From the NCBI GenBank assembly GCA_002310235.1, contig DBYO01000035.1, forward strand, positions 418-64,417: a stretch of DNA of 64,000 nucleotides. Reading direction: 5' to 3'. The translations under genes were made by a program, and so were the position numbers. The notes under the pieces were generated by a model. That model saw only the letters and a program-made list of their open reading frames with translations, ran no database searches and was not told the DNA's origin. Of the stretch, positions 1 to 64,000 are shown one piece after another (position 1 is the stretch's first letter; the number at the start of each line of letters is the position of its first letter). Source of the stretch: Bacteroidales bacterium UBA1184 (GTDB lineage: Bacteria; Bacteroidota; Bacteroidia; Bacteroidales; ML635J-15).

Positions 1-2340
1 GCATCAACATTCGGGATGATTGTCTGCAGAAGTGCGTACTCAGACTTTTCGGCTTCGGCAAGCTTTTCCGACATATCTGCACCCGACTGCTCTGCATTGG
101 TCAATGAGTAGAGCGACTGACGATAGTCGGCATAACGATTGGTGTAGTCGGTGGATGCGCTGGTTTTTGCTATCTCGCCGTGCTTCGACTTGTCAAGCTC
201 GGCATAGAAGCGCTGCTTTTCCTCGCCTAGGGTACGGACATTATCATTGCGCTCGGTGGTGACTTCGCTGAGGAAGCTCTGGAGACGCTTCTTCTCGCTG
301 CGATCTGCCATAGCCATATTGGTCTCGATAGTATTTATGTCACTGTCGTTGGTAGCTATGCGCTTCGAGATGTCAGTCTGACGAGCGACTGAGGTCTGCA
401 ATGTTTGAGTATTTGCGCTAATGCGCGAATTATTGTTGGTAGAAGCATTGTCTGCGCCTTCTGTTATGCTCTGATAGCCGTCTTGCGTATTATTTTGCGA
501 TTGGGTAGCATTGTTTCCATCAGAAACGGCTATATCGTTACGTTGACTTACCTCATTGCTATATTTTGCATCCAGACTGTTGTAAATCGGCATCAAAACA
601 GACTTCGTCTCAGCATCAACATTCGGGATGATTGTCTGCAGAAGTGCGTACTCAGACTTTTCGGCTTCGGCAAGCTTTTCCGACATGTCGGAGCCCGACT
701 GCTCTGCATTGGTCAACGAGTAGAGCGACTGACGATAGTCGGCATAACGATTGGTGTAGTCGGTGGATGCGCTGGTTTTTGCAATATCATCATGCTTAGA
801 CTTGTCGAGCTCGGCATAGAAGCGCTGCTTTTCCTCGCCTAGTGTACGGACATTATCATTGCGCTCGGTGGTGACTTCGCTGAGGAAGCTCTGGAGACGC
901 TTCTTCTCGCTGCGATCTGCCGTAGCCATATTGGTCTCGATAGTATTTATGTCACTGTCGTTGGTAGCTATGCGCTTGGAGATGTCCGTCTGACGCGTGA
1001 CGGAAGTCTGGAGGGACTGCGATACGGATGAAGTGTTTACATTTCCTGTATTATCGTTACCCTTCACTTGGTCTACACCATTCTGCTGGACATTTTGTGC
1101 TGAGGTTTCGTTACCCTTCCCTTCGGCTACGCTCAGGGGGCGGGTATTGTCAGCTACGTCATTACGCTGGCTTACCTCATTGCCGTATTTTGCATCAAGA
1201 TTGCTGTATATAGGCTGCAATACCGACTTAGTTTCCGCATCGACATTAGGCATGATTGTCTGCAGAAGTGCGTACTCCGACTTTTCGGCCTCGGCAAGTT
1301 TTTCCGTCATATCGGTGCCCGACTGCTCTGCACTGGTCAAGGTGTAGAGAGACTGGCGGTAGTCGGCATAGCGGTTGGTGTAGTCGGTCGATGCGCCGGT
1401 TTTTGCTATCTCGTCGTGCTTCGACTTGTCGAGCTCTGCATAGAAGCGCTGCTTTTCCTCACCAAGGGTACGGACATTCTCGTTGCGTTCTGTTGTAATT
1501 TCGTTGAGGAAGCTCTGAAGACGCTTCTTCTCGCTGCGGTCGGCCGTAGCCATATTAGTCTCGATGGTATTTATGTCGCTGACATTCGTTGCTATGCGCT
1601 TGGAGATGTCGGTCTGGCGCGTGACGGAAGTCTGGAGGGACTGCGAAACGGATGTAGTGCTTACTTTTCCTGTATTATCGTTACCCTTCACTTCGACAGG
1701 CTCAGTGGGCGGATTGGATTCGGCTACGCCGTTACGCTGGCTATTATTTGATGCGGATCCATTATTCGCAACAAGCTCAGCTGGCGATGTGTTTCCGTAT
1801 TTTGCATCAAGATTGCTGTATATTGGCTGCAATACCGACTTAGTTTCCGCATCGACATTAGGCATGATTGTCTGCAGGAGTGCGTACTCCGACTTTTCGG
1901 CTTCGGCAAGTTTTTCCGTCATATCGGTGCCCGACTGCTCTGCACTGGTCAGACTATACAGCGACTGGCGGTAGTCGGCATAGCGGTTGGTGTAGTCGGC
2001 CGATGCGCTGGTTTTTGCTATCTCGTCGTGCTTCGACTTGTCGAGCTCGGCATAGAAGCGCTGCTTTTCCTCGCCTAGTGTACGGACATTATCATTGCGC
2101 TCGGTGGTGACTTCGCTGAGGAAGCTCTGGAGACGCTTCTTCTCGCTGCGATCTGCCGTAGCCATGTTGGTCTCGATAGTATTTATGTCACTGTCGTTGG
2201 TAGCTATGCGCTTCGAGATGTCAGTCTGACGCGTGACGGAAGTCTGGAGAGACTGCGATACGGATGAAGTGTTTACATTTCCTGTATTATCGTTAGCCTT
2301 CACTTCGACAGGCTCAGTGGGCGGATTGGATTCGGCTACG
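1..2340 (-). repeat. In-frame tandem repeat array, at least 4 units of 612/624/612 bp, continuing past the left edge
   Basis: Unit starts gcatc[ag]acatt occur at 1, 613, 1237 and 1849, so all periods are multiples of 3. A conserved ~400-nt core alternates with a variable N/S/T/Q-rich linker. The + strand shadow ORFs 20..262, 1256..1498 and 1868..2110 repeat for the same reason. Confidence 0.95.
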
Positions 2341-5300
2341 CTCTGGATGCGAGCTTTGTCATTTTCACTCTGGGTGCTGGATGATACAACATCCTTTTGC
2401 GCCTTTATATCATTGTACAAACTCAGAATTGATTCTGTTAGTTCGTCATTCGGTTTATTTTCCAATTTTGTATCTGGAGAAACTGCCTGCATAAGTGTGG
2501 AATTGGCCGATTTCATCTTTTTGTTCGCTTCAGACAAATATCTCATCTTAGCGACATCATCAGTCTCCGCATCGGCTTGCTGCTTGTCCTCCAATGCCGA
2601 ATAGTAAATGACATCGGCCTGCTGTCGCTGCCTGTCACTAGATTTAGTGGTATTATATTTTTCGTTAAGCACATCGTAAACACGACTTTCCGCATCATAT
2701 TCCTCATTCAATATGGCAATGCGTTTTACAATGGCTCCTTCAAGAATATTCTCGGCATCAGCAAGATCTGAACCAGAAGACTTATGCTTTGAAGCCTCGA
2801 CCATATTAGAAACAGAACTAACATCTTTCGCAATATCAGTCTTGACAGACTTATCCTTTGCCGACGACCTTATTTTTGAAACTTCACGATTCATGTCGGC
2901 AATATCCTTTTTACGCTGTTGCAAAGCAACAAGATCATGCATTTCTGCCACATTGTCAACTATCTGGTTTTCAATATCAGATTTAACTTTCTCAACCAAA
3001 GTATTCTTGACATCAGTAGCTGACGACTGCGACTGTCCCGACATCTGCCCAGACAGTTCCTTTGACTTTTCAATCAGATTCTGTGTTGCAGAAACCAAAC
3101 CTGCCCACGATTCACCTTCAACTTTTGTCTGTCTAATAGCATTGAAATCATCAATTGCTTTCGATACAGATGCATTTTCCTCATATTCTAATTCAGAAGC
3201 AATTGCCTTTACATTTTCGGATATCTGCTTCTGAGTAGCATTGATACGTGCAAGCAAATCCTTCTTCTCTTCATCGGTTTCCGCTACATCGAATTGAGAT
3301 TCCAATCTCGACTTTTCGCTATTAAGTTCATCGGTAGCCTCCATTTTCTTCACTACCGCCAACGTTGACGGAGACATATAGTCTTCCAATGCCAGCACAT
3401 CGTCGGTAACAAGCCTAGTATCCTTTCCAGCATTCGATTCAATCGAATTATAGTCAATCACCTCCGAATATAAGCTTTCGTCCTCTTCAACAATTCTTTC
3501 AATCTCAGCCTCTTCCTTCTTTTCCTCTTCAGTTATTAAATCCTTCAACGCCACAATATCGTCAGAAGCAATATCATCTTCATCCTCTTCAAGTTGGTTC
3601 AAATCGATGCTTGCAATAAGCCTATCGATACTCTCGAGCATCTTCACTGACTCGTCGGCTCTCTGAATCATCAGATTCAAGCGCTTTGCCTCGACCTGCA
3701 TATTCTTCATGCCGCTAATGGCATCGACCTTCGAATTCTCCAGTGCCTTGTGCTCGTTCACATACCTTTCGCGCATAGCCGGGTCGGATTCGTTCTTAAT
3801 CAACTGCATTACCGACTCGAGTTTTTCGTTGAGGTCTCGCAGATTTTTACGGTCTTTCACCATATTTCGGCTCAATTTCTTCAGTGCGTCATCAGCCTGC
3901 TTCCTCTCCTTTTTCTTTTCGTCGATCATTACCTCAAGAGGTGATTTCACATTTATCTTTCCTACCGAAACACTTATATTATGCAACTTGAACTGATACT
4001 CTCCACTAGCGGGATCAAGAGTCTCGAGATTTGCCATATCCTTTACACAACGCTCCAAGGTAGGCGTTGCTGTAACGTAAACCGAATTAAACTTCTGTCC
4101 CAAATCATAAAACGTTACCACCGAACTTGCCATCCTTGAAATTTCAGACTGCGACATTCCTGAGTTTGCACCAGCAGCCCTTGCATTTCTAATCTTATTG
4201 GAAGTCATTTTAGCATAAGCGTTCAATTTCTTCGAATATTCATCGTAGTTTGATACTGCCGACACCTTTTCATCAAGCATTGTCTTTGTAGCCACAAACA
4301 AGTCGGTGGTATCGATTTCATACTTGACTTCCTGTTTTTCAGGTGTAGTATCCTTTACTTCTTCCGGACGGCTTATCTGTTCTTGCGAAATTCTATTATA
4401 TTCTGCTTCGGCTCCTGGTGTTACAGGCAATTCCGCTTGCTCGGCGAAATCCTCTTCGGTTTTTATAACAATTTTTTCTATCACAGGCTCGACAACATAG
4501 CGGCATACCATAACCTGTCCATCCTTCGACGATCTGTCAGACGCGAAGAAAGCTGATTTTCCATTTGCTTCAATAGCAAACATAAAATCATCGTAGGGAG
4601 TATTTATCGGGAAACCAAGATTTTCGGGTAAGTCCCACTGCCCAGTCGAGGCATCGTACTGCGACTTGAAAATATCGTAACCGCCAATGCTGTTGTGACC
4701 TTTTGACGCAAAATACAAAGAACCATCATTCGAAAGGAAAGGGAATGCCTCATCGAAATCAGTATTTATTTTCCCCGGCAAAAGTTGCAACGGAGACCAG
4801 CCATCATCGGTCTTATGCGATATATATAAGTCCAGCCCAGTTTTCATATCGTTGCCATACGAACTTACAATTGCAATTGTATCAAGGACATATACAAGAT
4901 CGACATCCTTATTGTTCTTGTCGTTTCGCATTCTGAAGAAATCGGGCTTTACAACAATATTTCCAGCAAAGAGCTTGCGTCCGTACGAGAAATGGAAATT
5001 TCCACGTTTCACTTTGCTGTTCGACATAACCTTAAGCACCCACGACTCCTGTCCAAGATTATTGGCCATTCGCGCCTTTCTAATCAAGTCGTCAACCTGA
5101 GCTATCATTGGCGAACGTCCCTTGGTTGTACTTACAAGGTATTCGCGATAGCGGCTGTAAAATGATATTGACTTAGTAAACAAATATTTGCGATTGTATG
5201 CCAAACCGAGATAATAATCGGCCTCTTTCAGATCATTATCGTAAGCCAAGGTTAGATATTTTATCGCCTTGTCGTACTCGTTGCGCAACATAACCATCGA

Positions 5301-5546
5301 TGCTCCGCAATAATAATTGAATATTGGATCGGCAGAATACCAGCTATGCAACTGCGAAAATCCCATGTAGGCGTTTGTGTAGTCAGCCGCCTCAAAATAG
5401 GCCACGCTGGCGTTGAACAAAGAAACCTCCGTCTTCGAATACTTCTTGACATCTACAAGTTTTGCATACTGCGCCGAGATATTTCCGACACAGACCGACA
5501 GCAAAATTGCCAACAAGACAAATATTTTCTCCAACTCTTTCAACAA
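1..5546 (-). CDS. Giant secreted protein, C-terminus beyond the left edge: signal peptide, TPR-like and PD40/TolB-like region, then ~1,500 aa of E/K/Q/D-rich helical sequence ending in 204-208-aa tandem repeats
   Basis: It is missing from the ORF track because it runs off the window. Hand translation of the minus frame (codons on + positions 3n..3n+2) gives (L/M)KELEKIFVLLAILLSVCVGNISAQ, then YYLGLAYNRKY, DGSLYFASKGHNSIGGYDIF and SAFFASDRSSKDGQ. The same frame reads the repeat region (MSEKLAEAEKSEYALLQTI..., ATG at 72-74). The stretches I checked contain no stops, and no competing minus-strand ORF of 60 aa or more is listed apart from 1724..1909 and 5261..5452. There is no in-frame ATG after the upstream TAA, so the start is TTG at 5546 or 5543. 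GTG at 5579 lies upstream of the putative -7 box. Confidence 0.8.
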   Translation of the reverse strand, partial: MLKELEKIFVLLAILLSVCVGNISAQYAKLVDVKKYSKTEVSLFNASVAYFEAADYTNAYMGFSQLHSWYSADPIFNYYCGASMVMLRNEYDKAIKYLTLAYDNDLKEADYYLGLAYNRKYLFTKSISFYSRYREYLVSTTKGRSPMIAQVDDLIRKARMANNLGQESWVLKVMSNSKVKRGNFHFSYGRKLFAGNIVVKPDFFRMRNDKNNKDVDLVYVLDTIAIVSSYGNDMKTGLDLYISHKTDDGWSPLQLLPGKINTDFDEAFPFLSNDGSLYFASKGHNSIGGYDIFKSQYDASTGQWDLPENLGFPINTPYDDFMFAIEANGKSAFFASDRSSKDGQVMVCRYVVEPVIEKIVIKTEEDFAEQAELPVTPGAEAEYNRISQEQISRPEEVKDTTPEKQEVKYEIDTTDLFVATKTMLDEKVSAVSNYDEYSKKLNAYAKMTSNKIRNARAAGANSGMSQSEISRMASSVVTFYDLGQKFNSVYVTATPTLERCVKDMANLETLDPASGEYQFKLHNISVSVGKINVKSPLEVMIDEKKKERKQADDALKKLSRNMVKDRKNLRDLNEKLESVMQLIKNESDPAMRERYVNEHKALENSKVDAISGMKNMQVEAKRLNLMIQRADESVKMLESIDRLIASIDLNQLEEDEDDIASDDIVALKDLITEEEKKEEAEIERIVEEDESLYSEVIDYNSIESNAGKDTRLVTDDVLALEDYMSPSTLAVVKKMEATDELNSEKSRLESQFDVAETDEEKKDLLARINATQKQISENVKAIASELEYEENASVSKAIDDFNAIRQTKVEGESWAGLVSATQNLIEKSKELSGQMSGQSQSSATDVKNTLVEKVKSDIENQIVDNVAEMHDLVALQQRKKDIADMNREVSKIRSSAKDKSVKTDIAKDVSSVSNMVEASKHKSSGSDLADAENILEGAIVKRIAILNEEYDAESRVYDVLNEKYNTTKSSDRQRQQADVIYYSALEDKQQADAETDDVAKMRYLSEANKKMKSANSTLMQAVSPDTKLENKPNDELTESILSLYNDIKAQKDVVSSSTQSENDKARIQSVAESNPPTEPVEVKANDNTGNVNTSSVSQSLQTSVTRQTDISKRIATNDSDINTIETNMATADRSEKKRLQSFLSEVTTERNDNVRTLGEEKQRFYAELDKSKHDEIAKTSASADYTNRYADYRQSLYSLTSAEQSGTDMTEKLAEAEKSEYALLQTIMPNVDAETKSVLQPIYSNLDAKYGNTSPAELVANNGSASNNSQRNGVAESNPPTEPVEVKGNDNTGKVSTTSVSQSLQTSVTRQTDISKRIATNVSDINTIETNMATADRSEKKRLQSFLNEITTERNENVRTLGEEKQRFYAELDKSKHDEIAKTGASTDYTNRYADYRQSLYTLTSAEQSGTDMTEKLAEAEKSEYALLQTIMPNVDAETKSVLQPIYSNLDAKYGNEVSQRNDVADNTRPLSVAEGKGNETSAQNVQQNGVDQVKGNDNTGNVNTSSVSQSLQTSVTRQTDISKRIATNDSDINTIETNMATADRSEKKRLQSFLSEVTTERNDNVRTLGEEKQRFYAELDKSKHDDIAKTSASTDYTNRYADYRQSLYSLTNAEQSGSDMSEKLAEAEKSEYALLQTIIPNVDAETKSVLMPIYNSLDAKYSNEVSQRNDIAVSDGNNATQSQNNTQDGYQSITEGADNASTNNNSRISANTQTLQTSVARQTDISKRIATNDSDINTIETNMAMADRSEKKRLQSFLSEVTTERNDNVRTLGEEKQRFYAELDKSKHGEIAKTSASTDYTNRYADYRQSLYSLTNAEQSGADMSEKLAEAEKSEYALLQTIIPNVD

Positions 5547-5581
5547 GTTACGCTTTCGCCTTAATAGCCTATAATACACTG

Positions 5582-5589
5582 CAAAACTA
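5582..5589 (-). promoter_or_regulatory. Bacteroidota-type -7 box (TAgtTTTG) for the giant gene
   Basis: The reverse complement of caaaacta is tagttttg, which matches TAnnTTTG ~36 nt upstream of the TTG start. Confidence 0.4.
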
Positions 5590-5739
5590 TTGAAATAAAT
5601 TTAATTATCAACAAGTTTTCAACAATTTTTCAACAGGGTGCTATGGGGACATAAAAATGCCCTTAGTCGCCCACATGGCAGCCAAGGACATCGTATGGCG
5701 GATATGATTTATAAAACTTAGTGAACAGAAAACAGAAGC

Positions 5740-7410
5740 CTACTTTCCCTTGCCCGTTTTAACCTCTATTTTCAGTCGTTTTCCCATAAACCTACGGTTC
5801 TTGAAAACCTTCAAAACCTTTTCCTGCAAGTCGGAATCGACCTCGAAGAAAGTATGTCCTGTAAGAATCTCGATCTTACCGACTTCGGCACCAGCAAGCA
5901 AGTCACTCGAATTGATAACATCCATCAGTTTCATCTTGGTAAGGCCATCTTTCTCGCCTACAGTTATGAAAAACTTGGTATATTTCAACTTACGGCTGCG
6001 CTTGTCGAACTTATCGTCACCCGACCTACGCGAAGCACCTTTCTTCTCGTCCTGCTTACGACCTTTGCCCTTCTTGTCCTTGTCGTAGATGTTAATGTCG
6101 GCAGCACCCTTGTAGTAGTTGAGGAAGCGGTTGAACTCTGTGGAAACAAACCTCTTGATTAGTTCTTCTCTATCGAGCGACTGAAGCCTAAGCATAATTG
6201 CAGGAAGGAAATCCTTTATCTGGTTGTCGATTGTCTCTATAGCCATCACCTTGTCAATCATCGACATAAGCTGAATCATACAGATATCCTTGCCGTCGGG
6301 AATTTTCTTGCGGACAATCTCCTTCTTGAGCAACTTCTCAATTTCACGGATCTTGTATTCTTCGCGGGTGTGGACAATCGTCACACACATTCCGCGCTTG
6401 CCAGCCCTACCGGTTCGTCCGCTTCGGTGAATGTAAGTTTCCCTATCATCGGGAAGATTGTAGTTGATGATATGCGTAAGATCGTTGACATCGATTCCGC
6501 GTGCCGCCACGTCGGTAGCGACAAGGATCTGCAAATGCTTGGAACGGAATTTAGCCATTACCATGTCGCGCTGTGCCTGCGACAAATCGCCATGCAGAGA
6601 ATCGGCGTTGTAGCCGTCCTGTATCAACTTGTCGGCAACTTCCTGCGTTTCCTTGCGGGTACGGCAGAAAACGATTCCGTATATATTCGGATTTATATCG
6701 ACTATACGCTTCAATGCAAGATAGCGGTTCTTTGCACTAACGAGATAATACACATGGTCGACATTTTCGGCGCCGGAATTTTTCTTTCCAACCGAAATTT
6801 CCATTGGCTGCATCATGTAGTCCTCGGCAATGCGACGAATGTCGTCGGGCATAGTAGCCGAAAACAAAAGCGTCTGCTTGAAGTCGGGCGTTGACGACAA
6901 AATATTATCCAAATCCTCCTTGAAACCCATATCGAGCATTTCGTCGGCTTCGTCAAGCACAAGAGTTTTTATTTTTCCTATCTTCAACGCTTTGCGTTCA
7001 ATCAAATCCATCACACGTCCAGGCGTTCCCACCACGATATGCGCACCAGCCTTCAGCGACTTTATCTGGGGTTCGATAGAAGCACCACCATACACAGCTA
7101 CAATCTTCACATCGGGCAGAAATTCGGCAAACGAAACCAAGTCCTTGGCAATCTGAACACATAGTTCACGTGTAGGCGAAAGGACAATCGCCTGAGTGTG
7201 CTGCGATTTAGCATCAATTCTTTCAATTATCGGAAGACCAAATGCAGCGGTTTTTCCAGTACCCGTCTGCGCCAAACCGATAATATCCTTCTCGGACGAC
7301 AGCAATTGGGGAATTACTTTTTCTTGAATAGGTGTAGGAGCTTCGAACCCACGCTTCTTTATTGCGGCCAACAATTTTTCGTTTAGCCCAAAATTTTCAA
7401 ATGATGACAT
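5740..7410 (-). CDS. deaD: DEAD-box ATP-dependent RNA helicase (DeaD/CsdA-like, with basic tail and DbpA-like C-terminal RNA-binding domain)
   Basis: The 556-aa ORF carries FEAPTPIQ (Q motif), AQTGTGKT, DEAD, SAT and HRSGRTGRAG. Its K/R-rich tail is followed by FFITVGEKDGL...GKIEI. Confidence 0.93.
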   Translation of the reverse strand: MSSFENFGLNEKLLAAIKKRGFEAPTPIQEKVIPQLLSSEKDIIGLAQTGTGKTAAFGLPIIERIDAKSQHTQAIVLSPTRELCVQIAKDLVSFAEFLPDVKIVAVYGGASIEPQIKSLKAGAHIVVGTPGRVMDLIERKALKIGKIKTLVLDEADEMLDMGFKEDLDNILSSTPDFKQTLLFSATMPDDIRRIAEDYMMQPMEISVGKKNSGAENVDHVYYLVSAKNRYLALKRIVDINPNIYGIVFCRTRKETQEVADKLIQDGYNADSLHGDLSQAQRDMVMAKFRSKHLQILVATDVAARGIDVNDLTHIINYNLPDDRETYIHRSGRTGRAGKRGMCVTIVHTREEYKIREIEKLLKKEIVRKKIPDGKDICMIQLMSMIDKVMAIETIDNQIKDFLPAIMLRLQSLDREELIKRFVSTEFNRFLNYYKGAADINIYDKDKKGKGRKQDEKKGASRRSGDDKFDKRSRKLKYTKFFITVGEKDGLTKMKLMDVINSSDLLAGAEVGKIEILTGHTFFEVDSDLQEKVLKVFKNRRFMGKRLKIEVKTGKGK

Positions 7411-7427
7411 AAAATTTTATTTGGGCA

Positions 7428-7435
7428 CAAAAATA
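7428..7435 (-). promoter_or_regulatory. -7 box (TAttTTTG) upstream of deaD
   Basis: The reverse complement of caaaaata is tatttttg, which ends 17 nt upstream of the ATG at 7410. Confidence 0.45.
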
Positions 7436-7444
7436 CAACTTTAT

Positions 7445-7472
7445 TTACGATTGACGAATTACGAATTACGAT
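7445..7472. repeat. Tandem heptamer (TTACGAT/TGACGAA/TTACGAA/TTACGAT), 4 units
   Basis: Read directly from the sequence. It lies just upstream of the deaD -7 box. Confidence 0.85.
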
Positions 7473-7479
7473 TGGCTAC

Positions 7480-7622
7480 GCCGAGCTAAAGGTTGGGCAA
7501 AAGGCCAGCAGAAGACCAGTCTTGATGTCGAACAGAAGACCAGTCCTACAGTCTACAAGACAGTTAGACTGTGAGACAACTGGACTGCTAGCCTTCGAGC
7601 CTGTTAGCCTTTGAGCCTTAGG
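7480..7622. repeat. Intergenic element copy A: [CT]AAAGG-rich half followed by about 9 phased 8-nt units CTKNNAGM
   Basis: The phased units are ctacaaga, cagttaga, ctgtgaga, caactgga, ctgctagc, cttcgagc, ctgttagc and ctttgagc (7553-7616). Copy B at 50505-50652 has the same architecture and shares some units. Confidence 0.8.
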
Positions 7623-7634
7623 TGTCGCCCTACA

Positions 7635-9470
7635 TCAATTATCCCTAACACACCTTAAACTAAGGAAACTGTCAGGTGGAAGTTTTTCATACCTCAAATC
7701 TGGAGAATAACTCGACAAATAACTATAATAAACATTATCGTTATCATACATTGTTGTACACCAGAAAAATGCATTGTTTCCAAAGCCTGTACTATAAGAT
7801 GTTCCTGCCGGCAACGCATTGAAACCTGTTTCTCCGAAATATCCACTTGACGTAAGGAGACCATCATCCCAAAGGTCTGCCTCTCCAGCCAACTTTGATC
7901 CTACATCGTAATACCTACCGCCAAGCGTATTATTTAGACGCGACCATTCCCCATAACTTGGCACATGCCAGCCATCGGGACAAATGCCCTGAACACCGCT
8001 AGGACTGGTATTGCTAGACTCTGCTCCATCCATAATTGCAGGCCAGTTATATAGATAACCATATTGCTGCACATTAGCAGAACTATCATTAGGATAATAA
8101 CGATATTTTTCTGATGTACTAGTACTGGTACTTAAGGTAGTATTTCCCACGTAGCGCAAATTCTCTGCCATCCATGTTTGCGTACCAATGGTAACGGTGG
8201 CATAGGTATTACCATCGCGCACATCGGTAAACGAACCCTGCGGATATGAAATAGTGTCGTTGCCAATATTACCACCGGATCCGCCACCGCCAGTATCCCC
8301 TCCTCCATTCTGCGACGGCAAATATACAGGTCGTATTGCCATTCCATAAGCCCTACCGTACCACCCTAAAACACATGTGTCGGGATTGTAATACATACAC
8401 ACTGCAGAACTCGGATGTTCTGGATTCAATGAGCTAGTCCAATAATACCCCTGGTCTGCAAGAGGAGTATATTCACTATCATCGTACCTAACATCAAATA
8501 GAGGTAAAAATATCTTGTTGCCATTCGGCCCAATGAAATACATACCGTCCACATAATTTATTGATGACCACTGACGAGTGCAGCTGGTTATCAACTCACT
8601 GAATTCCTCTTGCGTAGGTATTCGCCAGTTCGGGCCAAGTGTTGCGGTTGCAGCATCGTCTGATGCCTCGAGAACCATAAGGGTATCTGTAAATCCATTG
8701 TTTCCGTATTGCGACATATTGCAATATTTGGTCAATGTATTATATGTTCCGTTGCAATAATCATAAATACACCACTCAAACACAGACTTTGTTGCAGTTT
8801 CACCCCACGCGTACGCGTCGCTATAATCATTGGGAATTCTTGAACCTAAATTGCGAGTTGCCCATAGTGTTCCGCTCGGCAGACCAAGGTCAACATATTC
8901 TGGAATTTCCTCCGTATGATCATCACTGCCGCCAAAATTTATGTGGCGAGCCTCCCATTTGCCTGTTCTTTCATTATACACAAGCACATCACCATCCTGC
9001 GGATTCTCTATATCAACATCAAAGTTTACCAGTTTCTGAGCTGTAACTGCATAATTTGACGAAAAAGCATAAAAGCCGCTTGCAATTTCAACGAACCCGA
9101 GACTTGTAAAATCGCCAGCAATATCGGTTTGGTACTCTACCTGCATCCAGTAGTTTCCATTCTGCCACGGAATTTCGTCGAAAGGCACATTTGTTGAGCC
9201 ATTGCAACCACAGGCAAGCACATTACGATTAATCATAAACGACATAAAACCATTCTCGTTGGTAGTGGTCTGATGTATAGCACAATACACAGGTGTACCA
9301 TTCTGTCCACCTTCGTAGAATGTCACACGCACTGTAATGGTTCGGTTTGCTAGCGGCACATTGTCGGAATTGCGCACCGTAGCGGAAAAATTTACTGTCT
9401 GCGGAACCCCCTGCGAAAAAGCAGCGAAAGCTACGACAATTATCATAAAAAAGGAAACCAATCTCTTCAT
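7635..9470 (-). CDS. Secreted surface protein: N-terminal Ig/tail-fibre-like domain + DUF1566-like module + C-terminal FISUMP (Fibrobacter succinogenes major paralogous, TIGR02145-type) domain
   Basis: The track ORF is 7635..9506. I prefer Met13 as the start (MKRLVSFFMIIVVAFAAFSQ signal peptide) because it removes the overlap with the upstream stop at 9490. The middle module reads VDLGLPSGTLWATRNLG..YAWGE..WRIPTQEEFSEL..YWTSS..AIRPV. The C-terminal module reads DVRDGNTYATVTIGTQTWMAENL..YGYLYNW..GICPDGWHVPS..EWSRL..GFNALPAG..LRCVRD. Confidence 0.85.
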   Translation of the reverse strand: MKRLVSFFMIIVVAFAAFSQGVPQTVNFSATVRNSDNVPLANRTITVRVTFYEGGQNGTPVYCAIHQTTTNENGFMSFMINRNVLACGCNGSTNVPFDEIPWQNGNYWMQVEYQTDIAGDFTSLGFVEIASGFYAFSSNYAVTAQKLVNFDVDIENPQDGDVLVYNERTGKWEARHINFGGSDDHTEEIPEYVDLGLPSGTLWATRNLGSRIPNDYSDAYAWGETATKSVFEWCIYDYCNGTYNTLTKYCNMSQYGNNGFTDTLMVLEASDDAATATLGPNWRIPTQEEFSELITSCTRQWSSINYVDGMYFIGPNGNKIFLPLFDVRYDDSEYTPLADQGYYWTSSLNPEHPSSAVCMYYNPDTCVLGWYGRAYGMAIRPVYLPSQNGGGDTGGGGSGGNIGNDTISYPQGSFTDVRDGNTYATVTIGTQTWMAENLRYVGNTTLSTSTSTSEKYRYYPNDSSANVQQYGYLYNWPAIMDGAESSNTSPSGVQGICPDGWHVPSYGEWSRLNNTLGGRYYDVGSKLAGEADLWDDGLLTSSGYFGETGFNALPAGTSYSTGFGNNAFFWCTTMYDNDNVYYSYLSSYSPDLRYEKLPPDSFLSLRCVRDN

Positions 9471-9489
9471 AACCAAAACTTTTTTGCAA

Positions 9490-11319
9490 TTAATTATTAC
9501 GTACACACCTCACACTAAAACCATAATTTTTCGGATAATCCACTTTTTCAAAATTCACATTATCATAACTTATAATCCAATCTCCAGCACGGTCATCGCT
9601 AAACTCAGTTGACGACCAGAAATCGATTGAGTATCCCAATGGCCAATAATTTTCATAGTTACTAGCGAAAGCACCCGCGGCCAACGCATCAAATCCACTA
9701 GAACCAAATTCCGGGACTTGAGTTAAAACCCCTTGTTCCCATACCTCGGAAGCGCTTGCAAGTCGAGAAGCAACATTTTGACCTCCAACTGCAAACTGTA
9801 ACATAGACCATTCTGCATTGCTTGGCAGATGCCAGCCTTCGGGACAAATCCCCTGCACACCGCTAGGCACCGCATTGGAACTTGATTCCCCATTCATAGC
9901 CGCTATCCAGTTATACAGATAACCATAACGACGAACATTATTTTCATCGCCGACAGGATAATACCTATATGCCCTTGTATTACTTGAACTTGTACCCAAA
10001 GCAATATCGCCTTCGTAACGAAGATTTTCTGCCATCCAAGTTTGTTCTCCTATTGTAACGGTAGCATATTCGTTGCCATCGCGGCTATCGACTAAAGTTT
10101 CTCCTGGCACACCATTATGAATCGGTCGAACTCCGTGAGTTGGGTCATATATTGCTCGCACAGGGTAACCCTCTTCTCGCAAACGCGCATTTGCTATTTG
10201 GCAATAACCTGGATACCATTGAAAAGTCCAAGCGTCAGAAGGATAATCATAATCAAGGGAGCTTGTCCAATATTCAGTCCAATCATCATCATAATACAAA
10301 ACAAGATGATCTCTGTAATAATATCCTGCTATTGGAAAAAATATGCTATTGCCATTTGTTCCAGTAAATCTCTTACAATAAACACCATTCACTGTATCAT
10401 CAGAAAAAGTACAGCAAGCCATCAGTTCGTAATAATCTGCTACTGCAGGAGTTCTCCAGTTTGGGCCCCAATTTACGGTGGCAGCATCGTCCGACGGTTC
10501 CAACCAGTTAAGACTGTCAATAAAGCCATTGTACCCCCACTCTGGATATGTGCAATATTTTGTCAAATTATTGCTGTTTGCTTCCTCGCAATAGGCATAA
10601 GTACTCAATTCGTAGTTAGTCTTATTCGATGTTTCGCCCCAAGCATAATAGTTCCCACGCTCCTCAGGCGCACCAGCACCGATATTGCAAGTTGCCCACT
10701 TATTTCCACTCGGCAAACCCAAATCCACAAACTCGCGCACATCTGTAAAAATATTTCCCTGCTCAGTACTTCCACCTTCTATTTCAAAATGAAAAGGCTT
10801 CCATTTGCCAGTAGCACCGTCAAACACTAGCACGTCGCCATCACTTGCTGTCGACACATCTAGTCCGAGCCCATCAATCTTTTCAGCTACAAACGCATAA
10901 TTAGTAACCAATGAATAAAATCCACTTGATAGCTCAATATATCCCAAATCTACAAAATCTTCTGCCATATCGGACTGATATTCTATTTGCATCCAATACG
11001 CACCATCGACCCATGATATTTCATCGAAATCAATGCTTGGAGCGCCATTGCAACCATACGCAAACATATCGCGGTCGAGTCGAAACAATGCATCACCACG
11101 AGAATCTGTAACAGTCTGGTATATAGCACAATATTCGGGATTATCAACATCTGTTTCATAAAACAAAGTTACACGGACATTGACAGCTGTATTTACGATA
11201 GGAGCATCGTATGCATCGCGTATGGTTATGGAAAAGTTGACGGCCTGCGGAACACCCTGCCCCAATGCGAGCAGACTAGACCATATCAACAAACAAATCA
11301 ATGCTACAAAATATCTCAT
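9490..11319 (-). CDS. Tandem paralog of 7635..9470 with the same three-module architecture
   Basis: The 609-aa ORF has a signal peptide (LLALGQGVPQ). Its motifs are collinear with the neighbour: VDLGLPSGNKWATCNIGA..YAWGE; DSRDGNEYATVTIGEQTWMAENL..YGYLYNW..GICPEGWHLPS..GFSVRCVRNN. Confidence 0.88.
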   Translation of the reverse strand: MRYFVALICLLIWSSLLALGQGVPQAVNFSITIRDAYDAPIVNTAVNVRVTLFYETDVDNPEYCAIYQTVTDSRGDALFRLDRDMFAYGCNGAPSIDFDEISWVDGAYWMQIEYQSDMAEDFVDLGYIELSSGFYSLVTNYAFVAEKIDGLGLDVSTASDGDVLVFDGATGKWKPFHFEIEGGSTEQGNIFTDVREFVDLGLPSGNKWATCNIGAGAPEERGNYYAWGETSNKTNYELSTYAYCEEANSNNLTKYCTYPEWGYNGFIDSLNWLEPSDDAATVNWGPNWRTPAVADYYELMACCTFSDDTVNGVYCKRFTGTNGNSIFFPIAGYYYRDHLVLYYDDDWTEYWTSSLDYDYPSDAWTFQWYPGYCQIANARLREEGYPVRAIYDPTHGVRPIHNGVPGETLVDSRDGNEYATVTIGEQTWMAENLRYEGDIALGTSSSNTRAYRYYPVGDENNVRRYGYLYNWIAAMNGESSSNAVPSGVQGICPEGWHLPSNAEWSMLQFAVGGQNVASRLASASEVWEQGVLTQVPEFGSSGFDALAAGAFASNYENYWPLGYSIDFWSSTEFSDDRAGDWIISYDNVNFEKVDYPKNYGFSVRCVRNN

Positions 11320-11327
11320 ACGGCTTA

Positions 11328-11840
11328 TTATCTTTTTATCATTTTTACACTTCCGTTACCTATGCGTATTATATATACGCCCTGCGGCACCTGCGATACA
11401 TCAATTGTAATTTCAGGAGCAAAAGCAGCTATTTGACGGGAAAGCACAAGGCGTCCTCCAGCATCATATATTTCAACAGACTTGTCTCCTTCAAATGTTT
11501 CCACATCACCTATAACAATATTCACGAAATAGTCTGTAGGATTTGGATAAATAGAAATACCGTCCTCCAATACTATTCGACCTTCCTCTATACTTACCTC
11601 ACTATGAAAATCGTCCTCACCGTATTCTGATGTAATAGTCAGCGAACCATTTGCTCCGCTCAACGAAATTCCAAACGATGTCCCCCCTACGGCAGTTACA
11701 TTTTCATTACCGATTACAACCTGCGGAAACGACACGCGTTCCAACGACTGCGAATGCAAATCAAATGACACAACCGCCAAGATTACGACACCAACTATAT
11801 AAACAAACTTATTCTTACTCATATTATAAAATTTACTCAA
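11328..11840 (-). CDS. Small secreted protein with T9SS type A C-terminal sorting domain
   Basis: The 170-aa ORF has an N-terminal signal/TM segment. Its C-terminus reads IYPNPTDYFVNIVIG..VEIYDAGGRLV..IDVSQVPQGVYIIRIG, the Por secretion tail pattern. Its stop lies 8 nt before the next gene's start. Confidence 0.8.
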   Translation of the reverse strand: MSKFYNMSKNKFVYIVGVVILAVVSFDLHSQSLERVSFPQVVIGNENVTAVGGTSFGISLSGANGSLTITSEYGEDDFHSEVSIEEGRIVLEDGISIYPNPTDYFVNIVIGDVETFEGDKSVEIYDAGGRLVLSRQIAAFAPEITIDVSQVPQGVYIIRIGNGSVKMIKR

Positions 11841-11958
11841 CTAATACTTATAATATTCAACAGTCAAAATTAACATTTTTTCACACACAAACAAATTTTT
11901 AAAAATATTTTACAATATGCATTCTTCAAAAAAAATCAACAATTATAAGGTCAAAGAA

Positions 11959-11996
11959 GAGAAGGCTAAAAGTCGAATAAAACCTTTTAGCCTTCT
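11959..11996. terminator. 13-bp-stem hairpin downstream of 12021..13766 (orientation ambiguous)
   Basis: The arms are agaaggctaaaag and cttttagccttct with a 12-nt loop. The clean T-run is on the + strand, and the minus strand has only a T-rich tail. Confidence 0.4.
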
Positions 11997-12020
11997 TTTT
12001 TGTCAATTATTTATTACCAA

Positions 12021-13766
12021 TCATTTCCTCTTCTTCTTGGACTGAACGCAAACAGGACGCACAGAGAACCCGCTGTTACGTAAGGTGCCAGTGATGTTGC
12101 AAACGCCCGAACTGAAGTCAAGGAACTTAGCTAAGCTAGTATACTCTGTGTCAAGCGAACTCGTCCAGTAGTAACCGTTGAAATCGGCTCCGTCGTCATC
12201 GTTATCGTAAAGGTAACCTGCTGCGGGCAGGAAAATACTATTGCCATTGGTTCTGCTGGTGAACAACAATCCTTTTAAACCGTTCTGGGTTGTCCAGGTC
12301 GTATCGCAATTGTCAACAAGTTCCTGCATTTCGTCCAGTGTAGGCATTCTCCAGTTTCCGCCCCAATTAACAGAAGCAGCATCATCACTAGACTCCAATG
12401 TTGTAAGCGTATCTGTATAACCATTTAGTCCGAAACCTTCATCATTGCAATACTTTGTCAGCGTTAGTTCACCGCCATCACAATATTGATATGTTTCCCA
12501 ATCATATGTATCCTTGGTTTCAGTTTCGCCCCAAGCGTAATAATTGCCATACTCGGTAGGAATATTTGCGCCCACATTGGTGCACGCCCACAGTAAGCCG
12601 CTTGGCAAACCTAAATCGACATAGCCATAGCCATCCTTATAGCCTGTTGGATCGCTATAGGCATGTGGCTTGGTAAACTGTCCCACTTCGCTCTCAAGCA
12701 AACCATCGGGAGTCTTTACGTACGCCTTATAATAATAGGTTGTCTGCTCAAGGTTGTACAAATCATACGAGAACAATTGACTAGTCTCGCGACACATTAA
12801 AGTATCGGTAAGCTGAGAATCGCTACCGCCATACACAAAACCACATTCGTACAATTCCGAATTTCCTGCATAATAGGCGCTCAGGGTTACTGTGTCGCCA
12901 TTCCATGAAGGCTCGTTCAGATAAACATAATCCCCTATAAGCGTACCATTACCTGGAATCGTCATACTCACCACAGGACTATGTACAACAGTTGGCACAG
13001 AATCGCCATCATCCATACGCAAAGTTGCAAGTGCCACAACCGAATATTCGGCAGAATCGAGTTCCTGTGCATACAATCGGGCCACAAATATATTGGGGTT
13101 ATTATCTGATGGTTCTGCGTCATATAACAAATAATCGTCATTCCCATCCAGCTGCTGAATATCGGACTCTGTAAGGATACGCTTTGCCCAGAAGCGTTTT
13201 TCTTCCTCGCTCAACTGCCCGCGTTTCAGAGCAAATGCATATTGTTCCAAGCTTTCGGTTCCTTCTATAACTTCGCCGTAAAGCAGAATGCTTCCACCGT
13301 TAATTTCGAGATCAGAATTCACGATAATACGCGGGTAGCCAGACGAGAGCACTATTTCGACATCAAGCGCAGAATTTTCTCCCGACAAATACAGCAGACG
13401 GGTCGGATCTGACATTCCTGACAGCGTATCGCCCTGTATCACAGCCGACACGCCAACCCAGAAGCCTACTTCACGACGTACATATATGATCTCCGAATGC
13501 GCCAGGTCGTTAGAGAACAGTCCGTCACCATCGGCATCGAGAAAACGGCAGTTATAGCCTATGGTATCCTCAGTGCTATAGTAAATTGTAACACGAGCAT
13601 CAAACGATTCGATTGCCGCCTTATTGGCGAACTGACAGTCGCGCTTCAAACCGAGGTTAAGCACTCCTACATTACCATAATCCAACGGATCCTTGCGACA
13701 ACCAACAATCGCAAACACGACAATGGATAATATCGACATTAAAAGTAAAGCTCTCTTCATAAACAC
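12021..13766 (-). CDS. Lipoprotein with C-terminal DUF1566-like module (third member of the local family)
   Basis: The 581-aa ORF has the lipobox VFAIVGC. Its C-terminus reads YVDLGLPSGLLWACTNVGA..YYAWGETE..WRMPTLDEMQEL..NGNSIFLPAAG..YYWTSSL..GFSVRPV. Confidence 0.85.
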   Translation of the reverse strand: MFMKRALLLMSILSIVVFAIVGCRKDPLDYGNVGVLNLGLKRDCQFANKAAIESFDARVTIYYSTEDTIGYNCRFLDADGDGLFSNDLAHSEIIYVRREVGFWVGVSAVIQGDTLSGMSDPTRLLYLSGENSALDVEIVLSSGYPRIIVNSDLEINGGSILLYGEVIEGTESLEQYAFALKRGQLSEEEKRFWAKRILTESDIQQLDGNDDYLLYDAEPSDNNPNIFVARLYAQELDSAEYSVVALATLRMDDGDSVPTVVHSPVVSMTIPGNGTLIGDYVYLNEPSWNGDTVTLSAYYAGNSELYECGFVYGGSDSQLTDTLMCRETSQLFSYDLYNLEQTTYYYKAYVKTPDGLLESEVGQFTKPHAYSDPTGYKDGYGYVDLGLPSGLLWACTNVGANIPTEYGNYYAWGETETKDTYDWETYQYCDGGELTLTKYCNDEGFGLNGYTDTLTTLESSDDAASVNWGGNWRMPTLDEMQELVDNCDTTWTTQNGLKGLLFTSRTNGNSIFLPAAGYLYDNDDDGADFNGYYWTSSLDTEYTSLAKFLDFSSGVCNITGTLRNSGFSVRPVCVQSKKKRK

Positions 13767-14029
13767 CTAACATAAATGAGCCTCAAATATACAATATTTT
13801 TTATGATTTGCCGCTATATATCCACACAGAAAATTATTATTTCACGATAATGCGGAACAGGGAACAGAAAAAAATATGTGCCTGTAATCTCTTAACCAAT
13901 TTAGGTATTACAAATAATGACAGGAGGTTTGTGGATTAAAAATTTAAATACTTAATAATTAACTCATTATCCATTAAACCCTAAAAAATAATAAATATAA
14001 AATCATAATCTCAAATTGTAAATATTACT

Positions 14030-14037
14030 TATCTTTG
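14030..14037 (+). promoter_or_regulatory. -7 box (TAtcTTTG) upstream of the serA-like gene
   Basis: ttatctttg matches TAnnTTTG and ends 50 nt upstream of the ATG at 14088. Confidence 0.45.
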
Positions 14038-14087
14038 CCGAACTTTAAAAGCAGAACAATAATAAAATTTTAAAACACAAGATTGAA

Positions 14088-15011
14088 ATGAAAAAGGTTT
14101 TAGTAGCAACCGACAAACCGTTTGCTAAAGAAGCAGTTGACGGCATCCAGGCAAAGGCAAAAGCCGCTGGATACGAAGTTATTTTACTTGAAAAGTACGG
14201 AACCAAGGACAAACTTTTGGCTGCTGTAGCTAATGTTGACGCAATGATTATCAGAAGCGATGTTGCAGACAAGGAAGTTATCGAAGCTGGTAAGAACCTG
14301 AAGATTATCGTTAGGGCTGGTGCAGGTTTCGACAACATCGACCTCAATGCAGCAACCGCTTGCAATGTAGTTGCAATGAACACTCCTGGTCAGAACTCGA
14401 ATGCAGTTGCAGAACTTGCTATCGGTCTTATGATTATGGCAGCAAGAAACAACTACAATGGCAAGTCGGGTTCGGAAATCCACGGAAAGAAACTCGGTAT
14501 CTACGGTTACGGAAACGTTGGCCGCCTCCTCGGAAAGTACGCTATGGGATTCGGCATGGAAGTAGTTGCATACGACCCATTCCTCACAAAGGAACAAATT
14601 GAATCGACTGGCGCAAAGCAGTGCACCAACCTCGACGACCTGTTTGGCACCTGCCACTACATCTCGCTCCACTGCCCGGCTAACGACGAAACAAAGAAGT
14701 CAATCAACATGAGCAAAATCGGTAAGATGCCTAAGGGTGCAACCCTCATCAACACTGCCCGCAAGGAAGTCATCGACGAAGACGACCTCAAGAAGGTTCT
14801 TGCAGAAAGACCAGACTTCAAGTACATGGCAGACGTTGCTCCAGAATGCGCAGCTGAACTCAGAGAAAACTACGCTGACCGCGTATTCTTCACACCGAAG
14901 AAACTTGGCGCTCAGACCGAAGAAGCAAACGTTAACGCAGGTATCGCAGCAATCAACCAGATCGTTGACTACTTCGAGAACGGAAACGAAAGATTCAGAC
15001 TTAACAAGTAA
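14088..15011 (+). CDS. serA: D-isomer-specific 2-hydroxyacid dehydrogenase, short D-3-phosphoglycerate dehydrogenase type
   Basis: The 307-aa ORF has the NAD fold motif GIYGYGNVGR, plus RAGAGFDNID, INTARKEVIDE and the catalytic-region pattern of the family. Assigning PGDH rather than another 2-hydroxyacid DH is inference. Confidence 0.75.
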   Translation: MKKVLVATDKPFAKEAVDGIQAKAKAAGYEVILLEKYGTKDKLLAAVANVDAMIIRSDVADKEVIEAGKNLKIIVRAGAGFDNIDLNAATACNVVAMNTPGQNSNAVAELAIGLMIMAARNNYNGKSGSEIHGKKLGIYGYGNVGRLLGKYAMGFGMEVVAYDPFLTKEQIESTGAKQCTNLDDLFGTCHYISLHCPANDETKKSINMSKIGKMPKGATLINTARKEVIDEDDLKKVLAERPDFKYMADVAPECAAELRENYADRVFFTPKKLGAQTEEANVNAGIAAINQIVDYFENGNERFRLNK

Positions 15012-15027
15012 GAAATTTCATGCAAAC

Positions 15028-15058
15028 AAAAAAAAGCCGCTTTCGTGCGGCTTTTTTT
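15028..15058. terminator. Bidirectional rho-independent terminator between convergent genes
   Basis: aaaaaaaagccgc-tttcgt-gcggcttttttt: a GC stem flanked by an A-run and a T-run. Confidence 0.85.
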
Positions 15059-15076
15059 ATGCTTATTGATTATTAA

Positions 15077-18000
15077 TTATCGAACCATGTTTACAGTTCC
15101 CTGCTCTCTATGCGAGATACCATATACATCTTCGAACTGGCAATACCACTGGTATATACCATTTTCAAGAACCTTATCTCCCTTTCTCTTGCTACCCATA
15201 TCGGTACCATCCCACGCCCCATCGGAACAAGCATCGCAACTAGCCGACGGATCGAAACGCGTAGTTCTGAAAACCAATTCGCCCCAACGGTCATATACAG
15301 TAAGCAAGAAGTTATTGTTTGTTATACCGTTTCCACAGATGCGGAAGCAATCGTTCAAACCATCGCCATTAGGTGTAAAACTAGTTGGTGCATAGAATGA
15401 GAACTGGTTGTAAACTGTTATAAACCTAGAGGTAGTATCGGTACAATAATGGTCGCTCTGTGCAACGAGAATAACTTCATACTCACCCATTTCGGAGTAG
15501 GTATGTCTTGGGCTCTCGTATGTAGAACTATCCTGGTCGCCAAAGAACCAGAAATATCTATTTGCATCAATTGACCTATTGACAAACAAAACCTCTGCCG
15601 ACAATACCGATACAGACTGCATATCGGCATCAAACAATGCCCTTGGACGAGGATATACATGTACCATGTCGGGAACAGTCTTTTCAATCTCACAACCATA
15701 CTCACTCTGTACTCTCATTGTAACATCATAAGTACCAGGTTTACTATATGTATGGTCAACAACATTCTCCTCCGCATAATCGTTGTCGCCAAACTGCCAC
15801 ATATATTGAGAACCTTCAAGGGTCAACGGAGTGAACGAAACTGTAAGAGGTGCACAACCTTCAACATTAGTAGCAGTAAACAATTCATCAGGATAGCCAT
15901 GTACAAATATCTCTATAGAATCTGTTACAGAAGGTGTTCCACACATATCTGACAGCGAAATGTAGAACATTGTGGTAGAATCGGGGCGTACCGTGAATGG
16001 AGAAGGCACAACTCTGCCATCCTGCAATGTTAATGTATATGGTCCACCGTTACCACCATCAGCCTCAACATATATCAAAGCCTCGTCGCCACGGCATATT
16101 GTGTCGTAGCTAGTAAGTACAGAAGCGATACGCAGATCGGGATTTACGGTAACAGTTACCGGAGCCATTTCGATAGAACATCCATGCGAATCGTAAACCG
16201 TAAGCGTATATGTAGAGGTCTCCTTCGGTGCCACTTCGTACATTGTGCCGTTGTACAACACGCTATCCGACCCCGACCATCTATAATCGTAATATGGGGA
16301 ACCGCCTGTTACAGCTGTAGTAAGAAACGCCGACTGTCCCTTGCATATAGTCCGATTATCTATTGGCAATGCAACCAGAGGTTCGGGTTCTGGAATTACA
16401 AACTCTTCAGTATAACGGCATCCATTGCTATCGTGGACAGTAACGTTATATGCACCAGCAGAAGCAGTGAATATATCGGTTGTATTTCCATTAGGCCACA
16501 AGTATGTATATGGAGGAGTTGCACCATCGACAAATATACGGGCTTCGCCATCGTTACCACCGTTGCACGATACAGAGTCCATCGACCTTGAAATTATAAA
16601 ATCAACTGGCTGAGTGATAACAAAGCTACCAATAACCGAACATCCGATAAGATCGCTGACTGTAACAGTATAAGCGCCACTGCATATTCCATCATATATA
16701 TAGGTGTCGGACGGCCACGTGTACTGTAAAGGTGGCAAACCGCCTCTTAGAGCCAACTCGGCACGACCGTCGCAATGACCATAACACTTAATCTGTCTAA
16801 GCATTATGCTATCGATAACCATTTTGGGACTAACAGTCACAGTCATTGTCTCGACATTGCTTACACAGTTATGATCATCTCTGACATAAGCTGTGTAATG
16901 TGTTGTTGTCGTCAAGAAGTTGGAAATTTCGGCATTTGCTTCGAAATCGCCAGAACCAGTATTCCAATTATAACGGTATGGAGTAGTTCCGCCAAAAGCA
17001 TCCACTCTCACAGGAGTTGGCTCACCCTCACACACGGCATAGTCGGTTGTCATTGTAATAAACAAACGCTCTGGCTGTGTAAGAGCGACAAACCTTTCGT
17101 CGCTACAATTATTTTCATCGACAACTGTCAGGTAATATTCGCCAGCCGACAATCCAACTCTATCAGGCGCACCTAGCCCCATATCAGCCCACATGTAACG
17201 CAATTCTCCAGTACCACCACCAGCAAATACTGATATTGTTCCATCCTGCGACCCATAACAAGTAAGGTTGGTTGATGTTACTGTCTGTATAACCAATTCT
17301 AGCGGCTCGCTGATTACATAGTTATGCTGATCGGTACATCCGTTTGCATCGGTAATTGTAAGTGTATAATTACCAGCACCAGCATTCAAAAGTTCTGTTC
17401 CTGGAGCAGCCCATGAATATGTAATAGGAGCAGTTCCTCCATGGTGTACGACAACTGCCGAACCGCCATTACTATGATAACAAGGATCGTCAACCACAGT
17501 AATAGAATCAATTACAAGCTGTTCGGGATTCAATATCGACACCAATGTATCGGAAGTTATACATCCATTATTTTCTACAGTAAGGGTAACACCATGAGTA
17601 CCAGCAGTCTGCCATGACACTTGATGTGGTCCTAACGGAGTTGCTCCCTGTTGAACAAAAGCACCTTCGAAGCTCCATGTGAAGTTGGCATTGGCATCCA
17701 TGTTTCCAATGTAGGTAATAGAAGTTTCGTCTCCAAAGCATGAAATAGGAGTATATGTAAACGTATTTGTAGGTTGCTGCTGGAAAGTCGTTGTCACTTC
17801 TGCTACATCAACACAATCGTCACGTCCCAAATACTTTTCTGTCCAACGGAAAGTATATGTACCCCATCCATTTACGGTTACTTGGGTATTAGGAGAATTA
17901 GGATTGTTAAACGTTGCGGAATTATTCACATCATCGCCATTTGGATATGCTACAACTGTCCACTCTCCCGTATTTCCGTTCGGCACGTTCTGAGCAGAGA

Positions 18001-19684
18001 GGTTTGTCCTGTTAGTACAAATCAGGTCGGGGATGCTAGCAATTGTAGGTGTGGGGCGAATACAGCAGTTGACATTTTCGTATTCCAGCACTGTAACATA
18101 CAATGTAGTATCGTAAGTACAACCAAAATTATCGGTAGCCGAAAAAGTATAAGCCGTCTGACCCGGTGTTGTCGGATTTGCAATATTATTTGCAGCAAGG
18201 CCCTCGTTTGCCACCTCTGAACCTTCCCACCACAACTGATCATCGTAGGTGTTCTGGAACGAAATCACACTATCTGCGGACGGAATAAGGTAATCGGCAA
18301 AGTGAAACTCTGTCAGGAACACGGTTCCATCATCGGCTGGAAGGTAGTCGATAAATATAATACACCATTCGCCATTGATTGGACAACCTATTAAATTGCT
18401 GAAGTTATCAACTGGCTGATAGTATCCAGATGGCAAAGGATTACTATAACTAGGACAGTTTGCCGACATTAGTCCATTATTGTTACTCATTGACCAATAA
18501 TAGTCATATCCTACACCTACCCACTGATCTCCGTCGAGACAGGAGTTGGTACCTACATCATCATAATCGACAGCCTCTCCGAAGTATCCTCCGCCACAAG
18601 ACTGAGTAAACAATGTAACACGTTGACCGCTAGGACACTGGATCAATATATCAAGGTCACCCATCCACGAATGCTCCATTTGCATACCGATTGATTCTAT
18701 ATCGTTTGCAGACTGGATGACCTGTCCAGGAGCAAATTCTGTATAATAGAAACAACTCACCTGCTCTTGGTCCTCATGCTCATCGTCGAAGCAATGCTGC
18801 TCGTAGTTTACCTCTTGAATAGTCATCTGCCACTCATCGGGAGGAACAACAACACCTGTGAGTTGCACATCCTGACCTGGGCAAACTTCGGGCGTGACGG
18901 TAGTACCTGTAAATGTTGGCGGTACAGAAATATATACAGTCACAGTGTTAGAAACCGCTGTACATCCGATATTATCGGTAACCCTCAAAGAGTAAAAATA
19001 AGCGCCAGGAGCAAGAGGTTCGGCAAGTTCCCACAAGCCAACACCTTCGAAAACTTGATTTCCCTGATCGCTAAGAGCATTCCATGTATATGTCGCTGTT
19101 TCAGCCGACTGGTGATAATTTTCATCGTTGTGGTTGAAAATTACTTCAGAAGAAACTATACCGCCAGAACAACCCAAGTAAGCCTCTTCGGCAACGCTAT
19201 ATTCAGCCTCGGGTGTAATACTAACAGTAAAATCCTGACAAGGAACACCACATGAAATATTTATCTGGAATCCTGAGCTAATAACAGAACCATCGCTGCG
19301 CCAATATATTGTAAGACAGTTACCCGGAGTTGATGAGTAAGGTTGGTCAGCAGGAATAGTAGTTCCACCTACCGTAGCTAAAAGAGTACCTCCTGTATTC
19401 GGACCATCATAAAACTTTAAATAGTCATAGCTTACACTTTCTGTATTCAAATACACTATTTCTGCAATAACTGGTGCATTAGGAATTTCGGAACAGAACG
19501 TAATAGTATAAGTCTCACTGGTTGAATAGTTGCCGTTAGGACCTCCAGAATCGTACAATGTTGCATTACAGGTAGTTACCGTTCTACCATTGGTTGTACT
19601 ATTAAGATTGTAGGTCTGCGCCATTGTCTCAAAACCGTACAACAGGAACAAGGTTGACAATAATATGTATATAATCTTTTTCAT
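15077..19684 (-). CDS. Very large T9SS type B cargo (adhesin-like): CUB-like domain, proprotein-convertase P-domain-like, SprB/HYR-like and PKD repeats, gliding-motility-type C-terminal domain
   Basis: The ORF is 1535 aa. Its N-terminus reads CNATLYDSGGPNGNY...LKFYDGPN (CUB-like), followed by MEHSWMGDLDILIQCPSG (P-domain-like). Repeated units of the type C.G..DG.I.V...GG..PY.Y.W follow. A PKD-like segment reads FGDNDYAEE..HTYSKPGTYDV. The C-terminus reads FTPNGDGLNDCFRI...VYDRWGELVF. Confidence 0.88.
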   Translation of the reverse strand: MKKIIYILLSTLFLLYGFETMAQTYNLNSTTNGRTVTTCNATLYDSGGPNGNYSTSETYTITFCSEIPNAPVIAEIVYLNTESVSYDYLKFYDGPNTGGTLLATVGGTTIPADQPYSSTPGNCLTIYWRSDGSVISSGFQINISCGVPCQDFTVSITPEAEYSVAEEAYLGCSGGIVSSEVIFNHNDENYHQSAETATYTWNALSDQGNQVFEGVGLWELAEPLAPGAYFYSLRVTDNIGCTAVSNTVTVYISVPPTFTGTTVTPEVCPGQDVQLTGVVVPPDEWQMTIQEVNYEQHCFDDEHEDQEQVSCFYYTEFAPGQVIQSANDIESIGMQMEHSWMGDLDILIQCPSGQRVTLFTQSCGGGYFGEAVDYDDVGTNSCLDGDQWVGVGYDYYWSMSNNNGLMSANCPSYSNPLPSGYYQPVDNFSNLIGCPINGEWCIIFIDYLPADDGTVFLTEFHFADYLIPSADSVISFQNTYDDQLWWEGSEVANEGLAANNIANPTTPGQTAYTFSATDNFGCTYDTTLYVTVLEYENVNCCIRPTPTIASIPDLICTNRTNLSAQNVPNGNTGEWTVVAYPNGDDVNNSATFNNPNSPNTQVTVNGWGTYTFRWTEKYLGRDDCVDVAEVTTTFQQQPTNTFTYTPISCFGDETSITYIGNMDANANFTWSFEGAFVQQGATPLGPHQVSWQTAGTHGVTLTVENNGCITSDTLVSILNPEQLVIDSITVVDDPCYHSNGGSAVVVHHGGTAPITYSWAAPGTELLNAGAGNYTLTITDANGCTDQHNYVISEPLELVIQTVTSTNLTCYGSQDGTISVFAGGGTGELRYMWADMGLGAPDRVGLSAGEYYLTVVDENNCSDERFVALTQPERLFITMTTDYAVCEGEPTPVRVDAFGGTTPYRYNWNTGSGDFEANAEISNFLTTTTHYTAYVRDDHNCVSNVETMTVTVSPKMVIDSIMLRQIKCYGHCDGRAELALRGGLPPLQYTWPSDTYIYDGICSGAYTVTVSDLIGCSVIGSFVITQPVDFIISRSMDSVSCNGGNDGEARIFVDGATPPYTYLWPNGNTTDIFTASAGAYNVTVHDSNGCRYTEEFVIPEPEPLVALPIDNRTICKGQSAFLTTAVTGGSPYYDYRWSGSDSVLYNGTMYEVAPKETSTYTLTVYDSHGCSIEMAPVTVTVNPDLRIASVLTSYDTICRGDEALIYVEADGGNGGPYTLTLQDGRVVPSPFTVRPDSTTMFYISLSDMCGTPSVTDSIEIFVHGYPDELFTATNVEGCAPLTVSFTPLTLEGSQYMWQFGDNDYAEENVVDHTYSKPGTYDVTMRVQSEYGCEIEKTVPDMVHVYPRPRALFDADMQSVSVLSAEVLFVNRSIDANRYFWFFGDQDSSTYESPRHTYSEMGEYEVILVAQSDHYCTDTTSRFITVYNQFSFYAPTSFTPNGDGLNDCFRICGNGITNNNFLLTVYDRWGELVFRTTRFDPSASCDACSDGAWDGTDMGSKRKGDKVLENGIYQWYCQFEDVYGISHREQGTVNMVR

Positions 19685-20115
19685 CTTCCTAAGTATTTAT
19701 TGTATTTATCAGCAAGTTTCGAAGAAGAGTACACGCAAACCACATATCCTGTATCTCCTATCCTATACACTGTTGATTTATCCATTTTTATATCGAAATC
19801 GTATGCCATAATATTGAAGCTAGCTTCATCGTAAGCCACCTCAATTTCGCCTGCTTCTTTTGTATCCTTGTCGAAAAATCTCAAAAACGGGTATTTCTGA
19901 GCCTCATCTATACCTGATTTTTTAACAACAAAACCGTTATTAGCAAACCAATTCCAGTATTCGATCTCTTGTGGAGACAAACTGAGCATATTATTAATAT
20001 CCTCGGTCTGGAATTTTGAATACAGTTTGTTGTCGGGTACAACACTTGCCTGTTGTTGTGCAAAAACATTTGCCACAACAACAAGAGAAATAAGCGATAT
20101 CAATATTTTTTTCAT
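19681..20115 (-). CDS. Secreted hypothetical protein, translationally coupled to the T9SS cargo gene
   Basis: The 144-aa ORF has the signal peptide MKKILISLISLVVVANVFAQ. Its stop overlaps the next start (ATGA at 19681-19684). I did not recognise a family. Confidence 0.6.
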   Translation of the reverse strand: MKKILISLISLVVVANVFAQQQASVVPDNKLYSKFQTEDINNMLSLSPQEIEYWNWFANNGFVVKKSGIDEAQKYPFLRFFDKDTKEAGEIEVAYDEASFNIMAYDFDIKMDKSTVYRIGDTGYVVCVYSSSKLADKYNKYLGR

Positions 20116-20245
20116 GTTTCAGAAATTTTAATTCAATAGTAAAACGCATAAAATGCCATAGGGTTGCCTAACTGTGAAAAAAAATTTTTCACAAAGCACA
20201 ATACACATTTTACAACTTGCAAAGATATAAAAAAATTTTTCATAA

Positions 20246-20275
20246 CAAAAAAAGGGACTGAAAATTCAGTCCCTT
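20246..20275 (-). terminator. Rho-independent terminator after the exbB-exbD operon
   Basis: The minus strand reads aagggactg-aatttt-cagtccc followed by ttttttt. Confidence 0.75.
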
Positions 20276-20299
20276 ATATTTTTCGATATGAGATTAGAT

Positions 20300-20779
20300 T
20301 TAATAACCCATATCCTGGCGTGCAGAGTAATTAATCTTCAATGCACTTGCTTTTCTTAATTCCTGCTTGATATCGGTTATGATACCCATTTTTGTATCCT
20401 TGTGAACCTTTAGTGAAGTAGTCATGAATGGAACTTCAGCTTCGTCTCTTTCAGCACGTTCGGCGAGTATGTACTCGTATATATCCGACAATTCGGCGAA
20501 AGAAGAGTTCAACTGGATCTTTGGTTCGGTACCGTATATCTTCTGGTACTGCTGCAATGGTTTACCAACATATATGTAGCTTACCAGCGACTTCTTTTCA
20601 AGCTTCTTGATTTCGGTTGCAGTCGGTAAGTCGGAACCTTTGAGTTCGATCATAAGTTCGACTTCACGCATGGTAGTAGAAACCATGAAGAAGAAAAGGA
20701 TCATGAATACGATATCGGGCAAAGATGCTGTAGAAATAGCACCTAAGGTTTTCTTTTTCTTTTTTCCCATTACAGCCAT
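20300..20779 (-). CDS. exbD: Biopolymer transport protein ExbD/TolR
   Basis: The 159-aa ORF has a basic N-terminus, a single TM segment (LPDIVFMILFFFMVSTT) and a periplasmic domain. It sits in an exbB cluster. Confidence 0.85.
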   Translation of the reverse strand: MAVMGKKKKKTLGAISTASLPDIVFMILFFFMVSTTMREVELMIELKGSDLPTATEIKKLEKKSLVSYIYVGKPLQQYQKIYGTEPKIQLNSSFAELSDIYEYILAERAERDEAEVPFMTTSLKVHKDTKMGIITDIKQELRKASALKINYSARQDMGY

Positions 20780-21369
20780 TATTCTTTTCCTCCATAATTT
20801 TTAGGTTCTGCTTCGGAGATACGCTGAGGATAAATCTTTCTGATAGCTCCCTGTTGTTCATCGCTAAGCTCATCGTATGGCTTATTGAAGTACTTTTTGG
20901 AGGCCTCGTTACGTATCTCATTGTAAGCTGCAACCAATTCGTTCTGAACTTCGATATACCGACCATAAGTAGTACCACGGTCGTTCTGCAGGGATATAAT
21001 ACCCTTCGATGTCTTAACTGTACCTTTTATTCCTTCTACAGTTATTTCCTCCATCTCGGGAAGCGTAGGATCGTCGTCTCTATCGCAATTGATGAATCTC
21101 TTTGCATCTTCGCGAAGGTCTTCGAGATTATTCACCCATTCGCCATTTACAACTATGTTTCCCCTTGAGTTAACCTGTACCAAGTAAGCGTTACGCTTGT
21201 TGACCTCTGCATCGGTCTTCTGGTCCTTATTCTCCGGGATAGGTGGCAACTGGCGCTGGATACCGGTATCGACATCCATAGTAGTCGTCACTAGGAAGAA
21301 AATAAGCAACAAGAAAGCGATATCCGCCATGGAACTTGCGTTAATTTCCGGGGTTGATCTTTTTGCCAT
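20779..21369 (-). CDS. exbD: Biopolymer transport protein ExbD/TolR (second copy)
   Basis: The 196-aa ORF starts with the typical ExbD N-terminus INASSMADIAFLLLIFFLVTTTM. Confidence 0.85.
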   Translation of the reverse strand: MAKRSTPEINASSMADIAFLLLIFFLVTTTMDVDTGIQRQLPPIPENKDQKTDAEVNKRNAYLVQVNSRGNIVVNGEWVNNLEDLREDAKRFINCDRDDDPTLPEMEEITVEGIKGTVKTSKGIISLQNDRGTTYGRYIEVQNELVAAYNEIRNEASKKYFNKPYDELSDEQQGAIRKIYPQRISEAEPKNYGGKE

Positions 21370-21395
21370 AATAATACCCTTTTAAAAATTAACAA

Positions 21396-21920
21396 TTACT
21401 TCCACAATCTTGATACGGCACCATAAATAAGGGCCAAAATAGCTGCTGCACCAGCAATGTAAGTCATCCACAGACCAGCTTCAGCCAGCTTGATGTCACT
21501 GGAGGCTTCACCTGGCACATAACCGGCTTTTTGGATACCTATTGTATTAGGAGCAATACCATCTGCCAATGACCATGAAATGATAACAACAACAGCTATT
21601 GCCACCAAAACGATAGCAGGCTTTATCAACGACTTAGGAGAAGCAATACCGTCAGCTACTACACCGCCAATTTCAAAAACAACAAACATTGCAGCGCATA
21701 ATAGTGCCAAAAATTCGCAGGCGTACATTATAAAGCCGCCCCAATTGGTCGCTGCCGCATCAACGCCTTCAATTTTCTCGGCGCCAGTTGCTCCATCAAG
21801 AGCATCCATGGCTGCCTGCATCTCAGACGCCTCGCCTGGCAGTACAAAGAACAGCACAGATATAACTGCAGCCGCTCCTAATACGACCCAACCTAATATT
21901 TTAACTATTTTCTCTAACAT
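21396..21920 (-). CDS. Small polytopic membrane protein of the exbB-exbD cluster (hypothetical)
   Basis: The 174-aa ORF has about 4 hydrophobic segments. Its position between exbB and exbD is common in Bacteroidota clusters. Confidence 0.6.
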   Translation of the reverse strand: MLEKIVKILGWVVLGAAAVISVLFFVLPGEASEMQAAMDALDGATGAEKIEGVDAAATNWGGFIMYACEFLALLCAAMFVVFEIGGVVADGIASPKSLIKPAIVLVAIAVVVIISWSLADGIAPNTIGIQKAGYVPGEASSDIKLAEAGLWMTYIAGAAAILALIYGAVSRLWK

Positions 21921-21946
21921 CTCTGTAATTTTTTAATTGACGACAA

Positions 21947-22756
21947 TTAATTATTAGCCTTTCTTTCGTAATCTACAAGGATATCAACGAGTGAAATCGA
22001 TGCATCTTCCATTGTGTTAACCAATGTATCGATCTTACCAAGGATATAGTTGTAGAACACCTGAAGGATCATAGCACCGATCAAACCGCCTACGGTTGTG
22101 ATAAGAGCGACCTTGATACCACCAGCAACAACTGCAGGGTTGATATCACCAGCAGCCTCGATAGCGTCGAATGCGCCGATCATACCGATAACCGTACCCA
22201 TGAATCCCAACATAGGAAGAAGTGCGATGAACAATGAAATCCAAGTCAAACCCTTTTCCATCTGACCCATCTGTACAGAACCATAAGAAACAACCGACTT
22301 TTCAACCATGTCGATGCCATCCGGGTATCTTGAAAGACCCTGATAGAAGATGCTAGCTACAGGACCACGAGTATTGCGGCAAACATCCATTGCTGCGTCA
22401 ACACCGCCTTCGTTCAATGCGTTCTCTATCTTAGTCAACAACTTCTTTGTATTTACAGTAGCAAGGTTCAAGTAGATGATTCTTTCGAAAGCGATAGCCA
22501 AACCGAGAATCAAAGCTACAAGCAAGAATCCCATAAATATAGGACCACCTTCGATGATCTTAATCTTCAACTGCTGGTGGAACGGCTTTTCTTCTGTTGC
22601 TTCAGGAACAGTTTCATCGCCTGCTACAGGTTCATCCTGTGCAACTTCGGTTTGTGCCGGAGCAGCCTGCTCTTCTGTCTTTTCGTCTTGTGCAAATGTA
22701 GCGGTTGCAAAAGTCAGCAAACCTGCCAATGTAAGTAACGAGATTAACTTTTTCAT
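21947..22756 (-). CDS. exbB: MotA/TolQ/ExbB proton-channel family protein
   Basis: The 269-aa ORF has a signal/acidic N-terminal extension, then TM segments and LPMLGFMGTVIGMIGAF..AGGIKVALITTVGGLI. Confidence 0.9.
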   Translation of the reverse strand: MKKLISLLTLAGLLTFATATFAQDEKTEEQAAPAQTEVAQDEPVAGDETVPEATEEKPFHQQLKIKIIEGGPIFMGFLLVALILGLAIAFERIIYLNLATVNTKKLLTKIENALNEGGVDAAMDVCRNTRGPVASIFYQGLSRYPDGIDMVEKSVVSYGSVQMGQMEKGLTWISLFIALLPMLGFMGTVIGMIGAFDAIEAAGDINPAVVAGGIKVALITTVGGLIGAMILQVFYNYILGKIDTLVNTMEDASISLVDILVDYERKANN

Positions 22757-22847
22757 GACTAAATTCTGTTTTTAATTAATTTAATTCTAATTCTTATTTA
22801 TACCTATTTTATTTATTCAATGTTCAATTAAACGTTCAATCCCAATC

Positions 22848-22940
22848 TGGCGGAGAGAGTGGGATTCGAACCCACGATACGGCTTCACGCCGCATACACA
22901 CTTTCCAGGCGTGCGCCTTCAACCGCTCGGCCATCTCTCC
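22848..22940 (-). tRNA. tRNA-Ser (anticodon GGA), type II with long variable arm, CCA encoded
   Basis: The reverse complement is GGAGAGATGGCCGAGCGGTTGAAGGCGCACGCCTGGAAAGTGTG...GGTTCGAATCCCACTCTCTCCGCCA. The anticodon loop is CTGGAAA. Confidence 0.93.
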
Positions 22941-23082
22941 AGTGCGCCCAAAAAGGACTTGCAAAGTAATGAATTATTTAAGTGAAATAAAAATTTTTAA
23001 TCATTTTTTTTCATGTTTTTTTGCAAAGATTGTGCTTTCTATTGCAAAATTACCATGCAACATTTTGACAAACAAACATATA

Positions 23083-23862
23083 CTACTGTGCAATCCTAAA
23101 AAGTTTTTTCGCATTTTCAGATGTGATTTCACAAACTTTACCATAGTCGAGTTCCAAAAGCGACGACAATTTTTCGGCAACACACGACACAAAAGCCGGC
23201 TCGTTGCGCTTTCCCCTATGTGGGACTGGGGCGAGATAAGGAGAATCGGTCTCGAGAAGAATGCTCGCAAGCGGAACTTTTGCCACCACCTCCGGCAAAG
23301 TCGATTTCTTGTAGGTAAGCACCCCTCCTACACCTATATAAAAACCCATGCCAATGACACGATTTGCCGCCTCATAATCCTCCGAGAAACAATGAAATAC
23401 ACCAGTAAGTCCACTATCTTTGTAAGCCGACATGACATCCATTATATTCGAAAAAGCATTTCGGCAATGAATGATAACTGGGAAGTTCTTATCCTTGGCA
23501 TACGACAACTGATAATCAAAAACTTCCATCTGTTCTTTCAGATAAGTGTCGTCCCAATACAGGTCCATGCCAATCTCCCCTATTGCCACGATATTGGGCA
23601 ATGAATCGAATGTTGATTCAGAAAAAACAGCATCGAGTTCTCTCTTGAAATCGGCATTTACCGACGTGGGATGCAAACCATTCGCCACATAGAAATAATT
23701 TGTATCGGTTATAGCTAATGCCGAAAGCCTTTCTATCGAAGAACTGTCGATATTGGGCAGAATTATCTTCCCGACACCTGCCTCCTTAGCCCTCTTAAGA
23801 GCATCAGACCTATCGTCGTCGAACTCCTCGGAATAAATATGCGAATGTGTATCTATAAGCAT
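23083..23862 (-). CDS. tatD: TatD-family metal-dependent hydrolase
   Basis: The 259-aa ORF has MLIDTHSHIY, ...GLHP, IGEIGMDLYW, VIIHCR, GVFHCF and LLETDSPYL. Confidence 0.9.
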   Translation of the reverse strand: MLIDTHSHIYSEEFDDDRSDALKRAKEAGVGKIILPNIDSSSIERLSALAITDTNYFYVANGLHPTSVNADFKRELDAVFSESTFDSLPNIVAIGEIGMDLYWDDTYLKEQMEVFDYQLSYAKDKNFPVIIHCRNAFSNIMDVMSAYKDSGLTGVFHCFSEDYEAANRVIGMGFYIGVGGVLTYKKSTLPEVVAKVPLASILLETDSPYLAPVPHRGKRNEPAFVSCVAEKLSSLLELDYGKVCEITSENAKKLFRIAQ

Positions 23863-23867
23863 GATTA

Positions 23868-24986
23868 CTATCGCTTTAATGAGAAAATTTTACCGGGCAG
23901 CGACACTATTGCCCCTTTCATTTCTAGTTGCAACAATATAAGGCTCAACTCGTTGGGCGTAGTTTCGGTCTGACGGCGCAGGTTGTCGATATCCAGGAAC
24001 TCGTACTTAGAAAGCACATCAGTTACTTTTCTCTCATCGTCGGTCAACTCAAACTGAAAATCGAGCGTAGGCATTTTGCTCTGCGACTTTGACGTCCAGT
24101 TCATTATATACTCAAAATCGTCGAACGACTCACATAGGTTCGCTCGATTGGTCTTTATCAGTTTATTGCAACCACGGCTATAAGTCGATGTCACATTTCC
24201 TGGCAATGCAAACACATCTTTGTTATAGTTATTTGCGATATTGGCTGTGATAATTGAACCGCCTTTCTCGCCAGACTCCACCACAAGCAAGGCATCGCAC
24301 AACCCAGCGACTATTCTGTTTCGCTTCACAAAATTTGACGGATCTATCTTTGTTCCATGAGGAAAATCCGAAATCAAGGCACCATCGCACTCAACTATTT
24401 TGTCGGCGACCTTCTTATGTAACGACGGATATATTGTTTCAAGGCTATGTCCCAGCACCGCCCATGTTTTCAAATTATTTTTCAGAGCTGCCTTGTGAGC
24501 TGCCACATCAATGCCATAAGCAAGACCGCTTACTACAACCGCATCTGGGTATCTGTTTGCTAGTTCTGCAACAAACTCATTGCAGAACTCGACACCGTAT
24601 TTTGTAGCGTTACGGGTACCCACTATGCTGACAATATGCTTTGCCGTAAAATCGGGCATACCTTTATAATATAAGACAGACGGAGAATCGGCACACTCAC
24701 GCAACCGCTCTGGATAAGCCACATCGGCAAATGAAACAAAACCTATATCGTTGGCATATAAATACTTCAGCTCCTCCTCGGCGGCGACAAGAGCAGACTC
24801 AAAACTGGAATACAAGCGCGATGCCACAACTTCGCCAATCCCCTGCACCGACTGCAGCTGCTTGAACGAAGAATGAAACATATTCTTAGCTGAGCCAAAA
24901 TAGGAAATCAATTTCTTGGCATTGATGTCGCCTATTCCATGAACGAACGTAACGGCGACGTCGTAAAGTCTGTCGTCGTCAAGCAT
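23868..24986 (-). CDS. dprA: DNA-processing protein DprA (Smf)
   Basis: The 372-aa ORF has GIGDINAKKLISYFGS, VSGLAYGIDVAAHKAAL and VVESGEKGGSIITA, plus a C-terminal winged-helix-like tail. Confidence 0.9.
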   Translation of the reverse strand: MLDDDRLYDVAVTFVHGIGDINAKKLISYFGSAKNMFHSSFKQLQSVQGIGEVVASRLYSSFESALVAAEEELKYLYANDIGFVSFADVAYPERLRECADSPSVLYYKGMPDFTAKHIVSIVGTRNATKYGVEFCNEFVAELANRYPDAVVVSGLAYGIDVAAHKAALKNNLKTWAVLGHSLETIYPSLHKKVADKIVECDGALISDFPHGTKIDPSNFVKRNRIVAGLCDALLVVESGEKGGSIITANIANNYNKDVFALPGNVTSTYSRGCNKLIKTNRANLCESFDDFEYIMNWTSKSQSKMPTLDFQFELTDDERKVTDVLSKYEFLDIDNLRRQTETTPNELSLILLQLEMKGAIVSLPGKIFSLKR

Positions 24987-24988
24987 GA

Positions 24989-25444
24989 CTATCTTTTAAG
25001 AGCCTCAAGGTCCGACATCATATCTTGCAGTTCGGTAGCCGACATTACAGAAACGCTTATCGGTTTGAACTTAGCAGTTCCATTTGGCGTTCTCACATAT
25101 ATTACAACCATTTTGCGCAGACCCATATGCGACTTTTCCAATTCAATGCTGACAAAATCCTTCTTAGGAATCTCCAGTTTAAAGTTTCCAGCCGAAAACA
25201 AGCCTAACGACGTGTATTTCAATATTATCTTGAAACCATCAGAATTATAATAAATGTAGTTGAACTTTTTTGCAAAAAGATAAACCTCAAGAAGCACAAA
25301 CAATCCGATACATGTATAGTCGAGTATATGCTTTGGCACCCATGTATAAATAAGGTCAAGCACAACAACAGCCACAAGCACCAGTATTACCAACATATAA
25401 CCGAGCTTTATCCGCGACGAAATCTCCTTAGTATCAATAATCAT
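24989..25444 (-). CDS. Hypothetical membrane protein (2 TM + small C-terminal domain)
   Basis: The 151-aa ORF is tightly packed with dprA (2-nt gap). I did not recognise a family. Confidence 0.55.
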   Translation of the reverse strand: MIIDTKEISSRIKLGYMLVILVLVAVVVLDLIYTWVPKHILDYTCIGLFVLLEVYLFAKKFNYIYYNSDGFKIILKYTSLGLFSAGNFKLEIPKKDFVSIELEKSHMGLRKMVVIYVRTPNGTAKFKPISVSVMSATELQDMMSDLEALKR

Positions 25445-25624
25445 AGCTATTCATTTTGTTATGGCACAAAGTTAATGCTATTTTTCCGAATAGGGACATT
25501 AACGTAACAATAAAACCTTTATTATTTTTTCACAAAAAAAAGGGCAAAAAAATTTTGTTAATAAAAATATTTGTGTTTACTTTGCCGTCTGTATCATTAG
25601 AAGTCTTATTTAGAATTGTAAAGT

Positions 25625-26413
25625 ATGAATACAAAAAAATTATTGGGTTATATGATTGCCATCTTAATGTTGGCACTTCCGTTAGTATTCTCAGGTTGTG
25701 GTAAAGTCGGTGATGAAGACCCATTTTTGTCGTTCCGCAGCAGGAAAGCTAGACTTTGTGGTAATTGGACAGTAACACATTTCACCTCCGAGATTCTAAA
25801 AAAAGAAAATAACATAAGCACAAATATCGTAACAACAGTAGAAGGTGATTCTTGGAAACAAGTTATAACAATTCCGAGTTCAGATAGTACCAGAACCTTG
25901 TCAGGCAAAATCGCTAAAGACGCAGGACAGGAAGAAGGCGCATACACATTTACCTTCGACAAGAACGGAAATGCCAAGATGGTATATAAGTATGAATTCG
26001 ACGAAGACCAATCAAGCGAAGATGACGACCAATCAACAATCCTCAGAACCGAAGTTTCTGAAGAAATGATTGGCAAATGGGAATTCGTGGGAGGAATTGA
26101 CAACGATTACAAAAACAAGGAAAGAATTTCGTTTATAATTGAATCACAAAAGACCACAACAAAAGAATGGGAGATAATTTCAAGCGATGACGAAGGTGGA
26201 GCAACTCTTCCTCACCTCTTATCATCAAGCACCATAAGCGATAGTTATGCTAATGGCGAAATGAGTATTATATACCAGATTGTAGAACTTCGCAACAAGG
26301 AAATTAAGCTCCATCAGGATATCAACACATTCCACTTGAGAAGCAACAATAGCTCAGCTGAAGCATATCAGACAATTGGTTTTGAAAACATCACTATGGA
26401 ACCAAGAAAATAA
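25625..26413 (+). CDS. Hypothetical lipoprotein
   Basis: The 262-aa ORF has the lipobox LPLVFSGC and an acidic D/E/S tract. Confidence 0.65.
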   Translation: MNTKKLLGYMIAILMLALPLVFSGCGKVGDEDPFLSFRSRKARLCGNWTVTHFTSEILKKENNISTNIVTTVEGDSWKQVITIPSSDSTRTLSGKIAKDAGQEEGAYTFTFDKNGNAKMVYKYEFDEDQSSEDDDQSTILRTEVSEEMIGKWEFVGGIDNDYKNKERISFIIESQKTTTKEWEIISSDDEGGATLPHLLSSSTISDSYANGEMSIIYQIVELRNKEIKLHQDINTFHLRSNNSSAEAYQTIGFENITMEPRK

Positions 26414-26432
26414 GCGAAACAAAATCACACAT

Positions 26433-26466
26433 AAAAAAGGCTCGGAAAATCCGAGCCTTTTTATTT
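26433..26466. terminator. Bidirectional rho-independent terminator
   Basis: aaaaaaggctcgg-aaaat-ccgagcctttttattttt lies between convergent genes. Confidence 0.85.
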
Positions 26467-26479
26467 TTCACATACATTA

Positions 26480-27352
26480 CTACTTTACAATAATGTAATT
26501 GCGATACTGTCCTACGTGTAAACCTAATTTCTCAAAGAAAGCCTTTAGCTTATCCTTGAAACTTGTCCGATTGCAGGAAAGGTCGTAATCGAACTTCCAG
26601 TTGAGACGGGCAATCCTATCGAGCATGACCTGCGGATGAGTGCCATCGAACTTGCGCAACGAATCAATATTAGAATAGTCGAACTGATCGGCTTTCTGCA
26701 CGTTCTCCTCTATCCACTTTTCATCATGCCACAACTTATTGAAGTCCTCCTGCTTGCGCTGCATGGCAAACGGGTCTTTCACCCAACCATAATGATATAC
26801 GTACGCATCAATCGGCTTAACATTTAGCTTTTTGTCATCGTCCTTACGGAAGCCCTGAGCGTCACGGAAAGAATATATATTCTTGTTGTTGCGAACAATC
26901 CTTATTTCGTTTCTGTACCAATGGAACGAAGTTCCTACATAATCGTAAGAGCCATAAAAATGCATGTACTTGAAAAGTAGCCCATCAATTCTGGCATCGT
27001 CAAGATTTTGTTCCATCGCAGTCTTTATCGCTGGCAGATACATCTCGTGAACAACCTCGTCGCCCTGAATATAGAAACACCAATCGAAACTATCGTCGAT
27101 AGCACGAAAAGCCTTGTTGGTTTCAACTGCGAGCACTTTGCCCCCTTCGCGAAGCGAATCATCCCACACTGTATCAATGATTTCTATCTTTTCGGGACAA
27201 ATCTTCTCTATCAATTCACGAGTACCATCATCCGAATTTCCAACTGCGACAACAAACTTGTCACACAAAGGAAGAATTGATGTAATTGCCTCAACTACAG
27301 GATAATCATACTTTATCGCATTGCGAATGAATGTAAAACCACAAACTTTCAT
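26480..27352 (-). CDS. Family 2 glycosyltransferase
   Basis: The 290-aa ORF has CGFTFIRNA..YPV.E.I.S.LP.CD.FVV..G.SDDGT and an acidic DxD-like region (WDDS, QGDE). Confidence 0.8.
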   Translation of the reverse strand: MKVCGFTFIRNAIKYDYPVVEAITSILPLCDKFVVAVGNSDDGTRELIEKICPEKIEIIDTVWDDSLREGGKVLAVETNKAFRAIDDSFDWCFYIQGDEVVHEMYLPAIKTAMEQNLDDARIDGLLFKYMHFYGSYDYVGTSFHWYRNEIRIVRNNKNIYSFRDAQGFRKDDDKKLNVKPIDAYVYHYGWVKDPFAMQRKQEDFNKLWHDEKWIEENVQKADQFDYSNIDSLRKFDGTHPQVMLDRIARLNWKFDYDLSCNRTSFKDKLKAFFEKLGLHVGQYRNYIIVK

Positions 27353-28398
27353 TTCAATAATTCATTAATCGTACAAAGGTAATCGTATTTCCACACAGAA
27401 TCGTATGATATGTTAGAAAAATTTACCTGCGGCAAATCTCCTTGAGCAAGTGTTACGAACCCGAACTTCTCACAGAACCGCTCTGCCAGATATTCCTGCT
27501 CGGGTTGACGCGGTGTAGGCACAAGCACAGCTCGCCGACCAAGAGCAGCAAGATCGCACAACGTACTATAACCGCTACGGCAAAAAATGCATCGAGCCGA
27601 TACTATAAGCGATGCTATCCTATCATCAGACGGATTGTTTTCACAAGAAATGTTTGACGGCAGCGATAGTTCAGTTTCTCCAACCACACCTCTTATTATC
27701 TGCAACCGCGAAGTAGGCATTGCCGAATATTTCTTGACGAAAACTCTTTCGAGCAAAGTGCGCTGGGGCTCAATACCAGACAATAACAACAGGTCGAAAT
27801 TGCCGTCTATTTTCTGCGGCATTTTTCCCAAAAAACGAGAAAGAGGCCCCAAATGTCCAACTTCCATTTCAGTTTTCGACAAGATTCCCGACAGTGACAA
27901 CTCGCCTTCGGCATCAGGCACAAAACAACACCTATATTTATTTATATAGCGAAAATGCAAACGCCTCATCATTCGTGCTGGCAATCGATTCAAAAAGCCA
28001 TTGTCGAAATTGAGCTGGTGTGTCATATAGAACGAAGGTACAGAATCGGAGTATAAACCCAATCTGTTGTCAGAAAAAACATAATCAACTGAATGTTTGG
28101 CAATTATCTTTTCCAATGCTTTATGTTCTTTACGAATATTCAATGCAAAGCGAAACATAGAGAACATAAAAGGAAGAGAAATCATCCCCCGTCGGCCGTA
28201 ATTCATTCTTGCCGATGGCAATTCCACAGAAACCAACTCGGGAAAGCGAGCAATCATATAGGCAAGCGAATCTCCACTGCCGCCAATTATCACTTCGAAA
28301 CCATGTTCTACAAGGAATTGCACAAGAGGCACACACCGCGAGGCATGACCTAGCCCCCAATCGAGAGGCGCTACAAGTATCTTCGATCCTGCTTTCAA
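27349..28398 (-). CDS. GT-B glycosyltransferase (MurG/GT28-like family)
   Basis: The 349-aa ORF has the N-terminus ILVAPLDWGLGHASRCVPLV and the C-terminus CRSGYSTLCDLAALGRRAVLVPTPRQPEQ. It overlaps the next gene by 4 nt. Confidence 0.75.
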   Translation of the reverse strand: MKAGSKILVAPLDWGLGHASRCVPLVQFLVEHGFEVIIGGSGDSLAYMIARFPELVSVELPSARMNYGRRGMISLPFMFSMFRFALNIRKEHKALEKIIAKHSVDYVFSDNRLGLYSDSVPSFYMTHQLNFDNGFLNRLPARMMRRLHFRYINKYRCCFVPDAEGELSLSGILSKTEMEVGHLGPLSRFLGKMPQKIDGNFDLLLLSGIEPQRTLLERVFVKKYSAMPTSRLQIIRGVVGETELSLPSNISCENNPSDDRIASLIVSARCIFCRSGYSTLCDLAALGRRAVLVPTPRQPEQEYLAERFCEKFGFVTLAQGDLPQVNFSNISYDSVWKYDYLCTINELLK

Positions 28399-28399
28399 A

Positions 28400-29164
28400 T
28401 TACGGAGTTACAAGTACTTGAAAACCTAAATTTCTAATACTCTCGCCAATTTTTTCGAGTTCTTCTGGCGCTACCTTCTGCAATCCAGAAAGCGGAGTTT
28501 CGCGTGCAATTGAGTACACCATAACCATCGAAGGATTAAGACGTTGGAGCGTATCATAATACAATCCAAGGGATTGGGCTGTAGTATTATCGAAAAACTT
28601 GCCATTTATGTTGCCTCGCATGAACATTGTCTGTATAATCGGATGCTCAAAATTGCGTGAAATATCATCAACAATGGCAACAATAGAAAGTTTTGTGGTT
28701 GGCTGGTTAATCAATTCAAAATCAGGCTGCACGAAAGTATCGATCTTCAGAATCGGTTCATCAATCATCTTGAGGGCAGCCACAACCTTTTCGTTTTTCA
28801 AGTTTGATGCATTTGTAAGAACCGAAATCTTAACATTGGACATGTATTTGTCACGCAAACGAACAGTTTCGGCAACAATTTCGGGAAAGTCGGGATTAAT
28901 TGTCGGTTCACCATTACCTGCAAAAGTAATAACATCAAGTGGTTGTGTATTTTCGGAGAAATACTTTTCCATTGCTGGGACAATATCGCCAAGCCTCGGA
29001 AGTTCAATCTTCACCCCCTTGCTGTTCCAACCGCACTCGCAATATACGCAATTGAAAGTACAAAATTTTGCATTTGTAGGCAACAGGTTCACCCCCAACG
29101 AATTGCCTAATCTTCTGGACTTTACCGGACCAAATATAATATTATCGAAAAGAAATGTAGCCAT
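28400..29164 (-). CDS. Radical SAM protein
   Basis: It has the CX3CX2C motif CTFNCVYC and the sequence GPVKSRRLGNSLGVNLLP. The track start at 29224 abuts the tRNA-Lys terminator, so I prefer Met21 (MATFLFDN...). Confidence 0.8.
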   Translation of the reverse strand: MATFLFDNIIFGPVKSRRLGNSLGVNLLPTNAKFCTFNCVYCECGWNSKGVKIELPRLGDIVPAMEKYFSENTQPLDVITFAGNGEPTINPDFPEIVAETVRLRDKYMSNVKISVLTNASNLKNEKVVAALKMIDEPILKIDTFVQPDFELINQPTTKLSIVAIVDDISRNFEHPIIQTMFMRGNINGKFFDNTTAQSLGLYYDTLQRLNPSMVMVYSIARETPLSGLQKVAPEELEKIGESIRNLGFQVLVTP

Positions 29165-29222
29165 AACTAATCTAAATTTGACACAAAGATAATCAGATTT
29201 TAAACATTGAGGGACATATAAC

Positions 29223-29248
29223 AAAAAATCCCGCTGTTGCGGGATTTT
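29223..29248 (-). terminator. Rho-independent terminator after tRNA-Lys
   Basis: The minus strand reads aaaatcccgc-aaca-gcgggat followed by tttttt. Confidence 0.8.
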
Positions 29249-29249
29249 G

Positions 29250-29322
29250 TCGGTCCGGAGGGGATCGAACCCTCGACACCCTGATTAAGAGTCAGGTGCT
29301 CTACCAACTGAGCTACGGACCG
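29250..29322 (-). tRNA. tRNA-Lys (anticodon CTT)
   Basis: The reverse complement is CGGTCCGTAGCTCAGTTGGTAGAGCACCTGACTCTTAATCAGGGTGTCGAGGGTTCGATCCCCTCCGGACCGA. The anticodon loop is CTCTTAA. Confidence 0.92.
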
Positions 29323-29342
29323 CTTAGCTGATTTTGCGAGTG

Positions 29343-29350
29343 CAAAGGTA
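29343..29350 (-). promoter_or_regulatory. -7 box (TAccTTTG) upstream of tRNA-Lys
   Basis: The reverse complement of caaaggta is tacctttg, which ends ~20 nt upstream of the tRNA 5' end. Confidence 0.45.
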
Positions 29351-29587
29351 ATGCTTTATTACAAACCCACAAAACTTTTTTTGAATATTTTTAGCATAGC
29401 AGGCAAATCTCTTGTTCACAATCACTTACATTTAACATTACTATTATTTCTTGTCGCAATAAAATATTCTAGAGATTAAAAAATAGATAATATGAGTATG
29501 TCGCAGACATAAATTTATATTTTTCCTAACATATTGGTATTGCACATTGGCAACATAAAACCGATATTTGCACCGCAATTATAGGAC

Positions 29588-29941
29588 ATGGAAAAGTTAC
29601 GGAAAATATTATGCGCATTGTTTTTGACATTGTTCATAGGAATGTTCCTTAGCAATACGATATTCCCTCATAGTCACATTATTAGAGGCATTACAATCGT
29701 ACATTCCCATCCGTACAACCCTTTCTCTTCCGAAAAACACCAACACAGCGACGATGAAATAAACCTCATCGCATATCTAGCAAATTGCCCTTTAATCGGA
29801 AACGAAACTCAAGACTTTCCGCAAATCTTTCTAACACCCACCCTCTTCGTTCCCAAGGCATACACCCAAAGCCTCCCAAGAAACGAAAAGCTATTGTTTT
29901 CACGTCCCCGCGACCCGCCATGCGAGACAATTCTCTCGTAA
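29588..29941 (+). CDS. Small membrane-anchored His-rich protein upstream of the TonB-dependent receptor (hypothetical)
   Basis: The 117-aa ORF has one N-terminal TM segment followed by PHSHIIRGITIVHSHPY...EKHQHSDDE. Confidence 0.55.
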   Translation: MEKLRKILCALFLTLFIGMFLSNTIFPHSHIIRGITIVHSHPYNPFSSEKHQHSDDEINLIAYLANCPLIGNETQDFPQIFLTPTLFVPKAYTQSLPRNEKLLFSRPRDPPCETILS

Positions 29942-29983
29942 AAAGCACAATAGAACAATAATATTCACACAAAAAAGCACAAA

Positions 29984-32269
29984 ATGAAAAAATATATATT
30001 GTTAGCAGTAATGCTAACTATAGGTATATGCCTTATGGCACAGACCGACAAAAAGACCGATGCAAACATTTTCGGCCATGTAGTTGACAAGCAGAGTGGC
30101 GAACACTTGCCATACATAAACATAATGGTGAAAGGCACAGCCATAGGGACGGCTACAGATGCTACAGGACATTTCCACCTCAACAACCTGCCAACAGGAA
30201 AACTTACCATTGTTGCACAAAGCATCGGCTATATGCCAGAGGAAAAAGTCGTTGATTTGGAAAAAGGAAAAATGGTTGAGCTTAACTTTGAAATAGAAGA
30301 AGATGCCATAATGCTCAACGACGTCGTGGTTTCGGCAAACAAGAACCAGACGAGCCGAACGGAAGCTCCAGTGGTTGTTGGCGTAATATCGCCAAAGACT
30401 TTTGAAAACACAAACTCGGTATGCCTTGCCGAAGGGCTTAACTTCCAACCCGGATTGAGACTGGAAACCAACTGTCAAAATTGCGGATTCCAACAGGTGC
30501 GCATAAACGGACTCGAAGGTTCTTATTCTCAGATACTTATCGATGGCAGGGCTGTAAGTAGCGCATTGTCACAAGTTTATGGTCTCGAGCAACTTCCTGT
30601 AAACATGATTGAAAAAGTGGAAGTTATCCGCGGTGGTGGCTCGGCAATTTTCGGTTCAAACGCTGTAGCAGGAACAATAAACATCCTTACACGCGAACCA
30701 CAGTTCAATAGTCTTTCGCTCGGTAACACCACCACGCTAATAGGAATGAAGAAAGCCGATGTAAACACCACACTCAATGCTTCGGTGGTTTCGAACGACA
30801 ACAAGGCTGGAATAACAATTTTCGCCGCTGCACGACAGCGCAGTCCTTTCGACTATGATGGTGACGGATTTACCGAAATTGGCAAGATAAATTCCAAGAA
30901 CATAGGCTTCCGTGGCTATTTGAAGACTGGAGATTATACAAAACTCACTGTCGAATACCACACCTTGGACGAATTCCGACGCGGAGGCAACAAACTTACG
31001 CAACCTGCCCACGAAGCCGACATTACCGAACAAACCGACCACAACATACATTGCGCTGGCGCAAAATACGATATCTTCTCTAAGAATAGCAAGCATTGGT
31101 TCCAATTATACACATCACTACAAAACATAAACCGAAGTAGTTACTATGGCACAGGGCAAGATCCTAACGCATACGGAAATACCAAAGATTTTGCATCGGT
31201 TAGCGGATTCCAGTACGTGTTCTACATGGACAAATTCCTATTCATGCCCGCAACATTGACATCTGGAATAGAATACAACTACAACTCACTTTATGACGAA
31301 TCGCTTGGATATAACAGAATTATCGAGCAAAAGATTAGCATATACAGTGCTTTTATACAAAACGAATGGAAGATAGCAAAGCTATCATTCCTCATCGGCG
31401 GACGTATCGACAAGCACAACATGATAAAGAACCCGATAATCAGTCCGCGCTGCAACATAAGGTATTCACCACTGAAATGGATGTCAATGCGAGCTGGCTA
31501 CGCAATGGGCTTCCGCGCTCCACAGGCATTCAACGAAGATCTGCACATTGCTGCTGTAGGAGGAGAAGTTTCTCTAATCAGCATTGACCCTGCATTAAGA
31601 CCCGAAAAGTCGCATTCTGCAAATGCATCCATAGATTTCAATACACAGTGGTCGCGGTCGGCAATCGATTTTCTAGTTGAAGGTTTTTACACCGTACTTA
31701 ACGATGTTTTTGTGCTTGAAGAAAACGGGCACGATGCCGATGGCAATATACTGCTAACCAGAACGAACGGAAGCGGAGCAACAGTTGCAGGAGCGAACTT
31801 CGAGCTCAAATACATACCGACAAAGAAAGTTGAGATACAAGCAGGATTCACCTACCAGCAAAGCCGCTACAAACAACCTGAGCAATGGAGCGAAACCGTT
31901 GTGGCACAAAGGCGCATGTTCCGCACACCCGACACCTACGGTTTCTTGACTACATATTATAGCCCTCTGAGAAACTTCGACATTGCACTTTCGGGAACAT
32001 ACACTGGAAAGATGCTAATCCAGCATTTCGCAGGCTACATAAACGAGGATGCCGAAACAATCAGCAAACCATTCTTCGACATGAACCTGAAACTTTCGTA
32101 CACCTTTAAAATAAAAGACGATGTAAACCTTGAAACAAGTCTCGGCATGAAAAACATTTTCAACAGCTACCAGAACGACTTCGACCAGGGCGAACTCCGA
32201 GATGCGGGATACATCTACGGACCGAGCTTGCCGAGAAGCATATATTTCGGAGTGAAAATTTCGCTGTAG
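29984..32269 (+). CDS. TonB-dependent receptor (carboxypeptidase-regulatory-like N-domain + plug + beta-barrel)
   Basis: The 761-aa ORF has GHVVDKQSGEHLPYINIMVKGT..ATDATGHFHL and the plug sequence IEKVEVIRGGGSAIFGSNAVAGTINI. Its terminal residues are YFGVKISL, with an aromatic residue near the C-terminus. Confidence 0.9.
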   Translation: MKKYILLAVMLTIGICLMAQTDKKTDANIFGHVVDKQSGEHLPYINIMVKGTAIGTATDATGHFHLNNLPTGKLTIVAQSIGYMPEEKVVDLEKGKMVELNFEIEEDAIMLNDVVVSANKNQTSRTEAPVVVGVISPKTFENTNSVCLAEGLNFQPGLRLETNCQNCGFQQVRINGLEGSYSQILIDGRAVSSALSQVYGLEQLPVNMIEKVEVIRGGGSAIFGSNAVAGTINILTREPQFNSLSLGNTTTLIGMKKADVNTTLNASVVSNDNKAGITIFAAARQRSPFDYDGDGFTEIGKINSKNIGFRGYLKTGDYTKLTVEYHTLDEFRRGGNKLTQPAHEADITEQTDHNIHCAGAKYDIFSKNSKHWFQLYTSLQNINRSSYYGTGQDPNAYGNTKDFASVSGFQYVFYMDKFLFMPATLTSGIEYNYNSLYDESLGYNRIIEQKISIYSAFIQNEWKIAKLSFLIGGRIDKHNMIKNPIISPRCNIRYSPLKWMSMRAGYAMGFRAPQAFNEDLHIAAVGGEVSLISIDPALRPEKSHSANASIDFNTQWSRSAIDFLVEGFYTVLNDVFVLEENGHDADGNILLTRTNGSGATVAGANFELKYIPTKKVEIQAGFTYQQSRYKQPEQWSETVVAQRRMFRTPDTYGFLTTYYSPLRNFDIALSGTYTGKMLIQHFAGYINEDAETISKPFFDMNLKLSYTFKIKDDVNLETSLGMKNIFNSYQNDFDQGELRDAGYIYGPSLPRSIYFGVKISL

Positions 32270-32287
32270 GCATTATAATTCAATAAT

Positions 32288-32320
32288 TTGTAGGGGCACA
32301 ATGTTTTGTGCCCCTACAAA
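32288..32320 (+). terminator. Hairpin terminator after the TonB-dependent receptor gene
   Basis: tttgtaggggcacaa-tgt-ttgtgcccctacaaa has a 15-bp stem. The trailing T-run is weak. Confidence 0.6.
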
Positions 32321-32349
32321 TTATATATCGCCACAAAAAATACCAACAA

Positions 32350-32380
32350 ATAGCGATTGCACGCCTTGTGTAATCGCTAT
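32350..32380 (+). promoter_or_regulatory. Inverted repeat ATAGCGATT-N13-AATCGCTAT abutting the feoAB -7 box (candidate operator, or second hairpin terminator)
   Basis: The arms are perfect over 9 bp. They extend to 13 bp with one mismatch, leaving a 5-nt loop. Confidence 0.5.
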
Positions 32381-32387
32381 ACTTTTG
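32380..32387 (+). promoter_or_regulatory. -7 box (TActTTTG) upstream of feoAB
   Basis: tacttttg ends 20 nt upstream of the ATG at 32408. Confidence 0.5.
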
Positions 32388-32407
32388 CAGCGTAAATTGG
32401 AATTGTA

Positions 32408-34810
32408 ATGAAACTATCGGAACTGCACAATGGAGAATCGGCCGTAATCGTCAAGGTTTCGGGACACGGCGGATTCAGGAAAAGGATAATGGAGATGGGA
32501 TTTGTGCGCGGTCGCAAGGTGACATCAGTAATAGATGCGCCGCTTAACGACCCGATAAAATACACCATAATGGGCTACGACGTGCTGTTGCGCCGCAGCG
32601 AAGCCCAACTCATCGAGGTACTTCCCGAGGAAGAAGCCAATGCAATGCTTACTGTCGAAGATGCACAAGCGCCTAACTTCTTCGCCTGCACCGACTGCGA
32701 CTCATGCGGTCTGACCTGCGGAGCAAGACGCAGCAAAACCACACAGCGCAACATCATAAACATAGCCTTCGTAGGCAACCCAAACAGCGGAAAAACTTCG
32801 CTGTTCAACGCACTGTCGGGCGGACACGAACACGTCGGAAACTACAGCGGTGTCACCGTGGATGTAAAAACTGGGCACTTCAACTACAAAGGCTACCATT
32901 TCAATATTACCGACCTGCCGGGAACATACTCTCTGTCGGCTTATTCTCCTGAAGAATTGTTTGTCCGCCGCAACCTGCTCGAATCGATGCCCGATGTGAT
33001 TGTAAATGTGGTTGTTGCCTCCAACCTCGAACGCAACCTCTACCTCACGACCGAACTTATCGACTTGAGCCAGCGCGTAATAGTTGCACTAAACATGTAC
33101 GATGAGCTTGAAGCCACAGGAGCAAAACTCGACTACCAGAACCTCGGCTCTATGATAGGTATCCCGATGGTACCGACTGTCGCAAAGACAGGCAAAGGTC
33201 TCGACAAACTGCTCGACACTATTATTGACATGTTCGAAGGAGACAACAAATCGGCAAGACACATCCACATAAATTATGGTTCGATATTGGAACCTGAGAT
33301 CTCTAAACTTGCTGATATTCTTCACAAAACCGAAGATTTTCCACAGCAGTTTCCCGCAAGATACTGGGCTATAAAGATGATGGAAGGCGACAAAGAAGTC
33401 GCAACTCTGCTGCAAAACAGCAAGTCGTACGACAAACTTGAAAAACAAGCCGCAATATCCTCTGAAGAAGTAAAAAAACAGCTTGACATTGATGCAGAAA
33501 CCGCCATCAGTGATGCTAAGTACGGGTTTATCTCGGGCGCACTGCACGAAACCTTTACCGAAGGCAAAAAGGAAGCCAACAAACGCACACGCAAACTCGA
33601 CAAGCTGATTGTAAACAAATGGCTCGGTTTTCCACTGTTTATCCTGCTAATGTGGCTAATGTTCAGCGTTACCTTCTGGCTTGGCGCATATCCGCAAGAT
33701 TGGATTGCAGCTGGCTTCGATGCATTAGGCAACCTTTTCAGCGGAATTATCCCAGAAGGTGCATGGCGCTCGCTAGTCGTTGACGGAATAATAGGTGGCG
33801 TGGGCGCTGTTGCCGAATTCCTACCAAACATAATATTGCTCTATATGTTCATCTCGCTGATGGAAGACTCAGGCTACATGTCGCGAGCCGCCTTCCTCAT
33901 GGACAAGATGATGCACGGAATGGGACTTCACGGCAAGTCGTTCATTCCTATGATTATGGGATTCGGTTGCAACGTTCCGGCAATAATGGCAACACGCTCT
34001 ATCGAAAGCAAAAGCAGCCGTCTGATAACCATACTTGTAGTACCTTTCATGTCGTGCAGCGCACGTCTGCCGATATACCTGCTTCTGGCAGGAGCATTCT
34101 TCCCCAAATATGCAGCAACGGTAATGATTTGCCTCTATCTGCTTGGAATAATCGTGGCGGTGCTCACGGCAAAACTTCTGCGACTGACAGCCTTCAAGCA
34201 AGACGAAACCCCGTTTGTAATGGAGCTTCCGCCCTACCGCTGGCCAACTATGCGAGCAACCTTGAAGCACATCTGGGAAAAATGCTACCAATACATAAAG
34301 AAAATTGGAACAGTAATCCTACTTGCCTCGGTAATAATCTGGGTATTAAGCTACTATCCGCATACCGACATTTCAGAAACTGAACTTGCAAAAACCGAAG
34401 GAATTACGGAAGCCGAAGCCAACGAAATACAATACGAGAACTCCAGTCTCGGCATGATAGGCAAGTTCGTTGCTCCAGTTATGTCGCCAATGGGCTTCGA
34501 CTGGAAGATAAGCGTAGCCGTTCTGTCGAGCATTCCTGCAAAGGAAATCGTTGTAAGTACCCTTGGTGTTCTATATGCCAGCGAAGAAGACGACCTTGGT
34601 GAAGCCCTGCAAAAATCCGGTGACCTGAACACTGCTTCAGCACTGGCACTGATGGTGTTCATGCTGCTATTCTTCCCATGCATAGCCACTATTGGAGCTG
34701 TAGCTAGCGAAACCAAGAAGGTAAAGTGGGCTTTGTTCTCAGTATTTTACAACACGGCCGTTGCATGGATTGCGGCATACGTCACATATCTTATTGCAAG
34801 CCTATTCTAA
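32408..34810 (+). CDS. feoB: Ferrous iron transporter, FeoA-FeoB fusion
   Basis: The ORF is 800 aa. Its N-terminal FeoA-like SH3 region reads LSELHNGESAVIVKV.. and is followed by the G-domain sequence IAFVGNPNSGKTSLFNALSG, DLPGTYSL and a polytopic gate domain. Confidence 0.93.
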   Translation: MKLSELHNGESAVIVKVSGHGGFRKRIMEMGFVRGRKVTSVIDAPLNDPIKYTIMGYDVLLRRSEAQLIEVLPEEEANAMLTVEDAQAPNFFACTDCDSCGLTCGARRSKTTQRNIINIAFVGNPNSGKTSLFNALSGGHEHVGNYSGVTVDVKTGHFNYKGYHFNITDLPGTYSLSAYSPEELFVRRNLLESMPDVIVNVVVASNLERNLYLTTELIDLSQRVIVALNMYDELEATGAKLDYQNLGSMIGIPMVPTVAKTGKGLDKLLDTIIDMFEGDNKSARHIHINYGSILEPEISKLADILHKTEDFPQQFPARYWAIKMMEGDKEVATLLQNSKSYDKLEKQAAISSEEVKKQLDIDAETAISDAKYGFISGALHETFTEGKKEANKRTRKLDKLIVNKWLGFPLFILLMWLMFSVTFWLGAYPQDWIAAGFDALGNLFSGIIPEGAWRSLVVDGIIGGVGAVAEFLPNIILLYMFISLMEDSGYMSRAAFLMDKMMHGMGLHGKSFIPMIMGFGCNVPAIMATRSIESKSSRLITILVVPFMSCSARLPIYLLLAGAFFPKYAATVMICLYLLGIIVAVLTAKLLRLTAFKQDETPFVMELPPYRWPTMRATLKHIWEKCYQYIKKIGTVILLASVIIWVLSYYPHTDISETELAKTEGITEAEANEIQYENSSLGMIGKFVAPVMSPMGFDWKISVAVLSSIPAKEIVVSTLGVLYASEEDDLGEALQKSGDLNTASALALMVFMLLFFPCIATIGAVASETKKVKWALFSVFYNTAVAWIAAYVTYLIASLF

Positions 34811-34839
34811 TGTTCACTGATTTAATAGCCATAAACGCT

Positions 34840-34875
34840 AATTCGGACAGTGCAAAAACTGTCCGAATTATTTTT
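34840..34875 (+). terminator. Rho-independent terminator after feoAB
   Basis: The sequence is aattcggacag-tgcaaaaa-ctgtccgaatt followed by attttt. Confidence 0.8.
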
Positions 34876-34899
34876 ACAACCCGCCACGAGAATATTAAC

Positions 34900-34907
34900 T
34901 ATATTTG
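34900..34907 (+). promoter_or_regulatory. -7 box (TAtaTTTG) upstream of the hemerythrin-like gene
   Basis: tatatttg overlaps the track's ATG at 34905, which argues for the ATG at 34935 as the real start. Confidence 0.45.
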
Positions 34908-34934
34908 CAAACAGATTTACAAAAACAAAAGAAA

Positions 34935-35624
34935 ATGAACGACAATGCACCCATTTTCTCGGCGCGGACAAAAATGTCGGAAATAATAACCGACAGTTCG
35001 CTGCTCTCAATCATCGAAAGGCTCAACATAAAACTGGGCTTCGGAGAGGCAAGCATCGACGAAATATGTCACCGTCACGGGCTATCTACCGAACTTTTCC
35101 TAATGATATGCAAAGTTTACTCGCTCGAAAATTTCAAACCGGAGATTGCCCACCTTACCCGTGACGACATTCCAAAACTCATAGGCTATTTGCAACGCAC
35201 TCACCAGTACTGGACAGAAAGCTTCTTCCCCAACTTGCATTCTAATATCCACACAATGCTAGAATCGTGCGATGAGACAAGCAAAAAGATGCTCAACAAG
35301 TTCTACGACGACTACGACGAAGAAATACAAAAGCACCTTGATTACGAAGAAAATACAGTTTTCCCTTACATATTGTCACTGGTTAATGCAGAACAAAAAA
35401 AGACCTGCGAGTTTCGGATAAGGAACTTCGAGGAAAACCACAGCAACATTGAGGAAAAACTTCACGATCTGAAAAACATTGTCATAAAATACCTTCCCGA
35501 CAGTGCTCCTCAACAGTCACGTATAAACGTGCTCAACGAAATATTCAAGATTGAGAACGACCTCTGTAAACATTCGGTCATCGAAAACAAGATTCTGATT
35601 CCGCTTGTGTCAAAATACGAATAA
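34935..35624 (+). CDS. Hemerythrin/RIC(ScdA)-like di-iron domain protein
   Basis: The protein is 229 aa counted from MNDNAPIF. Spaced H/E motifs are present: THQYWTESFFPNLHSNIH, HLDYEENTVFPYI, EENHSNIEEKLHDL and HSVIENKILIPL. The family call is tentative. Confidence 0.55.
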   Translation: MNDNAPIFSARTKMSEIITDSSLLSIIERLNIKLGFGEASIDEICHRHGLSTELFLMICKVYSLENFKPEIAHLTRDDIPKLIGYLQRTHQYWTESFFPNLHSNIHTMLESCDETSKKMLNKFYDDYDEEIQKHLDYEENTVFPYILSLVNAEQKKTCEFRIRNFEENHSNIEEKLHDLKNIVIKYLPDSAPQQSRINVLNEIFKIENDLCKHSVIENKILIPLVSKYE

Positions 35625-35625
35625 A

Positions 35626-36219
35626 ATGAGCAATAAAAAATATAGGGTAACAATAATAGAACCGTCGGAAATAGTTTCGGCAGGCTTGAAATATCTCATC
35701 GAATATGCCGGCACATTCCAAGTGACAAAGATTTTTCATAACCTGCAAGAATTCAACGAACTGCCAAGCGGCAACCCAAACATTATTATAGTAAACCCAT
35801 CGGTCCTAAGTGCATTGGGAGGAGAAAACACAAAATCTCTTTCTACAAAAGACGACACAACCATCATAGCAATCAACTATGGAGCTTACGATGAAGAAAA
35901 CTTGCGCAATTACGACGGGTGCATAGGAATATTCAACACCAAGGAACAAGTAGAAAAGAAATTGCAAGCAGCTCTAAAGATTTCATCAGACAAAGAACAA
36001 GACGAAAACAGCAACGAACTTTCGCTTCGTGAACGAGAAATACTAACAGCAGTTGCCAAAGGCAAAACCAATAAGGAAATAGCCGATGAATTCAATTTGT
36101 CGATTCATACGGTAATTTCGCACCGAAAAAACATTTCCCACAAACTAGGCATCAACAGTATTGCCGGTCTGACAATATATGCGGTAATGAACAAACTTCT
36201 TGATGTAGAGGATTTTTAG
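35626..36219 (+). CDS. LuxR/GerE-type transcription factor with a degenerate (pseudo-)receiver domain
   Basis: The start MSNKKYRV follows the upstream stop directly. The C-terminus reads LSLREREILTAVAKGKTNKEIADEFNLSIHTVISHRKNISHKLG. The N-terminal domain has EPSE where the acidic pair is expected, and NIIIVNPS where the phospho-acceptor Asp is expected. Confidence 0.8.
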   Translation: MSNKKYRVTIIEPSEIVSAGLKYLIEYAGTFQVTKIFHNLQEFNELPSGNPNIIIVNPSVLSALGGENTKSLSTKDDTTIIAINYGAYDEENLRNYDGCIGIFNTKEQVEKKLQAALKISSDKEQDENSNELSLREREILTAVAKGKTNKEIADEFNLSIHTVISHRKNISHKLGINSIAGLTIYAVMNKLLDVEDF

Positions 36220-36277
36220 CCACCCAAATTATCAAATCGCCCAATCCCTCTAATATCGCATATTGAAGACAATAAAG

Positions 36278-36730
36278 CTATCTTTCCTTAATGTCCTTCA
36301 GCCAATTACAATTCATAAAATCAGGCATTGCCAGACACCTATCTTCTGCAGCTCTCATAACCTCCTGATCCTCTGGTGTCTTATCTTTATAGCCTAACAT
36401 ATGCAGAACACCATGAATAATAACTCTGAAAATTTCTGTTGTTTCGGTTGAATAAGTTTTTGCGTTCTCTGCAACCCTATCAACACTTATATACACCTCA
36501 CCCGAAATTTTATTTCCCTCTGAGTTGTCAAACGTGATAACATCTGTAAAATAATCATGCTTCAGGTACTCCTGATTCATCTCCAACAGATAGTTATCGG
36601 AACAAAAAACATAAGAAATCTTCCCTACTTTTTTTTCGTGGGACTCAATTACGTCCTTTATCCACTTCTTAAGTGCAATGTACTTTACCCTCGGCTTTTC
36701 GACATCAGCACAAAAAAATTCTATTGCCAT
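36278..36730 (-). CDS. ybeY: rRNA maturation endoribonuclease YbeY
   Basis: The 150-aa ORF has the zinc motif HGVLHMLGY. Confidence 0.92.
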   Translation of the reverse strand: MAIEFFCADVEKPRVKYIALKKWIKDVIESHEKKVGKISYVFCSDNYLLEMNQEYLKHDYFTDVITFDNSEGNKISGEVYISVDRVAENAKTYSTETTEIFRVIIHGVLHMLGYKDKTPEDQEVMRAAEDRCLAMPDFMNCNWLKDIKER

Positions 36731-36731
36731 A

Positions 36732-39700
36732 TTATTTATCCTTTAAGTTTTTTAAATATTCCTTGTATTTCGTTTTATAATAGTCTTTTAACTTTAAATT
36801 CGACACCTGCAACAATTCGTTGAACCTTATCTCGCTTTCTTTTTCCTCGAAAGCTTTGTCGGGATTGCTTAGTTTATACTCCTTGGCTTCGTGCGACTGA
36901 CGCTTCTGCTCGGTTTCTCGCTCGTTCTGACTATTCTCCGCCTGAAGCAAACGTGTAATTATCTGCTCTTGACGATTTACTGTCTGCTGAGTGACATTGC
37001 GGTTTACCAAATCCCTTATATTCTGTTCTATCATCTTGTTTGCTTCCTGGAGATACTTTGCTGCATCGGGACTTAGCTCACCGTTCATCATATCGTTCAT
37101 CATCTTCTGCATCATCTCCTGCTGCATAAGCATCTTGGCAAGTTGCTCGCCGTTTTGCGCCTGCTGACCATTTTTCTTCATCTGGTCAAGCATCTGCTGC
37201 ATCTGTTGTTTCAGTTGCTGCTGCATATTGCGCATCTGCCCCATCTGCTTTTGCTGTGGCTGTCCCTGCCCCTTGTTCTTGCACTTGTTACAACTGGAAC
37301 TCGAATTACTTTGCATCTGCATCTGCTGCTGTTGCATCTGGTCAAGAGTTTCCGACAACAGCAAAGCAAGGTTATTTGCCGATGTAAGCGCCTTTTGCTG
37401 AGACACTTGCGCCTGATACTTCGAGGAATTTCCAAGATGATCCATAACTGCTGCCAATTCTTTGCGGATATTCATTATATCCGATGAAACTACGGATGCC
37501 AACCCAGGCACACGTGCCGACAATGCATTGATAGAATCACGTATCACAGTAAAGTTGTCGGTTAAATTTTTCTGACGTACAACATATTCCTTATATTGTG
37601 GCGATTTGTACGACAAAGGCTTCATTCCCAGCATAATATCTTCTTGATCGAACGAAAATGTAAGAACGTTCTCCAACATCTGCCTGATGTTCTCCATGTT
37701 CTCACCATTTTCATCCATCTCCATCTGCGCCATCATAGAGTCCATCTTCTGCGAAAGTTCCTGCATCTTCTGCGAACTGTTATTCTGCTTGTCCGACGCC
37801 TTGTTATTCTTGTTCTCATTAAGGTCATCGCTAGCCTGCTGCATTTCATTCGAAATGTCGTTCATCTCATTCTTGAAATCATTCAGAGGCATAGGCTCCT
37901 TTAATGCAGAATTTTTCTCCAAAGTCTTGTTGTACTCTTCCTTAAGCTTGTCGAACTGTTCTTTCAATTCAGACTGCTCTTTTTTGAGTTCTTCCTGCGA
38001 CTTGCTCTTTTCCTTGGTTTCCTCGGCAAGTTTCTTTTCCTTTTCGGCAAGGTTTTCCATCTGGTCGGCAATGCTCTTTACGCGCTCCTCGACCTCCGAA
38101 CGCTTTAGCAATTCAAGAGTATTGTCCATATTTTGCTCCATCTCCTCTACCGACATCTTGAACTCTTCCGACTTCTTGAAAAACTCATCCTTGTTGAAGT
38201 TTTCCATCAGCTTTTTCATTTCCTCAATCATCTGACGCATCTCGTCGGTCATGAGGTTTTCCATTAGCGCATTGATTTCGGCTTGCTTTTTAAGAAGTTC
38301 CTCGCTCTTGGAGAACTGCTCTTTTGCCTGCTGAAGCTGGTTTTGCTCGTTTTTTATCTGCTCCATTAGTTGTTCGAGCTGGTCTTCCTTTTCAATGATG
38401 TCCTGCATGAGCTGCGAGCGGTCATAGGGCGAGAGGCTTTCGTTTACAAGTTTGCGTTTCAACTCATCGATGCTCTTCTTGATATCTTCGCTTATCTTCT
38501 TTGCCTCGTCAACTTTGCTTTCGGTTTCACTGTTTGTCTGGTCGCTCATATCCTGTAAGTCCTGAGCCGACGGAATATTGAATTCCATGACCTTAGAACG
38601 TGCAGTCTTAGGTCCGCTATAACCGTCATTGTCTGCGACCTCAAAATAGTATGTAAGTTTGTTGCCAGTATGCTCAACCGACGCGAAATCAAATGCATAA
38701 TAGAAATCCTGGGAACTCAGCCTTTGCGAGAACTGCACTGGCGATTTTGAAATTTCCTTGTCGCCATCGAAACAATGAAAAGTCAAACGCGAAAAGCCAT
38801 AATCGTCATCTATAGAACCCTTAAAATATACAATTGCCGGATTCGTACTATCACGAGCTTCGTTTACCGCAATGGCTGGATATAAGTCGGGAATAACCTT
38901 TATTCTATACTTTATATCAATAATTTCGCTAAAATATTCATTTCCGACAAACAGCGAATAGTCGCTGCTTGCGGTTATGCGTTTGCTAAGCTTGTACTCG
39001 TTATTGTTCTTTTCGGTAGGTAGAATGGTGCTGTCCATCACAACAACGAGCGAATCGAGGTTTGCCGTACCGAAAGTCCATATCACATTTGAACCTATTG
39101 GCACTTCAATATCTCCAGAATTCTTGATTTCTTCAGCATCGAGTCCAGTGTATGCCATTGGTGTAATGTTAATCTTGAAATCCAGAATTATAGGTGCTGG
39201 CAAAACACTGACCTCGTAGTCCTTCGACTCGATGTCTTGTGCGGTGAAATAAAACTTGAACGAATTGTTTAATGTCTTAAAGTCGTACTTGAAGGTCGAT
39301 GCTGACAGTTTTTCCATATAGAAGGCATTTCCTCCGAAGTTTATCATTACCTGCTCGGGCACATATTGTCCTTCCACACGCAAATTAACACTGAAATCAT
39401 CGCCCTGGCGAACCTGCATCGTATCGTTTTCGAGTATGAACGAAAACGGAGCAGGCATTTCGAAATGCTCGTCGTACTTCACGATTCTCTCTGTGCCTTC
39501 GGTTACGATAGCCGGCTTGAACGAGATTATCAGCACGAAAACCAGCACAACAGGAGCAAGATAAAGTAGATACTTTACATTCTTCTTAATCTTTATTGCC
39601 GACAGGAACGGGATTGGCGAAAGTTTTTCAATTCTCTGCGAGATACTTGCATAAATAAGGTCGCGAGTTTCGGAATTTTCGTCAAGCAAGGAATTTAGTT

Positions 39701-40040
39701 CCAATGTATTTTGCAGTTTATCGGCGACTTCTGGAAAATGTTTTCCAAGAATGCGGCTTGCTTCGGAATACGACAAGCGCTTGCCGATTTTCATCAGTTT
39801 GAGCATCGGCCACAATATCATCGTCACGAAAACTATCGCATAGAGAGTTATCGATGATACAAACAAAGCTGTACGGAAAGCCGATGAAAATCTGCCGTAA
39901 TATTCTGCAATTACGACAATTAGATACCATAATCCCGATATTGCAAGTGCAAGTATAACACCCTTTACCATCTTATTCAGATAGTACTTCTTGATAAACT
40001 TATCAAGTTTAGAAATCAGTATGTTATACTTATCGACCAT
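36732..40040 (-). CDS. Large membrane-anchored coiled-coil protein with Q/M-rich tract (DUF4175-like, tentative)
   Basis: The 1102-aa ORF has N-terminal TM segments, a beta-rich middle region, a long E/K coiled coil, and then QQQMQMQSNSSSSCNKCKNKGQGQPQQKQMGQMRNMQQQLKQQMQQ. It ends 1 nt before the ybeY start. Confidence 0.6.
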   Translation of the reverse strand: MVDKYNILISKLDKFIKKYYLNKMVKGVILALAISGLWYLIVVIAEYYGRFSSAFRTALFVSSITLYAIVFVTMILWPMLKLMKIGKRLSYSEASRILGKHFPEVADKLQNTLELNSLLDENSETRDLIYASISQRIEKLSPIPFLSAIKIKKNVKYLLYLAPVVLVFVLIISFKPAIVTEGTERIVKYDEHFEMPAPFSFILENDTMQVRQGDDFSVNLRVEGQYVPEQVMINFGGNAFYMEKLSASTFKYDFKTLNNSFKFYFTAQDIESKDYEVSVLPAPIILDFKINITPMAYTGLDAEEIKNSGDIEVPIGSNVIWTFGTANLDSLVVVMDSTILPTEKNNNEYKLSKRITASSDYSLFVGNEYFSEIIDIKYRIKVIPDLYPAIAVNEARDSTNPAIVYFKGSIDDDYGFSRLTFHCFDGDKEISKSPVQFSQRLSSQDFYYAFDFASVEHTGNKLTYYFEVADNDGYSGPKTARSKVMEFNIPSAQDLQDMSDQTNSETESKVDEAKKISEDIKKSIDELKRKLVNESLSPYDRSQLMQDIIEKEDQLEQLMEQIKNEQNQLQQAKEQFSKSEELLKKQAEINALMENLMTDEMRQMIEEMKKLMENFNKDEFFKKSEEFKMSVEEMEQNMDNTLELLKRSEVEERVKSIADQMENLAEKEKKLAEETKEKSKSQEELKKEQSELKEQFDKLKEEYNKTLEKNSALKEPMPLNDFKNEMNDISNEMQQASDDLNENKNNKASDKQNNSSQKMQELSQKMDSMMAQMEMDENGENMENIRQMLENVLTFSFDQEDIMLGMKPLSYKSPQYKEYVVRQKNLTDNFTVIRDSINALSARVPGLASVVSSDIMNIRKELAAVMDHLGNSSKYQAQVSQQKALTSANNLALLLSETLDQMQQQQMQMQSNSSSSCNKCKNKGQGQPQQKQMGQMRNMQQQLKQQMQQMLDQMKKNGQQAQNGEQLAKMLMQQEMMQKMMNDMMNGELSPDAAKYLQEANKMIEQNIRDLVNRNVTQQTVNRQEQIITRLLQAENSQNERETEQKRQSHEAKEYKLSNPDKAFEEKESEIRFNELLQVSNLKLKDYYKTKYKEYLKNLKDK

Positions 40041-40164
40041 TACAATTGTTAGAAATTGACAAAAATAATAAAAAGACCTTATGTATCAAAATAAAAAAAA
40101 TTTAGTCAGATAATGTCATGCAATAAACTTGCCATTGTATATGGCCTGGCATTAAACTACCATA

Positions 40165-40194
40165 ACAAAAAAGCCGACAAAACTGCCGGCTTTT
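40165..40194 (-). terminator. Rho-independent terminator after the S46 peptidase gene
   Basis: The minus strand reads aaaagccggc-agtttt-gtcggct followed by tttttt. Confidence 0.75.
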
Positions 40195-40214
40195 CCATGT
40201 GATAAATTTTAGTT

Positions 40215-42374
40215 CTATCTCTTTATGTCCATCTCCTTAATCAAGTTCTGCGCATTAGCATACTTGTCGATGATGAACAAAGCGTATCTTACATCCAAGC
40301 AGATGCATCTCTGCAGGTTTTCTTCGAAGTCGATGTCGCCCGACATTGCCTCGCTGTTGCCGTCGAATGCAAGACCTATAAGTTCGCCATTGCCATTTAT
40401 TACCGGGCTACCAGAATTTCCACCGGTAATGTCGTTGTTGGTAATGAAGCAAGTAGGAACATCGCCGTTCTTGTTTACATAGGGACCGAAGTTCTTGTCC
40501 TTGTAAAGCTGTTTCAACTTTTCGGGAACGATAAATTCGTAGCTGTCAGGATTTTCCTTTTCCATTACGCCCTTCAATGTTGTAAAATAATCGTAGAATA
40601 CGCCATCACGAGGCTCGTAGCTCTTTACATTTCCGTAAGTCATTCTTATGGTAGAGTTAGCATCGGGTGCGAAATTCTTACCTTCGTTCATAGCGAGTAC
40701 ACCTTCGATGAAAATACGATTATTGCGCTCAAGGTCAACAGAAAGGTCGTTGTATTCGTTGTAAACGCCTCTGTAAACATCAATAATATCGTTACCCATT
40801 TGCAATACCGGATCTTTGGTGAATGCAGAACCTGAGGGCTTGTCGAGGAACGCATTGAACTTAGCTTCGGTTGCGAAAATTGACTTTGAGAATGCATCGT
40901 CAACATACTTTTCCACATCGCCTTTGTACTTGGTCTGTATTGTCTTGAAGAATTCTGGATAATACTTGGCATCCATTTCGTCGTATGCTTTGCGGAACAA
41001 CGCCTTCATCAAGGCACGCTCTGTTTCTGGATCATAGTCTTTGTAGAAAGCTTTTGCTGGTTCTCTCATATCGCTGACTGCAGAATTTATTTCTGCTATT
41101 TCCTTTGAAGCGAAAGCTGTAGCCATCGATCTGCAACCAAAAGCATAATATGGAAGTTCGGTGCCGAGAAGAGCTTCTGTTATATACATTTTTGCAACAG
41201 CCTGTGCTTTTCTCGACTGGTATATCTTCTGCAAAGCATTCAAAGCATTGCGATACTTAGGTTCACCCTTTCCATCTGCCCACTTGCACAAGTCAGCCTC
41301 AATGTCCTTCTTTATTCCCATGGTATTGAGGTGAGCAAGAGCCTTGTTCTGCTCGTTCGAATACTTCCAGTAATTTGAACATGAAGCATATTTCGAAGCA
41401 TACTGAATCTTTACCTTCGGATCGGCATTCATCTTCTTGCGCAACACATTTACCTTAACATCTCTGATTTCGTATCTCAGTTTGTTTGTTACCTGCATAA
41501 CTTCTTCAAGTCCGTACGAAGTCACGTATCTGTTGGTTGTTCCAGGGAAGCCCATTACCATTGCGAAATCGCCATCTTCAATTCCCTTAGCGCTTACAGG
41601 AAGGAAATGCTTGGGTTTCAGAGGAACATTGTTCTTTGCATACTTTGCAGGTGAACCATCTGGAGCAGTATAAATTCTGAACATCGAGAAGTCGGCAGTA
41701 TGGCGTGGCCACATCCAGTTGTCGGTATCACCGCCAAACTTACCCATTGATGAAGGAGGAGCACCAACAAGACGAACATCCTGATATATAACATATACGA
41801 GCAAGAAATACTGGTTTCCGCCAAACATGTCCTTTACCTGTGCCTTGTAGTTTGTTCCAGCAACTGCATTGTCAACTATGGTTTTGGTTGCCTTTTTCAA
41901 TGCAATGTTACGGTCCTTTTCCGACATATCCTTCTTGAACGACTTTTCGATTTCGGCAGTAACATCTTCGATACGAACAAGAATTGATGCTGTGATACCA
42001 GGATTCGACAATTCCTCAGACTTCGAGTATGCCCAGAAACCATCCTTCAAATAGTCGTGTTCCACTGTCGAATGGGTCTGAATCATTGAATATCCGCAGT
42101 GGTGATTGGTGAACATAAGGCCTTCGCCCGAAACAATTTCGCCAGTGCAGAAATGCCAGAACGGAGAACCATCCTTGCCCAAACCAACAACTGCATCCTT
42201 TATACAGCCTTGGTTTACACTATATATGTCCTCAGGGGTCAACTTGAACCCCTGCTTCTTCATATCATCGTAGTTCTTGCCAATCATCGACAATAGCCAC
42301 ATACCTTCGTCTGCCCTTGCAGTGAATCCCATTGCAAAAACAAACACGAACAAAATCGCTGTAAATCTTCTCAT
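40215..42374 (-). CDS. S46-family dipeptidyl-peptidase (DPP7/DPP11 type)
   Basis: The 719-aa ORF has ADEGMWL after the signal peptide, FTNHHCG (catalytic His) and GGNSGSPVINGNGELIGLAFDGN (catalytic Ser). Confidence 0.92.
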   Translation of the reverse strand: MRRFTAILFVFVFAMGFTARADEGMWLLSMIGKNYDDMKKQGFKLTPEDIYSVNQGCIKDAVVGLGKDGSPFWHFCTGEIVSGEGLMFTNHHCGYSMIQTHSTVEHDYLKDGFWAYSKSEELSNPGITASILVRIEDVTAEIEKSFKKDMSEKDRNIALKKATKTIVDNAVAGTNYKAQVKDMFGGNQYFLLVYVIYQDVRLVGAPPSSMGKFGGDTDNWMWPRHTADFSMFRIYTAPDGSPAKYAKNNVPLKPKHFLPVSAKGIEDGDFAMVMGFPGTTNRYVTSYGLEEVMQVTNKLRYEIRDVKVNVLRKKMNADPKVKIQYASKYASCSNYWKYSNEQNKALAHLNTMGIKKDIEADLCKWADGKGEPKYRNALNALQKIYQSRKAQAVAKMYITEALLGTELPYYAFGCRSMATAFASKEIAEINSAVSDMREPAKAFYKDYDPETERALMKALFRKAYDEMDAKYYPEFFKTIQTKYKGDVEKYVDDAFSKSIFATEAKFNAFLDKPSGSAFTKDPVLQMGNDIIDVYRGVYNEYNDLSVDLERNNRIFIEGVLAMNEGKNFAPDANSTIRMTYGNVKSYEPRDGVFYDYFTTLKGVMEKENPDSYEFIVPEKLKQLYKDKNFGPYVNKNGDVPTCFITNNDITGGNSGSPVINGNGELIGLAFDGNSEAMSGDIDFEENLQRCICLDVRYALFIIDKYANAQNLIKEMDIKR

Positions 42375-42400
42375 AAATCCAATTTTAAACTATTTATATT

Positions 42401-44503
42401 CTACTTTTTATATTTCTCCAAACCTTCGTTAAGGAATTCCATAAATTCCTCGGCATTAGTGTTGTACGACATCGGTTTCGTAAGCACCTGACCTTCGGGA
42501 GTTACAACCACGTAGTACGGCTGAGTGTTGCATTGGAAGTTGACAATCTGGATATCAGCATTCACCTCGCCCAATGTCTTCTTCACCTTGCCGTCGTTCG
42601 ACGAAGTAAACTGCTCTTCGGCAGGCACTTCTACCGACTTTTCATCGACATACAAGGCTGTCATTACAAACTCGTTGTTGAACTTTTCGGCAATCGACTT
42701 GTTAGCCCAGATTTCGGCCTGCATCTTCTTGCAGTTTGCGCACGAATGTCCTGTGAAATATAGTATCACAGGCTTGTTCTGCGACTTGGCGCACTCGAAC
42801 GCCTGCTTGTAGTCGAAATATGCATTGACACCGTAAGCAGTATGCATCGACTCCGAATATTTTGGTGTTCCACACAAAGCGCCTTCCGAAGCAGCGCCAC
42901 CATCATCGGCAAGGTTGAAGTTCTGCGTAGTCATTGGCGGAAGCAAGCCCGATACGGATGAAAGGTTAGCGCCGAACATTCCTGGGAACAAATAAAGTGC
43001 GAACACAAAGAACGCAGATGCCAGAATCATACGGAAGAAACCGACAGTCTTGACCTCGCTGTCCATTTTGAAACGAATCTTGCCGAGAAGATAAAGTCCG
43101 CACAAAACACTGATTACAATCCAGATGGCAATGTAAAGTTCGCGGCTCATAATGTCGAGGTGATAGTTCTGGTCGATGTTGGAGAAGTACTTGAGCGAGA
43201 ATGCCAACAGGCAGAAGCCCATTACAACCTTCACAGAGTTCATCCATCCGCCCGACTTCGGCAACTTCTTGAGCCAGTTTGGTGCTATTGCCAAAATTGT
43301 GAACGGCAAAGCGAAACCAAGTCCGAAACCTAACATTCCGATTGTCGGCTCAAGTACGTTTCCTCCGGCAGCCTTAACCAGCAAAGCACCAACTATAGGT
43401 CCTGTGCAGCTGAAGCTAACTATTACAGTAGTAAGTGCAAGGAAGAATGATGCAAAGATTCCGCCCTTATCGACCTGCTTGTCGCTCTTGTTTGCCAGCG
43501 AAGTCGGCAATATAATCTCGAACAGACCGAACAACGATGCGGCAAATGCAACAAACAAAATGAAGAATATAAGGTTAGGAATCCAGTGTGTGCTAAGCAC
43601 CGTTGTTAGTCCAGCCCCAGCATTTGTAAGCGAGACAATAACACCAATCAACGTGTAAAGTATGGTTATTGAAATTCCAAAAATCAAAGCCTTGAGTATC
43701 GAGTTGAACTTGCTCGAATCGCCCTGCATGAAGAAGCTGATAGTCATAGGAATCATCGGGAACACGCAAGGTGTGAGGATACCAAGAATACCGAACAGCA
43801 GCGAAAGAAAGAAGAATGACCACAACGAGCCGTCCTCATCTGGTTCTTCGACAAACTCATTCTGCGAAACTATGCGTGGAGTTCCGCCCTTATCCGACTG
43901 AACGGGTTCTGCAACTACTTCAGCGGAGTCGGCAGCAGTTTCTTCTTCTGCAACGACAGCATCGGTTGCTTCTTGTGCCTTATTGTCGGTTTCGGTTTTA
44001 GCATCAGCGGTATTTGCTGATTCGGCAACTTCTTTCTTTGGCAAATCGATATTGAACTTTGCATCGGCATTTACCGGCAAGCACTGTCCGTCTTCGAAGC
44101 AAGCTTGTCCCGACAATGAAGCCGTTACCGAGAACGAAGCATCTGCAGTAGCCTCTATTTTCTGCTTGAAAGTAGCCTTCTTGGTAAAATACTTGACATT
44201 TACCATGAATACATCATCGTATTCAGCAGTTGGAGCTGGCGATTCGGTAGTTGCGCCTACCAGTTTGTACTTGCCCGACTTGTCGAACTTTATTTCGAGA
44301 GGCATAGGTCCACCTGCATCGAAATGCTGTGAATAGAGGTGCCACTTGTCCTCGATTGTTGCTGTCATTACAAGATTGAATTCCTTGTCGGAAATTTTCT
44401 CGGTCGAGAATTTCCACTTAACAGGTTCGGCCATCTGTGCAAAAAGCATTGAGAATGCGAACATTGCAGTAGCCAACAAAAAGATTTTTCGCAAAAAGTT
44501 CAT
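42401..44503 (-). CDS. dsbD: DsbD-family thiol:disulfide interchange protein (N-domain + cytochrome c biogenesis TM core + thioredoxin domain)
   Basis: The 700-aa ORF has the TM core with LTPCVFPMIPMT and the C-terminal sequence ILYFTGHSCANCKKM. Confidence 0.88.
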   Translation of the reverse strand: MNFLRKIFLLATAMFAFSMLFAQMAEPVKWKFSTEKISDKEFNLVMTATIEDKWHLYSQHFDAGGPMPLEIKFDKSGKYKLVGATTESPAPTAEYDDVFMVNVKYFTKKATFKQKIEATADASFSVTASLSGQACFEDGQCLPVNADAKFNIDLPKKEVAESANTADAKTETDNKAQEATDAVVAEEETAADSAEVVAEPVQSDKGGTPRIVSQNEFVEEPDEDGSLWSFFFLSLLFGILGILTPCVFPMIPMTISFFMQGDSSKFNSILKALIFGISITILYTLIGVIVSLTNAGAGLTTVLSTHWIPNLIFFILFVAFAASLFGLFEIILPTSLANKSDKQVDKGGIFASFFLALTTVIVSFSCTGPIVGALLVKAAGGNVLEPTIGMLGFGLGFALPFTILAIAPNWLKKLPKSGGWMNSVKVVMGFCLLAFSLKYFSNIDQNYHLDIMSRELYIAIWIVISVLCGLYLLGKIRFKMDSEVKTVGFFRMILASAFFVFALYLFPGMFGANLSSVSGLLPPMTTQNFNLADDGGAASEGALCGTPKYSESMHTAYGVNAYFDYKQAFECAKSQNKPVILYFTGHSCANCKKMQAEIWANKSIAEKFNNEFVMTALYVDEKSVEVPAEEQFTSSNDGKVKKTLGEVNADIQIVNFQCNTQPYYVVVTPEGQVLTKPMSYNTNAEEFMEFLNEGLEKYKK

Positions 44504-44594
44504 ATACGTTTTGTTTTGTGAATTGCAAAATTAAAAATAAATTTATGATTTACGATGGATGATTCTGGTTTTTTGTTGGCAAACCAACAAGATA

Positions 44595-45581
44595 TTATTG
44601 ATTGCGGACTGGTCGCACCGACATTCCATAATAACGATGCGCGTTTTCCCTGACGGGTCCGTCATAACCAACCTTCAAATAATAAGCATCAGGCGGCCAA
44701 GGATCGTAAATATGACTTGACCAATAATAGCCCGTAAAAGGACTATATGCTCCGCAAGTTTCATTGGAATACTCTCCCGCTCCTGGCAAAAATATAGTTC
44801 TGCCATTGGGTCCTGTGAAAATCGCACCTTTGACACCATTGCTTAACGACCATGAAAACGTACAATACTCAATAAGCTCCCATATATCATGTTTGGTTGG
44901 GGTTTTCCAATCGTTCCCCCAGCAAACTGTAGCAGCATCGTCGGAAGCCTCCAACACGACAAGATCATCCTCGTAATCATTATAACCGAATTCGGGGCTA
45001 GGACAATATTTTAACAGGTTGGCATCACAACTATGACAGAGCAGATACGTCGACCATCTGTAACTGTTTTTTTGTGACGTTTCGCCCCACGCAAAGTAAC
45101 TTCCATAATCTTCAGGTCTGGCAGCACCTACATTGCAAGTTGCCCACAATGTACCACTAGGCAAACCGAGGTCAACATATTCGTGGGTTGCGGGAGGTAC
45201 CACTGGATTGCCACCACCAGAACCGCCACTGCCCCCACCCGATTGTCCTCCTGAACCACCAGTGGAACTTGCATACGACCATTGCGCATAAAGGATCATG
45301 TCAGCTGTCAATGATATTTCTTCGCATTCGGCATACGATATGCCCGTATTGTCAGCCATCGTATTCCAGCCCACAAAGTTGTAGTTTTCACGTGTAAACT
45401 CATTGGGCGACAAAGCTTTTTCTATCCCATCGACAAACACCTGCGATGGCATTGTTCCACTTCCTCCATTTGGATCAAAAGTAACAGTATACGTCTTTAT
45501 ATCCCACAAATCACAACCATCAAACGCTAACATTCCCAACAGAAAAAGCGCGACGGTTATAGCAAGATTTCCTCTATTCAT
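44595..45581 (-). CDS. Lipoprotein: Listeria-Bacteroides (InlB B-type) repeat + G/S linker + DUF1566-like module (fourth family member)
   Basis: The 328-aa ORF has the lipobox LAFDGC, then YTVTFDPNGGSG...FVGWNT..., the linker GGSGGQSGGGSGGSGGG, and then YVDLGLPSGTLWATCNVGA..YFAWGETS..WKTPTKHDIWEL..YYWSS..GMSVRPVR. Confidence 0.85.
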   Translation of the reverse strand: MNRGNLAITVALFLLGMLAFDGCDLWDIKTYTVTFDPNGGSGTMPSQVFVDGIEKALSPNEFTRENYNFVGWNTMADNTGISYAECEEISLTADMILYAQWSYASSTGGSGGQSGGGSGGSGGGNPVVPPATHEYVDLGLPSGTLWATCNVGAARPEDYGSYFAWGETSQKNSYRWSTYLLCHSCDANLLKYCPSPEFGYNDYEDDLVVLEASDDAATVCWGNDWKTPTKHDIWELIEYCTFSWSLSNGVKGAIFTGPNGRTIFLPGAGEYSNETCGAYSPFTGYYWSSHIYDPWPPDAYYLKVGYDGPVRENAHRYYGMSVRPVRNQ

Positions 45582-45685
45582 AAACTTAAATCTAATTATT
45601 CTGCAAAAATAATAAGAACATAGACATATTATCGAAAAATAAGCTCAACTTCGTGATATTTTTTTGCGCATTCAAGAAAAAGATG

Positions 45686-45693
45686 TAATTTTG
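45686..45693 (+). promoter_or_regulatory. -7 box (TAatTTTG) upstream of the tRNA-Val pair
   Basis: taattttg ends 12 nt upstream of the tRNA 5' end. Confidence 0.5.
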
Positions 45694-45705
45694 TCGCCAC
45701 TTTCT

Positions 45706-45780
45706 GATCTGTTAGCTCAGTTGGTTTAGAGCGCTTGCTTGACAGGCAAGAGGTCACAAGTTCAAATCTTGTACAGATCA
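45706..45780 (+). tRNA. tRNA-Val (anticodon GAC)
   Basis: GATCTGTTAGCTCAGTTGGTTTAGAGCGCTTGCTTGACAGGCAAGAGGTCACAAGTTCAAATCTTGTACAGATCA folds as a cloverleaf by eye. The anticodon loop is TTGACAG. Confidence 0.9.
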
Positions 45781-45788
45781 CTTTCATT

Positions 45789-45863
45789 GGTCTGTTAGCT
45801 CAGTTGGTTCAGAGCGCTTCCTTCACACGGAAGAGGTCAACAGTTCGAATCTGCTACAGACCA
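45789..45863 (+). tRNA. tRNA-Val (anticodon CAC)
   Basis: GGTCTGTTAGCTCAGTTGGTTCAGAGCGCTTCCTTCACACGGAAGAGGTCAACAGTTCGAATCTGCTACAGACCA. The anticodon loop is TTCACAC, and the T stem has one mismatch. Confidence 0.88.
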
Positions 45864-45865
45864 CC

Positions 45866-45897
45866 AACCTCGCTTACAAAGTCGAGGTTATTTTTTT
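45866..45897 (+). terminator. Rho-independent terminator after the tRNA-Val pair
   Basis: The sequence is aacctcg-cttacaaagt-cgaggtt followed by attttttt. Confidence 0.8.
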
Positions 45898-45923
45898 ATA
45901 AATAATCTAAAATTGATTAACGA

Positions 45924-47525
45924 CTACATTAATTCGTCGTCGAATTCGTCGAAGAAATGGTACTCCATATATGTATAAGCCATCATCGGAAGCACCTCTA
46001 TTTTACAATCGTACAATTTCTGCCACTGCTTACGCAACGAACGGAAGAAACCCTTGTTTATGAACGCCTCGACAAAGGGATGTGTCTTAATAACAATCTT
46101 TTTTACGTTGCTCTTCTTCAGAATGTACTTCAACTGGTTTTCTATCTCATCGGTAAGATTAAGGCTTGCCTGTATTTTTCCAGTTCCGTTGCAGCAAGGA
46201 CAGGTTTCGGCAGTCTTCTTGTCGGTTTCGGGACGCACACGCTGACGTGTTATCTCCATCAGGCAGAAACGGCTCAATTGAGTAAGATGATATCGCGCCC
46301 TATCGTTTGACATGCACTCCTTCATCTTCTCATATATAGCCTTCTTACTCTCGCTGCTGTGAACATCGATAAAGTCAACCACAATTATTCCGCCCATATC
46401 GCGCAAACGAAGTTGGCGTGCTATTTCCTCGGCAGCGATAAGGTTAACTTCAAGCGCATTCGTTTCCTGGTCATTCTTCGAATTTGCCCTATTTCCAGAG
46501 TTGACATCGATAACATGTCCGGCCTCTGTATGGTCGATGACGATATAAGCGCCAGAACGCATAGGGACGGTACGACCAAAAGCTGTTTTTATCTGCTTTT
46601 CGATTCCGTAATAGTCGAAAATTGGCGTACGGTCGGTATAAAGTTTTACGATTTTTGTCTTTTCGGGAGCTATTTCGGAAATGAACTTCTTAACCTCATT
46701 GTAAAGATCCTCATCGTTGACAACAATCTGATGGAAGGATGAGTTAAGCATATCGCGGAGGAATGCCGTAGTTCTATTCATCTCGCCAAGGACGACACTT
46801 GGAGGCTCCACCACCGAAAGCTGGTGATACAGCTCCTTCCACTTGTCGAGCAAGGATGTTAGTTCCTTGTCAAGTTCCGACAATGGTTTGTCCTGCGCCA
46901 CGGTACGCACAATAACGCCAAAATTCTTCGGCACAAGGCTTTCGAGCCAACCGCGCAGACGTTTGCGGGTTTCGTTTGACTTTATTTTCTGGCTTACCGA
47001 TATACGATTGTTGAACGGCAACAGAACCAGGTTACGTCCGGCAATAGAAATTTCGCAAGTGAGACGTGGACCTTTCGACGAAATAGGCTCCTTAGCCACC
47101 TGCACCAGCACATACTCGCCAACTTTGAGCAAGTCGGAGATTTTGCCACGCTTATCTATATCGGGTTCAACCTTAATGTTGGTGAGGCCATTGGGGTTTT
47201 GGGTCATCCCCATGCGGACGAACTTTTTCAAGGTCATGAAGCCAGAACCGAGGTCAAGATAATGCAGAAAAGCATCCTTTCTATATCCGACATCGATGAA
47301 CGCAGCATTCAATCCTGGCATAAGCTTGTTGACTCTTCCTAGATAAATATCACCTACCGAAAAATCAACATTGCTGTATTCGGTGCTAAGTTCTACAAGT
47401 CGCTTGTTATTTAGCAAAGCTATATTGACCTCGGAACTTCTGACATCCAAAAACAACTCGCTACATACCTCTATTTTCTCGTCGTCCACGCTAGGCTCTC
47501 CTACAATGTTTTTGCAAAAAATCAA
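45924..47525 (-). CDS. rng: Ribonuclease G/E family (Rne/Rng)
   Basis: The S1 domain reads GDIYLGRVNKLMPGLNAAFIDVG. The catalytic core has VVDFID and a CPCCNGTG zinc-link-like motif. The track start is TTG at 47525, inside a terminator hairpin and T-run, so GTG at 47489 or a later start is more plausible. Confidence 0.88.
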   Translation of the reverse strand: MIFCKNIVGEPSVDDEKIEVCSELFLDVRSSEVNIALLNNKRLVELSTEYSNVDFSVGDIYLGRVNKLMPGLNAAFIDVGYRKDAFLHYLDLGSGFMTLKKFVRMGMTQNPNGLTNIKVEPDIDKRGKISDLLKVGEYVLVQVAKEPISSKGPRLTCEISIAGRNLVLLPFNNRISVSQKIKSNETRKRLRGWLESLVPKNFGVIVRTVAQDKPLSELDKELTSLLDKWKELYHQLSVVEPPSVVLGEMNRTTAFLRDMLNSSFHQIVVNDEDLYNEVKKFISEIAPEKTKIVKLYTDRTPIFDYYGIEKQIKTAFGRTVPMRSGAYIVIDHTEAGHVIDVNSGNRANSKNDQETNALEVNLIAAEEIARQLRLRDMGGIIVVDFIDVHSSESKKAIYEKMKECMSNDRARYHLTQLSRFCLMEITRQRVRPETDKKTAETCPCCNGTGKIQASLNLTDEIENQLKYILKKSNVKKIVIKTHPFVEAFINKGFFRSLRKQWQKLYDCKIEVLPMMAYTYMEYHFFDEFDDELM

Positions 47526-47552
47526 ACCTTCGGGAAAAACGCCGAAGGTTTG
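47516..47552 (-). terminator. Strong hairpin + U-tract at the hup operon / rng junction
   Basis: The minus strand reads caaaccttcgg-cgtttttc-ccgaaggtttg followed by atttttt. Confidence 0.7.
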
Positions 47553-47582
47553 GATAATTTCTTAATTCAAAAAAAGAAAATA

Positions 47583-47675
47583 CTATTTTTTCTTTTTATG
47601 TCTGTTCTTACGAAGACGTTTTTTCCTCTTGTGAGTTGACATTTTATGTCTTTTTCTCTTCTTTCCGCTTGGCAT
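47583..47675 (-). CDS. 30-aa Arg/Lys-rich mini-protein, bS22-like (AURKAIP1/COX24-type) candidate ribosomal protein
   Basis: It is below the ORF-track cutoff, so I translated it by hand: MPSGKKRKRHKMSTHKRKKRLRKNRHKKKK*. It begins 8 nt after the HU stop. The pattern resembles mycobacterial bS22 (..[20 protein letters not shown]..) as I recall it. Confidence 0.6.
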   Translation of the reverse strand: MPSGKKRKRHKMSTHKRKKRLRKNRHKKKK

Positions 47676-47683
47676 AACTGTAA

Positions 47684-47974
47684 TTATTTAACCTTGTTAT
47701 TATCCTTTACTTCTGAAACAAAAGATTTTGCCGGCTTGAAAGCAGGAATATTGTGAGCTGGAATAGTTATTGTTGTATTCTTAGCCATATCCCTTGCGGT
47801 CTTTTCTGCTCTTTTCTTAACAACGAAACTTCCAAAACCTCTTAAAAATACATCTTCACCGTTGATCAAAGAACCTTTTACCGATTCCATGAAAGCTTCA
47901 ACAGTCTTCTGAACTACCATTTTTTCGATTCCGGTATTTTCGGAAATTGCATTTACAATGTCTGCTTTAGTCAT
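47684..47974 (-). CDS. hup: HU-family DNA-binding protein
   Basis: The 96-aa ORF reads MTKADIVNAISE...GFGSF..KKRAEKTARDM..N..I.IPA...P.FKP. Confidence 0.92.
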   Translation of the reverse strand: MTKADIVNAISENTGIEKMVVQKTVEAFMESVKGSLINGEDVFLRGFGSFVVKKRAEKTARDMAKNTTITIPAHNIPAFKPAKSFVSEVKDNNKVK

Positions 47975-48039
47975 TTTCTTAATATTTAATTGTTTATAAA
48001 TAAATTACCTTTTAAATATCCCCGTCATTTTTGGGAGTG

Positions 48040-48047
48040 CAAATGTA
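48040..48047 (-). promoter_or_regulatory. -7 box (TAcaTTTG) upstream of hup
   Basis: The reverse complement of caaatgta is tacatttg. Confidence 0.4.
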
Positions 48048-48106
48048 ATAACTTTTTTTGTATGAGCAAAATAAAATTTATTTTTTTTCGATTTGACTAT
48101 ATTTTT

Positions 48107-49522
48107 TTACAATCCTTTGCCCAAGAATACTATTTTTATGGTATAAATAAGTATCTTCATGTCCATTAGCAACGACCTGTTTTCAATATACAAAATATCA
48201 TATTTTAGTCGTTCCACCATCTGGTCAACATTCTCGGCATAACCATACTTTACTTGTCCCCACGACGTTATACCTGGTCTTACCGACAACAAATGAAGGT
48301 AATGTGGCGCCTTTTTTACAATCTGCTGTATATAGAATTCACGTTCTGGACGCGGACCGACAAGACTCATATCTCCACGCAGCACATTGAAGAACTGCGG
48401 AGTCTCATCCATTCGTGTCTTTCTCATAATCTTGCCAATGCGCGTAATGCGCGGGTCATCTTTTTTGCTCAATGCCGGACCATCCTTCTCCGAATTAACG
48501 TACATGGAACGGAATTTATAAATCTTGAACGGCTTATGGTAACGGCCGATGCGCTCATGACTATATATCACGGGTCCCGGAGAACTAATCTTTACTGCGA
48601 TTGCCAGCACAAGATATAGCGGAGACAAAATTATCATAGCCAATATACTCAGCAAGATGTCGAAGAACCGCTTTGTAAAAAGCTGCCATACAGGCATTAC
48701 ATTTTGGTTTATCTCTATTAGCGGCATACCTATTATTGATGTTATGCGCACCTTACCTATAAGCATGTCGTACATGTCGGGAATTACCTTCACCGATACG
48801 CGTAGTCCGTATAACTTATTAACTATGTGTGTTATCTTATTGTGCTCACTCGACTCTATAGCAATCACAATCTCCTCGATTTTGTACTTATCAACGATCT
48901 CCCTTATGTCCTCTACGCTACCAAAATTGGGCACATAGTTCTCCATCTGGTATTTTTCCTGCTTATCGACATATACGAAACCTATAAAATTCAATCCCGA
49001 AGAGATATTCTGAGACTCTAGTTCGCGATACAATTCCACCGCCTTGTCGTTGCTGCCAACCATAAGTGTATTGAAACGCAATCGACGATTGTGAACACGC
49101 TTGTTGGTCACCGTTGTGATAATAAGACGCGGTATGTAGGTAAACGTAAACTGCATCAACAGCAACAGACCAAACATACTATAGTACTGCTTGTAGTTAC
49201 CGACCCAGTCATCGAGTACAAAGGCGAAGAATAGTATAACCACGCCGAGCAGTGTAACGGCTGCCGTGGTGCCCAATTCGTGAACTCTTGACTTACGGAA
49301 AGGCGAACGATAATAGTCGCTCATTAGATGCAGCAACAACCAGAACAATGGAATTACCACCATTGAGACATAGAATTTCCAGTCGAGCTCAACGGGAATA
49401 GAATATCCAAGGCGCAACGGCTCAATTTCAACTTTACGATAACAATAGAACAAACCCCATGTAGCCGCAGCCGCAAGATAATCACATAGTATATATTTTA
49501 AATTCTGCCTTGCCTTATGCAT
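48107..49522 (-). CDS. Polyprenyl-phosphate glycosylphosphotransferase (WbaP/bacterial sugar transferase family)
   Basis: The 471-aa ORF has N-terminal TM segments and a central Rossmann-like domain. Its C-terminus reads RIGKIMRKTRMDETPQFFNVLRGDMSLVGPRPE. Confidence 0.88.
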   Translation of the reverse strand: MHKARQNLKYILCDYLAAAATWGLFYCYRKVEIEPLRLGYSIPVELDWKFYVSMVVIPLFWLLLHLMSDYYRSPFRKSRVHELGTTAAVTLLGVVILFFAFVLDDWVGNYKQYYSMFGLLLLMQFTFTYIPRLIITTVTNKRVHNRRLRFNTLMVGSNDKAVELYRELESQNISSGLNFIGFVYVDKQEKYQMENYVPNFGSVEDIREIVDKYKIEEIVIAIESSEHNKITHIVNKLYGLRVSVKVIPDMYDMLIGKVRITSIIGMPLIEINQNVMPVWQLFTKRFFDILLSILAMIILSPLYLVLAIAVKISSPGPVIYSHERIGRYHKPFKIYKFRSMYVNSEKDGPALSKKDDPRITRIGKIMRKTRMDETPQFFNVLRGDMSLVGPRPEREFYIQQIVKKAPHYLHLLSVRPGITSWGQVKYGYAENVDQMVERLKYDILYIENRSLLMDMKILIYTIKIVFLGKGL

Positions 49523-49530
49523 AATATGCT

Positions 49531-50427
49531 TTAGTTTTCAAGATGCAACAACTTCAGGTTGTCGATATATATCTCGGTATTCTGTCCAACCGGGCTAATA
49601 GTATCGACTCTTACAGCAGTAAAGAACGGCTGAAACTGACCGCAATTTGAAGAGGAATTTATAATAGCACGGTTTAGATTAATATACACACGTTTCCATT
49701 TCCCGTCAGTCGGGTAAAACGTATATACATTTTCGCGCACACCACTTGTTGATGTTGCACTTTCAACTACACCGAACATTCCAAAATTGAATTTATCGTT
49801 GCACTTATAACTTATTTCGAGATAAGTTTCACCATTTTCCGAAATAGAATACACATCCGAAGCACGGCATTCAAAATATCCGCTATAATCGTCTTTCGGG
49901 ATTACCACTTTCATAGCATAACCATCGTAACCACCATCATTAGAAAGATCGAAGCCGTATGTGCTGGAATCAGACTTTTCGAACTTCGAACCTATCTGAT
50001 CGAAGTTTTCCATGAGTATAAAATTAACACCTTGTCTATACGAATAATGTGGTGTCAACTTCATGGTTGTATTAGGGGTAAGCACAGTGTCTATACTATA
50101 GTTTGTAAGCATTGGATACACATTCCTTTGGGCATCAAGACCCGATGCCTTTATCCCTGGCTCTATTTCTATGCGAACTTTGCCCGATGCGAGCACAGGC
50201 ACTTCGAACGGAATCTCGAAAACGCCAATTGTCGAAACCTTAGTGCTTCCTGCCGACAACCAGCAGTCGGATATGTTATGCAAGGCAGATCCCTGAGACG
50301 GGTCAACAATATCGATGACAGCATCATCAACGCAAATGAAAGCGGGAACTCCTTCATTAGGATCATTTTCCTTGCACGACGCAAACACCAAGACAATCGC
50401 AAACGCCAATATCAGTATTTTCTTCAT
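49531..50427 (-). CDS. Hypothetical lipoprotein
   Basis: The 298-aa ORF has the lipobox LVFASC. It lies 8 nt upstream of the sugar transferase gene. Confidence 0.65.
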   Translation of the reverse strand: MKKILILAFAIVLVFASCKENDPNEGVPAFICVDDAVIDIVDPSQGSALHNISDCWLSAGSTKVSTIGVFEIPFEVPVLASGKVRIEIEPGIKASGLDAQRNVYPMLTNYSIDTVLTPNTTMKLTPHYSYRQGVNFILMENFDQIGSKFEKSDSSTYGFDLSNDGGYDGYAMKVVIPKDDYSGYFECRASDVYSISENGETYLEISYKCNDKFNFGMFGVVESATSTSGVRENVYTFYPTDGKWKRVYINLNRAIINSSSNCGQFQPFFTAVRVDTISPVGQNTEIYIDNLKLLHLEN

Positions 50428-50454
50428 CTGACAATTATTCTAAATATAAGAGAG

Positions 50455-50462
50455 CAAAGGTA
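50455..50462 (-). promoter_or_regulatory. -7 box (TAccTTTG); a second candidate is tatctttg at 50485-50492
   Basis: The reverse complement of caaaggta is tacctttg, which ends 27 nt upstream of the ATG at 50427. Confidence 0.4.
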
Positions 50463-50504
50463 GATAAAATTTCCGACAGGCAGACAAAGATATCAAATAA
50501 ATTT

Positions 50505-50652
50505 CACGCACGAAGCTCCAAAGGCTTGCAGACTCAAAGGCGAACAGGCAAAAAGGTTCAAAGTCCCAAAAAAGAACAGTCTAAAAGGCTGTTAGACTGC
50601 CAGACTGTAAGCCTGCGCGACTGTGAGACTGCAAGCCTGTGAGCCTGTTAGA
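50505..50652. repeat. Intergenic element copy B: [CT]AAAGG-rich half + 9 perfectly phased 8-nt units CTGNNAGM
   Basis: The units are ctaaaagg, ctgttaga, ctgccaga, ctgtaagc, ctgcgcga, ctgtgaga, ctgcaagc, ctgtgagc and ctgttaga (50581-50652). They end 2 nt from the stop codon of 50655..51764. Confidence 0.85.
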
Positions 50653-50654
50653 CT

Positions 50655-51764
50655 TTACTCCTTCGGCAACATTACAAACTCCGACACCTTAAAAAGTTCC
50701 ACAGGCTTGGTACTATCGGGAGGAATTGCCATGATAGCCGGCTTGAAATTCTCAACATCGGCCATAAAATTTGCGATATAAAGGAAAGTGCCGTCATCTA
50801 GCCATGCCATCGAAGGTCCCTCGTCGTACGAAATATCAGTACCATCCAAGATCATCTGGTATTTTCCATCGAGACTAGCAATGCAGTACGGACCATGCGG
50901 GAAATCGCCCCAACCGGTAACAGCGCCAAAGACAACCCTGTCGCCTTTGGGTGAAATTCCGCTAAAATTGAATTCTTCTGGAGTCGATTCAAACTTCATC
51001 TTGTTGGTAAGACAAACTCCACCATTTCCCTCCGATCCGTAATAGTAGTTATACGACGATCCTTCTCTTTCTTCATCGTCATCATCAGCACCTGCCTCGT
51101 AGAAACTGGAGTAAGTAATTACTTCATCTTCTTCGTCTTCCTCATCGTTTGTCGAGCTTTCAAAATAACTATAAAGTTTTTCTATACTCTGAGAAGTCAC
51201 GAACTTGTGCGATTCATTGTCGTACACCTTTATCTTGGTAAACCAGTAACCATCCCAGCTGAAATCGTAGTTCACACCGAAATATCTGCCGTCGTCACTC
51301 ACCCTCAGTGCCGAATATGTACCGTATGTCTCTGTTATGCAATCATTACAGGACAAGTCCCAGTTGACAATCTGCTTTGGCGTTGGATCCTCCGAATCGA
51401 AGTCGATATATTTCAACACCATGGAACTGTCCTTGCATACTGAATAATACAAGCCAAGGGTGCCTGGCACAAAACTGTAATTTACGATTTCATCAGTTTC
51501 ACCTTCATACACAATAGAATCCATACGTTCCATACTGAAAAAGCAGAACTTATTTCCTCTAAAATACATGATGTCGCAATCTGCAATCTTCAGCAACGTA
51601 TCTTCCACTATGCTGTCCTCAACTATGCTGTCGGCAACAACCTTATCATCATTTGGCGTTACTGCCTTGTCTTTCGACTTGCATGAAAACGAAACGACAG
51701 ACATCATCAACACTGCACCGAACAAAAAACCGCTTACCAGATATTTTTCAAAACTCTTTATCAT
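50655..51764 (-). CDS. Hypothetical lipoprotein with acidic low-complexity insert (possibly beta-propeller-like)
   Basis: The 369-aa ORF has VVSFSC, D/E runs (NDEEDEEDE, DDDDEE) and ISPKGDRVVFG. Confidence 0.6.
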   Translation of the reverse strand: MIKSFEKYLVSGFLFGAVLMMSVVSFSCKSKDKAVTPNDDKVVADSIVEDSIVEDTLLKIADCDIMYFRGNKFCFFSMERMDSIVYEGETDEIVNYSFVPGTLGLYYSVCKDSSMVLKYIDFDSEDPTPKQIVNWDLSCNDCITETYGTYSALRVSDDGRYFGVNYDFSWDGYWFTKIKVYDNESHKFVTSQSIEKLYSYFESSTNDEEDEEDEVITYSSFYEAGADDDDEEREGSSYNYYYGSEGNGGVCLTNKMKFESTPEEFNFSGISPKGDRVVFGAVTGWGDFPHGPYCIASLDGKYQMILDGTDISYDEGPSMAWLDDGTFLYIANFMADVENFKPAIMAIPPDSTKPVELFKVSEFVMLPKE

Positions 51765-52023
51765 ACCTATTTATTATTAATCAAACAATGTTTAAATTTT
51801 CTGCAAAGATATACATTTTGTGGAAAACAAAAACACCGTTCAATTATCATAATGGACAATGCGCACATCGTCCCAATAAATATAACCGGCGCAAATCATT
51901 GCGCCGCTACAACCATTAAATCCTTGAACCAGATCCCTTGACCCTTGTACAGTCGCGGAGCGCCACGACCACTACAACTTGAAACCAGAAACTTAGAAAA
52001 TTGAAACCATAATCGGTGAAGCC

Positions 52024-52974
52024 CTAAAATCCCAATTTTATCTTGTCCTTTATTTTCTTAACCACCTCGTAGGTCTTGAGGATGGTATCAACGTTGACTT
52101 CGGGCGACTTGTTGTAAAGAATTGATTTTGCGAAGGATGTAAACTCGTCGTAATAGACATTGTTGGGTTTTACCATAATCTGTTCGACGCTCAAATCGCC
52201 AACCGACTGACTGAAGAACGACGGATCATCGACATCGCCACGCTTTTTCACCAGCGAAGCCTTATTTGCTAGCATGTCGATATTTGTATAGCTATCGCGA
52301 CAATAGAATGTCATCTTGTGCGAATCGTCCTCGGCAATGCGGCTTGCTACGAAATGTGCCACACAACCGTTATAGAACTCGATGCGAGCATTAATTACAT
52401 CAGGAACAACCGATGGCATCTGCGTTATGGCAGAAGCGCTTGCGTAGATGTTCTTCACATTCGACTTCACCACACTCAACACAATGTCAACATCGTTGAT
52501 GAGCATGTCCATCAGCACCGAGCAATATTCGCTGTTGGAATTGAACCGTCTATGGTTTACCGACTGGATAAAGCGCGGTGAAACAATGAATGGCTTTGCC
52601 GAAAGGAAAGTGTTGTTGAAACGATGATGGAATCCTGCCTGCACCTTCACATTGGCTTCATCGACTATGCTCGACAATTTGGTTACATCGGTACTGCAAT
52701 ATGATGAAGCAGGCTCGAAAAACACATGTTTCGACGACTTTACTAATGTTTTTATTTCTTCAAGGCTTGTTGCAGGAGAAACGGCGATTACCGCATCGAC
52801 ATTGTTGAGGAAAGCCCCTTCCTCGTCGAACTCGCGCAGATGCAATTTGGTGTCGCCATGCTCTGGCTTTGCAGAATACATACCAACGACATCCAATTCG
52901 GCCACATCGAGAATGTTCTCCACCATTCCCACAGTGCTCGAATCAATGCTTCCGTAAACGCCAGTCCTTATCAT
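52024..52974 (-). CDS. Gfo/Idh/MocA-like oxidoreductase-fold protein with degenerate dinucleotide motif (tentative)
   Basis: The 316-aa ORF has the overall layout of the family, but its N-terminus reads GVYGSIDSS instead of GxGxxG. Confidence 0.45.
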   Translation of the reverse strand: MIRTGVYGSIDSSTVGMVENILDVAELDVVGMYSAKPEHGDTKLHLREFDEEGAFLNNVDAVIAVSPATSLEEIKTLVKSSKHVFFEPASSYCSTDVTKLSSIVDEANVKVQAGFHHRFNNTFLSAKPFIVSPRFIQSVNHRRFNSNSEYCSVLMDMLINDVDIVLSVVKSNVKNIYASASAITQMPSVVPDVINARIEFYNGCVAHFVASRIAEDDSHKMTFYCRDSYTNIDMLANKASLVKKRGDVDDPSFFSQSVGDLSVEQIMVKPNNVYYDEFTSFAKSILYNKSPEVNVDTILKTYEVVKKIKDKIKLGF

Positions 52975-53194
52975 TTTTAAAATTTAAAGCACAAAAATAT
53001 TCTGCCTTTCGTTCTCATTTTCAACCTTCCGACATCTTTTTTCAACTACATGATGTTAAAGCCAGCAAGTCCGCCCCACACCATGCCATTCCCTCACCTC
53101 GGACGACAATAGCACTTAGCGACTGATAAAACAAACATTACACGTCTCGCGTAAAAAAAGTCAAAAAATTATTTGCCACTTCGGTAAAAAGGTG

Positions 53195-53202
53195 TACTTT
53201 TG
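53195..53202 (+). promoter_or_regulatory. -7 box (TActTTTG) upstream of tRNA-Arg
   Basis: tacttttg ends 14 nt upstream of the tRNA 5' end. Confidence 0.5.
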
Positions 53203-53216
53203 CAGTCCAAAATGAT

Positions 53217-53290
53217 GGTCCAGTAGCTCAGCTGGATAGAGCAACGGCCTTCTAAGCCGTAGGCCACAGGTTCGAATCCTGTCTGGATCA
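53217..53290 (+). tRNA. tRNA-Arg (anticodon TCT)
   Basis: GGTCCAGTAGCTCAGCTGGATAGAGCAACGGCCTTCTAAGCCGTAGGCCACAGGTTCGAATCCTGTCTGGATCA. The anticodon loop is CTTCTAA. Confidence 0.92.
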
Positions 53291-53293
53291 CAA

Positions 53294-53319
53294 AAGCACT
53301 GGGAATCAGTGCTTTTTTT
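53294..53319 (+). terminator. Rho-independent terminator after tRNA-Arg
   Basis: The sequence is aagcactg-ggaat-cagtgctt followed by ttttt. Confidence 0.8.
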
Positions 53320-53333
53320 GTTAACGCAAAGAC

Positions 53334-54317
53334 ATGGGAACGATATTGCAGCCGAATTTTCAGGAAATAGCGAAAGGCATCGGAATCGACCTAACGGGCT
53401 TCGAAAAATTGCTGATTGACACCATAAATTCCGACAACAGCGACTTCAAGCCAATGCTACAGCACGTTTTCAACGCAAAAGGCAAACGCATTCGTCCCCT
53501 GCTCGTCTATCTTTCGGCAAAGATTTTCGGCAAGCCAACAATAAGCACCGACCGCGCCGCCCTAATAGTCGAAATACTGCACAACGCAACACTTATCCAC
53601 GACGACATTGTCGATGAGTCGGACATCCGCCGCAACCAGCCCACACTCAACGCAACCAAGGGCAACAAGGCGGCAGTACTCGCTGGCGACTACCTGTTTG
53701 CAAAAGCAATAAGCATAGCCGCCCAGAATGGCGAACATGCAATTATCTACATGCTTATGCCAACCGTCTGCGCAATGAGCGAAGGCGAACTGCAACAGCT
53801 TGATTCAAAAGACTTCAGCACCGACGAAGCAAGGTACTACGAAATCATTTTCAAGAAAACCGCTTCGCTGATAGCATCGTGTCTGAAAGTCGGAGCAGTT
53901 ACCGCTGGAGCAAGCGAACTGCAGACCGAGCAGATTTGCAAAATCGGCGAGAAAATCGGCTACATCTTCCAGATAAAGGACGATATGCTCGACTACTCGT
54001 CCAACGGCAAGACAGGCAAGGAAAGCGGCAACGACATCAAGGAATGCAAGGTCACAATGCCGCTCATCTGCGCATGGAACAATATGACCGCCAGCGAACA
54101 GGACAAGCTTTTGTCGCTTTGGAACACTGAACGTACCGCCGAAAACATCGAGCAGATCCGCAAAATAGTTGTCGAAAAGAACGGCATAGGCGACAGCCTG
54201 AAAAAGATAATGGCAATAAAGTCGGAAACCGACGCCCTTATCGCACAGCTGCCCGACAACAAATACCGCAAATATCTGAAACAGATTACAGAATATATCA
54301 TCGAACGTGAAAACTAG
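53334..54317 (+). CDS. Long-chain polyprenyl diphosphate synthase (IspB-like)
   Basis: The 327-aa ORF has the first DDxxD motif (LIHDDIVDES) and the second (FQIKDDMLDY). Confidence 0.9.
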   Translation: MGTILQPNFQEIAKGIGIDLTGFEKLLIDTINSDNSDFKPMLQHVFNAKGKRIRPLLVYLSAKIFGKPTISTDRAALIVEILHNATLIHDDIVDESDIRRNQPTLNATKGNKAAVLAGDYLFAKAISIAAQNGEHAIIYMLMPTVCAMSEGELQQLDSKDFSTDEARYYEIIFKKTASLIASCLKVGAVTAGASELQTEQICKIGEKIGYIFQIKDDMLDYSSNGKTGKESGNDIKECKVTMPLICAWNNMTASEQDKLLSLWNTERTAENIEQIRKIVVEKNGIGDSLKKIMAIKSETDALIAQLPDNKYRKYLKQITEYIIEREN

Positions 54318-54323
54318 AACGTC

Positions 54324-55268
54324 ATGAAGCAAGTTGAGATAACCCACGCAAAGAACGGATTCGGCAAAGCCCTGGCCGACCTTGCCGACACCGACAAGCG
54401 AATCGTATGCCTCGGACTCGACATTACCAATTCCGTCGGCATGAACTTTTTCAAGGAACGCCATCCCGAAAGGTTCTTCTCGATGGGTATTGCAGAGCAG
54501 AACGCCGCAGCCACGGCAGCAGGACTTGCATTGTCGGGCAAGATTCCGGCATTTTCGACCTACGCGGTATTCTCAGCTTTGCGTAGCATCGACCAGATAA
54601 GAGTTTCGGTATGCTACAACAACCTTCATGTAATCATCGGCGGTGCACATGCTGGCATATCAGTTGGTCCCGACGGCGCAACACATCAGGCTCTCGAAGA
54701 CCTTGCCATAATGCGCGCGATGCCAAACATGACAGTCCTCAGTCCCTGCGACGAGAACCAGACCTACCTTGCCACAGTTGCTGCCGTAAAGCAGTTGAAC
54801 ACACCTTGTTACATCCGCTACGGACGCGAGGCTGTTCCGAACTTCACCGACAAGAACGACAAGTTTGAAATCGGCAAGGCTCAGTGGCTCAGGCACGGCA
54901 AGGATGTCGGACTGATAGCTACAGGTTCGATGATTTGGACAGCTCTAGAAACGGCAGAACGCCTTGAGGCAAACGGAATTTCAGCCGCCGTGATGAATAT
55001 TCATACGCTGAAGCCAATCGACAAGCAGGCCATTGTTGACATTGCCAACGAAACAGGCAGAATTGTCACCATCGAGGAGCACCAGATTACAGGCGGACTT
55101 GGTGGTGCAGTTGCCGAAGTCCTTGGCGAACACCGTCCTACACCTATTAAAATTATCGGTATGCCCGACTGCTTTGGTGAATCTGGCAAGCCGGCGGAAC
55201 TGCTACACAAGTTTGGTCTTGATGCAGAAGCCATTACAGCAAAGACATTGGAATTCATTCACAAATAA
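54324..55268 (+). CDS. Transketolase-family protein, C-terminal (pyrimidine-binding + C-domain) subunit
   Basis: The 314-aa ORF has FFSMGIAEQNAAATAAGLA, GPDGATHQALEDLAIMRAMPNM and IVTIEEH...GGLG. Confidence 0.88.
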   Translation: MKQVEITHAKNGFGKALADLADTDKRIVCLGLDITNSVGMNFFKERHPERFFSMGIAEQNAAATAAGLALSGKIPAFSTYAVFSALRSIDQIRVSVCYNNLHVIIGGAHAGISVGPDGATHQALEDLAIMRAMPNMTVLSPCDENQTYLATVAAVKQLNTPCYIRYGREAVPNFTDKNDKFEIGKAQWLRHGKDVGLIATGSMIWTALETAERLEANGISAAVMNIHTLKPIDKQAIVDIANETGRIVTIEEHQITGGLGGAVAEVLGEHRPTPIKIIGMPDCFGESGKPAELLHKFGLDAEAITAKTLEFIHK

Positions 55269-55278
55269 ACCGACGGCA

Positions 55279-55698
55279 ATGTGCAAGATAACAGTTAATA
55301 ACCTTGACGAGCTGCGCGATGCTGCCAAACGTTTCCTTGAAATAGTTGGAGATGCGAAGATTTTTGCATTCTATGGTGAAATGGGCGTAGGCAAAACAAC
55401 CTTCCTGAAGGAACTTTGCCGCGAAATGGAAGTCGAGGACGAAATCACCAGCCCCACCTTTGCCATCGTAAACGAATACTACTCAAAGAAATACGGACAG
55501 ATTTTCCATTTCGACTTCTACCGCATCGACGACCTACGCGAGGTTTACGACATGGGCTTCGAGGAGTACCTTGAAAGCGGAGCATACATATTTATGGAAT
55601 GGTCGGAAAAAATAGATCACATCCTACCCGACGGTATAGCTAAAGTCTATATTACGCAGGATGACAAGCAGGTCAGAACCATACGAATAAAAAAATAG
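55279..55698 (+). CDS. tsaE: tRNA t6A37 biosynthesis ATPase TsaE
   Basis: The real start is the ATG at 55279 (MCKITVNNLDEL...). The P-loop reads FYGEMGVGKTTF, followed by SPTFAIVNEY, HFDFYR and EW. The longer track ORF 55033.. overlaps the transketolase gene. Confidence 0.9.
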   Translation: MCKITVNNLDELRDAAKRFLEIVGDAKIFAFYGEMGVGKTTFLKELCREMEVEDEITSPTFAIVNEYYSKKYGQIFHFDFYRIDDLREVYDMGFEEYLESGAYIFMEWSEKIDHILPDGIAKVYITQDDKQVRTIRIKK

Positions 55699-55729
55699 TA
55701 AAGAATAATTTTCCTATCGAAAAAAATTG

Positions 55730-55737
55730 TATCTTTG
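55730..55737 (+). promoter_or_regulatory. -7 box (TAtcTTTG) upstream of tRNA-Leu
   Basis: tatctttg ends 11 nt upstream of the tRNA 5' end. Confidence 0.5.
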
Positions 55738-55748
55738 CGCCGCAATTC

Positions 55749-55830
55749 GCGGATGTGGCGTAATTGGTAGCCGCGCTAGACTTAGGATCTAGTGCCGAAA
55801 GGCGTGGGGGTTCGAGTCCCTTCATCCGTA
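55749..55830 (+). tRNA. tRNA-Leu (anticodon TAG), type II
   Basis: GCGGATGTGGCGTAATTGGTAGCCGCGCTAGACTTAGGATCTAGTGCCGAAAGGCGTGGGGGTTCGAGTCCCTTCATCCGTA. The anticodon loop is CTTAGGA. Confidence 0.9.
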
Positions 55831-55836
55831 CAACCG

Positions 55837-55865
55837 ACCGCATGACATTTTTAGTGCGGTTTTTT
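55837..55865 (+). terminator. Terminator-like hairpin after tRNA-Leu
   Basis: The sequence is accgca-N12-tgcggt followed by ttttt. Confidence 0.6.
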
Positions 55866-55912
55866 AGATTATATGATTTTGTAATTTAGTAATTTTTCAA
55901 AAAAACGACCTA

Positions 55913-57259
55913 ATGGAAGTTGTAAAAAACCAAATTGACGATTTAAACCTTACGCTGAATATCACCGTAAGCAAGGAAGACATTGAAGAAAGCGTAGAAA
56001 AGACCTTGAAAGCTTATCGCCAGAAAGCAGAAATCAAAGGTTTCAGAAAAGGTAACGCCCCGATGGGACTGATTAGAAAAATGTACGCTCAGGCAGTATT
56101 GGCTGACGAACTCAACAAGTTCGTAGGAAAGACCCTCAGCGAATACATCGAAAATGAAAAGCTTAACATCCTCGGCGAACCTCTGCCAAACGAAGGCACA
56201 AAGACCATCGACCTCGCAAAGGACGAAAAGTTCGAATTTGCATTCGACCTCGGTATAGCTCCCGAATTCGAAATAAAGCTTTCGAAGAGAGACAAGCTCA
56301 ACAAGTACATCGTTAAGGCTGAAGACAAGGACGTTGAAAAGTACATCGAAAACTACAGAAGCCAGTACGGAAAGTACGAGGACGTTAAGAAGGCAACTGC
56401 AAAGTCGCTCCTTACCGGCAGTTTGACACAGATTGCTGAAGACGGTTCGGAAATCGAAGGCGGCATCAAGAATGAAGAGGCTAGCCTCGCTATCGAATTC
56501 ATAAAGGACGCTAAGATTAAGAAGCAGTTCACTGGCGCTACAGTTGATACTATCATCGACTTCGACATCAAGAAGGCATTCGAAGAAGAAGGCAAGATTG
56601 CAGTTATGCTCAAGGCTAAGAAGGAAGAAGTTGCCAATATGACACCTAACTTCCGCCTCGTAGTTAAGACAGTAAAAGAATACAAGCAGGCTGCAGTTAA
56701 CCAGGAATTGTTCGACAAGTGCTTCGGCAAGGACGTTGTAAAGACCGAAGAAGAATTCCGTACCCGCATCGCCGAAGACATCACCGCTTCGTTCAAGCGC
56801 GAAAGCAAGTACAAGATGATGCTCGACATCAAGGAAAAGCTCCTCAAGAAACTCGACCTCAAGCTTCCGGAAGAATTCTTGAAACGTTGGGTTAAGGTTA
56901 CAAACGAAAAGCTCACTCAGGAAGAAATCGATAACGAATTCCCGAAGTTCCTCGATGACCTCCGCTGGACTCTCATCAAGACCAAGACCGCTAAGGATCA
57001 CGACATAAAGGTTGAGAAGGAAGAACTCGAAAAGGCTGCACAGGAAATGGTTGCCGCTCAGTTCGCTCAGTACGGAATGGCTTATATTCCGAACGAATAC
57101 GTAGAAAAGTATGCTAAGGAACTTCTCCAGAAGGAAGACGAAGTTCGCCGCATCTACGAACACGAACTCGAAGACAAGGTTGTTGATTTCCTCGCAGAAC
57201 AGGTTAAGCTCGAAGACAGCGAAATCACTATCGACGAATTCATGAAGTTGTTCAAGTAA
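55913..57259 (+). CDS. tig: Trigger factor
   Basis: The 448-aa ORF has the N-terminal ribosome-binding region with GFRKGNAPMGLIRKMY. It is a K/E-rich three-domain protein. Confidence 0.92.
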   Translation: MEVVKNQIDDLNLTLNITVSKEDIEESVEKTLKAYRQKAEIKGFRKGNAPMGLIRKMYAQAVLADELNKFVGKTLSEYIENEKLNILGEPLPNEGTKTIDLAKDEKFEFAFDLGIAPEFEIKLSKRDKLNKYIVKAEDKDVEKYIENYRSQYGKYEDVKKATAKSLLTGSLTQIAEDGSEIEGGIKNEEASLAIEFIKDAKIKKQFTGATVDTIIDFDIKKAFEEEGKIAVMLKAKKEEVANMTPNFRLVVKTVKEYKQAAVNQELFDKCFGKDVVKTEEEFRTRIAEDITASFKRESKYKMMLDIKEKLLKKLDLKLPEEFLKRWVKVTNEKLTQEEIDNEFPKFLDDLRWTLIKTKTAKDHDIKVEKEELEKAAQEMVAAQFAQYGMAYIPNEYVEKYAKELLQKEDEVRRIYEHELEDKVVDFLAEQVKLEDSEITIDEFMKLFK

Positions 57260-57278
57260 ACTTCAAAAACCATACAAC

Positions 57279-57308
57279 AAAAAAAGGTCTCCATTCGAGA
57301 CCTTTTTT
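57279..57308. terminator. Bidirectional rho-independent terminator between tig and hsdM
   Basis: The sequence is aaaaaaaggtctc-cattc-gagacctttttt. Confidence 0.85.
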
Positions 57309-57330
57309 ATTTTTTATACGTTGATTCTTT

Positions 57331-58842
57331 TTATTTGCCCAAATCCTCAATTATATTCTTAAAGCATTTCAAACTGCTTTCGATATTTTCAACAATGTCG
57401 GCGGCAATTTCCTCAGGCTCGGGAAGATTGTCGAGATCGGTAAGGCTCTTGTCCTTTATCCAGAATATGTCGAGGTTGGTTTTGTCGCGGGCAACAATCT
57501 CATCGTAAGTGAACTTGCGCCAACGTCCTTCGGGATTTTCCTCGCTCCAAGTTTCGGTACGCAGATTGCGATTTTCGGGATTATAGCACTTGATAAAATC
57601 GGACAAATCCTCGAATGTGAGCGGTGACTTCTTGAGCGTGTGGTGAATGTTGGTGCGGTAGTCGTAAATCCAAATGTTCCTGGTCTGCACTTCCTTGCTT
57701 GCAGGACGATTGTCGAAGAAAAGCACATTTGCCTTTACTCCGTTTGCATAGAAAATACCGGTAGGCAGACGAAGAATAGTGTGCAGTTCGGTGGTTTTCA
57801 TCAGTTGCTTGCGAATCTCCTCGCCTGCTCCTCCTTCGAAAAGTACATTGTCGGGCAACACGACAGCCGCCTGACCGTTGATTTTCAACAAAGTTTTGAT
57901 ATGCTGAAGGAAATTCAACTGCTTGTTGGAAGTGGTTTCCCAGAAATCCTGACGGTTGTAACTCAAATCCTCCTTCTCCACTTCGCCGTCCTCGTTGGTA
58001 ATGGTAATGCTGCTCTTTTTTCCGAAAGGCGGATTTGTGAGCACATAGTCGTAGCGGTTGCCTGTGTCGGACACAAGTGCATCGTTGGGCGAAATGAAAT
58101 CCTCGCTGTCGAGTTCGCCAATGTTGTGCAGATAAAGATTCATCAGGCACAGACGGCGCGTGTTGGCCACAATCTCGTTGCCGAAGAAGGTCTTTTTCTT
58201 CAGAAACAGTTTCTGGTCTTTGTTGAGCGGCTGACCTGCAATATAATCGTAGGCGGCAAGGAAGAAACCACCCGTTCCGCAGGCTGGGTCAATTATGGTC
58301 TTTTCTGGTTTCGGACGCACGCACTCCACCATTGCACGAATCAACGCACGGGGCGTAAAATACTGACCAGCACCGCTTTTGGTGTCTTCGGCATTCTTTT
58401 CGAGCAAGCCCTCGTATATCTTGCCTTTCACGTCAGAACCCATCAGCGACCAGTTTTCTCGGTTAATCATCTCGATTACGCGAAGCAGTTTGGCAGGATC
58501 CTGAATCTTGTTCTGGCTCTTAGTGTAGATTTGCCCCAACATTCCTTTCTCCGTGCCAAGGCTGCGAAGCATCTGCACATAGTAGGCCTCCAATTCGGCA
58601 CCGCGCTTGCTTGTGAGAGTTTCCCAGTCGCACATTTCACCGCCGGGGATTTCCTTTCCTTCGGCATCCTTTAGGCGCGGAAACTTCAACCCCTTGTTGT
58701 AAGGCGGTTTGTTCATCTCGTCGGCCATCTTCAAAAAGAGCAGATAGGTAATTTGCTCCAAATAGTCGCCGTAACTTACGCCATCGTCGCGAAGGACATT
58801 GGCCATATTCCAGATTTTCGATATTATTGTTGATTCGGTCAT
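57331..58842 (-). CDS. hsdM: Type I restriction-modification system, DNA methyltransferase subunit HsdM
   Basis: It has the HsdM N-domain (LRDDGVSYGDYLEQITYLLFLKMADE), the SAM motif IIDPACGTGGF and the catalytic motif NPPFG. I prefer the ATG at 58842 (MTESTII...) over the track's TTG at 58863. Confidence 0.93.
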   Translation of the reverse strand: MTESTIISKIWNMANVLRDDGVSYGDYLEQITYLLFLKMADEMNKPPYNKGLKFPRLKDAEGKEIPGGEMCDWETLTSKRGAELEAYYVQMLRSLGTEKGMLGQIYTKSQNKIQDPAKLLRVIEMINRENWSLMGSDVKGKIYEGLLEKNAEDTKSGAGQYFTPRALIRAMVECVRPKPEKTIIDPACGTGGFFLAAYDYIAGQPLNKDQKLFLKKKTFFGNEIVANTRRLCLMNLYLHNIGELDSEDFISPNDALVSDTGNRYDYVLTNPPFGKKSSITITNEDGEVEKEDLSYNRQDFWETTSNKQLNFLQHIKTLLKINGQAAVVLPDNVLFEGGAGEEIRKQLMKTTELHTILRLPTGIFYANGVKANVLFFDNRPASKEVQTRNIWIYDYRTNIHHTLKKSPLTFEDLSDFIKCYNPENRNLRTETWSEENPEGRWRKFTYDEIVARDKTNLDIFWIKDKSLTDLDNLPEPEEIAADIVENIESSLKCFKNIIEDLGK

Positions 58843-58863
58843 AAACTTCTCATTAATATACAA

Positions 58864-59568
58864 CTATAATCCATAATAGTATTTTATGGCGATACCTATG
58901 AATATCGCTATGGAAAAACTTAGTAATGTACCTATCAATACATATTCTGACTTGGCTTTATCGCCTTCGGCAAAACGCAAAATTGATTTCGCAGCTATGA
59001 TAAATCCAACAGCTTCATATTGTCCTAATAATATAAATGTAAACGCGAGTAACCTCTCTACTATTCCTATCAATTTTCCTGCATTAGGCAAATCATCCCC
59101 ACATTCTTCTTCCGTCCCTTTTGACACCTTTATATTTACCGCCTTAAAAATCTCCTTAATTATTATGTTAGACGGCTTTATGCAAACAAGGACACCCAAC
59201 AGTAATGCCAAATGCATTTCCTCCACACAACACAACCAATTAGGCAAATTACAATTCCACAGATAACAAACTGCCACAATGACCATCAAATGTATCAACT
59301 GGTCAATAAAGAAAATGCCCTTACACTTGGACGCATAACATTTCATTGCATCGACAAGCAAATGAGAAACCGCTATGATTAATGCAACCCACCAAAAACC
59401 GAATGAAAATGAGAACAGCCAAGCGCACAAAAAGGTTATAAGAACATGTATATAAAGTTTCGGCGACCTAAAACCTCTTTTTCCTTTGTCTGCGCACGAT
59501 TTATCTGTCTGTAAATAGAAATCACTAATTGTGTGGGCAATTATTTGTAATAATAAAAACCGTATCAT
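58864..59568 (-). CDS. DUF3307-like polytopic membrane protein
   Basis: The 234-aa ORF has at least 5 hydrophobic segments and polar motifs AHTISDFYLQ, VSHLLVDAMK and FIDQLIHL. It starts 2 nt after the SatD-like stop and ends 21 nt before the hsdM ATG. The family name is from memory. Confidence 0.6.
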   Translation of the reverse strand: MIRFLLLQIIAHTISDFYLQTDKSCADKGKRGFRSPKLYIHVLITFLCAWLFSFSFGFWWVALIIAVSHLLVDAMKCYASKCKGIFFIDQLIHLMVIVAVCYLWNCNLPNWLCCVEEMHLALLLGVLVCIKPSNIIIKEIFKAVNIKVSKGTEEECGDDLPNAGKLIGIVERLLAFTFILLGQYEAVGFIIAAKSILRFAEGDKAKSEYVLIGTLLSFSIAIFIGIAIKYYYGL

Positions 59569-59570
59569 AA

Positions 59571-60263
59571 CTAAAAGTTTATTTGTTCGTAATACTTCAG
59601 CAACTGCTCAACAGCATTCCAACCAAACAATGTCGAATGCTGATTTACAGCAGATTGATTAATACCCAATTTTTCGGATATTTCGTTCTCGTTTTTTCCT
59701 AACAGACGATAATATATGACTTCACATTGACGCTCCGTTGCTCGCTTAAACAATACATCCAACAAACCCAAATAAGCATTTATCTGTTGTGTCAATTTAC
59801 AATTCGAAGACTCGAAAAACAATGTATTTTTTATCACTACTTTTGATTTGTTCGAAGTTCGCTGGCGTTCTATTGCCCTTCCCGAAGCATATATGGCCTC
59901 GCCATCCAACATATTTGTCTGCTTATCGGCAATACGCATTTCACCAACGGCAATGGCTATTCTAACACCATATGTCTTAAACATATTTAAACGCCTCTTG
60001 TCTACATTTTGATCTGCACATTCTGTGTCAACCTTAAATTTTTTTATCATCGTTTTTAAAAGCAAGGCTATACGCAATGAGTTTTGTGGATTTCCCATAT
60101 AAATTTCCACGCTATCACCTTTGCTTAATCGGCCCCATGTATCTTCGTATTCTTTTTCTATTTGCTCAACAAAGACCCCTATCTCGTTCTGCAATTGACT
60201 TAAAGCACAAGGTGTCAGTTCTGTAGAAGATACTATGTCCGCTGAAATTGTAGCTCTATTCAT
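59571..60263 (-). CDS. SatD-like protein: N-terminal class III nucleotidyl-cyclase-like domain + C-terminal sigma-70 region 4/LuxR-like HTH
   Basis: The 230-aa ORF has the ordered motifs ISADIVSSTEL, GDSVEIYMGNPQNSLRIALLL, VRIAIAVGEM and GEAIYASGRAIE. Its C-terminus reads ERQCEVIYYRLLGKNENEISEKLGINQSAVNQH. The family and fold calls are by eye. Confidence 0.6.
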   Translation of the reverse strand: MNRATISADIVSSTELTPCALSQLQNEIGVFVEQIEKEYEDTWGRLSKGDSVEIYMGNPQNSLRIALLLKTMIKKFKVDTECADQNVDKRRLNMFKTYGVRIAIAVGEMRIADKQTNMLDGEAIYASGRAIERQRTSNKSKVVIKNTLFFESSNCKLTQQINAYLGLLDVLFKRATERQCEVIYYRLLGKNENEISEKLGINQSAVNQHSTLFGWNAVEQLLKYYEQINF

Positions 60264-60279
60264 AAATTTTATTTTTTTG

Positions 60280-60287
60280 CAAAGATA
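60280..60287 (-). promoter_or_regulatory. -7 box (TAtcTTTG) for the satD-like/DUF3307/hsdM operon
   Basis: The reverse complement of caaagata is tatctttg, which ends 16 nt upstream of the ATG at 60263. Confidence 0.5.
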
Positions 60288-60294
60288 CTAAATT

Positions 60295-60374
60295 TTATAA
60301 GCCAAAAAACTTATAAACTGTATTTATAAGCCAAATAACTTATAAACCATATTTATAAGCCAAATAACTTATAA
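60295..60374. promoter_or_regulatory. Three phased palindromes TTATAAG-N8-CTTATAA (29-bp spacing): candidate operator array
   Basis: Left arms are at 60295, 60324 and 60353, and right arms at 60310, 60339 and 60368. The spacer is ccaaaaaa in copy 1 and ccaaataa in copies 2 and 3. The array sits immediately upstream of the -7 box. Confidence 0.7.
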
Positions 60375-60395
60375 ATCGTTTCAAAACAAAACTTA

Positions 60396-60530
60396 TTATT
60401 TTGTTTGTAACAACCAGTCTATCACATTGATTTTCTGTAAACCATCAACTACGCTTCCATCGAAATCCAATGAAAGCAGATACTTTGGATTAGCATCACG
60501 AATACACTTTAATGACGAAATTTCCCATAT
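60396..60530 (-). pseudogene. Start-less 44-codon open frame with protein-like composition (possible gene remnant)
   Basis: The minus frame reads IWEISSLKCIRDANPKYLLSLDFDGSVVDGLQKINVIDWLLQTK*, bounded upstream by TGA, with no ATG or GTG start. Confidence 0.3.
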
Positions 60531-60600
60531 TCATTCGCAGAGCTCCAAATATGTATTTCTTTTTATCATACAATAAAAATTGTGATTGCAAATATACACA

Positions 60601-60642
60601 ATAATGACGAAAACTACAAAATTCAACAAATTTCGTCATTAT
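60601..60642 (-). terminator. 12-bp perfect hairpin downstream of hsdS
   Basis: The arms are ataatgacgaaa and tttcgtcattat with an 18-nt loop. There is no clean U-tract. A third aatgacgaaa copy lies at 60511-60520. Confidence 0.45.
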
Positions 60643-60664
60643 CGTATAGGTGACTTCGATAGAT

Positions 60665-61864
60665 TCAGCCACAATTTGCGGTCGTTGAACCTGTTAAGAC
60701 AACCAATTCCCCGCTAAATGCCTTTTTGAGTATGCTTTGTCTCAGTGCCTCGGTCTTTTGCAACGATTCGGTAATGCGTGCCTCGGCTGCCTCGGCCTGC
60801 GACAGGCGCGATTCTATCTCCTCAACTATGCGCTGCTGCTCGTAAAGAGAAGGAAAAGGTATTTCACAATTTCTTATAATTCCTTGGTTTAAATTACTCA
60901 TAGTTGTTCCATTACTTGAATTCTCAAAATATGAAACAATTTTCTGACTGCTCAATAAATGACACAAATAAGTCGCATTCAGCAATTTACCACCTCTAAT
61001 AAACAAACTACCTGTTCCGCACAGCATTCCATCCTCTTTTCTTGAAACCACTGCACACCTTCCCATCTCTCCTCTCCGACCTAATATAACATCATCTATT
61101 TGTAAATAATAATTAGACAACTCTTTGTATTTTTCCAATGATACAGTAAACGAATTATAAGGAAATATCTTTTTATTATTAATGTGCATCGGATTAATTA
61201 ATGGAATACCACCTTCAATATAGTCGGACTTATGTAATTGCGTACCAAATGGTCCTATTTGAATTTTCTCTGCCACTTCTCCCAACTTCACCGTTTCCCA
61301 TTTCCCATCATCATTGTTCAGCCAATGGTTTAGCACTGCCTGCCTGTATATTTTTAGTTGCTGCTGTGCGGTGCGCAAGTGCTCCACGGCTTTGTCGAGT
61401 TCGGCAAATAGGGATTCTATGCGGGAAACTATGAGACGCTGGGTGGGGGTGTCAACATCGGGAATTTCAAAATTCCACAACAAATTGGGTTCAATATGCG
61501 GTATTCCTACTCCTCTTGGATTGCTATTCAACACTTTGTATTTCGATTGAAGAAAATAAAACAAAAAATCGTTTGTGTATTTTTCACTGCTTATTTTCGC
61601 CAAAGTCGAACCTATTGCACCTTCAACACCTCTACCAACAAAACCACAACGTGCACCGTCCCAAACAATTAAAACATCGTCTGGCGTACAAAATGTGCAA
61701 TTCTCCCCATCGGTATAATTGTCTATAATACCTTTCTCAAAGGCTTTAATATCAACATACGGAATTGCAAAACCATTCGTCTTTTCTTTAGAAACGTTTT
61801 TGGGTTTCTTGCCTTTGATACTGTGGGCAATTTCTATGAGCTTATATTTATTTAACAATCTCAT
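60665..61864 (-). CDS. hsdS: Type I restriction-modification system, specificity subunit HsdS (two target-recognition domains)
   Basis: The 399-aa ORF has two AT-rich variable halves separated and followed by GC-richer conserved helices (QRLIVSRIESLFAELDKAVEHLRTAQQQLKIYRQAVL; EQQRIVEEIESRLSQAEAAE..LRQSILKKAFSGEL). Confidence 0.9.
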   Translation of the reverse strand: MRLLNKYKLIEIAHSIKGKKPKNVSKEKTNGFAIPYVDIKAFEKGIIDNYTDGENCTFCTPDDVLIVWDGARCGFVGRGVEGAIGSTLAKISSEKYTNDFLFYFLQSKYKVLNSNPRGVGIPHIEPNLLWNFEIPDVDTPTQRLIVSRIESLFAELDKAVEHLRTAQQQLKIYRQAVLNHWLNNDDGKWETVKLGEVAEKIQIGPFGTQLHKSDYIEGGIPLINPMHINNKKIFPYNSFTVSLEKYKELSNYYLQIDDVILGRRGEMGRCAVVSRKEDGMLCGTGSLFIRGGKLLNATYLCHLLSSQKIVSYFENSSNGTTMSNLNQGIIRNCEIPFPSLYEQQRIVEEIESRLSQAEAAEARITESLQKTEALRQSILKKAFSGELVVLTGSTTANCG

Positions 61865-61870
61865 TGTATA

Positions 61871-63577
61871 TCAAAATAAAGATGGATATCCAAGTTGTAT
61901 ATCATATTTAACGAGTATTTTTTTTACCTTTTCAAATTCATTATCTTGAAGTAAATGGTATTTTTCATTTAAGTTAATTTTTTTAGCCATAAAATCTATA
62001 TTATAATCTTCCTCTATTCCTAATACCATTTGACTATTCTGAGGTTGCTCTCTCAGTATAAATTCATAAATATTTTTTATATGAGGAATGTCTTGCGCTT
62101 GTTGATTAGGAGAATCAATAATTATTGGGCAAAACATACTTGATGAATTGTTATTAGCTATATGCAGTATAGAAAAATAATATGCCATGATTGCTCTAAG
62201 AGACGAACTTCCTGTATTTTTAGGTTCTAAGTATATGTTTTTTATAGATGAAACATCATATTCTACATCTAGCTGTTGTAAATATATAGACATATATCTT
62301 TTATAGTCTTCTTTTATTTTCTCTCTTTTTTCTCTTTGCAATTTCTTTTCGTCTTTAATCTTTTGCTCCAAATCTGTTATTTCAAAATTTATTGCTTCCA
62401 ACCTTCTTTTTCGCTCACACATATCTTCTTCAAAGAATCGTATCGTCTCTTTAGCCCCTTCATTAACAATTATATCTGAAAGAGTTATATTTTCCTTTTG
62501 CTGATGCATTAACTCACTAATTTTATCATATTTTTCTTTATAAGAATTAATATTTTTCCTTTCTTCTTCAATCTTATCGTTTATTGCTTTTAAATCTTTT
62601 TCTAAATCTTGAAGAATGACAGAACATCGATTTTCTTCTTTAATAAAAGCAAAACGATGGTCCATACTATTAGTATAGTTCATACCACAAGTTGGACAAA
62701 CTAACTTATCTGGTTTTGATAATGAATATTTATAATCATCATTGAGTTCTTTTAATGTATGTTTTGTAATATTTATTTGGGAAAACAAATTATACTTTTG
62801 ATCATAATATTCTATTAATTGCGCCTTACTTTTTTTCTGCTTAGCAATCAAATCACTACATTCTTGTTCTAATCTTTTTATTTCACATTGGAAATCATTT
62901 AAAGTCATTGCAAAATATTTTATACTTGCCGTATCTTTTATTTTATTATCCAGGACTGATATTATATTATATTCTTTTTCCTCATTATCATAATTTATCT
63001 TCTTTGTTTCTCTATCACATTGTAATTCATATAGTTTTCTACTATTATATCCGATATGATATTCTATTGTGTTCTTTTTGTAATCTTTAATCTGTTGCAA
63101 ACCTTTAAATGAATTCCATGCTGTTGTCCAACCTGAATCTTGGTCAATATAATAAGGAATAAAAACAAATGCAGGGGGAGGAACAATAAAGTTACCATTT
63201 TTATCGGGAAGTTTTATTACAAATCCTAATAAGTTCGCAATATACTGACTATATTCTCCAGAAATCTTTGAATATGATTTTAAAAGTTGATCTTTAGAAT
63301 CGTAAATCGATATAGTATTATCAACTTTTCTATAAATAGAATACTCCTCATTATTAATTGAGAATCGCAATAAAACATCAACCCTCGCATCTTTCCATTT
63401 TGGATTAACCTTCAATGAATCAGCACCGAACGCATAATATATACTTTTAATTAAAGAACTTTTCCCAGTATCATTTGTCCCTATTATTATTGTTCTTTGC
63501 TGATCGAACACTACTTCTCTCGCCCTTTTCTCCTTGAAAGAACAGAGCAGTATCTTTATTAATTTGAAGCTTTTCAT
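61871..63577 (-). CDS. ABC/SMC-like ATPase with coiled-coil insertion and CxxC hook (Rad50/LmuB-like; defence-associated candidate)
   Basis: The 568-aa ORF has Walker A GTNDTGKS (aa 33-40), a Q-loop-like YIDQDSGW, a K/E-rich helical region at aa ~185-440 with CPTCG at aa 294-298 (C294/C297; nt 62687-62698), a signature-like TGSSSLR, and Walker B/D-loop-like FCPIIIDSPNQQ (aa ~482-493). Its stop lies 6 nt before the hsdS start. Confidence 0.7.
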   Translation of the reverse strand: MKSFKLIKILLCSFKEKRAREVVFDQQRTIIIGTNDTGKSSLIKSIYYAFGADSLKVNPKWKDARVDVLLRFSINNEEYSIYRKVDNTISIYDSKDQLLKSYSKISGEYSQYIANLLGFVIKLPDKNGNFIVPPPAFVFIPYYIDQDSGWTTAWNSFKGLQQIKDYKKNTIEYHIGYNSRKLYELQCDRETKKINYDNEEKEYNIISVLDNKIKDTASIKYFAMTLNDFQCEIKRLEQECSDLIAKQKKSKAQLIEYYDQKYNLFSQINITKHTLKELNDDYKYSLSKPDKLVCPTCGMNYTNSMDHRFAFIKEENRCSVILQDLEKDLKAINDKIEEERKNINSYKEKYDKISELMHQQKENITLSDIIVNEGAKETIRFFEEDMCERKRRLEAINFEITDLEQKIKDEKKLQREKREKIKEDYKRYMSIYLQQLDVEYDVSSIKNIYLEPKNTGSSSLRAIMAYYFSILHIANNNSSSMFCPIIIDSPNQQAQDIPHIKNIYEFILREQPQNSQMVLGIEEDYNIDFMAKKINLNEKYHLLQDNEFEKVKKILVKYDIQLGYPSLF

Positions 63578-63624
63578 ATTGTTTATTTCTAAGATTTCTT
63601 ATTATCTTTTTGTAATTATCATCT

Positions 63625-64000
63625 TCATTCATAACACTTTATCATTATTATTGCTTTAATATATTGTTCATTATATATATCCTGATTTACAGCATCACTA
63701 GAATATAAATCAAAACACTCTTTAATTATTTGCATAAATGTTTTTCCTTCAGGCTTTATGTTTACCTTTATCATATCAATTTTTTCTTCAATTTTTTTGA
63801 GAATCACATGATTGGGATTCATAGAATCAATCATATAGTTGTCAATCACACGTAAATACAACTTTATATCTCCAAATAGAATATTTTCTTCTCCTAATGT
63901 TCTTTTGATACCATCTTTTATCGAACTCCAATCTTTGGTTGTGCAATATTTCTCCATAAATGTTTTAAACTCAGAACGTTTATATCCTTTTTTTTTCACA
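63625..64000 (-). CDS. Hypothetical protein upstream of the ATPase (at least 124 aa; N-terminus possibly beyond the window)
   Basis: The frame is open to the window edge. The track's 'M' is a GTG at 63997-63999. The sequence is very AT-rich and I did not recognise a family. Confidence 0.5.
   Translation of the reverse strand, partial: VKKKGYKRSEFKTFMEKYCTTKDWSSIKDGIKRTLGEENILFGDIKLYLRVIDNYMIDSMNPNHVILKKIEEKIDMIKVNIKPEGKTFMQIIKECFDLYSSDAVNQDIYNEQYIKAIIMIKCYE

What the first reader, a model, noticed from the sequence alone, without database searches (positions are those of the whole stretch)
50505..50652. Second copy of the 8-nt-phased element, abutting a stop codon (copy B)
Nine perfectly phased units (ctaaaagg, ctgttaga, ctgccaga, ctgtaagc, ctgcgcga, ctgtgaga, ctgcaagc, ctgtgagc, ctgttaga) run from 50581 to 50652. 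They end 2 nt from the TAA of 50655..51764. They are preceded by the same [CT]AAAGG-rich half seen in copy A (ccaaaggc, tcaaaggc, gcaaaaagg, tcaaagtc). The next gene's candidate -7 boxes lie just downstream on the minus strand. Two copies with conserved periodicity but divergent sequence suggest selection on the pattern rather than on the exact sequence.
Basis: seen in the sequence. Interest (0 to 1): 0.5.

Follow-up and report, generated by a model that had tools for sequence, protein, structure and literature searches.

The report
Mirror-array octamer hairpin after a stop codon
The 8-base-periodic stretch is real: it is one of about 70 fold-back elements built from a repeated 8-base unit that sit just behind stop codons in this uncultured rumen bacterium, and one copy encloses a small gene of the kind found inside ribosomal-RNA intervening sequences; what these elements do is still unknown.

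Summary
The whole stretch 50522-50657 is one lattice of 17 phased 8-nt units with the palindromic core AGNCT. All 14 AG.C words lie in one phase; the maximum in 5000 shuffles was 5.

- **Structure.** Read in the sense of the flanking genes, purine-rich units such as AGTCTAAC and AGGCTCAC start directly after the TAA. Their reverse complements, such as AGCCTTTT and AGACTGTT, follow. The element can therefore fold into a long imperfect hairpin.
- **Family.** The genome, an uncultured rumen Bacteroidales MAG, holds 69 such elements. They are always in this order, and 33 start within -15 to +10 nt of a stop codon.
- **Gene link.** One copy carries a PF05635 (23S-rRNA-IVS/Avd-like) gene between its arms.
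- **Evolution.** The element at this locus is shared by 10 of 12 related species. It changes by gain, loss or replacement of whole units.
- **Function.** I found no arm-specific complementarity and no sense-strand folding bias. A role as a transcript-end hairpin is therefore only inferred.
- **Closest in print.** The closest published cases are the inverted GGGAATC heptamer arrays of Xanthomonas (Rehm 2015) and ORF-bearing rRNA intervening sequences.

This scan has met the same class many times on other DNA. I rate it a new variant of a known but unexplained kind.

The parts
50522..50657 (-). Copy B: whole mirror-array element, 17 phased 8-nt units with core AGNCT. The last unit slot holds the stop codon of the upstream gene.
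   Evidence: Phased display; shuffle test; folds to -60.5 kcal/mol on the minus strand (z -3.96) and -54.9 on the plus strand (z -3.56).
50591..50654 (-). Stop-proximal arm in gene sense: eight purine-rich 'F' units (AGTCTAAC, AGGCTCAC, AGGCTTGC and similar).
   Evidence: gene-sense phasing. The same unit types follow stop codons at 42 junctions in the genome.
50522..50590 (-). Promoter-proximal arm in gene sense: nine 'R' units (AGCCTTTT, AGACTGTT, ... AGCCTTTG), reverse complements of F units and partly eroded at core position 1.
   Evidence: This end is alignable between species.
50565..50601 (-). Apex stem-loop (10 pairs, 7-nt loop) followed by CTTTTTTGGG: an intrinsic-terminator-like site in the sense of the flanking genes.
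   Evidence: Consensus scan; sequence checked. No such site in copy A.
50655..50657 (-). TAA stop codon of the ORF 50655..51764 (369 aa, no Pfam hit), directly abutting the first core.
50493..50508 (-). Box CGTGAAATTTATTTGA between the element and the promoter. It is kept in the orthologous loci that carry the element; only its AAATTTATTT core persists in the two genomes that lack the element.
   Evidence: 10 element-bearing genomes, with small variations; metagenome contigs.
50455..50488 (-). Candidate Bacteroidetes-type promoter of the ORF 49531..50427: -33 TTTG (50488-50485) and -7 TACCTTTG (50462-50455). The ATG is at 50427-50425.
   Evidence: Read from the sequence. The consensus TTTG/TAnnTTTG is from established knowledge of Bacteroides promoters. 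Not tested.
7502..7621 (-). Copy A: same family. F-type and AGAAGACC units are followed by R units (AGCCTTCG, AGCCTGTT, AGCCTTTG). It ends 13 nt from the TGA of the ORF 7635..9506.

Best explanation
**What it is.** Copy B is a non-coding 'mirror-array hairpin'. It is a run of purine-rich 8-nt units (core AGKCT, tail mostly A-rich) followed by a run of their reverse complements, all on one lattice. Either DNA strand, or the RNA, can therefore fold back on itself.

**What it belongs to.** It is one member of a family of about 69 such arrays confined to a subclade of one genus of uncultured rumen Bacteroidales. It is the empty form of an array-armed cassette. Elsewhere in the same genome that cassette carries a PF05635 (23S-rRNA intervening-sequence / Avd-like four-helix-bundle) gene in its loop.

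**Shown.**
- The lattice and the fixed F-then-R order.
- The position right behind stop codons.
- Persistence at orthologous loci.
- Evolution by whole-unit indels and unit replacement.
- The PF05635 link.

**Inferred.**
- The array was acquired in an ancestor of the subclade.
- It survives because it sits where it does no harm, and it grows or shrinks by 8-nt steps (slippage or conversion).
- When transcribed with the upstream gene it forms a 3'-end stem-loop. That stem-loop ends, processes (RNase III, as for rRNA intervening sequences) or insulates the upstream transcript from the promoter that begins about 30 nt further on.
- In copy B the apex stem plus U-tract gives this a conventional terminator shape.

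**Unknown.** How arrays reach new sites.
For: - **Lattice and significance:**
- **Period 8 is specific genome-wide:** phased AG.C runs of at least 5 of 10 units are found at hundreds of start positions for period 8. Periods 6, 7, 9, 10 and 11 give 0-2 and period 12 gives 50. There are 69 elements, and none shows a run of R units followed by a run of F units.
- **Stop-codon position:** 42 stop-codon junctions, 33 of them within -15 to +10 nt. In several the stop codon lies inside a unit, as in AGGC-TAA-A.
- **Folding:** z about -4 on both strands, and about -2.7 to -4.8 in six orthologues folded that carry the element, but about 0 in the two genomes that lack it.
- **Orthologous locus:** the element is present in 10 of 12 genomes at 65-230 nt. 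The apex and the promoter-proximal end are alignable. Four-fold-site identity of the flanking gene is 0.48-0.72.
- **Whole-unit turnover:** a clean 16-nt indel and replaced stop-proximal units between near-identical metagenome contigs.
- **PF05635 gene between AGNCT arms:** at G000 contig 2, 45507-46075.
- **Same arms elsewhere:** the same gene with the same arms sits at the syntenic locus in nine other genomes of the genus. All 42 of 43 PF05635 relatives with enough flanking sequence have periodic 7- or 8-nt arrays on both sides, mirrored in most, with clade-specific units.
- **Terminator-like evidence:**
  - An apex site in copy B.
  - At a convergent-gene locus the element is replaced in one species by a canonical A-tract/hairpin/T-tract terminator.
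  - Canonical terminator-like sites are rarer downstream of genes that carry an element (5/45 against 245/919).
Against: - Real arm pairs fold no better than chimeras of arms taken from different elements (mean fraction better 0.43). Complementarity is therefore generic to the unit, not tuned per element.
- There is no sense-versus-antisense folding bias in 42 co-directional elements (21 against 20, Wilcoxon p 0.68). An RNA hairpin under selection usually shows such a bias through G-U pairs.
- Copy A and most other copies lack a U-tract.
- 11 of 69 elements lie between divergent genes, where no transcript ends. My gene calls are crude: ORFs of at least 100 aa.
- If only a hairpin were needed, the strict 8-nt lattice would be unexplained.
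- No insertion junction, target duplication or enzyme was seen.
Confidence: 0.55

Rival explanations
1. The arrays are selfish or neutral by-product DNA with no role for the host. A generative process (8-nt slippage, conversion between arrays, or an unknown insertion mechanism tied to the PF05635 cassette) keeps regenerating them. They are seen only where they are tolerated, mainly directly behind stop codons.
For: - Complementarity is generic rather than arm-specific.
- There is no strand bias in folding.
- Near-identical strains show whole-unit indels and unit replacement.
- Neighbouring intergenic regions are mosaics of several other periodic families.
- The element is absent from the orthologous site in G008 and G010 with no structured substitute.
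- 65% of F units carry a stop triplet, so encroaching on a gene end is cheap.
Against: - The element is kept at the same site in 10 of 12 species, although four-fold sites have diverged to 0.48-0.72 identity.
- Canonical terminators are depleted behind element-bearing genes, and one case shows substitution by a canonical terminator.
- Neither point is decisive.
Confidence: 0.3
2. The array is a multi-site docking platform. A protein binds the repeated AGNCT units on DNA or RNA and marks or regulates gene boundaries. The protein could be the ring-forming PF05635 protein encoded between identical arms on contig 2, or another factor.
For: - The core AGNCT is kept while the 3-nt spacer and the middle base vary.
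- The strict lattice is not needed for a plain hairpin.
- PF05635 genes sit between arrays whose unit is specific to the protein clade across genera.
- The two PF05635 genes of this genome are flanked by the two main dispersed octamer families, AGNCT and TTCAAA-type.
- Close orthologues of the contig-2 protein are found in 10 of 14 array-bearing genomes against 1 of 25 array-free genomes.
Against: - The gene-array correlation is confounded by phylogeny, because it rests on one subclade. It is also expected from simple co-inheritance of gene and arms.
- Another clade's heptamer arms are not dispersed at all.
- A dispersed GTTGAAA heptamer family has no PF05635 gene in this assembly.
- Four array-bearing genomes lack the gene.
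- No binding data exist.
- A note from this scan records that part of an earlier 'protein reads its repeats' claim fell on later checking.
Confidence: 0.2
3. The element is a REP/BIME-type or MITE-type mobile element moved by a transposase encoded in the genome.
For: - It is a dispersed, intergenic, palindromic family of about 70 copies.
- The genome encodes one Y1 (RAYT/IS200-like) transposase.
Against: - The Y1 transposase gene is flanked by a different repeat, GGTTACCCC-GTA-GGGGTTTC-type mini-hairpins, and not by AGNCT arrays.
- There are no near-identical copies. The best intragenomic match to copy B is 86% over 70 nt.
- No terminal inverted repeat distinct from the array and no target duplication was seen.
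Confidence: 0.05
4. The element is a non-B DNA or G-quadruplex-forming repeat, as proposed for the GGGAATC arrays of Xanthomonas.
For: It shows the same placement grammar as those arrays: the purine-rich strand is on the coding strand just behind the stop, and arrays occur as inverted pairs (PMC4692102).
Against: The units have no G-tracts, with at most GG. A G-quadruplex is therefore impossible. Cruciform extrusion remains possible but untested.
Confidence: 0.03

Closest known systems
Inverted heptamer SSR arrays (GGGAATC) of Xanthomonas and GGGGA(C/T)T of Nostoc (Rehm et al. 2015, PMC4692102), and more loosely the cyanobacterial STRR heptamers
   Same: - Short tandem units, non-coding, about 180 arrays per genome.
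- 70-75 convergent pairs able to form stem-loops.
- The purine-rich strand lies on the coding strand within 50 bp of the stop codon, or overlaps it.
- Position is conserved between species while unit number changes (compared).
   Different: - Here the unit is 8 nt with a palindromic core and no G-tract, so the G-quadruplex explanation cannot apply.
- The phylum is different (Bacteroidota).
- Here one copy carries a PF05635 gene, a link that paper does not make.
ORF-bearing intervening sequences of 23S rRNA (Coxiella burnetii, Leptospira; Warrier et al. 2016, PMC4990558)
   Same: A PF05635 (S23p) ORF lies in the loop of a long stem formed by terminal inverted repeats, with tandem heptamers inside the element. 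Origin and mobility are unexplained. The contig-2 copy here has the same build.
   Different: - Copy B is empty and lies between protein-coding genes, not in rRNA.
- Its stem is made entirely of periodic units and is much less perfect.
- RNase III cleavage is shown for the Coxiella element and untested here.
REP/BIME elements and Correia-type MITEs
   Same: These are dispersed intergenic palindromes behind genes, transcribed into 3' hairpins that can affect termination and mRNA stability. This comparison rests on my own knowledge and was not tested here.
   Different: - The AGNCT arrays have no tandem-unit-free palindrome, no conserved head and no cognate RAYT next to them.
- There are no near-identical copies.
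TAACTGA intergenic direct repeats of Beggiatoaceae, some Cyanobacteria and Bacteroidetes (MacGregor 2015, PMC4679880)
   Same: These are short periodic intergenic arrays at gene boundaries. The forward repeats give stop codons in all frames and sometimes overlap the stop of the upstream ORF.
   Different: They are mostly direct repeats placed just upstream of start codons. Only one inverted case is reported, and no hairpin architecture.

Membership tests
Mirror-array (inverted SSR) intergenic elements as in Rehm 2015 | Tandem short units in two convergent arrays, with the purine-rich strand on the coding strand just behind the stop codon. | tested here: met
   The order is F then R in the 69 elements; no run of R units is followed by a run of F units. 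33 of 42 junctions lie within -15 to +10 nt of a stop, always F in gene sense.
Mirror-array (inverted SSR) intergenic elements as in Rehm 2015 | G-tracts able to form a G-quadruplex. | tested here: not met
   The units AGGCTAAC, AGCCTGTT and similar have no GGG run.
IVS-type PF05635 cassette | A PF05635 ORF in the loop. | tested here: not met
   Copy B has no ORF between its arms. The contig-2 copy of the same array family does: PF05635 E 1.1e-29, 114 aa.
IVS-type PF05635 cassette | Terminal inverted repeats forming a long stem, with tandem short repeats. | tested here: met
   All 42 of 43 PF05635 relatives with enough flank have periodic 7-8-nt arrays on both sides, mirrored in most.
IVS-type PF05635 cassette | The stem is cleaved by RNase III. 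| not testable with these tools
   This needs an RNase III assay or 5'/3' end mapping.
Intrinsic (Rho-independent) terminator | A G+C-rich stem-loop followed directly by a U-tract in the sense of the upstream gene. | tested here: inconclusive
   Copy B's apex meets a loose consensus (10 pairs, only 3 G-C, then CTTTTTTGGG). Copy A has none. Only 5 of 45 element-bearing gene ends have any such site.
REP/BIME with RAYT | A cognate Y1 transposase gene flanked by the repeat. | tested here: not met
   The single PF01797 gene (contig 13, 5139-5601) is flanked by a different mini-hairpin repeat.
MITE | Near-identical copies with terminal inverted repeats and target-site duplications. | tested here: not met
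   The best intragenomic match is 86% over 70 nt. No duplications appear at the junctions inspected. This was not checked systematically.
Rfam RNA families | A match to a curated covariance model. | tested here: not met
   Nothing reaches gathering score. The only hit is a sub-threshold match to a plant miRNA hairpin model, 24.5 bits against a gathering score of 65.

The most novel reading that the evidence does not exclude
The AGNCT arrays and the PF05635 protein encoded between identical arms form a cognate protein-repeat system. The ring-forming four-helix-bundle protein would recognise the 7-8-nt units of its own clade, on RNA or DNA. The dispersed empty arrays behind about 40 stop codons would then be a lineage-specific gene-boundary regulon, or the footprint of a new, enzyme-less way of propagating repeats. 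This would give the long-orphan IVS-protein family a function.
Probability: 0.12. Interest if true: 0.85.

Novelty: new variant of a known kind. Interest (0 to 1): 0.5.

Why it matters
Short periodic inverted arrays behind stop codons have now been seen in Xanthomonas, cyanobacteria and, here, rumen Bacteroidales, with the same placement grammar but unrelated unit sequences. This family has no G-tracts. That removes the only published explanation (G-quadruplexes) as a general one and points to something common to the architecture.

The physical link to PF05635 genes connects these arrays to the unexplained intervening sequences of 23S rRNA. It offers a testable partner for a very large orphan protein family.

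There is also a practical consequence. The R-type arms often stay open in a reading frame and cause false N-terminal extensions of the next gene in annotation. The arrays also define transcript boundaries that gene-expression models of gut and rumen Bacteroidales currently ignore.

Tried and rejected
- **Chance or low complexity:** rejected by shuffles and by the period-specific genome scan.
- **Known RNA family:** none.
- **Phage or plasmid-like origin:** no phage match.
- **Arm-specific co-variation as evidence for a selected hairpin:** real arms fold no better than chimeric arms.
- **Sense-strand G-U bias as evidence for an RNA role:** none.
- **REP/RAYT:** the only Y1 transposase has a different repeat.
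- **'Every PF05635 clade has dispersed empty arrays':** false for the AAGGTRA heptamer clade, whose arrays occur only next to the gene.
- **'Every dispersed family has a PF05635 gene':** not supported, because the GTTGAAA heptamer family has none in this assembly.
- **AGNCT-type arrays in distant Bacteroidota next to PF05635:** no such gene lies within 1.5 kb in any of 5 loci.
- **Clean empty site for copy B:** G008 and G010 have unrelated sequence there instead, so no insertion junction could be defined.
- **Exact-match metagenome scan with the gene's 3' end:** found nothing. A degenerate scan with the conserved box gave 5 contigs.

Full report
**The sequence.** The finding lies in the 227-nt gap between two minus-strand ORFs. 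One is 50655..51764 (369 aa, no Pfam hit), whose TAA reads TTA at 50655-50657. The other is 49531..50427 (298 aa, no Pfam hit).

However, the periodicity runs through the 'AAAGG-rich half' as well. 50522-50657 is 17 units on a single 8-nt lattice with the core AG.C(T). All 14 AG.C words in 50505-50654 share one phase. In 5000 dinucleotide shuffles the best-phase count had mean 1.6 and maximum 5. Lag-8 identity is 0.56 against 0.26 +/- 0.04.

The core AGNCT is its own reverse complement. The left-hand units on the plus strand are the reverse complements of the right-hand ones. Read in the sense of the genes, eight purine-rich 'F' units (AGTCTAAC, AGGCTCAC, AGGCTTGC and similar) start directly after the TAA. 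Nine 'R' units follow (AGCCTTTT, AGACTGTT, ... AGCCTTTG).

The element therefore folds into a long imperfect hairpin on either strand: -60.5 kcal/mol with z -3.96 on the minus strand, and -54.9 with z -3.56 on the plus strand. Copy A (about 7502-7621) is built the same way.

**The family in this genome.** The window is contig 11 of a 2.8-Mb, 53-contig assembly. Its closest relatives are uncultured rumen Bacteroidales MAGs from deer, yak and buffalo.

Phased AG.C runs are common at period 8 and almost absent at periods 6, 7, 9, 10 and 11. I counted 69 elements. The commonest units are AGGCTAAC, AGGCTAAA and AGTCTAAC (F), and AGCCTGTT, AGCCTTTT and AGACTGTT (R). The order is F then R; no R run is followed by an F run. 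Some elements show only one arm.

With crude gene calls (ORFs of at least 100 aa), 40 elements lie between co-directional genes, 14 between convergent genes and 11 between divergent genes. At 42 junctions an array begins near a stop codon, and at 33 of them it begins within -15 to +10 nt. The array is always F-type in the sense of that gene. In several cases the stop codon is part of a unit, as in AGGC-TAA-A. About 90-130 nt are usually left before the next start codon.

In copy B that space holds a box, CGTGAAATTTATTTGA, kept in the orthologous loci that carry the element. It also holds a candidate -33/-7 promoter.

A variant unit containing GAAGACC is 19-fold enriched in the elements and sits between the arms. 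Copy A has two of these. Copy B has none, but its orthologues in G003 and G051 do.

**Relatives.** The orthologous locus was found in 12 genomes of the genus. Ten carry the element, at 65-230 nt. Unit content and number differ, but the lattice and fold-back are kept. The apex (AGTCTGGC-AGTCTAAC-AGCCTT.T-AGACT) and the promoter-proximal end are alignable. G008 and G010 instead have about 80 nt of unrelated, unstructured sequence there.

Four-fold degenerate sites of the flanking gene are 0.48-0.72 identical, so the element has been held at this site over substantial divergence.

Metagenome contigs close to G021 show how it changes. One differs by a clean 16-nt (two-unit) deletion. Another has different stop-proximal units on an otherwise identical element.

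Arrays of at least five perfect cores occur in 14 of 39 genomes of the genus, with 0 hits for the reversed-pattern control. Among 400 other Bacteroidota genomes only 5 have any, each with a single homogeneous array.

**Link to PF05635.** Earlier notes of this scan led me to check PF05635. I searched the genome for that family and found two genes above the cut-off.
- The gene on contig 2 (114 aa) lies between an F arm that starts at the stop of the upstream gene and an R arm of AGACTGCG/AGACTGTC units. This is the same family as copy B.
- The second gene, on contig 5, lies between arms of a different octamer (TTTGAAAA / AATTATCA types). That octamer is the other dispersed family of this genome.

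The contig-2 gene with AGNCT arms is at the same syntenic site in nine other genomes of the genus. In five others the gene and R arm are missing from that site. A hairpin of yet another array family (GTTTCT/AGAAAC) takes their place, and three of these genomes keep the first F units.

The 42 of 43 PF05635 relatives (36-99% identity) fetched from named genomes that had enough flank all have periodic 7- or 8-nt arrays on both sides, mirrored in most. The unit is specific to the protein clade:
- AGKCT octamers at 76% identity or more;
- GTC.AC-type heptamers at 55-64%;
- CCGAGTK heptamers in Cytophagales;
- GATTTAAA octamers in Chryseobacterium.

This ties copy B to the array-armed PF05635 cassette as its empty form. 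It does not show that the protein acts on the arrays, for four reasons:
- Gene and arms are inherited together.
- The correlation between gene and dispersed arrays (10/14 against 1/25 genomes) rests on one subclade.
- One clade's arms are not dispersed at all.
- One dispersed heptamer family has no such gene in this assembly.

**Tests of function.** Three observations favour a transcript-end role:
- Copy B's apex is a stem-loop followed by CTTTTTTGGG in the gene sense.
- At a convergent-gene locus shared by four species, a fifth has a canonical A-tract/hairpin/T-tract terminator in place of the element.
- Canonical terminator-like sites are less frequent behind genes that carry an element (5/45 against 245/919).

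Four observations count against it:
- Arms of one element fold with each other no better than with arms of other elements.
- Folding energy shows no sense-strand advantage in 42 co-directional elements.
- Copy A has no U-tract.
- Some elements lie between divergent genes.

RNA data could not be consulted. I therefore treat the fold-back build and the unit-wise evolution as shown, and the terminator, processing or insulator role as an inference with less than even odds on its own. A purely selfish or neutral reading and a protein-docking reading remain open.

**Comparison with what is known.** No Rfam family matches. The genome's only Y1 transposase is flanked by a different mini-hairpin repeat. 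There are no near-identical copies. REP/RAYT and MITE membership are therefore not supported.

The closest description in print is Rehm et al. 2015 (PMC4692102). That paper reports the following:
- GGGAATC heptamer arrays in Xanthomonas;
- 70-75 convergent pairs per genome;
- the G-rich strand on the coding strand within 50 bp of the stop, or overlapping it;
- positions conserved between species while unit numbers change.

The authors explained those arrays by G-quadruplexes, which the AGNCT units cannot form.

The other close relative is the ORF-bearing 23S rRNA intervening sequence: a PF05635 ORF in a 28-bp stem with tandem heptamers, cut by RNase III (Warrier et al. 2016, PMC4990558). I found no paper in the held library that connects dispersed intergenic arrays with PF05635 cassettes.

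This scan has reported the same class on many other genomes. Its own later checks priced the 'mobile cassette' reading at about 40-50 in 100.

**Verdict.** The element is a new octamer, non-G-rich, Bacteroidales variant of a known but unexplained kind of gene-boundary repeat. Its function and its means of spread are unresolved.

Noticed in passing
G000 contig 14, 50038-50710 (outside the window): Two direct (not mirrored) F arrays of 24 and 9 AGGCT units. Each is preceded by the same 20-nt word (aacaggcggacggacggggc). Together they flank a 330-nt G+C-rich segment with several perfect small palindromes and no ORF.
   Followed up: no
G000 contig 5, 978-1481; also contigs 14, 46, 48, 50, 51: A second dispersed octamer family (TTCAAATC / GATTCAAA types, about 20 loci) forms the arms of the genome's second PF05635 gene (129 aa). 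It occurs in the same 13-genome subclade. In contig 46 at 69154-69300 it directly adjoins an AGGCT array.
   Followed up: partly
G000 contigs 12, 14, 31, 34, 38, 46, 47, 49: A dispersed heptamer family, GTTGAAA / TTTCAAC (about 15 loci), has no PF05635 gene found nearby in this assembly.
   Followed up: no
G000 contig 13, 4950-5660: The genome's only Y1 (RAYT/IS200-like) transposase gene (PF01797, E 8.7e-28) is flanked by mini-hairpins of the type GGTTACCCC-GTA-GGGGTTTC. This is a different repeat family from the one studied here.
   Followed up: partly
Syntenic site between the upstream gene ending ...FLEQFVAAY and a hydrolase gene (G000 contig 2, 45490-46075; loci L071-L075): This site is a hotspot. 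It holds the PF05635 cassette in ten genomes. In five others it holds a GTTTCT/AGAAAC-array hairpin with a central 32-nt perfect palindrome, with the first AGGCT units left behind in three of them.
   Followed up: partly
Copy A 7510-7550; 17 of the 69 elements: The unit variant AGAAGACC (GAAGACC is 30 times in elements against 1.6 expected) sits at the centre of elements, often twice at 16- or 24-nt spacing, sometimes next to GACAGAT. The Coxiella IVS has AGAAGA followed by GACAGAT heptamers before its PF05635 ORF. This is possibly more than coincidence.
   Followed up: no
G000 contig 2, 45914-46303: R-type arrays often stay open in a reading frame. The longest ORF of the downstream hydrolase gene therefore runs back through the array, a likely source of false N-terminal extensions in annotation.
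   Followed up: no
G000 contig 46, 66898-67024 and orthologues: The first AGGCT core of this convergent-gene element is the last two codons plus stop of the upstream gene (GAA GGC TAA). It is present even in the species that lacks the array, so arrays may be seeded from, or stop at, a native AGGCT-TAA gene end.
   Followed up: partly
window 45697-45864: There is a tandem duplication of a 75-nt tRNA gene with an 83-nt period at 82% identity.
   Followed up: no

Follow-up and report, generated by a model that had tools for sequence, protein, structure and literature searches.

A putative autoregulated SatD-DUF3307 cassette separating hsdS from hsdM in a type I restriction-modification locus

Two genes, coding for a SatD-like protein and for a DUF3307 membrane protein, are lodged between hsdS and hsdM in a type I restriction-modification (R-M) locus of the window, i. 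e. the whole stretch of 64,000 nucleotides that was analysed. We consider it on balance probable that they form an autonomous, autoregulated cassette occupying a cargo slot of the locus, similar in function to toxin-antitoxin or abortive infection modules, with hsdM placed behind its promoter. An earlier note on this DNA had proposed two non-exclusive readings of the pair: a controller of the C-protein kind that sets methylase expression, or a Pycsar/CBASS-style couple of cyclase-like sensor and membrane effector riding inside the R-M locus. Each was retained in part. Of the first, an autoregulator (very probably) with hsdM in its unit stood, but not a dedicated, C-protein-like one; of the second, we kept the embedded cargo, seen again in slots of type I loci and within BREX, but not the Pycsar/CBASS mechanism.

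Results

A type I R-M locus with two cargo slots

Features of the locus are collected in Table 1. The window contains hsdS and hsdM, while hsdR lies just beyond its end. The identical contig L001 reads hsdR-LmuA-LmuB-hsdS, and the order of the R-M genes is hsdR-hsdS-hsdM. The space between hsdR and hsdS constitutes the other cargo slot, occupied here by Lamassu genes (PADLOC, E=7e-167 for LmuB and E=5e-12 for LmuA).

Coordinates confirmed that hsdS is upstream of the pair and that the ATG of hsdM, at 58842, follows the DUF3307 stop by 21 nt, as the earlier note had it. hsdM is the last gene of its transcription unit. The SatD-like/DUF3307/hsdM unit ends at a terminator that separates hsdM from the convergent tig gene, and no other terminator was found between this one and the operators described below. 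Read from these signals, hsdM is part of the transcription unit of the SatD-like gene.

The 400-nt spacer separating hsdS from the SatD-like gene was considered as a possible small ORF or second regulatory element, and both candidates were rejected. Most of this spacer is what an internal deletion has left of an ATPase gene, itself former cargo of the slot, together with the leader and -7 box of that gene. The leader and first 9 codons agree at 100% with the intact 420-aa gene of L113, and the last 42 codons at 97.6%.

Table 1. Positions, in the window, of the genes and predicted signals discussed in the text.
Feature	Position	Strand	Basis and remarks
Bidirectional intrinsic terminator	57280..57308	.	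12-bp stem, with T and A runs on its flanks
hsdM, type I methyltransferase, 503 aa	57331..58842	-	N6_Mtase E=4.6e-69; PADLOC MTase_I E=1e-192
DUF3307 polytopic membrane protein, 234 aa	58864..59568	-	PF11750
SatD-family protein, 230 aa	59571..60263	-	Pfam/profile searches, AF2 model; presumed autorepressor
Putative Bacteroidetes-type -7 box TAtcTTTG	60280..60287	-	Read from sequence; 16 nt 5' of ATG
Three tandem 29-bp repeats, presumed operators	60294..60380	-	Period 29, 2.8 copies, 94% match
AAA_14/DUF4143 ATPase remnant, internally deleted	60399..60629	-	L113 comparison; Pfam AAA_14 + DUF4143
hsdS, specificity subunit, 399 aa	60665..61864	-	Methylase_S E=4.5e-28; upstream border of cargo slot
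Lamassu LmuB and C-terminal part of LmuA	61871-63577; 63625 to window end	-	PADLOC

A divergent member of the SatD family

The 230-aa open reading frame and the ordered motifs reported earlier are present: ISADIVSSTEL at residues 6-16, GDSVEIYMGNPQNSLRIALLL at 49-69, VRIAIAVGEM at 100-109 and GEAIYASGRAIE at 121-132. The protein is laid out as a cyclase-homology N-domain (residues ~1-135) and a helix-turn-helix (HTH) of the LuxR/sigma-70 region 4 type (residues ~176-210). This C-terminal HTH, which had been recognised by eye, is matched at residues 176-210 by the Pfam profiles GerE (E=7e-4) and Sigma70_r4_2 (E=7e-3), both below their cut-offs. Sigma70_r4_2 also matches 45 of 124 relatives of the protein, and some relatives have TPR repeats added.

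Direct assignment by Pfam, NCBIfam and PADLOC returned weak HTH matches only, so membership of the SatD family was settled by profile searches. The window protein itself has no match to the Pfam SatD profile (PF16264, gathering score 29 bits), even at E<=10. The same profile nevertheless matches 35 of its 124 profile-detected relatives, with a best E of 6.4e-16. When the window family was aligned with the PF16264-matching subfamily by hhalign, a probability of 100% was obtained over the full length (E=1.8e-57, 221 columns), and many matches of the SatD-type subfamily carry a precomputed PF16264. The likeness to SatD that had been proposed is therefore borne out by the relatives, though not by the protein taken alone. 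By these comparisons the window protein is a divergent SatD-family member, sharing full-length homology with Pfam SatD but lying below any reportable PF16264 match.

Among known systems, the closest are the Pfam families SatD and DUF3307 and, in Streptococcus mutans, satD-satE of the sat locus. A literature search returned no functional or defence-related study of the SatD family, of satD/satE or of DUF3307, and no account of SatD operators, of a cyclase fold or of embedding in R-M or BREX loci. The SatD side alone amounts to ~1,500 clusters at 50% identity.

The N-terminal domain resembles class III cyclases

The AF2 model of the SatD-like protein (pLDDT 89.8) was compared to PDB structures with Foldseek. 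The best 50 matches were all catalytic domains of class III adenylyl/guanylyl cyclases, with a best E of 4.4e-5, in line with the resemblance first seen in the motifs. Superposition on the 160-aa Ma1120 domain gave TM values of 0.5-0.55 and an rmsd of ~3.1-3.5 Å over ~138 columns. With a full-length profile, a search of PDB sequences found HTH proteins only, and this profile was set aside; cyclases were reached with a profile restricted to the N-domain, 3mr7 at a marginal E of 0.005 and Ma1120 at E ~0.3. The Pfam Guanylate_cyc profile has no match to the SatD-like protein, which means that the cyclase proposal holds at the level of the fold but not of this profile. On the model, then, the N-domain is a class III cyclase-homology fold.

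The alignment with 3mr7 places residues D9, G49-D50 and R101-x-A-I-G-x-G on the cyclase motifs metal-Asp, GD and RIGIxxG. Both metal-binding Asp, as the earlier note had read, are thus kept. Among the 124 representatives, D50 is invariant and D9 at least 90% conserved, and the conserved Arg of the N-domain is nearly invariant across the family. Tyr125 presumably stands in for the transition-state Asn, judging from a motif alignment to the class III consensus; the replacement of Asn by Tyr had been pointed out before, and Tyr125 is invariant in the close family, with Phe or another residue in the wider one. R129, the Arg of the N..R pair, is present in the window protein and is not conserved family-wide. 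No substrate-specifying Lys was found at Asp-4 of the SatD-like protein, and the position 7 residues before Tyr125 lies outside the conserved columns of the close family.

The protein consequently has the fold, both metal-Asp and the RxGIxxG motif in common with class III cyclases such as Ma1120, Rv1900c and bPAC/OaPAC. It differs from them in having no Guanylate_cyc match, Tyr in place of Asn, no substrate-specifying Lys/Asp, and a shorter N-domain of ~135 aa. Rv0386 of M. tuberculosis, a cyclase-...-LuxR-HTH protein, has the same domain order.

The DUF3307 partner

The 234-aa membrane protein that had been attributed to DUF3307 does match PF11750, at E=5e-25 and 88.4 bits over residues 5-120, well above the gathering score of 23 bits. 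All three motifs listed for it were found, H12..S15-D16-F-Y-L-Q20 (H..SDFYLQ), S68-H-L-L-V-D73 (SHLLVD) and D89-Q-L-I-H93 (DQLIH). Its intramembrane His/Asp/Gln residues are invariant, and a C-terminal extension is conserved too. Its model, of moderate pLDDT (67.9), consists of ~10 helices and a short acidic loop. No significant match was obtained when this model was compared to PDB folds (best E=2), nor when the sequence was compared to solved structures, and in BFVD the only matches were short phage DUF3307 proteins (E=0.4-1). The conserved His/Asp/Gln residues suggest an enzyme, a transporter or a channel, and not a crude membrane toxin.

The DUF3307 gene starts 2 nt after the stop of the SatD-like gene, as reported earlier, and such a gap makes translational coupling likely. 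It lies directly 3' of the SatD-like gene in ~76 of 80 species, and the pair is also found on Vibrionaceae plasmids, which corroborates the pairing given in the earlier note. One MAG has a second, paralogous SatD-DUF3307 pair (L023 and L033). Phage records contained no SatD-like gene, and their DUF3307 domains were N-terminal ones only, in Ralstonia jumbo phages. As judged from these gene orders, the SatD-like and DUF3307 genes are a conserved unit.

Predicted operators and promoter of the pair

The operator-like palindromes that had been noticed upstream of the SatD-like gene are indeed present as tandem repeats (Table 1). Each repeat is a palindrome of the form TTTATAAG-N7/8-CTTATAAA (TTATAAG-N8-CTTATAA). 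In the 64-kb window this motif occurs at this promoter only; chance would give 0.4 matches. Downstream of the third operator, 6 nt separate it from the -7 box, and a TTTG is found in the spacer of that operator, at the expected place of the -33 element. Transcription is predicted to start near 60273.

A scan for sigma-70 promoters (11 sites, for 10 expected) is uninformative for a Bacteroidota genome, and the Bacteroidetes -7 motif, whose consensus is reportedly TAnnTTTG (Bayley et al. 2000), was used instead. It is present at most 80 nt from the start in 55 of 79 homologous loci, compared to 163 of 1099 control ORFs. At least two perfect palindromes with the same arm were counted in 42 of the 79 homologous upstream regions, against 3 of 802 control regions. 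Equivalent operators stand before nearly all homologues. Arrays were seen in all subfamilies, L181, L188, L189 and L190 (27-31% identical) among them, and the whole layout (operators, promoter, SatD, coupled DUF3307) is kept down to 27-31% protein identity.

The recognition helix was found to track the operator arm. QSAVNQHST goes with TATAAG, QSVVNQHS with TAT(C/A/T)GG..CCGATA, RQHAVNQLSN with TATCAG, SRPGVNQNLRN with AGTAAG, and DQSVVNRHST with ACATAAA. Very probably the SatD-like protein binds DNA and regulates its own operon, and the repeats at 60294..60380 are presumed to be the binding sites of its dimer. Judged only from the position of the operators, it would repress rather than activate.

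Exchange of cargo in R-M and BREX loci

Among 80 loci of hsdM relatives, hsdS and hsdM abut in ~17, and ~45 have other same-strand cargo. Cargo found elsewhere between hsdS and hsdM includes Septu PtuA/B, GmrSD, RhuM-Fic, Fic, AlbA_2, NOV_C and AAA_14/DUF4143 genes. In hsd loci with 92-95% identical HsdM, the slot is empty or holds other cargo. L114 has a remnant of the window-type operator/promoter, and then a very divergent SatD-DUF3307 cassette. The slot between hsdS and hsdM is held by the pair in two separate clades, with the order SatD-DUF3307-hsdM kept, and the slot between hsdR and hsdS is held by it in L188 and L189. Further pairs sit between pglX and pglZ of BREX (L181), immediately 5' of a type III-like methylase gene that is accompanied by RhuM-Fic (L084), and 2 nt upstream of a TOTE primase-helicase (L072). 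Contigs of P0145, P0176 and P0206 are shorter than 2 kb and yielded nothing on gene context.

When the window was compared with L027, hsdM had a dS of 0.17 and hsdR one of 0.33, against 1.27 and 0.87 for the two genes of the pair, as in a mosaic. A reading without mosaic, obtained by block-wise blastn, was discarded as an artefact of a single HSP-wide identity; per-gene dN/dS showed real differences in dS. In silico, the two genes are seen to move or recombine together, as one cassette.

Genes embedded as cargo in R-M and BREX operons have repeatedly proved to be new immunity or abortive infection genes. Known examples of embedded cargo are PrrC, which resides in EcoprrI, and, for BREX, type IV restriction or PARIS genes. 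With embedded cargo such as Septu, GmrSD, Fic/Doc and Lamassu, the SatD-DUF3307 pair shares position, strand, the possession of its own promoter, and exchange as a cassette between near-identical hsd loci. Unlike the others, it has no sequence kinship to them, brings its own transcription factor and is mostly found outside defence loci. The pair is absent from PADLOC, neither protein matching any model.

The pair outside R-M loci

In ~62 of 80 species the pair has no hsd gene within 10 kb. Housekeeping genes (for example V-ATPase, rhamnosidases, Na+/H+ exchanger, TilS) surround it in ~25 of 31 clusters defined at 75% identity. In a clade of ~20 species it has a fixed position inside the V-ATPase operon, which fits a stable physiological gene pair better than it does patchy defence cargo, and in L042 it adjoins a Na+/H+ exchanger. 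Intact pairs were also found beside remnants of hsdS/hsdM (L005-L010, L022, L024, L030, L032). Values of dN/dS for the pair are 0.06-0.13, indicating purifying selection, including where the hsd genes have decayed. This persistence means that the pair is not a dedicated R-M controller.

Discussion

We favour an autonomous cassette acting as follows. SatD would dimerise via its cyclase-like domain, cover the -33 region and repress its own operon. The cyclase-like domain probably binds a Mg-nucleotide, and would modulate DNA binding either as a ligand sensor or as a weak enzyme. DUF3307 would be an effector acting on the membrane, harmful when derepressed, and the pair would behave as a module of the toxin-antitoxin or abortive infection type. 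hsdM would be transcribed from the SatD-controlled promoter, possibly with some read-through from hsdS.

Type II toxin-antitoxin systems likewise consist of two coupled genes, the first being an autoregulator (here a predicted one) with palindromic operators. Like them, the pair is found at scattered sites, including defence islands and plasmids, and persists after its neighbours have decayed. The pair differs from these systems in that its putative toxin, at 234 aa, is polytopic in the membrane and has conserved residues of an enzyme-like kind, and its putative antitoxin carries a cyclase-like domain predicted to bind nucleotides. By analogy, we infer a toxin-antitoxin-like function for SatD-DUF3307.

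To be accessory and yet essential is a signature also shown by antitoxins, repressors and R-M methylases. In a Tn-seq meta-analysis of Streptococcus pyogenes, satD (SPy1171) was the sole 'essential accessory' gene (PMC11323703). This is a further, if only suggestive, likeness to type II toxin-antitoxin genes and, by the same analogy, a hint that DUF3307 might be toxic; a cassette of this type may then explain the singular position of satD in that species.

Among the alternatives, the one that survives best is a physiological module, which is possible though we judge it rather unlikely. DUF3307 would be a cation/proton channel, a transporter or a membrane enzyme, SatD a ligand-responsive one-component regulator, and the two would serve ion, pH or envelope homeostasis, their presence in R-M and BREX loci reflecting the hitch-hiking of a small cassette with its own promoter into recombination hot spots, unrelated to any part in defence. 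The housekeeping contexts of most pairs agree with this, above all the V-ATPase operon position kept across ~20 species and the Na+/H+ exchanger beside the L042 pair, as do the invariant intramembrane residues of DUF3307 and the absence of a PADLOC match for either protein. So do the 'secretion and acid tolerance' annotation and the link to acid tolerance of the S. mutans sat locus, from which the family takes its name (as cited in PMC11323703). Chance hitch-hiking fits poorly, however, with the occurrence of 27-50%-identical members in two type I slots and in BREX. The accessory yet essential status of satD in S. pyogenes (PMC11323703) and the second paralogous pair in the same MAG also argue against a purely physiological role.

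That SatD-DUF3307 is an undescribed abortive infection or 'guard' module seems to us unlikely. In such a module, a repressor of cyclase fold would sense nucleotides and keep the membrane effector in check; a change of the nucleotide signal, brought about by phage infection or by phage inhibition of methylation-based immunity (type I R-M, BREX), would set the effector free. If true, this would explain why divergent versions have repeatedly been captured in type I R-M and BREX operons, and one-component regulators that sense with a degenerate class III cyclase domain would be a new class.

A distinctly improbable mechanism is the Pycsar/CBASS-like one, whereby SatD would make a cyclic or linear nucleotide upon infection and the DUF3307 effector would respond with abortive infection. 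The class III cyclase fold, the near invariance of both metal-Asp and of an Arg, the membrane protein partner and the pairs in defence contexts are compatible with it. Against it, PADLOC gave no Pycsar or CBASS match, the transition-state Asn is replaced, conservation of the Arg in the N..R pair does not extend to the whole family, and no Lys/Asp that would specify the substrate is present. The partner, with its ~10 helices and short acidic loop, has PF11750 as sole detected domain. Finally, an HTH with cognate operators makes DNA binding the predicted output of the SatD-like protein, i. e. that of a transcription factor, which also counts against nucleotide signalling to an effector.

C proteins are small proteins of the Xre type. 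In silico, the SatD-like protein is similar to them as an HTH autoregulator with tandem palindromic operators, placed in one unit with an R-M gene; unlike them, it has another HTH class and size, has M and not R in its unit, occurs beyond R-M as well and comes with a membrane partner. A dedicated controller of this kind, timing or setting hsdM for safe establishment of R-M with DUF3307 as an accessory, is highly improbable: hsdM does follow at 21 nt behind an operator-covered promoter, and the SatD-DUF3307-hsdM arrangement is kept in two clades, but the operator-regulator-DUF3307 unit mostly occurs without R-M and outlives the decay of hsdR, hsdS and hsdM, near-identical hsd loci have an empty slot or other cargo, the L188/L189 and BREX pairs are not upstream of the methylase, and the HTH is of the LuxR/sigma-70 region 4 type.

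For the autonomous cassette, several handles are now at hand: a predicted operator code, a regulator with a cyclase-like domain, a membrane partner without solved structural relative, and a recurrent association with methylation-based defence. At the locus of the window, it would leave a type I methylase gene behind a foreign promoter, predicted to be autorepressed. With hsdM transcribed from such a SatD-controlled promoter, methylase expression would be high before the repressor accumulates, and damped afterwards.

Organisation of the locus

The genes discussed here all lie on the minus strand of the window, and their positions are given in the Table. The locus continues just past the window end with hsdR, seen on the identical metagenomic contig L001, and its full order is hsdR-LmuA-LmuB-hsdS-[pair]-hsdM, where the pair is a SatD-like gene followed by a DUF3307 membrane-protein gene. 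The earlier note had placed these two genes 2 nt apart, with hsdM following after 21 nt; both spacings, and all motifs quoted for the two proteins, were correct. A scan from the start of the 230-aa gene to the end of hsdM gave no terminator-like sites other than weak intragenic matches. Because no terminator separates them, the three genes look like a single transcription unit, in agreement with the proposed co-transcription. The terminator on the tig side, adjoining core genes, is the border of the hsd island.

Features of the hsd locus in the window
Feature	Position	Strand	Remarks
LmuA	63625 to window end	minus	PADLOC; Cap4-nuclease domain; cut by window end
LmuB	61871-63577	minus	PADLOC E=7e-167
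hsdS	60665-61864	minus	upstream of 400-nt spacer
AAA_14/DUF4143 remnant	60399-60629	minus	leader, first 9 codons and last 42 codons; own -7 box TAtaTTTG
Three tandem 29-nt units	60294-60380		each a palindrome TTTATAAG-N-CTTATAAA
Bacteroidetes -7 box TAtcTTTG	60280-60287		6 nt downstream of the end of the last repeat unit
SatD-like ORF (230 aa)	59571-60263	minus	
DUF3307 ORF (234 aa)	58864-59568	minus	
hsdM	ATG 58842, stop 57331	minus	
Strong bidirectional terminator	57280-57308		between convergent tig and hsdM; terminator scan
tRNA-Leu	55749-55831		upstream of tig

A divergent SatD-family protein and a DUF3307 membrane protein

The 230-aa protein had no match to Pfam SatD even at E<=10, and none in NCBIfam or PADLOC searches, but the family name could be reached transitively. 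Pfam SatD is matched by 35 of 124 representatives of the wider family (best E=6.4e-16), and hhalign joined the window's family to this SatD-matching subfamily over the full length (probability 100%, E=1.8e-57). These profile comparisons place the protein in the SatD family, as a divergent member beyond the reach of the Pfam model. The family comprises about 1,549 clusters at 50% identity (E<=1e-3), a few members having TPR repeats appended.

The AlphaFold model of the protein is confident (pLDDT 89.8), and its 50 best PDB fold matches were all class III adenylyl/guanylyl cyclase catalytic domains (best E=4.4e-5). With a profile of the N-domain only, PDB matches were the cyclases 3mr7 (E=0.005) and Ma1120 (about 0.3); the alignments line up D9 with the first metal-binding Asp, G49-D50 with the GD motif and R101..G107 with RIGIxxG. 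Motif alignment puts Tyr125 at the transition-state Asn position. An alignment of 29 sequences left D9, K48-G49-D50, R101, G107, D120-G121, A123-I124-Y125, G128-R129 and the HTH invariant. Across the 124 representatives, conservation of at least 90% was found only for D9, G49, D50, R101, G107, G121, A123 and G128, with Y125 and R129 below that level. This pattern argues that the cyclase-like domain retains what metal-nucleotide binding requires, without the canonical catalytic set. The class III likeness first noticed holds for the fold and for both metal-binding Asp, and the Asn to Tyr exchange is seen as well. For the C-terminal sigma-70 region 4/LuxR-like HTH, Pfam gave sub-threshold matches only (GerE and Sigma70_r4, residues 176-210).

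The assignment of the 234-aa protein to DUF3307 was clear (Pfam E=5e-25). Its predicted membrane helices carry the invariant polar residues H12, S15, D16, Q20, H41, H69, D73, D89, Q90 and H93, and its C-terminal half the conserved LPNAG, E171-R172, GQxEAxGF and AAKSxLRF. The structure model, of moderate confidence, contains about 10 helices, and neither sequence nor fold search found a relative of solved structure. Resemblance to the N-terminal part was limited to short phage DUF3307 proteins.

Predicted operators upstream of the SatD-like gene

The operator-like palindromes reported upstream proved to be three tandem units at a predicted promoter, with a TTTG in the spacer of the last unit at the position expected for a -33 element. 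The repeat motif has no further occurrence in the 64 kb. The same design was found upstream of homologues: 42 of 79, from different species, have at least two perfect same-arm palindromes (3 of 802 control upstream regions), and in 55 of 79 a TAnnTTTG lies no more than 80 nt from the start (15% of controls). The arms vary by lineage (TATAAG/CTTATA, TATCGG/CCGATA, TATCAG/CTGATA, TATAGC/GCTATA, AGTAAG/CTTACT, ACATAAA/TTTATGT), and where they differ, the recognition helix of the HTH carries corresponding substitutions. Homologues only 27-31% identical (loci L181, L188, L189 and L190) still have three TATAAG-N-CTTATA sites each. Since the palindromes are kept across homologues and their arms co-vary with the recognition helix, there is strong in silico evidence that the SatD-like protein, a predicted dimeric autoregulator, uses these repeats as its operators. 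Their position suggests repression rather than activation.

The pair is the conserved unit

The pairing of SatD with DUF3307 given in the earlier note was borne out: the DUF3307 gene directly follows the SatD-like gene in about 76 of 80 species loci, often with an overlap of a few bases, and likewise on Vibrionaceae plasmids. In just 15 of these 80 species do hsd genes lie 10 kb or less from the pair: 13 species of the window's clade, with at least 80% identity, and a distinct clade about 50% identical (L018, L063). Four loci of the window's clade (L022, L024, L030 and L032) retain an hsdS remnant and a 50-94-aa N-terminal remnant of hsdM, and no hsdR; metagenomic contigs L005-L010 are in the same decayed state. 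The pair is intact in all of them, and pairwise dN/dS was 0.06-0.13 for both genes in every comparison, decayed loci included. Because it stays intact and in the range of purifying selection where hsd has decayed, the pair has a function of its own, and selection maintains it irrespective of R-M. The conserved unit is the pair alone, not the pair plus hsdM.

Directly beside the pair, 28 stand-alone clusters have mostly housekeeping genes (V-ATPase, rhamnosidases, Na+/H+ exchanger, TilS, acyl-CoA dehydrogenase, ABC exporter), and in a clade of about 20 species the pair keeps a constant place within the V-ATPase operon. In one locus (L056, 10001-10815) a SatD-like gene stands at the V-ATPase position with no DUF3307 gene detectable behind it, perhaps a regulator orphaned when its membrane partner was lost. 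One MAG, JAILLP01, holds two paralogous pairs, one in a type I locus and one stand-alone (L023 and L033, SatD-like proteins 82% and 59% identical to the window's).

Cargo slots in type I and other defence loci

Starting from hsdM, 80 metagenomic relatives (L101-L180, 75-97% identity) were surveyed. Gene order in this type I family is hsdR-hsdS-hsdM, an unusual one; its basic form has hsdS abutting hsdM, and both junctions serve as slots. The hsdS-hsdM gap is at most 9 nt in about 17 loci, and is filled by 0.4-3.3 kb of same-strand cargo in about 45: Septu PtuA+PtuB, GmrSD-type enzymes, RhuM-Fic/Doc, Fic, Schlafen-AlbA_2/HATPase_c_4, NOV_C/DUF3883 (PDC-S36-like), AAA_14/DUF4143, DUF4062, DUF6946, Bro-N and several proteins of unknown family. 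A recurrent 215-aa cargo protein (6 loci) had no Pfam or PADLOC match. SatD-DUF3307 occupies the slot in 7 surveyed loci, among them L114, where the pair is very divergent, and L105, with only a divergent DUF3307 at the contig end. In the window, the hsdR-hsdS slot holds the Lamassu pair LmuA and LmuB.

The 400-nt spacer of the window is the remnant of an internally deleted AAA_14/DUF4143 ATPase gene, which is intact in the slot of L113. In L114 (4190-4560), a window-type operator/promoter remnant ending ...TATCTTTGCAAAAAATG is followed by the very divergent cassette, which brings three 27-28-nt repeats of its own, an arrangement that records a cassette replacement. Between the window and L027, dS was 0.17 for hsdM and 0.33 for hsdR, against 1.27 and 0.87 for the pair. 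The ATPase remnant, the replacement in L114 and the higher dS of the pair thus mark the hsdS-hsdM junction as a site of cassette exchange.

Loci of distant SatD-like members, picked for a weak Pfam match or solely for the size of the carrying contig, were also looked up. In one (P0255; L181, 4493-6387, and also L182) the pair lies between pglX and pglZ, inside a BREX operon, preceded by a 135-aa ORF without family match. In two others (P0407, P0479; L188, L189) it fills the hsdR-hsdS slot of the window's own type I family, and the hsdS-hsdM slot of L188 is taken up by a gene for a PtuA-like ATPase together with one of 202 aa; P0492 is stand-alone. In the species set, the pair immediately precedes a type III-like DNA methylase and then RhuM-Fic in L084, the member examined of a cluster shared with L093, and in L072 it lies 2 nt ahead of a TOTE primase-helicase. 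R-M, BREX or conflict genes surround or adjoin the pair in 6 of 9 informative look-ups and in 5 of 31 clusters at 75% identity; for a random gene, a rough estimate puts proximity to a type I system (10 kb or less) below 1%. On the conjugative Vibrio lentus plasmid p1 (L186), a 112-aa fragment annotated as type I subunit M (13763-14098) lies about 4 kb from a distant pair, with Rpn and IS4 transposase genes between.

Interpretation

These in silico results show SatD-DUF3307 as a promoter-bearing two-gene cassette under predicted operator control, which is exchanged as cargo in a type I R-M family with variable slots and occurs in BREX too, with hsdM in the window as the end of the cassette's transcription unit. 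The SatD-like regulator would repress its own operon, its cyclase-like domain serving for dimerisation and nucleotide sensing, and DUF3307 would be a membrane effector, harmful once derepressed, giving toxin-antitoxin-like or abortive-infection-like behaviour. The main rival, in which the pair is a physiological module of the membrane or of ion homeostasis controlled by a ligand-responsive regulator, stays alive, favoured by the housekeeping contexts of most pairs and the enzyme-like conservation of DUF3307. The observation of the earlier note is confirmed, and its two readings in part. A predicted autoregulator has hsdM in its unit, as a C-protein-like controller would, but independence of the pair from R-M contradicts a dedicated one. 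The pair is indeed embedded in R-M and BREX loci, but a Pycsar/CBASS mechanism is contradicted by the missing catalytic residues, the lack of a PADLOC match and an evident output that is predicted DNA binding.

Embedded cargo is already known in R-M and BREX loci, so SatD-DUF3307 is no categorically new type of system; what is new is a widespread uncharacterised family, combining a predicted operator code with a regulator of cyclase fold, that methylation-based defence loci have repeatedly captured. Our literature searches gave no functional work on DUF3307 or SatD, and nothing tying either to defence. Antitoxins, prophage repressors and R-M methylases show an accessory yet essential pattern. 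In a Tn-seq meta-analysis of Streptococcus pyogenes, satD was the single accessory gene (71% of genomes) essential wherever present (PMC11323703), which would fit with SatD repressing a harmful partner.

Follow-up and report, generated by a model that had tools for sequence, protein, structure and literature searches.

A palindrome array of 29-bp period as the probable autoregulatory operator of a SatD-like/DUF3307 cassette lodged in a type I restriction-modification operon

Three perfect copies of the palindrome TTATAAG-N8-CTTATAA, whose successive starts are exactly 29 bp apart, were located by pattern search in front of a gene for a SatD-like regulator of Bacteroidales bacterium UBA1184. 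We think that this array is a set of private, cooperatively occupied operators of the SatD-like protein, which most likely represses its own promoter through them, and we give this reading a probability of about 0.8. The regulator gene forms a cassette with a gene for a DUF3307 membrane protein, and in this genome the cassette is lodged within a type I restriction-modification (R-M) operon, just before hsdM. To judge from where its homologues are found, the array belongs to the mobile cassette and not to the R-M system. Throughout the text, the window is the whole stretch of 64,000 nucleotides that was analysed, and the original prediction is an earlier set of claims made on the array.

The array and the operon in the window

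The three palindromes, all of them perfect matches and listed without strand, occupy positions 60295–60316 (P1, the proximal operator), 60324–60345 (P2, 29 bp from P1) and 60353–60374 (P3, the distal one, 29 bp from P2). The whole array (60294–60380, also without strand) is described by TRF and by a repeat finder as three 29-bp tandem units, the TRF output being a 29-nt unit with a copy number of 2.8, 94% matches and a score of 143. The original prediction of three perfect 7-bp inverted repeats with an 8-nt spacer and a 29-bp period is thus confirmed by the pattern search and by TRF. The spacers, described there as nearly identical, read CCAAAAAA, CCAAATAA and CCAAATAA in the three palindromes. 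An alternative parse of the array gives six half-sites of alternating orientation, separated by spacers of 8 and 7 nt. With up to two mismatches allowed, the window contains four palindrome matches against 0.40 expected, a number reached by none of 100 shuffled sequences. The search of the rest of the genome that had been proposed returned only the array, P1–P3 being the sole sites in the 2.8-Mb assembly when one mismatch is tolerated. The palindromes had also been called helically phased, which is misleading, because 29 bp correspond to about 2.76 turns of B-DNA (29/10.5) and the sites are therefore not on one face of the DNA. Phasing on the same face was rejected by this arithmetic, successive sites being rotated by about 85–90 degrees.

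A Bacteroidota-type −7 promoter box, TAtcTTTG, is present on the minus strand at 60280–60287, between P1 and the ATG and separated from them by 7 and 16 nt, respectively. The gap between the array and the box (60288–60294) had been given as 8 nt and has to be corrected to 7 nt; the distance of 16 nt between the box (60287–60280 as read on the minus strand) and the ATG at 60263 was borne out. The box keeps an identical distance from the ATG in the clade of 81–87% identity. Taken alone, motifs of the TAnnTTTG type occur in the window about as often as expected (61 against 57.8), and a scan with the sigma-70 consensus promoter was of little use, since this consensus is uninformative for Bacteroidota. 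Counted from a transcription start that is predicted from the position of the −7 box, the centres of P1, P2 and P3 would lie at about −32.5, −61.5 and −90.5, respectively, with P1 covering the −33 region.

On the minus strand, the genes follow each other in the order hsdR, LmuA, LmuB, hsdS, a 400-bp gap that ends in the array, the 230-aa regulator, DUF3307 and hsdM. The hsdS gene (60665–61864, minus strand) is the last of the upstream unit hsdR-LmuA-LmuB-hsdS and bounds the 5' side of the cassette slot. The gene of the regulator (59571–60263, minus strand) is abutted by that of the 234-aa DUF3307 membrane protein (58864–59568, minus strand; Pfam PF11750, E 5e-25). The latter is followed by hsdM, encoding the type I methyltransferase (57331–58842, minus strand; Pfam and PADLOC matches), with its ATG at 58842, 21 nt past the DUF3307 stop. 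A bidirectional terminator hairpin at 57280–57308, with no strand assigned, is common to hsdM and the convergent tig gene and is the likely end of the operon; no terminator-like site was found from the array to this hairpin. Minus-strand TAnnTTTG motifs in the stretch are the proximal box, a second box at 60589–60596 and otherwise only one inside the DUF3307 gene. Because of the 21-nt gap after DUF3307 and the lack of a terminator in between, hsdM is probably the third gene of the cassette transcript, driven by the cassette promoter.

The approximately 290 bp between hsdS and the array (60375–60664) contain three copies of ATAATGACGAAA besides the second box, which reads TAtaTTTG, and one pair of the copies forms a 12-bp hairpin directly after the hsdS stop. 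This stretch is near-identical in loci L006 and L013 and is missing in L011 and L018, where the array comes directly after sequence resembling that which follows the hsdS stop in the window. It looks like an insertion.

Recurrence of the array and covariation with the recognition helix

The inspection of homologous loci, which had also been proposed, revealed the same palindrome architecture and the same 29-bp period at about 74 of 81 Bacteroidota loci, a count that overstates the number of independent events, as many of the 81 are close relatives. In this set the protein identity ranges from 39 to 87%, and a scan of species-representative genomes contributed 79 of the loci, at 40–87% identity. 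The figure of 74 refers to arrays of at least two palindromes upstream of the regulator gene, chained leniently, and three sites are the commonest number. The 230 nt upstream of the start codon contain, in nearly all loci, two to seven palindromes of the form (T/A)TAT-NN-G-N8-C-NN-ATA(A/T). When 7-8-7 palindromes were searched for without constraint, 99 of 145 spacings between neighbours were exactly 29 bp. Pairs with this spacing amount to 4.78 per kb in the upstream 260 nt, as opposed to 0.031 per kb over the other 608 kb of these loci; several of the pairs in that remainder extend the array or belong to a second array located at the 3' cassette end. Counting palindromes by spacer length was uninformative, since extended arms match at many spacers. 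In the half-site logo, built from 170 distinct sites, the core T2-A3-T4 is 88–97% conserved and positions 5–7 differ by clade.

The array is also tied to the promoter, since the loci can be sorted into discrete classes by the distance of the proximal site from the −7 box. This offset is +5 to +7 nt in 18 loci, including the window; the right arm of the proximal site overlaps the box in 10 loci, and in another class of 20 the box lies inside the operator. Among 13 close relatives there are 6 in which an extra unit of about 29–30 bp displaces the array to a position upstream of the core promoter, with an offset of +37.

Which protein reads the sites can be addressed by comparing half-sites with protein residues. 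A mutual-information scan of all protein columns against the half-site positions was swamped by phylogenetic noise in the variable columns, and a three-clade discrimination test, which corrects for kinship only partly, was used in its place. The independent clades were one of 81–87% identity, one of 47–53% identity and one of Flavobacteriia at 44–47%. Of the 27 loci with A205, 24 have TTATAAG half-sites, and of the 22 with V205, 20 have half-sites of the TTATNGG type. Position 205 alone among 230 fully separates both half-site types in all three clades, and the direction is the same each time. With 5, 9 and 63 discriminating positions in the three clades, chance alone would yield about 0.05 shared positions, versus the one that was found. 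Moreover, the replacement of Q208 by K or R accompanies the change of half-site G7 to C in two further clades. Both covarying residues, which are A205 and Q208 in the window, are inside helix 203–213 of the pLDDT-90 model. The correspondence between residue and base is not absolute, in that the last site of some V205 arrays is a hybrid, with TTATAAG as one of its arms.

As the half-site bases covary with residues of the recognition helix, we think that the adjacent protein, and not another factor, reads the sites, and that the palindromes are very probably the binding site of the cassette's own HTH protein. The original prediction, which took the array for the operator of the HTH protein encoded by the first gene, is upheld by the recurrence at about 74 of 81 homologues, by the location of the sites at the −7 box and by the covariation with the helix. 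A two-residue specificity rule is predicted, by which residue 205 would read base 6 and residue 208 base 7 of the half-site.

Orphan sites on viral DNA have to be considered at this point. Two perfect copies of TTATAAG-N8-CTTATAA in the 29-bp register are present on 19 viral contigs of IMG/VR (L101–L119), for example at L117:722–772 and L102:3053–3103, and no such pairs at 28 or 30 bp were found on viral contigs. The pairs occur in at least seven distinct sequence contexts. Neither SatD-like nor DUF3307 genes were found in the flanks of the pairs or in 11 whole viral records, most of the records being fragments; many of these contigs are 100–330 kb long with an estimated completeness of 16–33%. 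In the one viral record that is complete (35.5 kb), the pair is flanked by an integrase-like gene and a sigma-70-like gene. One pair of the TTATCGG type was found too, between tRNA-like genes. Viral contigs that carry orphan pairs without a SatD-like gene would suit a different binder of the palindromes, be it a global regulator of the host or a phage protein, with the SatD-like gene being merely adjacent. We consider this very unlikely, however, as several independent clades show the half-site shifting along with residues 205 and 208 of the neighbouring protein, and the host genome has no further sites.

It is still less probable that the repeats work at the RNA level and not as DNA sites, forming hairpins that could, for example, attenuate or terminate read-through from hsdS. 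A stem of 7–8 bp is possible for each unit, and the array might be transcribed from the TAtaTTTG box upstream of it. Nevertheless, arm position 5 is often consistently asymmetric (TTAT[A/T/G]GG versus CCGATAA), which would produce mismatches in the RNA, and the −7 box lies within the site in many lineages. Moreover, the promoter-like insert upstream of the array is missing from most relatives, and RNA structure leaves the covariation with protein residues unexplained.

Arrays of more than one kind are found in part of the relatives. Stacked arrays of two half-site types are present upstream in L012–L014, L030, L036–L038, L041 and L042; in some relatives distal TTATAAG units are followed by proximal TTATNGG units, and the promoter-proximal units of mixed arrays mostly fit residue 205 of the resident protein. 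These stacked arrays with a matching proximal type suggest replacement of the cassette via recombination within the arrays. In addition, eleven loci of the 40–43% identity clade (L051, L054, L062–L065, L070, L076, L079, L081 and L086) carry one or two additional palindromes just past the DUF3307 stop, and in six of them these are pairs 29 bp apart.

The repeats might then be viewed as recombination joints or cassette boundaries that serve cassette exchange and have no regulatory role, in line with the hybrid and stacked arrays, the second arrays at the 3' end in the eleven loci and the sporadic distribution of the cassette, whose regulator gene was detected in 3 of 61 related genomes. We find this hardly credible, since the cassette is not accompanied by any recombinase, the close positional link to the −7 box, together with the covariation with the HTH, points to protein read-out at the promoter, and recombination within repeats can arise as a side effect.

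The cassette, its proteins and the proposed switch

The regulator combines an N-terminal class III cyclase-like domain (approximately residues 1–152) with a C-terminal HTH. The HTH helices in the AF2 model (pLDDT 90.2) span residues 177–187, 192–199, 203–213 and 215–227. The third of them, QSAVNQHSTLF (residues 203–213; codons 59625–59657, minus strand), is the predicted recognition helix according to the translation and the AF2 helix assignment. The N-terminus of the model has the cyclase-homology fold according to Foldseek: all 26 PDB matches with E ≤ 0.001 are adenylyl or guanylyl cyclase domains, including Ma1120, GC-A, bPAC and Rv1264 (E about 1e-4, probability 1.00), and two Pycsar uridylate cyclases (cUMP synthases) rank next with E about 2e-3. 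At the sequence level, no cyclase family was found among the Pfam and NCBIfam matches of the regulator or the Pfam matches of 15 family members, and a PDB sequence search with the family profile gave no match of use. Residues D9, D50 and R129 are invariant across the family, and we take the D9 and D50 motifs to resemble the two metal-binding aspartates of class III cyclases. A conserved Tyr125 stands at the position aligned with the catalytic Asn, a placement made by eye with no residue-level structural alignment behind it, and catalysis by the regulator is uncertain because of this residue. The cyclase-like domain may be an enzyme or a nucleotide sensor only.

For the HTH, the GerE model scores 19.7 bits with the regulator of the window, below its cut-off of 23.5, and matches all 15 of 15 family members at E ≤ 1 (best 3.1e-5); the sigma-70 region 4 model matches weakly. 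The defence-system models of PADLOC 2.0 matched neither the regulator nor DUF3307. A search with the regulator gave no match in a phage collection and only two among plasmids, both distant.

SatD takes its name from the sat locus of Streptococcus mutans. The label 'satD-like' of the original prediction is right in a transitive sense and not in a direct one. The Pfam SatD model (PF16264, gathering score 29 bits) matched neither the window protein nor 15 relatives at E ≤ 1, and a search of the whole genome at E ≤ 10 gave no match either, so that direct SatD membership was rejected. On the other side, DUF3307 is immediately downstream, and the A2 profile matches protein P0269 at E 5.8e-31, which in turn scores 40.8 bits on PF16264 and whose locus consists of SatD followed by DUF3307. 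By this profile homology the regulator is a divergent member of the SatD superfamily. The family is large, as a profile of 79 members matches 1647 representative clusters (50% identity) at E ≤ 1e-3, and the array offers a predicted operator as a testable handle on SatD/DUF3307.

The array recurs at such distant loci. In a Pfam-SatD/DUF3307 locus, a −7 box comes after three palindromes whose period is exactly 29 bp, and another locus from the profile search has five sites at 29 bp. On the Vibrio lentus plasmid p1 (NZ_AP025501.1), three TTAGCC-N6-GGCTAA sites with a 28-bp period (2871–2954 of locus L100) precede a 24%-identical SatD-like gene and then DUF3307. Since arrays recur at Pfam-SatD loci and on this plasmid, the architecture is old and general within the superfamily, and its period of 29 bp (28 bp in Vibrio) persists in proteins that are only 24% identical. 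No clear array was seen at L089, the locus of a remote relative. The V. lentus plasmid is conjugative, and a gene for an Rpn-family nuclease adjoins the cassette there.

DUF3307 accompanies the regulator in 80 of 81 loci, always downstream of it, and the two genes overlap or abut in 77 of 77 loci, with distances of −11 to +7 nt; DUF3307 is probably translationally coupled to the regulator gene. Its AF2 model is all-helical, with 11 helices and conserved His, Asp and Gln residues, and gave no match when compared with PDB folds. The literature searched for SatD contained no data on DNA binding or operators and essentially no functional work on SatD/DUF3307. A transposon meta-analysis lists satD of Streptococcus pyogenes as accessory yet essential (PMC11323703). 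This combination fits a repressor or antidote of a harmful partner, and the operator reading offers an explanation for it.

The relation of the cassette to R-M systems is loose. In about 64 of 81 cases, no type I R-M homologue was detected within about 4 kb of the cassette, by a search that could have overlooked divergent R-M genes. Type I neighbours occur in the window's own clade and, independently, in L051, L054, L079 and L084. In the first three of these four, the cassette sits between hsdR and hsdM of an R-M family 24–31% identical to that of the window, and the second site pair lies between DUF3307 and hsdM, about 60–70 nt before the hsdM ATG, which makes direct control of the hsdM promoter by the regulator conceivable in that lineage. 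Because most cassettes are outside detectable R-M loci, we regard the array as a property of the cassette, and control of hsdM here would be due to where the cassette landed. Two cassettes are lodged in the type I operon of the window, namely the regulator/DUF3307 pair and Lamassu. The arrangement shows how a foreign cassette that has settled in an R-M operon can bring a type I methylase gene under its promoter.

Some further features of this region deserve mention. PADLOC identifies the neighbours as LmuA, LmuB and type I R-M subunits. The two-gene Lamassu, composed of LmuA with a Cap4-type nuclease domain and LmuB, is located between hsdR and hsdS (61871–63999 of the window; L004:43–3946). 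In a locus of the same genus with a 99%-identical hsdM (L092, G010:C99), the slot has no cassette and holds an ORF, read by eye as an IS200/RAYT-like transposase, that ends right at the hsdM start. Five loci (L008, L010, L016, L017 and L018) have only short 5' fragments of hsdM after DUF3307 (residues ~6–73 or fewer), where the cassette seems to have been moved or cut together with the start of hsdM.

We propose the following mechanism for the switch. Each 22-bp palindrome would be bound by a dimer through its C-terminal HTH, dimerisation being a known property of class III cyclase domains. In the recognition helix, residues 205 and 208 would read half-site bases 6 and 7, and invariant residues would read the TAT core. 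Neighbouring dimers would touch each other, as suggested by the exact 29-bp register, and occupancy would be cooperative. Since the −33 region, which immediately precedes the −7 box, is covered by P1, repression is the most likely outcome: full occupancy would turn the promoter off, in a negative autoregulation. The transcript would comprise the regulator, DUF3307 and, in this lineage, hsdM, tying expression of the methylase to the cassette switch. The cyclase-like domain is the presumed input, and a nucleotide that it binds or produces might alter DNA binding.

The same protein could instead act on the array as an activator, by positive autoregulation or, like C proteins, by activating or repressing depending on the site. 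HTH proteins of the LuxR and sigma region-4 types are often activators, and the array of the 6 close relatives with the +37 offset, ending about 37 nt upstream of the −7 box, is clear of the core promoter; this offset class keeps activation among the rivals. We nevertheless think it rather improbable: a proximal site that, in 48 loci, either lies over the −33 region or overlaps or encloses the −7 box is hard to reconcile with activation, and the essential but accessory satD of S. pyogenes suggests a protective repressor.

Going beyond autorepression, the SatD-like/DUF3307 pair might be a sensing module, in which an autorepressed membrane effector is freed when the repressor is drawn off by a nucleotide signal or by invading DNA that carries decoy sites, with hsdM being raised as well. 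The orphan pairs on viral contigs motivate this idea of decoys or titration, which in our opinion is speculative and has a rather small chance of being correct. If it were true, the hsdM dosage of a type I system would be coupled to the state of the cassette in this genome.

Comparison with known systems

The original prediction drew a parallel with the controller proteins of R-M systems. C proteins such as C.AhdI, C.PvuII and C.Esp1396I are small Xre-type proteins (about 80 aa) that serve an R-M system exclusively; they have two operators and usually control the nuclease gene. The likeness consists in a first gene that encodes an HTH protein, in palindromic operators lying side by side at the promoter of this gene (putative ones in the window) and in an R-M gene further downstream. 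The regulator of the window differs in its 230 aa, in belonging to an independent cassette found mostly outside R-M loci, in having three sites at 29 bp and in that it is the methylase that rides along. The parallel is thus unsupported, since the operators travel with the cassette, the protein is not of the C-protein type and the downstream R-M gene encodes a methylase and not a nuclease.

The CI protein of phage lambda is a dimeric HTH autoregulator that binds cooperatively to operator triplets and both activates and represses; its operators are 17 bp long and irregularly spaced. The window shares with it the three adjacent operators at a promoter, and the arrays at both ends of the operon in some relatives recall OL and OR, whereas the strict 29-bp register and the protein family are different. 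As to the sensory half of the regulator, class III cyclases (Ma1120, bPAC, Rv1264 and the Pycsar cUMP synthases) have the same N-terminal fold, although the regulator has no cyclase Pfam match, and the fusion with an HTH in a protein of 230 aa differs from the known layout of Pycsar and CBASS. The pair formed by Pfam SatD (PF16264) and DUF3307 (PF11750) has the same two-gene layout and, at one locus, the same array of three sites at 29 bp.

The general mechanism, i.e. a multi-operator autoregulator, is ordinary, and its closest working analogue is HipB of Escherichia coli, which binds cooperatively to four TATCC-N8-GGATA palindromes over the hipBA promoter (PMC3376134). The O1 and O2 sites of hipBA start 28 bp apart, as counted on the printed O1O2 oligonucleotide (PMC3376134), which is close to the 29 bp of the window. 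Both systems have an HTH autoregulator, several N8 palindromes over its own promoter and a harmful partner gene next to it, the autoregulation and the harmful nature of the partner being presumed in the case of the SatD-like/DUF3307 cassette. They differ in their proteins, HipB being a small Xre-type antitoxin with a kinase as partner, whereas the regulator of the window joins a cyclase-like domain to a LuxR/sigma-r4-like HTH and has the DUF3307 membrane protein as its partner.
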